This document shows, piece by piece, positions 1 to 20,000 of a stretch of DNA of 20,000 nucleotides (positions are counted from its first letter, which is position 1; each line of letters starts with the position of its first letter). Below the pieces are notes generated by a model. The model saw nothing but the letters and a program-made list of their open reading frames with translations, searched no databases and was not told the origin of the DNA. The stretch is taken from the NCBI GenBank assembly GCA_041494685.1, contig JBGQBE010000010.1:57701-77700 (forward strand). Reading direction: 5' to 3'. Position numbers and translations under genes: made by a program. Origin of the DNA: Dehalococcoidia bacterium. GTDB lineage: Bacteria; Chloroflexota; Dehalococcoidia; DSTF01; JACRBR01.

Positions 1-54
1 CAGGAGATCCGCCGGCACCTCCAGGGCGACATACGCGGACCGCAACCCTCGTGA
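1..54 (+). CDS. Possible 3' end of a convergent gene entering the window (QEIRRHLQGDIRGPQPS*)
   Basis: Frame 1 is open from base 1 to TGA at 52-54 with mostly G/C-ending codons and converges on the permease stop. Too short to assign a function. Confidence 0.3.
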   Translation, partial: QEIRRHLQGDIRGPQPS

Positions 55-124
55 GGCGGGGGAGCCTTGTCTGTACAGGAACGCGCGGGCCCTGCAGGCT
101 CCGTACATCGTGCGACGGCGCGTG

Positions 125-2122
125 TCAGGTCTTGTTAGTGGGAGTTCGCCGCCCAAGCACGTAGCGGTAGTTCGTCACCGTCACCCGGTCTTCGTTCAGG
201 AACGCGAACTTCAAGCGCGTGCCGGTCATGTGGTGCAGGCCGCGCACGATTGGCCACTGCCACCAGTCCGTCGGCGCCGTCCACTCAGGGATCACCATCT
301 CGATCTGGATGTCCGGGTCGACAAGCAACATGCCGCGCACGTAATCGACCAGGTCGCCGACGACGTTGCCACCGCCGAACTCGCTGTGCAGGCTGACCAG
401 CGGCAGCCCCATTTCGTCGAAACCGTGCTCCGCCCAGCGCTGCTTCAGGATCTGCGACGAGTGCTCGCCAGTGTCGATGTGGACGGCCTCCTGCACGACG
501 TTGCGGCTGCCGGTCTGCAGCATCTCCTTGAGCGCCGGTAGACTGTGCCGGTCGAGGCCGGCGACGGCCATGAGGCGAATGCGCTTCACCGGCGTTTCCA
601 TGTAGCCCTCGATCTCCGCGTCCGCCAACGCCAACTCCTCCTTCACCGCTCTGTAGTGGTGGTGAATGCGGAAGAAGATGAAGACCAGCGTCGGTACGAG
701 GATCACCGTGACCCAGGCACCCTCCGTGAACTTGGCGAAGGCGAAGATCACCGCGACCACGCCGGTCACCACCGCGCCCAGCGCATTGACCGCGATCTTC
801 AGCCGCCAGTGCGCGTCGTGCTCCAGCGTCGTGACCAGCGCGCCTTCGGGCGAGTAGCTGGGGATCTTCTCGCCCGGCCGCAGCTTCGCCGTCTTCAGCC
901 AGCGGATCACCATGCCGCTTTGGCTGATCGAGAACGAGAGGAACACGCCGATCGCGTACAGCGGGATCAGCTGCGACACGTCCGCGTGGAATACGACGAT
1001 CAGCAAGCCGGAGGCCAGCGATAGCACTGTGACGCCGATGCCGTACACGAGCCGGTTGTCGCGGTCCGTCATCCATCGCGGGAGAAAGCCATCGCCCGCA
1101 TGCAGCGCGGCGAGACGCGGGAAATCAGCGAACGACGTGTTGGCCGCCATCACCAGGACGGCCGCCGTCCCGAAGATGATCGCGACGTAAAACGGAGAGT
1201 GGGCGCTGAACACGGTTCGCCCGAGCTGCGAGATGACGGTCTCCGACGTGCTCGGCTGCGCGTGCGTGCCGAGTGCCAGCGCGGTGATCCCGACGAACAT
1301 CACACCCAGGGCCGCGATCAGCCAGAACAGCACTGTCGCGGCGTTCCTGGACTTCGGCTCCTCGAACGCCGTGATGCCGTTGCTGATCGCCTCGACCCCC
1401 GTCGCCGCCGTGCTGCCGCTTGCGAACGCACGGAGCAACAGGAAGAGTGTGAGTCCCTTGTTCGCGCTGATCACGTCGTTCACACCCTGGACATCGTGCA
1501 GCGTGCCGGTCAGGTACTTGACCAGGCCGACGAGCAGCATGAGGGCGGTCGCCGAGAGAAAGAAGTACGTCGGCGCGGCGAAGGCCCGGCCCGACTCACG
1601 GACGCCGCGTTTGTTCACGTACCACATGAAGAACAGGACGACGAGGCTGCCGGCCACGCGCTCATTGGCGCTCGACTGCGGTACCGACGGGAAAAACTGG
1701 TGCACGCCGCTCGAAAAGTTCGCGACGCCGGCCGCGATGCTGACGGACACCGTCAGCACGTAGTCCACGAGCAGTGCCGCGCCGGCGATCTGCGCCACGC
1801 CCTCGCCGATGTTGTCGCGCGCGACGATATACGCGCCGCCGCCGTTTGGGTACGCGAAGATCGTCTGGCGGTAGCTGAACAGCAAGATCACGAGCATGCC
1901 TGTGATCAGCAGGGAGATCCACATCGAGTGGAAGAAGTACGCCGTGCCGGCCAGCGCCAGCACCTTGAGGATCTCCTCCGTCGCGTATGCCACGGAGGAG
2001 AGCGCGTCGCTCGCAAAGACCGGTAGCGCGTACTTCTTCGCGAGCACCTGGTGCGGCAGATCCGTCCGCTTGAGCGGCTTTCCGAACGGGCGCCGAAGCA
2101 TCCCGAGGTTGCCGATGCTCAC
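125..2122 (-). CDS. kimA: KimA/YdaO-type APC superfamily permease (probable K+/H+ symporter) with C-terminal cytosolic domain
   Basis: Family motifs FASDALSSVAYATEEIL, YPNGGGAYIV, LLVDYVLTVSVS, TGVEAISNG, ANTSFADFPRLA, RLVY and LIPLYAIGVFLSF, about 12 hydrophobic segments, and a soluble tail with VIPEW...WW...LH. Start placed at GTG 2122, which overlaps the upstream TGA (GTGA) and follows GGAGG. The 2314 start in the ORF track adds a non-homologous Arg-rich stretch. Confidence 0.85.
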   Translation of the reverse strand: MSIGNLGMLRRPFGKPLKRTDLPHQVLAKKYALPVFASDALSSVAYATEEILKVLALAGTAYFFHSMWISLLITGMLVILLFSYRQTIFAYPNGGGAYIVARDNIGEGVAQIAGAALLVDYVLTVSVSIAAGVANFSSGVHQFFPSVPQSSANERVAGSLVVLFFMWYVNKRGVRESGRAFAAPTYFFLSATALMLLVGLVKYLTGTLHDVQGVNDVISANKGLTLFLLLRAFASGSTAATGVEAISNGITAFEEPKSRNAATVLFWLIAALGVMFVGITALALGTHAQPSTSETVISQLGRTVFSAHSPFYVAIIFGTAAVLVMAANTSFADFPRLAALHAGDGFLPRWMTDRDNRLVYGIGVTVLSLASGLLIVVFHADVSQLIPLYAIGVFLSFSISQSGMVIRWLKTAKLRPGEKIPSYSPEGALVTTLEHDAHWRLKIAVNALGAVVTGVVAVIFAFAKFTEGAWVTVILVPTLVFIFFRIHHHYRAVKEELALADAEIEGYMETPVKRIRLMAVAGLDRHSLPALKEMLQTGSRNVVQEAVHIDTGEHSSQILKQRWAEHGFDEMGLPLVSLHSEFGGGNVVGDLVDYVRGMLLVDPDIQIEMVIPEWTAPTDWWQWPIVRGLHHMTGTRLKFAFLNEDRVTVTNYRYVLGRRTPTNKT

Positions 2123-3480
2123 GCTCGCCTCCCGGAATTCACGAGCACCTTGCCTGGCGCGCGGCGCAGCACTTCCGCCACGACCGGGCTGCTGCCGTTC
2201 CGGCGCTCGCCGCTCTCTGAGTCCGAGACGACGATCAGATCGGCGGACTCCTCCGCCGCGGCGCGCACGATGCTGGTCGCAATGACGCGGCCCGTGACGA
2301 GCCGCGACGTGCATGACGCGGACCGGTGGCGCTCGACGATGGCGCGACCAAGCTCGAGCGCGCGCTCGGCGCGCCGCACCGCCTCCTCGGGCGGCTGGTC
2401 AAGCGGCAGCCTGTACGGTACTTCGACGACGTGGACGAGGATGATGGCGGCCTTCTGCGCCTCGCCGAGCCGGCATGCCAGCTCGACTGCACGCCCCGAC
2501 GCGACGTCATCATCCACGGCGACGACGATGCGCTGAAGCGCGCCAACCGACTGCTCGCTCGACTCGACGGTCGCGGAGAGTTCCGGCGAAAGCCGGCTGG
2601 CCTGCCGTCCGATGTCTGAGGTCAGCACCGCGAGGAAGGCGTGGATCGCTCCGATGGCCTCGATCCCGCGCGACGGATACACGACCCGTGCTTGCGGGAG
2701 CAGCGCCGCCATCGCGTCGCCCCAGCCGCGGAAGATGGCGCGGTGCTTCGGCTGCATCACGAGCGCCGGATGATCGAGCGTGGGCAGCAGCGCCCGCACG
2801 TCGGCGCGGGAGATGAGGTCGCGGCGGCGCGACACGGCCGGAGGCGAGGACGTGGCCGACCACCGTTCCGCCAGCGCGCGGGCGTCGCCCTCGTCAACGC
2901 CGAAGGCGTCGAGCAGTTGCCACGGGTCGTCGGCGGCACCCTCGTCAGTACCTGCCGGCTCGAACCAGCGCGACATGAGTTCGCGCGGCAGACCGGCGGC
3001 GGACGGTTCGTCGGCGACGAACTTAGGGGGCACGAAGTTGAAGACGAGGCCGAGCACCCGCTCCGGCCGCAGAGCGGCGGCGTGCGCGATCGTGTATCCG
3101 GTGTCGGCGACGCCGTAGAGTACGGCGCGCTCCACGCCGGCGGCATCGGCGACCCGCCAGAGGTCCGCGCCCATCTCCTCCCAGTCCGTCGACGCTCCCG
3201 CCCCGGCGGAGCTGCCACTGCCGCGCTGGTCGAACGTGATCAGGTTGAACCCCGACGCCAGCGCATCCAGGAATGCGGTCTGCCCCGGCGCAGCGACGAG
3301 CCCGGCGTTGGTAATGCCGTAGCTCAGCGGATGGAGGATCGCCAGCCCACGCCCGGCGCGCGACTGCCACGCGAGAGACGGCGGCTCGGTCAGCGACTCA
3401 TGGCGATCGGGGGGCTGGCCGTCCCCGTCGCGCGCCGGTTCGGCGACCTGTATCTCCTGAGGCTGCGTTGCGATGACCAT
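2119..3480 (-). CDS. Fusion of an alpha/beta-hydrolase-fold domain (degenerate active site) and a C-terminal universal stress protein (USP) domain
   Basis: The N-terminal part has FDQRGSGSS, DLWRVADAAGVERAVLYG, RPERVLGLV and DVRALLPTLDHPALV (alpha/beta hydrolase). The last ~140 aa has RIVVAVDD, LVHVVEVP..LPLD, IVRAAAEESADLIVV and VLRRAPGKVLV (USP). GAGG precedes the ATG. Confidence 0.85.
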   Translation of the reverse strand: MVIATQPQEIQVAEPARDGDGQPPDRHESLTEPPSLAWQSRAGRGLAILHPLSYGITNAGLVAAPGQTAFLDALASGFNLITFDQRGSGSSAGAGASTDWEEMGADLWRVADAAGVERAVLYGVADTGYTIAHAAALRPERVLGLVFNFVPPKFVADEPSAAGLPRELMSRWFEPAGTDEGAADDPWQLLDAFGVDEGDARALAERWSATSSPPAVSRRRDLISRADVRALLPTLDHPALVMQPKHRAIFRGWGDAMAALLPQARVVYPSRGIEAIGAIHAFLAVLTSDIGRQASRLSPELSATVESSEQSVGALQRIVVAVDDDVASGRAVELACRLGEAQKAAIILVHVVEVPYRLPLDQPPEEAVRRAERALELGRAIVERHRSASCTSRLVTGRVIATSIVRAAAEESADLIVVSDSESGERRNGSSPVVAEVLRRAPGKVLVNSGRRA

Positions 3481-3558
3481 CTCGGACCTCCGCGATCAGC
3501 CTAGGATCAGCGGCATCCGGGGCGTGTCAGCGTCCGGCGCTACGACATACGGGAATTG

Positions 3559-4257
3559 TCAGGAAGTGGCGTCCGGCTCGAGGAATCGGTAGCCAATGCC
3601 GGACTCCGTCCGGATAAAGCGGGGATGGGCCGGGTCATCGTGCAACTTGGCGCGTAGCTGGTTCACGTACGTCCGCAGCACGTGCGTGTCTTCGGCGTAC
3701 TCCATGCCCCACACGGCACGCAGGATCATCGGGTGCGTCAGCACTTTGCCCGCGTTCGTCGCCAGATACTTGAGCAGGCTGTACTCGGTCGGCGTCAGGC
3801 GCAGTGCCTCGCCGTCCAGGGTTACTGACCGGCGCTCCAGGTCGACAGACAGGTTCTCCACCCTGATGATCGGGCGCTGCGCTCGCGTTGCGCTTCCACG
3901 CCTGAGCGCAACGCGGATCCGCGCGAGCAACTCCTCGATCCCAAACGGCTTCGTCAGGTAATCGTCGGCGCCAGCGTCCAGTGCAGCCACCTTGGTGCGC
4001 TCATCACCGACCACGGACAGCACGACGATGGGCGTGTCATACGTCTTCCGCAATGCTCGGCACACGTCCACGCCACTCGTATCGGGCAGCATCAGATCGA
4101 GGAGCACCACATCAGGCCGGAAGGCTTCGAACTCTCTCAGCGCCGACGCGCCGTCATCCGCCTCGCGCACGACGTAGCCGTGCCCCTCCAGCGATACCCT
4201 GACGGCGCGCCGCAATTGGGGTTCATCGTCAACCACGAGGATGCGCGGTTCGCTCAT
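3559..4257 (-). CDS. kdpE: OmpR/PhoB-family response regulator, KdpE-like
   Basis: Receiver motifs ILVVDDE, LLDLMLPD and GADDYLTKPF. Winged-helix region LTPTEYSLLKYLATNAGKVLTH..ILRAVWG and LRTYVNQLRAKLHDDPAHPRFIRTESGIGYRF is typical of KdpE. The ATG overlaps the upstream kinase stop (ATGA). Confidence 0.88.
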   Translation of the reverse strand: MSEPRILVVDDEPQLRRAVRVSLEGHGYVVREADDGASALREFEAFRPDVVLLDLMLPDTSGVDVCRALRKTYDTPIVVLSVVGDERTKVAALDAGADDYLTKPFGIEELLARIRVALRRGSATRAQRPIIRVENLSVDLERRSVTLDGEALRLTPTEYSLLKYLATNAGKVLTHPMILRAVWGMEYAEDTHVLRTYVNQLRAKLHDDPAHPRFIRTESGIGYRFLEPDATS

Positions 4258-4883
4258 GTCCGGGCCGCCGTCTGCGGCGCGGGCGAGTCCAGCGATAGCG
4301 TGGTCACGAACCGCGCACCGCCTGGCGGGTTCTCAACCCGCACCGTCCCGCCGCTCAAGCCAACGAACCCTTTGACGATAGCAAGACCCAGCCCGCCGCC
4401 CTTTGTCCGCCTGCCGATCCCGTTGCCACGATAGAAGCGCTCGAACAAGTGCGGGATGTCGTCCGGCGGAATGCCCGGCCCTTCGTCGGCGACGGTCAAT
4501 TCCGCCGACGCGCTTCTGCGGACAGCACTCAAGGTAATGCTGCCTCCAGGCGTCGAGTAGTTAGCAGCGTTCCCTGGTCGATCAGCGCGACGATCAGGAA
4601 CACGACGAGCACGAACGCGTTCTTCGGGTCTTCTGCCGTAAACGTGTACCGCGGCGGCACGAAGAAGAAGTCGAACGTCAGATTCAGCAGCGCCGCGAAC
4701 AGCCCGACCTGCCAACTCCAGGTCGCAGCAACCAGCAGCGACACGAGAAGGTAGACCAGGCCAGCGTTGAGGAGGCCGATCGGGCCATGCAAAGGCGCGA
4801 GCGCGGCCGTGAGTGCGGCGGGTTCCGACAACGGTCATCGCCACGCCGGCGCGGCGTTTCCGGAGCAGCGCACGAATCGTCAC
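4254..4883 (-). pseudogene. kdpD: KdpD-like sensor kinase pseudogene: DUF4118 membrane domain joined to a HATPase_c remnant, with the GAF/HisKA region deleted and frameshifts
   Basis: Frame A starts MTIRALLRKRRAGVAMTVVGT. One extra base in GGG 4820-4822 shifts to frame B, AALTAALAP...NAGLVYLLV...FDFFFVPPRYTFTAEDP..VFLIVALI (DUF4118). Near 4572-4580 homology returns to frame A, NAANYS...VADEGPGIP..IPHLFERFYR...GGGLGLAIVKG (N, G1, F and G2 boxes). No H-box is seen in any frame. Confidence 0.85.
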
Positions 4884-4889
4884 AGGTTC

Positions 4890-4895
4890 ATTCTA
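4890..4895 (-). promoter_or_regulatory. -10 element (TAGAAT) of a probably leaderless kdpD-kdpE-hydrolase/USP-kimA transcript
   Basis: TAGAAT lies 6 nt upstream of GTG 4883, with no SD sequence. Confidence 0.6.
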
Positions 4896-4964
4896 ACGGG
4901 CCAGCCTGGCGATCGTCTCGGCACGATCCGCTCATCGTGGCGGCACCACCAGCCTTGGTGCCTC

Positions 4965-4973
4965 TGCTATCCT
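4965..4973 (+). promoter_or_regulatory. Extended -10 element (TGcTATCCT) of a probably leaderless transcript
   Basis: TGnTATCCT ends 7 nt before ATG 4981, with no SD sequence. Divergent from the kdpD promoter. Confidence 0.6.
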
Positions 4974-4980
4974 TGGGCCG

Positions 4981-5442
4981 ATGTCTAACCTCTTCAATTA
5001 CATCCCACACCCGCACACGGAGAGCCGCAAGGAGACTGGCCCACCGAAGGTGGCGTCAGCCGTCGCTCAGATCCATGGACCGGGCCTGATCGGGCGTGTC
5101 AACGCCAAGGTTGGACTGAAGATCACCCTAGTCGTCGGCACGATGTGGTGCGCCTATCTCTTCACGCTCCTCGCGTTGGTCAGCGCTCCGTCGGCGCTCA
5201 AGACCGGCGATTCGATCATCGTCGTAGCTTGGATCGCTCAGACGTTCTTGCAGCTGGTGCTCCTGCCGATCATCATCGTCGGCCAGAACGTTCAGGCCGC
5301 CGCTGCGGATGCGCGGTCCCAGGCCACCTACGACGACGCGGCCGCTGTGCTCGAAGAGGCCAAGCAGATCCAGGCCCACCTGGAGGCCCAAGACGCCGTG
5401 ATCGAGAAGATCCTGGCCGCCATCACGCCGAAGTCCACGTGA
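4981..5442 (+). CDS. DUF1003-like small membrane protein with C-terminal coiled coil
   Basis: ITLVVGTMWCAYLF and QTFLQLVLLPIIIVGQN..AAAADARSQATYDDA, two hydrophobic segments and a helical tail. Strong G/C third-position bias. Confidence 0.75.
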   Translation: MSNLFNYIPHPHTESRKETGPPKVASAVAQIHGPGLIGRVNAKVGLKITLVVGTMWCAYLFTLLALVSAPSALKTGDSIIVVAWIAQTFLQLVLLPIIIVGQNVQAAAADARSQATYDDAAAVLEEAKQIQAHLEAQDAVIEKILAAITPKST

Positions 5443-5608
5443 GCTGAAGGCCGATCGGACGCCAGTGCCCGCTAAGGAGGTCTCGGCGTTCACCCACGAT
5501 CCTCATAGTGCGCCGCGGTTAATTCGCGGTGACCTCTGGAAGTGCGTGACCGATCACGCGCGACGCGGTCGATCGGCCTCCTCCGCGACCTCCGCTGCTT
5601 TGCCGATG

Positions 5609-7075
5609 TCAGGCGTCTGAATCTGGGGCGCGGATGAGCTCCATCATGTCTCCGCGGAGACCTGTGATCTCGCCCGCGTCGTTGCGCACCAGCGCGAGGT
5701 AAGCGGGCTCGACGTCTTCTGTCTGGAGCATGAAGAACGTTGGGTCTGAGGCGTCGGCAGGCAACATGCGCACGCCGTCCTTCCAGGGGCCGCGCTGCGA
5801 ATGCACGTACAGATCGCCGTCATGATCTTCGATACGCACGCGGCCGACGCCGGCGATGATACGCAGGTTCGTAAGCGTGCCCGGCGAACCCTGGTACAGC
5901 CCCGGAGCCGCGGCGAGCACCGCGGGATCGAGCCGACATACCGCCTCGTGGGCAGCGGGAGGCGCGTCGACCAACGCGCGTATCAGTGCTGAGCCGACGT
6001 GCATCATGTCCATCGACGTGAGGTTGAGGTGGACGAGCAGCGCGACGTCATCGTCGGGCAGTACGCTGAGCATCGTGTTCCAGCCGCCTGCGACGCCGCC
6101 TCCGTGGCCGAACACACGGCGCCCGAAGCGGCGCAGGCGGGCGAACGCGAATCCTTGGCTGGGCAGCCGATCGTGCAGGCACCACTGCGGCGCCACCATC
6201 GCGTCGAACGTCTCCGGCCGGACGATACCGCCGCCACGCCGCAACAGCGCCGACGCGTAGCGGCCCATATCGTAGATCGTCGACTGCACGGCGCCGGCCG
6301 CTCGCAGAGACTCGCCGCGAATGTACTGGTAGTTCGCCATGCGGATGTTATGGCCGTCGACGGCCTCTTCGTCTGGCACGTGGCCGCCGGAGCGTTCGAT
6401 GAGGACGCGCTGCTCTTCGTCCGGGGCGCGGTGGTAGCCGGTGGTGAGATCAGGATGCGGCCGGTCGAAGCTGTCGCTACTCTCCATGCCGAGCGGCTCG
6501 AAAATGCGTCGCCGCAGGACGTCGTCCACCGGCATGCCTTCTTTGCGGGCGAGGATCTCGCCGAGCAGGCCGTAGCCGTGGTTAGCATAGGCCCACTTCG
6601 TGCCCGGCGGCACCTCGATGAGGATGCCGTTCGGGTACGCCTCGACGGTGGACGGCACCTCCGGCGCGTCGGACCACAGCACTTCCTCAATGCGCGTGAC
6701 GTGCTCCATCGTGGGCGCTTCGCCGATGCCGCCTGTGTGCGTGAGCAGATGCCGCACCGTGAGAGCGTCCGCGTGACCGTGCAATGGCACATCGGGCAGT
6801 AGCCCGACGATGCGGTCGTCGAGCGAGAGGCGCCCTTCGTCGATGAGCGCCATGATGCAGAGCGCCGTCATCGTTTTCGTAATCGAACCGATGCGTTGGC
6901 GGAGTGCTGGATCCTGCCTTCGGCCGCTCTCGATGTCGGCGAAGCCGAAGCCCTCGGCGAAGACCAGATCATCGCCCTGTACGACCCCGACAGCCAGCCC
7001 TGGCAGATGCCGTTCCTCGACGAGCGAGGCCGCCGTTTGTCGGATACGGTCGAGGTCCGTCGAAGCGAGCTTCAT
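5609..7075 (-). CDS. Serine hydrolase of the beta-lactamase / AmpC / R61-peptidase family, probably cytoplasmic
   Basis: SxxK (IGSITKT), LLTHTGG, YxN (WAYANHGY) and HGG motifs, plus PGLAVGVV...GFGFAD. No signal peptide. Start at ATG 7075 after AAAGG; 7099 is an alternative. Confidence 0.88.
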   Translation of the reverse strand: MKLASTDLDRIRQTAASLVEERHLPGLAVGVVQGDDLVFAEGFGFADIESGRRQDPALRQRIGSITKTMTALCIMALIDEGRLSLDDRIVGLLPDVPLHGHADALTVRHLLTHTGGIGEAPTMEHVTRIEEVLWSDAPEVPSTVEAYPNGILIEVPPGTKWAYANHGYGLLGEILARKEGMPVDDVLRRRIFEPLGMESSDSFDRPHPDLTTGYHRAPDEEQRVLIERSGGHVPDEEAVDGHNIRMANYQYIRGESLRAAGAVQSTIYDMGRYASALLRRGGGIVRPETFDAMVAPQWCLHDRLPSQGFAFARLRRFGRRVFGHGGGVAGGWNTMLSVLPDDDVALLVHLNLTSMDMMHVGSALIRALVDAPPAAHEAVCRLDPAVLAAAPGLYQGSPGTLTNLRIIAGVGRVRIEDHDGDLYVHSQRGPWKDGVRMLPADASDPTFFMLQTEDVEPAYLALVRNDAGEITGLRGDMMELIRAPDSDA

Positions 7076-7161
7076 GTCGCGCCGCCTTTCTGCGTCCATT
7101 CAACGTGCTGCGAAGACTGGGCGCAACAAGAAGGGCTCGGAGAGCGGTGGTGCGGCATGGC

Positions 7162-7614
7162 TCAGACGGCGGCGAGTTGGACCGCAAGCAACGCCGCCAT
7201 CGCCGTGACGCAGATGAGATGGTCGCGAAGAATGCTCCTCGCGAGCCGGCTCCGCACCTCCGGCGAATCGAGCCCGGCGCCGAGGCGCCGAGCCGCGCCG
7301 AACACCCGGCCCACTGCTAGTCCGATCGCGAGCACGGCGGCGGAGAGCGAGACGGCGCTCACCCAGACGGCCGCATCGGCACGTGCTGCCTGTGTGACCA
7401 ATGCGGCGAGCAGCACGAGCATCGTCAGCGCGACGAGCCGTCCCATCGGAGACGCCGTCGTGGTCACTCGCCGGTAGTACGCCGATATCGAGTCCAGCAC
7501 CTGCTCCGGCACTTCCAACGAACGTCCATGCGGTAGCACCTGCACGTCGAATATGAGGTCGAACCACAAAACAGCGACCAGGAAGCCAGTCGCCGCGGTG
7601 ATCACCTGCGTCAT
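7162..7614 (-). CDS. Four-helix membrane protein of unknown function
   Basis: 150 aa beginning MTQVITAATGFLVAVLWFDLIFDVQV, with four hydrophobic segments and a YYRRVTT motif. The upstream extension in the ORF track looks non-coding. Confidence 0.75.
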   Translation of the reverse strand: MTQVITAATGFLVAVLWFDLIFDVQVLPHGRSLEVPEQVLDSISAYYRRVTTTASPMGRLVALTMLVLLAALVTQAARADAAVWVSAVSLSAAVLAIGLAVGRVFGAARRLGAGLDSPEVRSRLARSILRDHLICVTAMAALLAVQLAAV

Positions 7615-7914
7615 GCCACGCCCCCATCCTGTCCGAGAACCTTCCAGATAAGGCACCGCGCCGCAGCTTGAAGTTCCGTGTCCGGCGGCTTGAACCCAAG
7701 CGCCCGGACCTTCCGCAGGCCGACCTCGACCTGGCGCCGACCGGCCGCGCTCAGGCCTGCGGCTGATCGTACAGCACGCGGCGGATTGCCTGAACACCGC
7801 GCGCGATCGTTCCACTCACGCCTGGCGTGTGTCCGTGGGCAGCCTCGTGAATCCGACTCGCAGTCGGCGGCGTACATCGCACGAGCCGACCTCGCCTTCC
7901 TGAGGAGACCCGCC

Positions 7915-8040
7915 ATGTGCAAGAAACTCGCGTTCCCGGTGTTCTGTGCGGGCCTGTGCTGTCTTGCGCTATCGGTCGTCGCGGTCCTTACCGTTCGCGG
8001 CGAACGCTCGGCCGGCGCCGCGCAGGCGGCCGAACCCTAG
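7915..8040 (+). CDS. 41-aa single-TM or signal-like small protein, Cys-rich
   Basis: GAGGAG at 7902-7907 sits 7 nt before ATG 7915. The sequence MCKKLAFPVFCAGLCCLALSVVAVLTVRGERSAGAAQAAEP has a basic N-terminus and a hydrophobic core. Confidence 0.55.
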   Translation: MCKKLAFPVFCAGLCCLALSVVAVLTVRGERSAGAAQAAEP

Positions 8041-8173
8041 CGCTAGCGTTGCGGACGCATGCGGCGGCGGCGAAGCGCCAGTCCCCAGGTCGTGCCGACT
8101 GCGGTCGCGACGAGCGTAAACACCACCGCGATCCATGCGGTTGGGGGATGCGGCTGACCGTCCGCCCGCGCCG

Positions 8174-10027
8174 TCAGCCGCAGCCAGCGAACGGCTCCGA
8201 GGCCGAGTCCGACGCGTCGCTGATCCGGTAGATCGTGGCTTCACCCCTGTGGAAGACAACACGCACGCGGGTGCCCGGGGCGGCGTGCGATCCGGGCCAG
8301 AACCGTTCCCGGTGCCCGCAGTAGATGTAGTCGGCCGGATAGGCGGCGAGTGGCGACGATGACAGCTTGAGCGCGCGGAACCGTTCTCGCAACGCGGGCA
8401 TCCGTGCGGCGATGCGCTGGGGGTCGATGACGACCTCCCAGTTAGTCAGGTAGTACGCCATGAACGACTCGTAGCGCAGCTCGTACGGCGGCAGATGGTC
8501 GGCGCCGCCAAGGGCAGGGTCGATGCGGCTGAACGTGATTTGCTCGTCGTAGCCGAAGGCCGCCGACGCGCGGAGGTACCGGTCGAACAGCTCCTGGTCA
8601 TCGACGCGCGACAGGAACCCGTCCGGAACGTAGAGCGAAGCGGGCGTCAGCGGCGCGAGCAGTTGATTGGTGGTGACGCTCGTGCTGACGACGGTCTCGC
8701 CGCTCCGCACGTGCTCGGCCATCCAGGAGAACGCGGCGTGTTCGTCCTCACTGAGCGCGAACGCAGCGTTGACATCCCGTGTCGCCCGCACCTGGAGCAC
8801 CGCGAGGTGCAGCACGCCCACCAGGGCGGCGGCGGCGACGAGCGGCATGCCAAAGCGCGCGATCGCTCGCGGTGTGCGCGGCCACAGGCGCCCGGCAATG
8901 CCAGCCGCACCCGTCACGGCTGCCGGCACCGCGAACACGCTCCAAACGACCGTCAGGTCATGCCACGGCTGCGGGAACACTCCCTCCACGCACACGATCA
9001 TCAGCGGCGAGGCGAACAGCGCCGCATAGAAGGCGTCACGGCGCCGGCCGCTTCGCAGGCCCCAGACCAGCGGGACGCCGAGAACGAGCCGCTCAATGAC
9101 ACGGATCAGCGCGGAGAAGTCGATCCCGACGCTCGGGTCGACGCCGAGGCGGATTCTGGGGTCCGCGTTCATCGTGAGGCTTTGCCGCACCAGTGAGACC
9201 AGTTCGGGCGACGCGAGGAGAGCCGCGACGACACCCACAGCCGCGAGGCGGCGGGCGGCCGCAAGATCTCGACGGAGGACGAGGTACGCGAGCCAGCCCG
9301 CCAGTGCAAGCGCGAACGCCGTCCAGTAGAAGAAGTACGAGTACACCAGTATGGCCAGGGATAGCGCGGCGGCCGCGATCCAGCCCCTCTTGCCGGTGTC
9401 GACGGCCCTCGGGATCGTGATCACGGCACCGAAGAACGGCAGGAGCAGCATCACCGGTGCGGCGAAACGGCCCCAGACATGGAACTGGCGCGGCGGGTCG
9501 AGCAGCATCACCGCGCGCAAGACCGCGACGTGGCGCAGCGCGACGAAGCCGTCAGCTTGCGTGTACACCTGCGCGATCAGCGCGACGATCGGCAACGAGG
9601 CGGCGGCAAGCAGCGGCGGAGCCACATCGACGGCGAGGACGTAGAGCAGCAGAAATCCCATGAACGCGGCGAGCGTGACAGCGATCGCGATACCGGGGAA
9701 GATATCCCTAAACGGGCGCGAAAGCGTGCCGATCACTTCTTGCGGCAGCGCGTCGCCCTGCGGTGGCTGGACGTGATCGCTGAGGACGGGGTCGCGGACC
9801 GGCAGGTCGCCGTCGTAGGCGCGTCGGGTGACGATGTAGTATTGGGCTTCATCCGCACCTTGATGGTCGGCGCCCCAGGGGCTGGTCGCGACGCGGATCC
9901 CCGCGGGCGGGTCTGTCGCAAGCAGCCACCAGCGTGGCGCGACGAGCAGCGCCGCCAGCAGCGCCGCCATGGCAATGCCGGGTCCGTGCCGCCGGACGAC
10001 ATCAGCGCCTAGGCCGATTCCTCTCAT
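8174..10027 (-). CDS. Polytopic membrane protein, probable GT-C-fold (lipid-linked sugar) glycosyltransferase
   Basis: First TM followed by a loop containing DE (GADEAQYY), about 10 further hydrophobic segments, and a soluble C-terminal domain ending VFHRGEATIYRI. The start is uncertain (10027 or 10111). Confidence 0.6.
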   Translation of the reverse strand: MRGIGLGADVVRRHGPGIAMAALLAALLVAPRWWLLATDPPAGIRVATSPWGADHQGADEAQYYIVTRRAYDGDLPVRDPVLSDHVQPPQGDALPQEVIGTLSRPFRDIFPGIAIAVTLAAFMGFLLLYVLAVDVAPPLLAAASLPIVALIAQVYTQADGFVALRHVAVLRAVMLLDPPRQFHVWGRFAAPVMLLLPFFGAVITIPRAVDTGKRGWIAAAALSLAILVYSYFFYWTAFALALAGWLAYLVLRRDLAAARRLAAVGVVAALLASPELVSLVRQSLTMNADPRIRLGVDPSVGIDFSALIRVIERLVLGVPLVWGLRSGRRRDAFYAALFASPLMIVCVEGVFPQPWHDLTVVWSVFAVPAAVTGAAGIAGRLWPRTPRAIARFGMPLVAAAALVGVLHLAVLQVRATRDVNAAFALSEDEHAAFSWMAEHVRSGETVVSTSVTTNQLLAPLTPASLYVPDGFLSRVDDQELFDRYLRASAAFGYDEQITFSRIDPALGGADHLPPYELRYESFMAYYLTNWEVVIDPQRIAARMPALRERFRALKLSSSPLAAYPADYIYCGHRERFWPGSHAAPGTRVRVVFHRGEATIYRISDASDSASEPFAGCG

Positions 10028-10230
10028 CCGGCGGCAATCCGAGCACCGGATGCGGCGGGTCTCACCGGGATCATGCTCCTCCTCGACCTGCACGCGAACT
10101 GGCGGCGCCACGGCCCTGGGTCACCCACCAAGGATGGAGCCTAGCACGCGATTCATGCTGAGTGCGCGAATTGCGCTCGATCGGCGCGATGTCCTGGCAC
10201 TGAACCTGCGCTCCAGGCGGAGATGCCGCG

Positions 10231-11394
10231 TCAGCCGAGTTCTTGCCGGCCGGCGGGGTTGAGCACGAGGAGGAACAGGGCCGCCAACGCGGCTGTTGAC
10301 GCGCCGAACGCGAACGTCGCCGGTGCGCCGAAGAGATCCCAAAGGGCGCCGCCAATGACGCTCGACAGCAAGAGCATGATTCCAGTAGCGGCGTTGTAGA
10401 GGCCCAGCGCTGAGCCGCGCCGCTCCGAGGGCACCAGGTCCGCCACATACGCCTTGCCGACACCCTCGGTGAACGCGATGTAGGCGCCGTACACCACGAA
10501 CAGCGGCCAGATCATCCAGGCGTCGGATGCGAGGGTGAAGCCGGCGTACACGAGCGCGAAGATCGCGAACCCGGCGATGAGCACGGGCCGCCGTCCGATG
10601 CGATCGGAGCGGATGCCCGCGGGCAGCGCGAGCGCCGCGTAGGCGACGTTGTAGAGCACGTAGGCCAGGACCACCGCGGTAGCGCCGAGGCCGATGTCCT
10701 TCGACCGCAGCAAGAGGAACGCGTCGCTGGAGTTGCCGACCGCGAAGACCAGCGTGACCGCGATGAATTGCAGGAAACGGCGATCGTAGCCGCGCAGTGA
10801 GAGCAGCGGCGGCAGCGGGCCGGTGCGCGTCGCGTGGCGCACTTCGCGGACGGCGAGCACCAGCAGCACCGAGATGGCGCCAGGAATGCCGGCGATCAGA
10901 AACACGAGGCGGTAGTTGTGATGCCCGAACCACGCAAGCAGCCCGAGCGCGATGAGCGGACCCGCGATCGCGCCGGAGGTGTCCATCGCGCGATGAAGGC
11001 CGAACGAGCGGCCGCGTTGCGCCTCGTCGGTCGAGTCGGCGATCAGGGCGTCACGCGGAGCCGTGCGGACACCCTTCCCGGTGCGGTCGAGGAAGCGCAC
11101 AAAGAGCGCGGCAGGCCAGACGAACGCCGCGGCGAGCGCGGGTTTCGAAACGGCCGCGAGAGCGTAGCCGGCGAACGTGAAGGGAACGCGGCGGCTGATG
11201 CGGTCAGAGAACCAGCCGAAGACCCACTTGAGGAGGCTGGCTGTGCTCTCGGCGACACCCTCGATTAACCCCACGGCGACGACCGGCGCGCCAAGGGTTG
11301 TCGTGAGGAAGAGCGGGATGAGCGGGTAGACCATCTCGCTGCTGATGTCTGCGAAGAGGCTGACGACGCCGAGCAGCACGACGTTGCGCGGCAC
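10231..11394 (-). CDS. MFS transporter
   Basis: 12-TM pattern, motif A copies GWFSDRISRR and GIRSDRIGRR, plus SLFADISSEMVYP, RFLDRTGKGVRTAPRDALIAD and FGLHRAMDTSGA. Confidence 0.92.
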   Translation of the reverse strand: MPRNVVLLGVVSLFADISSEMVYPLIPLFLTTTLGAPVVAVGLIEGVAESTASLLKWVFGWFSDRISRRVPFTFAGYALAAVSKPALAAAFVWPAALFVRFLDRTGKGVRTAPRDALIADSTDEAQRGRSFGLHRAMDTSGAIAGPLIALGLLAWFGHHNYRLVFLIAGIPGAISVLLVLAVREVRHATRTGPLPPLLSLRGYDRRFLQFIAVTLVFAVGNSSDAFLLLRSKDIGLGATAVVLAYVLYNVAYAALALPAGIRSDRIGRRPVLIAGFAIFALVYAGFTLASDAWMIWPLFVVYGAYIAFTEGVGKAYVADLVPSERRGSALGLYNAATGIMLLLSSVIGGALWDLFGAPATFAFGASTAALAALFLLVLNPAGRQELG

Positions 11395-11707
11395 GCGTCG
11401 TGCTGGTGGCGCCTCGTCTGGCGCTCGTGCAGCTGGTCGCGTCGGGGCCAGAGTGTCACCGCCGGATGAACGCTGGATTGTGCCGTCGAGAGAAGCTTAC
11501 GTGATCTCGAGCGACGTGAGCCGTTTGGAGATCCATCCCCGCCGCGCTACGCCGGCGACGCCCCGACAAGATTAGACAGGAGAACGTCCACGCACATCGC
11601 ATCTATCCATGCGGGTTTCCGTCAGGGTTGCCGCCAGCGACGTGCAGAGAGCGAGTGCGCGGAGACAGGCGAGCCGGGCGCCGACGCTGGCGAAGAAGGG
11701 CTGCAGC

Positions 11708-11944
11708 ATGCGGCTGCGGCCCTCGACGGTGCGACGGCTACCCGAGCGTCGTTCCTGCTGGTGGGTGCTCCGGCTGCCGCTGGCGTTTGGCATCTTCGTC
11801 GTGGTCGTGGGCGGCGACAAGCAATACGGCGTCGTTGGCACTGCCCGCCGCATCGGCATGTGGATGCTAATCCTGAGCATTGCAGCCGCCGGCGTCATCA
11901 CGCTCCGCCGCGGGCTTCCCGCGATCATTCGCTCGCGCGCTTGA
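11708..11944 (+). CDS. Possible small two-TM membrane protein
   Basis: Purine-rich GAAGAAGGG upstream of ATG 11708 and two hydrophobic stretches (WWVLRLPLAFGIFVVVVGG; IGMWMLILSIAAAGVITL). No recognised family. Confidence 0.4.
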   Translation: MRLRPSTVRRLPERRSCWWVLRLPLAFGIFVVVVGGDKQYGVVGTARRIGMWMLILSIAAAGVITLRRGLPAIIRSRA

Positions 11945-12238
11945 GCACGGCTGCGATGGTGACATCAGCTTCATGGCTCCGCGCGTGTGCCGCACACGAT
12001 ATTCGCGTAGTGCCGATCGCGAGCCCCGGCTGCGGGCGCAGGCATGAAATGCAGCCCATCTCCGCGGACCGCACTGCTCCCAGGTCTCGACTGACGTGCC
12101 CTTCCCGCTATGGGAGAGCCATTTGGCTGGCCAGACAGAGGCGCAATGCACCTGAATCCCGGCCTCGCTCCTGCGTATCGTAAGACGGAGGGGAGCCCGG
12201 CTCCATACTAGATCCCTGGCGAGCAGGAGCGCAGCCCG

Positions 12239-12976
12239 ATGTCAGATGACACGATCATCCAAGCCCGTGGCGTCTGCAAAACCTACGATACCGGCAAGGT
12301 GCAGGTACCCGTTCTGCGAGGTATCGATCTGACCGTCGGGCGCGGCGAGATGGTCGCTGTAATGGGGCCGAGCGGCTGTGGCAAGACCACGCTCCTCAAC
12401 TGCCTCTCCGGGCTCGACGAGATCGACTCGGGTGATGTGATCATCGACGGCGTCTCGCTCGCGTCAATGTCGGACCATGATCGAACGGCCTATCGTGGGC
12501 GACGCATGGGATTTGTGTTCCAGTTCTACAACCTGCTACCCGTCCTCAACGCGGTGGAGAACGTGGAAATGCCGCTGCTGGTGTCGCGCGTACCCGGCAA
12601 GCAGGCCCGCGCGAAGGCGATGGCGGCGCTAGCGACGGTCGGACTGGCGGATCGAGCAGCCCACGTGCCGGCTGAACTGTCAGGCGGCGAACGTCAGCGC
12701 GTGACGATCGCGCGATCGCTCGTGAACGATCCGGCGATCGTCTGGGCAGACGAACCGACCGGCGACCTGGACAGCGACAACGCGCAGCAGATTACGGAGT
12801 TGATGCGGCGGCTGAACCGCGAGCAAGGCTACACGTTCGTGATCGTCACGCATGACATCGCGGTGGGGCGGCAGACGGATCGCATCATCCGCATGATGGA
12901 CGGGCAGATCGTCGAGGAACTTCGGCTCGCGTCGCCCGCAGCATCCGCCCCGCCAGCAGCGGTTGGCGTCGCCTAG
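12239..12976 (+). CDS. ABC transporter ATP-binding protein, LolD/MacB/FtsE type
   Basis: Walker [10 protein letters not shown]-loop FVFQFYNL, signature LSGGERQR, Walker [10 protein letters not shown] and H-loop VTHD. AGGAG upstream. Confidence 0.95.
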
Positions 12977-12986
12977 GAGGCACACG

Positions 12987-13304
12987 ATGTTCGCGCGCGT
13001 GACGATCGTCGAGGTCGACCCGGTGAGGATGAGTCCGGCTGCAGCCGTGGCGCGGTTCAAGGAACTGGTGCTGCCGGAGCTCCGCAGGCAGCAGGGGTAC
13101 GAAGGTGTGTACGTGTTGGACACGCCGGAGGGCAAAGGGCTGTTGATCAGCCTGTGGGCCACACAGGAGGCGGCGCAGTCGAATATTGCGAGCGGCTACT
13201 ACGAGGCGCAACTCGCGAAATTCGTCACAGTGTTCCGCTCTCCGCCCGGTCGCGAGCAATACGAGGTCGCACTCGCCGAATCACCGTCAGTGGCCAACTC
13301 TTAA
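12987..13304 (+). CDS. ABM-like (dimeric alpha+beta barrel) small protein
   Basis: AGGAGG 6 nt before ATG 12987. The 105-aa sequence MFARVT...VLPELRRQQGYEGVYVL....GKGLLISLWATQEAA...YEV fits the antibiotic-biosynthesis-monooxygenase-like pattern. Confidence 0.8.
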   Translation: MFARVTIVEVDPVRMSPAAAVARFKELVLPELRRQQGYEGVYVLDTPEGKGLLISLWATQEAAQSNIASGYYEAQLAKFVTVFRSPPGREQYEVALAESPSVANS

Positions 13305-13338
13305 GCTTCGATGTCGAAGTGGCACACCGGAGGCCGCG

Positions 13339-16323
13339 ATGCAGACGCTGTTCGGCATCCCCGCCAACACACTGGCAGCGGTGATGCTCGCCGCCTTCGC
13401 CGTTGCAGGCAGCATCGTGGCGATCGCCGCCGTCCGCAACCGCGTATTCCTCAGGCTCGGCGTCCGCAACGTTGGGCGCCGCCGCTCGAGAACGGTGCTG
13501 ATCCTCCTCGGCCTGATGCTCGGCACGGCGCTGATCTCTGCGGCTCTGAACACGGGCGACACGCTTGCCCATAGCGTCCGCACCGCCGCCATCCGATCGC
13601 TGGGCGATACCGATGAGTTGGTCGGCCTCAAGGGCGTCTCTGCCGGCCAGTTTGGGGTCTACGCGGTCGTCGACTACTTCGACCAGGGCACGCTGCCCGA
13701 CGTCAAGGCCGCTGCCGACGCCTCGGGCCGCGTCGATGGCGTCGCGCCCGCGGTCATCGAGACCATCGCGGTACAGGACGTCACCACCCGGCAGACCGAG
13801 TCACAGATCGGATTGTTCGCCACCGACCCCGCGCAGATGAGGGGGTTCGGCGCGATCTCGAAATCGGGTGGCGGCGACATCTCGCTCGCCGATCTTGGAG
13901 ACGGCGAGCTCTACCTCAACGCAACGGGCGCGGAGAAGCTCGATGCCCGTGCCGGCAACGAGATGACGGTCTTTGCTGGCGGCGCGCTCCAGACCATGCG
14001 CGTCAAGGACATCGTCAACTACGACGGCACCGGTACCGATGGCGCCGCCATTCTCATCCCGCTTGCCGCTGCCCAGAAGCTCGTCCACAAGGAAGGCCGG
14101 ATCAACTACGTCCTCATCTCCAACACCGGCGGAGTCGGCGACACCGACCGCGTCGTCAAGGCCATGGAGCCCGGTCTCACGGCCGCCGGCCTCGAGATCA
14201 AGCCCACCAAGCAGGACGCGCTCAACATCGCCGACCAGATCGGCAACAGCATGATGATCACCTTCACCACGTTCGGCACCTTCTCGGTCGTCGCCGGCGT
14301 CCTGCTGATCTTCCTCATTTTCGTCATGCTCGCCGCCGAGCGGAAGGCGGAGATGGGCGTCTCCCGCGCCGTCGGCACACAGCGCACCAACCTCGTCCAG
14401 ATGTTCCTCTTCGAGGGCGTCGCCTACGATCTTGCGGCCGCGACCATCGGTGCGCTGCTCGGCGTCGCCGTCGCCTACGTCATGGTGCTCGTCATGGCGG
14501 CTGCGCTCGCGAGCTTCGGCTTCCACCTCGAGCACGACCTGCGCGCCTCCAGCATGATCATCGCGTACACGCTCGGCGTGCTGATCACGCTCATCGTTGT
14601 CACGGTGTCCGCCTGGCAGGTCAGCGTTCTGAACATCGTCCGCGCCATCCGCAACCTGCCGGACCCCGCGCTGCGCGGCAGTGGTCGTGGCAGCCTGCTC
14701 ATCGGCGCCATCGCCTCGATCTTCGGCGCGCTCCTGATCTACTTGGGCATTGCGGCAACCCAGGCCGCCAGCTTCCACCTCGGCGTGTCGCTGATCATCA
14801 TCGGCGCCATCCCGGTGCTGCGCGCTCTCCGCGTGAACGAGCGTCTCGCCTGGTCCACGCCCGCCGCCGCGCTCACCGTGTGGTGGCTCATGCCCTTCTT
14901 CGTCACTGAATCCTTCCTCCCCGCGCTCTCGAAGGACTTCACGATCTTCGTTCTCAGCGGCCTCATGGTTGTCACGGGCGCCATCTGGGTGATCATGTAC
15001 AACTCCGACCTTATTCTCCACGGTGCCATGACCATCTTCGGTCGCATCAAGTGGCTCGCGCCGATGCTCAAGGCCGCCGTCGCCTATCCGCTCAGCAGCC
15101 GCTTCCGCACCGGCGCCGCACTCGCCATGTTCACGCTCGTTGTCTTCACCCTCGTCGTGATGGCCACGGTGATCACGTCCGTCAACGGCGTGCTCGATGA
15201 CAAGCAAACTTTCGGCGGCGGCTACGACATTCGCGCCACGACCGCTCCCATCAGCCCGATCACGAATCTCGAAGCCATGATCAGGCAGCAGCCCGATCTC
15301 AACGCAGCCGACTTCCAGAACACGGCCGCCGGCTCGACGCTCGCCCTCAAGGTCCGCCAGGTCGGCGTCAGCGATACCAAGTACCACGACTACCTCGCCC
15401 GCGGCTTCGACGACGCCTTCATGGCCAACAACCAGTTCGGCTTCTCGCTCATGGCCTCGGGCTACGACTCCCCCCGCCAGATCTGGCAGGCGCTCGCCGG
15501 CCACCCCGACCTTGCGGTCATCGACGCATACGCCGTCCCGCGACGCACCAATTACAGCGGCGGTCCTACCACCATCGAGTTCCACCTCAGCGGCTTCTAC
15601 CTTGAAGACAAGAAGCTCCCGCCGCTCCAGATCGAAGTCAACGACCCGCAGACCGGCGCCACGCGCACCCTCACCGTCATCGGCGTCCTCCGCGACACCG
15701 TGTCACAAGAGGCCATGCTGGGCGTCTCGACGTCCGAACGTTCAGTCCTCTCCGCCTACGGCGTCCGCGCCCAGCCGACGACGCATTTCGTGAAGCTCGC
15801 GCCCGGCGTCGACGCGAAGGGCGCCGCGAAGTCGCTTGAGTCCGCGTTCCTCGCAAACGGCATGCAGGCCACCCCGATCCAGTCCGAGCTCAACGACTTG
15901 ATGGCCACACAGCACGCATTCACCTACATCCTCGAAGGTTTCATGGGCCTCGGCCTCATCGTCGGCGTCTGCGCGCTCGGCGTCATCAGCGCCCGTTCAG
16001 TCGTCGAGCGCCGGCAGGAGATCGGCGTCCTTCGATCTCTGGGCTTCCAACAGGGCATGGTGCAGATCGCTTTCCTGCTTGAGTCCTCGTTTATCTCGCT
16101 GCTGGGCATCTTCCTCGGGATTGCCCTCGGGCTTGTCGTCTCCTTCAACGTCGTCCTCGACTATCGCAACACCCCTGGCTGGGAGACGATGACGTTCACA
16201 GTCCCCTGGCTCACGCTCGGCATCGTCTTCGCCGTGGTGTACGCGGGGTCCTTGCTGGCGACTCTCCTGCCGGCGCGGCAAGCGTCGCGCGTGTACCCCG
16301 CTCAGGCACTTCGCTACGAGTAG
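13339..16323 (+). CDS. FtsX/MacB-type (type VII) ABC permease with duplicated extracellular and FtsX domains
   Basis: GGAGG before ATG 13339. Two repeats, each with an FtsX motif (AAERKAEMGVSRAVG; VVERRQEIGVLRSLG), two large extracytoplasmic domains, and the terminal LPARQASRVYPAQALRYE. Confidence 0.93.
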   Translation: MQTLFGIPANTLAAVMLAAFAVAGSIVAIAAVRNRVFLRLGVRNVGRRRSRTVLILLGLMLGTALISAALNTGDTLAHSVRTAAIRSLGDTDELVGLKGVSAGQFGVYAVVDYFDQGTLPDVKAAADASGRVDGVAPAVIETIAVQDVTTRQTESQIGLFATDPAQMRGFGAISKSGGGDISLADLGDGELYLNATGAEKLDARAGNEMTVFAGGALQTMRVKDIVNYDGTGTDGAAILIPLAAAQKLVHKEGRINYVLISNTGGVGDTDRVVKAMEPGLTAAGLEIKPTKQDALNIADQIGNSMMITFTTFGTFSVVAGVLLIFLIFVMLAAERKAEMGVSRAVGTQRTNLVQMFLFEGVAYDLAAATIGALLGVAVAYVMVLVMAAALASFGFHLEHDLRASSMIIAYTLGVLITLIVVTVSAWQVSVLNIVRAIRNLPDPALRGSGRGSLLIGAIASIFGALLIYLGIAATQAASFHLGVSLIIIGAIPVLRALRVNERLAWSTPAAALTVWWLMPFFVTESFLPALSKDFTIFVLSGLMVVTGAIWVIMYNSDLILHGAMTIFGRIKWLAPMLKAAVAYPLSSRFRTGAALAMFTLVVFTLVVMATVITSVNGVLDDKQTFGGGYDIRATTAPISPITNLEAMIRQQPDLNAADFQNTAAGSTLALKVRQVGVSDTKYHDYLARGFDDAFMANNQFGFSLMASGYDSPRQIWQALAGHPDLAVIDAYAVPRRTNYSGGPTTIEFHLSGFYLEDKKLPPLQIEVNDPQTGATRTLTVIGVLRDTVSQEAMLGVSTSERSVLSAYGVRAQPTTHFVKLAPGVDAKGAAKSLESAFLANGMQATPIQSELNDLMATQHAFTYILEGFMGLGLIVGVCALGVISARSVVERRQEIGVLRSLGFQQGMVQIAFLLESSFISLLGIFLGIALGLVVSFNVVLDYRNTPGWETMTFTVPWLTLGIVFAVVYAGSLLATLLPARQASRVYPAQALRYE

Positions 16324-16408
16324 CGATTGAGGTTCCCACACGATCGGTTCATCGTGTCCCGTCACCACGACTGGCCCAAGCTGGCTTGGACAGACGCAGT
16401 CCGGGCGG

Positions 16409-16414
16409 TACGAT
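16409..16414 (+). promoter_or_regulatory. -10 element (TACGAT) of a probably leaderless transcript
   Basis: TACGAT lies 6 nt before ATG 16421, with no SD sequence. Confidence 0.6.
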
Positions 16415-16420
16415 CGCGGC

Positions 16421-16867
16421 ATGTCGATCGAAGGAGACTACGAACCGAGCCCGTGGAAGTTCGCTGCCGATCAAGTTGCGCTGTACGAGGCCACAGGCGG
16501 CGCTGAGGGCGCGACGCTCCAGGACAAGCCTGTCATCATCTTGACGACGCGCGGCCGCCGCAGCGGCAAGGTCCGAAAGACACCGCTGATGCGTGTCGAG
16601 CACGATGGTACCTATGCCGTCGTAGCGTCGATGGGTGGCGCGCCGAAGCACCCGGTCTGGTACTTGAACCTCACCGCCTGGCCGTCCGTCACCCTGCAGG
16701 ACGGACCGAAGGTCTATGAGATGCGTGCTCGCGAAGTACATGGAGACGAGAAAGGGCGCTGGTGGGCGCGCGCGGTCACGGCTTGGCCACCCTATGCGGA
16801 GTACCAGACCAAGACCGATCGGCAAATCCCCGTCGTGGTGCTCGAGCTCGCCGATCGCCCATCGTAG
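16421..16867 (+). CDS. Deazaflavin (F420H2)-dependent oxidoreductase, Ddn / FDOR-A family
   Basis: [34 protein letters not shown] and [17 protein letters not shown] are hallmark Ddn-family motifs. Confidence 0.93.
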
Positions 16868-16905
16868 CGCCCTTAGCGAACGACCGAGCACTGTCAGCGC
16901 GGCGC

Positions 16906-17502
16906 CTGGCCTTTCATGCGTGGGCGGTCGTGAAGGGTGTCGACCCCTCTTCGTGAAGCGGAGATGGCAGCCGCTGTGCTGAACGCCGGCGCGCGCAGCC
17001 TGACGCTGGACCTTGAAAGCGACGACGGCTTCTGGGTGGGGAGCGGCGATGACGCCCTTCGTCTCGGCGAGAGACTGCGGCAGCGGAGCGAGTCCGCTCG
17101 GGTCGACGTTGCGATCGACCCCCGCCCGTGGAAGATGCTCGCAGCGCCTCTCGGCGAGTTCGCCACCTTCTGCGATGGCATCCGGCCGCAGCTTTACTGG
17201 GACATCTTCAACACTTCGGAGAACGTGAGTAGATACGCCTGCATGGGCTTTCCGCCGGGCCCGGACGGCATCACTCCGGAGTTCCTGGTCGACACGACGC
17301 AGCAGTTGCTCGCGCCATTCGACCGCTGGGTCGTGCCCATCGCTCAAGGCCGGGAAGTAACGTCGACACGTGGCCAGGCTTCGCGCACGAGTTTTGGAAG
17401 CGCCAGATGCCGGCGATGAACGTCTGGCGCTATGGCACAACCGACCCCGCCATTCTCGACTACTTGGGCGCGAATCCTCCCGACGAAGAGCCCAACGGCT
17501 AA
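16906..17502 (+). pseudogene. 5'-truncated, doubly frameshifted remnant of a probable glycoside-hydrolase-like TIM-barrel protein
   Basis: Three frames join into one plausible protein: LAFHAWAVVKGVDP / LREAEMAAAVLNAGARSLTLDLE...IRPQLYWD...VVPIAQG / GSNVDTWPGFAHEFW...MNVWRYG...PDEEPNG*. Shifts lie near CCCC 16944-16947 and near 17350. No start codon or N-terminal half is seen. The LDLE, PQxYW and VWRY pattern suggests a GH-type barrel (inference). Confidence 0.65.
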
Positions 17503-17678
17503 TCGGGCGTGCGGCCCAGCTTAGAGGAGCCACCGCGTCCAGGCGCGTGATCGTCTGTCATTCTGGCGAATCCGATACCGAACGGGAGCAGACCTGTAGC
17601 AGAGTGCGCTCGCGTTCGGGTCAGCGCCGGGTGGCAGGCTTTGCACAACTGCGAAAGACCAATGTCGCGATCGAGGGG

Positions 17679-17711
17679 GAGGCGAGGCCCCGGGTCTTTG
17701 GGCCTCGCCTC
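17679..17711 (-). terminator. Perfect 12-bp hairpin just downstream of the tRNA 3' end
   Basis: GAGGCGAGGCCC (17679-17690) pairs with GGGCCTCGCCTC (17700-17711) around a 9-nt loop, 8 nt past the CCA. There is no U-tract. Confidence 0.6.
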
Positions 17712-17719
17712 TGCGAGTG

Positions 17720-17768
17720 TGGTCCCAGGGGGTGGATTCGAACCACCGATACACGGTTTTACAGACCG
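17720..17768 (-). tRNA. 3' half of a tRNA-Tyr(GUA) gene (att-site remnant; 5' half absent)
   Basis: Minus strand reads CGGT CTGTAAA ACCGT GTATC GGTGG TTCGAAT CCACC CCCTGGG A CCA: anticodon arm, 5-nt variable loop, perfect T arm, acceptor 3' strand, discriminator and CCA. No D arm or acceptor 5' strand is found upstream. Confidence 0.85.
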
Positions 17769-17868
17769 GACCGTTTCGTACATCGCCGTCCGTAGGCGGT
17801 CGCACACGATCGGAAATCGGAGTGTGTTTTCCGTATCGATGCGAGGTCGTCCGCACTCGTCCGTGCGG

Positions 17869-17890
17869 GTTGCTGTCAGCGTTGCTGTCA
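17869..17890. repeat. Tandem 10-bp direct repeat GTTGCTGTCA, probable integrase arm-type binding sites
   Basis: Exact copies at 17869-17878 and 17881-17890 (12-bp period), about 100 bp from the att core, as expected for tyrosine integrase arm sites. Confidence 0.7.
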
Positions 17891-17935
17891 CGAGGAGTTC
17901 TGCGAAGTACGACGTTTTCATCTCGGCACCGAAGG

Positions 17936-19426
17936 TTACGCGCCGGGCGAACCGGCATCACCTTGTTCCTCGTGCGACTGCTTGAGCCAAAAGTAGTGCC
18001 TGTAAAGATAACGCCATGCAGTTGTTACGAGTAGATGGAGCGCTCGGTCCTCGTCGCTGTCCGGGGGAGGGGTCGTCGGAAGGGCGTCCTCCAAATCACG
18101 TAAGGCCTCCAATTCTTGAAAGTGATCCGAGCTGCGTATCGCAGCCGCCGCAGCTTCTAAGCGCCCCCTGTAGCGTTCATCGGGCACATCTTCCCACGCT
18201 AGGCGCGTCCTTGACAACGCCTTGACTGCGCCGAGGATGGTGGCCAGTCTCAGCCCGCTCTCCGCCAGGAATTGGTACTTCTCGATCTCGACGATCAGAG
18301 GCAGTGCGGAACTCAGGCGGACCCGGGGATCGATGGATTCATCGCCTAGGACTTCGCAGACGTGTTCAAATCGCTCTTGGTTCGTGACGAGTTTGGCCTC
18401 GAGTCCAATTTCTTCGGCGAGTTCCATGCCAAGCAGTAGAGTGCTTAGGCAGAGGCGGAAGACCTGCCGCCCGTAGGACGAGAGTGACTGATACAGATGG
18501 GCTTCGTCCGGCTTTGACGTCGCGACAGAGAAGCGACGCAACGTTGTGCCGCCCTCATGCGCAATCTGCGATCTCGCGGCGTAGAACTGTTGCGCCCATC
18601 GGTCTAGCCGTGGAGTTCGGCCCAGAATCAAGGAGATCGCATCGACGAATCGATCGCTCTTTTCGCTTGCCGGTAGACCTAGGACCGCTTCAAAGGCGAT
18701 GGCGAGATTCACAAGGGCCGAGTCGTCGTTCAGGTTGTCTTCGTTTGCCGCGTTATACCAGCGCAGAGCCGTAAACAGCCTTGTCGCGTTGGGCTTCAGA
18801 GGCCTCAGCAGGAGACCGCCGAGGCGCTGGTATGGCGCATCACTGCGTCCACGTGTGCCTAGGTCGGTACTGAGATCTTGGGAGATGTTCAGGCCCGGAT
18901 CCGGGCTGGGGCCATAGAGGCGCGAGCCCTTTGCAATCCAGAAGTAGTGCCTGAAGTTGTAAAGGCCCGCATATCCATCCACTTCCCCTCTTTCGTCCGG
19001 GATAAGAGTTCGTGGACTAAGCGGCACGACATTGTAATCCGGTTGAAGCAGATGAATTGACACGGCCTGTGGGGAGAAGACGACCATGCTAGCGTTCTCG
19101 TAAGGCAGGAAGGGGTCGCCAAAGATCGCGTGGGGTGATGCGTAAGCGTAGGCCACGATCGCCTGAACATTCTGGAGCACGTCCAACTCCGCTGAGCCGC
19201 GATCAATCTTGATATGGCGCATCGCTGTGAATGACGCGGAACGGATTCTGAAGTCGTCCTTCAGGAAGAGCATGTCTGCGATTTCGCTCAGTCTCTCCGC
19301 GTCCGACGCAGAGAGCCCGGTCAAGTCGTTGGTGGACTGAAAGGTATGAGGGCCGATCGTCACGGGGTGCGTCGTCTTGAGGAAGGGGAATACGGCGAAG
19401 GTGGAGGTGTCTTCCAGGTTGCGCAT
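17936..19426 (-). CDS. ApeA-like HEPN domain protein (putative RNase / anti-phage effector)
   Basis: LFTALRWYN...ALVNLAIAFEAVLG followed by FYAARSQIAHEG (R-x4-H at 18557-18574). 496 aa from ATG 19426, with atypical codon usage. Confidence 0.75.
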   Translation of the reverse strand: MRNLEDTSTFAVFPFLKTTHPVTIGPHTFQSTNDLTGLSASDAERLSEIADMLFLKDDFRIRSASFTAMRHIKIDRGSAELDVLQNVQAIVAYAYASPHAIFGDPFLPYENASMVVFSPQAVSIHLLQPDYNVVPLSPRTLIPDERGEVDGYAGLYNFRHYFWIAKGSRLYGPSPDPGLNISQDLSTDLGTRGRSDAPYQRLGGLLLRPLKPNATRLFTALRWYNAANEDNLNDDSALVNLAIAFEAVLGLPASEKSDRFVDAISLILGRTPRLDRWAQQFYAARSQIAHEGGTTLRRFSVATSKPDEAHLYQSLSSYGRQVFRLCLSTLLLGMELAEEIGLEAKLVTNQERFEHVCEVLGDESIDPRVRLSSALPLIVEIEKYQFLAESGLRLATILGAVKALSRTRLAWEDVPDERYRGRLEAAAAAIRSSDHFQELEALRDLEDALPTTPPPDSDEDRALHLLVTTAWRYLYRHYFWLKQSHEEQGDAGSPGA

Positions 19427-19567
19427 CGTAGTAATGTGGCGTCCGTGCAATATTCTCGACGCCCGTTGACACGAGGAGGCCGCTTGGCTGTGTTTCGCCG
19501 ACTCACGGCGGCGTCTCTGCGCGCCGTACACGCGGGATCGTCAGTGTCCAATGCTGCCGGCTGTGCG

Positions 19568-19722
19568 TCAAGCGACCCCAATCGCCTCCGCCACCGCGCC
19601 CCAGCCCGTGTCCTCCTGCCCCTCCAGCCGGCGCAGGTACACCGTCGCCACCGCCCGCGAGGAGTGGTCGAGGAACCGGCTCACGTCCTCGACGCTCTCC
19701 CCGACGTCGCGCCGGAGCTTGG
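19568..19722 (-). pseudogene. C-terminal remnant of a tyrosine recombinase
   Basis: A frame absent from the ORF track reads KLRRDVGESVEDVSRFLDHSSRAVATVYLRRLEGQEDTGWGAVAEAIGVA*, matching box II (L-D/G-H-S-x4-T-x-Y). There is an in-frame stop at 19739-19741 and no HxxR motif upstream. Confidence 0.85.
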
Positions 19723-19853
19723 TCGAAGTCGGATTGTCTCAGTGAGAGTCTGCGGAATGTGTGGCGAGCACGATCGGGAATCGGTGCAGTTGCGTGCCGA
19801 GTCTGATTGCAAGAGCCACCCGATCTGCAGACGCCCCTACTGACAACCCGCGG

Positions 19854-19859
19854 TCTAGA
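19854..19859. repeat. Probable IS target-site duplication copy TCTAGA
   Basis: Palindromic hexamer abutting the terminal TGT. It fits the NCTAGN target known for IS481. The second copy would lie outside the window. Confidence 0.65.
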
Positions 19860-19887
19860 TGTAGTTCCCACCAAGGTTATTGACACA

Positions 19888-19948
19888 AAGAGAGTGCTCG
19901 AGTCGGCTGTGGGTGTTGAAAGCCTGCAGTCGAAAGGAGCACTCTCTT
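19888..19948 (+). promoter_or_regulatory. Stem-loop sequestering the transposase SD and start codon
   Basis: AAGAGAGTGCTC (19888-19899) is the exact reverse complement of GAGCACTCTCTT (19937-19948). An inner imperfect stem with G-U pairs is also possible. Confidence 0.7.
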
Positions 19949-20000
19949 GGCACATGGTAACGCGCGGCTGACCACCTACGGCAGACTCCAGATCGTCCGC
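19947..20000 (+). CDS. IS481-family transposase, N-terminal 18 codons (partial)
   Basis: AAAGGAG (19933-19939), then a TTG start: MAHGNARLTTYGRLQIVR, matching the H-x-N-A-R-L-T-x-x-G-R N-terminus of IS481 transposases. Confidence 0.85.
   Translation, partial: MAHGNARLTTYGRLQIVR

Follow-up and report, generated by a model that had tools for sequence, protein, structure and literature searches.

A tRNA-Tyr fragment at a probable integrase island junction points to an archaeal-rule tyrosine pair in soil Chloroflexota

The tRNA for tyrosine marks a textbook boundary between the domains of life: bacterial tRNA-Tyr has a G1-C72 pair and a long variable arm, while in archaea and eukaryotes the tRNA-Tyr has a C1-G72 pair and a short variable loop. 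In bacterial TyrRS, an S4-like domain holds the long variable arm. The orthogonal pair most widely used for expanding the genetic code rests on the same domain split. A 2023 identity review and a 2026 paper still give the domain rule for tRNA-Tyr.

The closest described systems are those of CPR bacteria. Mukai, Reynolds, Crnkovic and Soll (2017, Life 7:8; PMC5370408) reported an archaeal-type TyrRS together with a C1-G72 tRNA-Tyr in CPR only (OD1, OP11, WS6, and WWE3), termed this the first evidence in bacteria, and noted that many of the CPR tRNAs keep the long arm; the word "Chloroflexi" is absent from their text. A first-pass annotation of the DNA analyzed here, which described this identity set as reported in bacteria mainly from CPR lineages, agrees with that account. 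In full-text literature, including papers that cite Mukai et al., we found no published report for Chloroflexota, Dormibacteria, Anaerolineae, or otherwise outside the CPR, most subscription journals and supplements being outside the scope of the search. In the laboratory, the TyrRS/tRNA-Tyr pair of Escherichia coli has been replaced by an archaeal pair (Iraha et al., 2010, as described by Mukai et al.).

The system described here resembles those of the CPR in combining, within a bacterium, an archaea/eukarya-type TyrRS without the S4-like domain and a C1-G72 tRNA-Tyr, and again the nearest archaeal TyrRS relatives are DPANN. Unlike the CPR systems, it is found in Chloroflexota, including Dormibacteria, with genomes of free-living size (2.4 to 4.4 Mb; 3.29 Mb for the genome in hand), the relatives being GTDB-type families of one order; the arm has been lost in the Chloroflexota class-I tRNA-Tyr genes examined; and the change can be located within a single order, where a sister genus has not switched and one genome carries both pairs. 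The exception as such is known from the CPR, and what is new is its non-CPR members, the Chloroflexota. Archaeal pairs (2cyc and 1j1u) share with it a near-full-length TyrRS match, the KMSKS and HLGQ motifs, and a tRNA with C1-G72, A73, and a short variable loop. It differs from them in its bacterial host and in a tRNA D arm of bacterial class-II build, the TyrRS likeness being that of the overall alignment. Like the E. coli strain of Iraha et al., as that work is described by Mukai et al., the host appears to be a bacterium living on an archaeal-rule Tyr pair alone, but that strain was engineered, whereas here the replacement is natural and has been kept across a family.

We consider it very probable that the fragment is the attR scar of an integrase island, and that the host and most of its family decode tyrosine by an archaeal-rule pair that replaced the bacterial one. 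An island with a tyrosine integrase would have inserted into the single tRNA-Tyr gene of the genome, leaving a copy of the 3' part at attR, and the intact gene with its neighboring integrase would be the other side of the island. The class-I C1-G72/A73 tRNA-Tyr would be matched by an archaeal-type TyrRS lacking the S4-like domain, this pair having displaced the bacterial pair in most of the family while sister families kept theirs.

The remnant and the intact tRNA-Tyr gene

The window, that is, the whole 20,000-nucleotide stretch analyzed, comes from a MAG of an uncultured soil Chloroflexota bacterium (Dehalococcoidia). The MAG is 97.6% complete and comprises 3.29 Mb in 87 contigs, of which the window lies on contig C10. 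The features at the remnant are as follows.

17720..17768 (-): the 3' 49 nt of tRNA-Tyr(GUA), standard positions 28 to 76; remnant copy, attR side, the same as C40:4492-4540
17714..17768 (-): 55-nt direct repeat common to the intact tRNA-Tyr locus, an unbroken identical alignment block; likely the integrase core/crossover region
17679..17711 (-): G+C-rich hairpin just downstream of the remnant, with a 12-bp stem, a 9-nt loop, and no U tract

Read 5' to 3' as the reverse complement of 17720-17768, the remnant begins with the CGGU strand of the anticodon stem, followed by the loop CUGUAAA and ACCGU. It continues with a 5-nt variable loop (GUAUC) and the T arm GGUGG-UUCGAAU-CCACC and ends in the acceptor strand CCCUGGG with G72, then A73 and an encoded CCA. 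The GUA anticodon, 5-nt variable loop, G72, and A73 described in the first-pass annotation are all borne out by this reading. The 5' half of the tRNA is absent upstream, and neither ARAGORN nor Rfam (E<=0.01; also at the gathering score over the whole window) calls a tRNA here, so that 17720-17768 is a fragment. No second copy of the 49-mer was found within the window. The hairpin that follows had been called terminator-like: it is indeed stable (-29.2 kcal/mol, z of -4.08, with 0 of 200 shuffles equally stable), but it lacks a T run, and a consensus terminator scan returned nothing at 17679-17711. The only ARAGORN call in the window, a "tRNA-Leu(gag)" at 4292-4365 (-), was read as a false positive; it is 74 nt long, has no long arm, and lies within an apparently ordinary coding sequence.

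The 28-nt T-arm/acceptor string recurs once in the genome, on contig C40, where ARAGORN calls an intact 77-nt tRNA-Tyr(GUA) at C40:4464-4540 that scores 64.2 bits against Rfam RF00005 (gathering score 29). As had been predicted from the remnant, this second copy is a complete tRNA that starts with CCCAGGG and has a GUA anticodon. It ends in CCCTGGG-A-CCA, giving a C1-G72 pair and an A73 discriminator, and it is of class I, with the 5-nt variable loop GUAUC, no long arm, and GUA in the 7-nt loop CUGUAAA. Across the whole genome, ARAGORN lists 49 tRNAs, a number that includes some false calls such as the window "tRNA-Leu" at 4292-4365, and the C40 gene is the single tRNA-Tyr among them. The long-arm tRNA-Tyr that a canonical bacterium would carry was sought in the same scan and is missing: neither a G1-C72 pair nor a long variable arm occurs in a tRNA-Tyr of this genome. 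The tRNA-Leu and tRNA-Ser genes of the same genome retain their long arms (84 to 92 nt). Since the MAG is incomplete, a second tRNA-Tyr or tyrS could still lie unassembled.

A cloverleaf fold suits the eighteen class-I tRNA-Tyr genes aligned from four clades, and C1-G72 and C2-G71 are kept in all 18. In their alignment, 94.7% of cells are paired versus 82.7% after shuffling (none of 500 shuffles reached the observed value), and compensatory changes were seen in 13 of 21 pairs.

Two further features of these tRNA sets may be recorded. Several genera of the host family (f1) have an A51-C63 mismatch in the T stem (GCAGG/CCCGC) of their class-I tRNA-Tyr (loci L022, L026, L027, L028, and L031), and this stem is one substitution from the GCAGG/CCUGC stem of the long-arm tRNA-Tyr of sister families. 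Outside the window, at C11:35092-35168 (-) of the window's genome, lies a 77-nt gene that ARAGORN labels "tRNA-Ala(tgc)" and that is without G3:U70 and has U73. SepRS, a possible explanation of this odd tRNA, was not found in the genome, and a normal tRNA-Cys is also present. With its anticodon loop CCUGCAA, the C11 gene seems closer to a Cys than to an Ala tRNA, and the D arm nearly matches that of the class-I tRNA-Tyr.

The TyrRS and its distribution in the order

Only two class-Ic synthetase genes are present in the genome, one for TrpRS and one for TyrRS.

C77:2059-3312: TyrRS gene, 417 aa, on the 3.6-kb contig C77

The TyrRS scores 398.7 bits against the archaeal-type model NF006330 (PRK08560; cut-off 220) and 87 bits against bacterial TIGR00234, below the cut-off of 113.8. 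In control genomes, NF006330 at E<=1e-60 had matches only in the four archaea. TIGR00234 passed its cut-off in archaeal controls too and so is not a strictly bacterial model, yet here it gave a clean separation of the two types. Among solved structures, the best match is the TyrRS of Pyrococcus horikoshii (2cyc_A; E of 4e-118, over residues 5-368 of 375), the Methanocaldococcus jannaschii enzyme (1j1u_A) gives an E of 3e-41, and the first bacterial structure among the TyrRS matches (1h3e) gives 7e-4. The sole Pfam domain is the catalytic PF00579, covering residues 73-392 of 417; the 2cyc_A alignment ends at residue 408, and no S4-like C-terminal domain was found with Pfam. The translation contains the class I motifs GKVHLGQG (the HLGQ form of HIGH) and MKMSKS. 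Judged by sequence, the genome's only TyrRS is of archaeal type, in line with the check that had been proposed for an enzyme lacking the S4-like C-terminal domain. Its family membership suggests that it reads C1-G72/A73 and would charge the class-I tRNA-Tyr. A short-arm C1-G72 tRNA and an archaeal-type enzyme in the same genome match each other by the archaeal rule, and the suggestion made from the remnant that this host uses a noncanonical tRNA-Tyr/TyrRS pair is thus supported, the sole tRNA-Tyr being of class I and the sole TyrRS archaeal-type. The archaeal rule would then be the sole Tyr system of ordinary-sized soil Chloroflexota.

We searched 41 genomes of the order: that of the window (G000), 24 others of f1, and 16 from families f2 to f5. 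An archaeal-type TyrRS over the cut-off is present in 22 of them, all in f1 (a tally that includes the unpublished genome G021), and another f1 genome, G007, has part of an archaeal-type gene, located at the end of a contig. Bacterial tyrS (E<=1e-30) occurs in 19 of the 41, namely in all 16 genomes of f2 to f5, in both genomes of genus g9, and in G001. The tRNA genes follow the enzymes closely. A short-arm tRNA-Tyr pattern matched 21 genomes (20 of the 22 with the archaeal-type enzyme, plus G007) and none of the 18 that have neither a full nor a partial archaeal-type gene; two f1 genomes with the archaeal-type enzyme, G012 and G017, gave no match. The long-arm pattern matched 18 of the 19 genomes with bacterial tyrS, G022 being the exception, and none of the other 22. 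Consistent with these patterns, ARAGORN run on fetched loci returned C1-G72 genes of 76 to 77 nt in f1 and G1-C72 genes of 86 to 88 nt in the other families and in G008.

One f1 genome, G001, has two complete Tyr systems, archaeal-type and bacterial. Its bacterial tyrS (L029:182-1572, -) scores 321 bits against TIGR00234 and is located directly downstream of a G1-C72 tRNA-Tyr with a long arm, in DNA with a GC content of 0.55 to 0.61; the genome also has the archaeal-type TyrRS of its family and a full class-I tRNA (L159:232-308, -). The two systems of G001 may be naturally orthogonal, or they may mark an intermediate step in the replacement. The switch is thereby bracketed within one order, in which sister families and one f1 genus are bacterial, most of f1 has switched, and one genome has both systems. 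Such genomes offer a natural series for studying how the identity of an essential tRNA can be replaced without breaking translation, and a source of archaeal-rule pairs adapted to bacterial hosts.

Wider occurrence and origin of the pair

Of 401 genomes sampled evenly across the phylum, 16 have archaeal-type TyrRS: the window's genome and 15 of the 17 genomes of family f29 (the 15 include two unpublished genomes, G312 and G213). Family f29 belongs to the Dormibacteria, its RpoB being 81 to 84% identical to that of a Dormibacteraeota record, and the archaeal-type pair occurs in Dormibacteria and Anaerolineae as well as in the window's order. A short-arm tRNA-Tyr was found in 4 of 5 f29 genomes. 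An apparent spread to Acidobacteriota through G442 (locus L083; "Ca. Angelobacter" in NCBI) was rejected. The RpoB of this genome is 94.7% identical to that of an f29 genome and 81.5% to that of a Dormibacterota genome, so the claim of spread beyond Chloroflexota/Dormibacteria was dropped. G442 also has the tyrS-to-rpoB spacing of f29 (about 28 kb), and its Acidobacteriota label is misleading for taxon counts. No rpoB match was found in a MAG labeled Actinomycetes that has an archaeal-type TyrRS locus.

The TyrRS phylogeny that had been proposed as a check was run as a quick maximum-likelihood tree of 85 TyrRS rows, with four rows of fewer than 300 residues left out and the root not known. All 65 Chloroflexota/Dormibacteria rows lie on one side of a branch with an unstarred SH-aLRT support of 84. 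They fall into four clades: Anaerolineae/Aggregatilineales (6 rows), Chloroflexota with genomes of about 4.3 Mb and their relatives (12 rows), the clade of the window (21 rows, support 100), and the Dormibacteria (26 rows, support 100). Opposite them stand the DPANN archaea together with two rows from CPR, one from WWE3, and a long one labeled Gammaproteobacteria. The window's family accordingly forms its own clade (SH-aLRT 100), apart from archaea and CPR. The first two of these clades had a short-arm tRNA-Tyr in 5 of 5 genomes, and further genomes of the Dormibacteria clade had one in 3 of 4. The archaeal-rule pair may have arrived by transfer within the Chloroflexota.

Many loci of Dormibacteria and Anaerolineae have the class-I tRNA some 60 to 350 nt upstream of tyrS, on the same strand.

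Loci with the tRNA upstream of tyrS: L080, L083, L085, L087, L095, L098, L102, L107, L117, L119, and L121

The window's genome has these genes on separate contigs, the tRNA on C40 and tyrS on C77. No T-box at gathering score was found in six tyrS loci.

The placement of the tRNA upstream of tyrS bears on where the class-I tRNA body came from. It would allow the two genes to travel as one piece, as expected if the class-I tRNA were an archaeal tRNA-Tyr gene that arrived with the archaeal enzyme and not a bacterial tRNA that lost its arm and had its first pairs flipped. The acceptor stem, which differs at pairs 1 to 4 from that of the long-arm tRNA of sister families, fits an archaeal origin too, as does the ordinary 4-bp D stem of the clade with genomes of about 4.3 Mb. 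We nevertheless regard an archaeal origin as unlikely. Among 16 archaeal TyrRS loci, none has a tRNA-Tyr within 1 kb of tyrS. In three of the four class-I clades, the D arm combines an 11-nt loop with a stem of 3 bp (GCC-AAGYGGYYUAA-GGC), a build shared with the long-arm tRNA-Tyr of sister families. This 3-bp/11-nt D arm is the build of bacterial class-II tRNAs generally. In five DPANN genomes, a strict tRNA-Tyr pattern had no match, and a loose one had 13, of which ARAGORN confirmed a single tRNA-Tyr, with a 4-bp D stem and a 7-nt loop; the archaeal side of this comparison thus rests on one example. The WWE3 genome has two long-arm tRNA-Tyr genes, one with C1-G72 beside its archaeal-type tyrS and one with G1-C72. 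The former, with D, anticodon, and T arms similar to those of the class-I genes, is still long-armed beside the archaeal-type enzyme, and the same intermediate appears in Mukai et al. (2017; PMC5370408). Because of the shared D-arm build and this C1-G72 long-arm tRNA, we lean, on thin evidence, toward the class-I tRNA being a remodeled bacterial tRNA in which the first pairs would have been flipped before the arm was lost.

The island at the tRNA-Tyr gene

Integrase islands insert in the 3' part of tRNA genes, and a direct repeat of that 3' part bounds the island. The features on either side of the remnant, and the integrase at the intact gene, are as follows.

13186..16323 (+): FtsX-type permease, 1045 aa; host flank, ordinary gene
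16421..16867 (+): F420H2-dependent quinone reductase gene; host flank (Pfam PF04075, E of 2e-50)
17769..20000 (no strand): island side of the junction, running to the end of contig C10, 2.2 kb past the remnant; GC content of 0.596 versus 0.683 for the genome
17845..17892 (-): 48-nt block; contains GACAGCAAC twice, at 17869-17877 and 17881-17889, with a spacing of 12 nt
17936..19531 (-): 531-aa ORF on the island side, function unassigned; codon-position GC fits a real gene, with a low GC3 of about 0.66
C40:4654-5838: tyrosine integrase, 394 aa, beside the intact tRNA-Tyr (PF00589, E of 2e-29; phrog_1, E of 1e-71)

The identity of 55 nt between the window and C40 spans C28 through CCA plus CACTCG and is far beyond chance. 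It ends with an A27/C difference on the 5' side and with a T/C difference 7 nt past CCA. That the two copies share 55 identical bases makes the window copy the probable far junction (attR) of an integrated island, and the integrase probably uses this repeat. A tyrosine integrase does adjoin the intact gene on C40, in agreement with the earlier proposal that an integrase targets this tRNA. Beyond it on C40 come ORFs without known function, methyltransferases, and a ParB-N/DNA methylase, and past about 7 kb the genes are mostly chromosomal-looking, with an integrase fragment among them. The two island ends are on different contigs, the intact side on C40 and the remnant side on C10. The 531-aa ORF on the remnant side has no match in Pfam, NCBIfam, or PHROG. 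A near-copy of the 48-nt block lies about 60 nt downstream of the intact tRNA and its repeat on C40, the window block lying about 100 nt before the repeat. The GACAGCAAC doublet is also found beside an integrase fragment of 57% identity on C8, and in a relative (G003, locus L015) it flanks a tRNA-Tyr fragment on both sides. The GACAGCAAC blocks are probably arm-type integrase sites. With its tRNA 3' direct repeat, a tyrosine integrase beside the intact tRNA, and repeated arm motifs, the element resembles other tRNA-targeting integrase islands; unlike them, it has as its target an archaeal-rule tRNA-Tyr, its cargo is largely unannotated, and its ends are known from two contigs. The remnant itself is an ordinary attR scar, and its interest lies in what it reveals about the Tyr system.

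The proposal that the remnant is the displaced native 3' end of the tRNA gene is reasonable, as the hairpin side has a host-like GC content of 0.684 versus 0.596 on the other side, but the repeat itself is silent on which copy is native, because both copies are identical. Gene order lends weak support to the flank of the remnant being native. In an empty-site comparison with the loci of 30 relatives, the luciferase-like gene upstream had no match, and the F420 reductase had one, in the other orientation: G009 has a 76%-identical homologue no more than about 150 nt from the 3' end of its tRNA-Tyr.

The 3' part of the tRNA is present in two or three copies in seven relatives, in two cases 18 to 20 kb apart on one contig. 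Related integrases, 51 to 74% identical, are found at tRNA-Tyr in G003, G010, G014, and G020, four of the relatives with extra copies. In a Dormibacteria genome (G204), an integrase of 37% identity sits beside a remnant located immediately upstream of tyrS and 36 kb away from the intact gene. The occurrence of related integrases at tRNA-Tyr in several genomes makes the class-I tRNA-Tyr a recurrent landing site. The two ends of the window's island are not on one contig, which would be compatible with the remnant being a pseudogene or decayed tRNA-Tyr duplicate that owes nothing to site-specific integration. That reading is very unlikely in view of these relatives, with their two or three such copies and the two cases of 18- to 20-kb spacing on one contig. 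The window copy, moreover, starts inside the anticodon stem and runs without mismatch through CCA and 6 nt more, the usual footprint of integration into a tRNA 3' end; an integrase flanks the intact copy, the 48-nt block occurs in both arms, and the island side has the lower GC content.

The genome is a MAG, and its TyrRS lies on the short 3.6-kb contig C77, as might be seen if binning or assembly had brought in tRNA-Tyr and TyrRS contigs from an archaeon or CPR bacterium while the real host had a bacterial pair. Several observations make such an artifact highly improbable. The GC contents of C77 (0.682) and of C40 upstream of the tRNA (0.693) are close to that of the genome (0.683), and the contig around the remnant is 77.7 kb long and carries ordinary genes. 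Among the 25 family genomes, the enzyme is present in 22 and the tRNA pattern in 21, and bacterial tyrS is absent from 22, including that of the window. The TyrRS of the family also forms its own clade (SH-aLRT 100), separate from archaea and CPR. A tRNA-Phe-like or other class-I body recruited to Tyr and charged by a bacterial-type enzyme, a reading that has the short variable loop as its one point in favor, is scarcely credible, in that the tRNA-Phe of the genome is 70% identical to the tRNA-Tyr, no nearer than tRNA-Met (73%), tRNA-Thr, or tRNA-Ala (71%), and no bacterial tyrS was found in the genome.

To return to the replacement of a bacterial by an archaeal-rule pair and its association with integrative elements, positions 28 to 76 of tRNA-Tyr match letter for letter in the window's family and in distant Dormibacteria, with a TyrRS protein identity of only about 54 to 60%. 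It is possible, and on balance doubtful, that tRNA-Tyr and archaeal-type tyrS form a transferable, self-sufficient "orthogonal pair" within the Chloroflexota, one that would have entered f1, coexisted with the bacterial pair as in G001, and then displaced it, with integrative elements carrying the 3' 49 nt of the tRNA as attachment site and overwriting that part of the host gene at each insertion. Repeated overwriting of this kind would help to explain the identity of positions 28 to 76 despite the low TyrRS identity. The switch of Tyr system would also redefine which mobile elements can land at tRNA-Tyr.

Doublets of GACAGCAAC with the 12-nt spacing occur at five sites in the genome, namely at 17869-17889 in the window and at C40:4601-4621, C8:43232-43252, C24:20218-20238, and C25:399-419, two of them beside related integrase genes.
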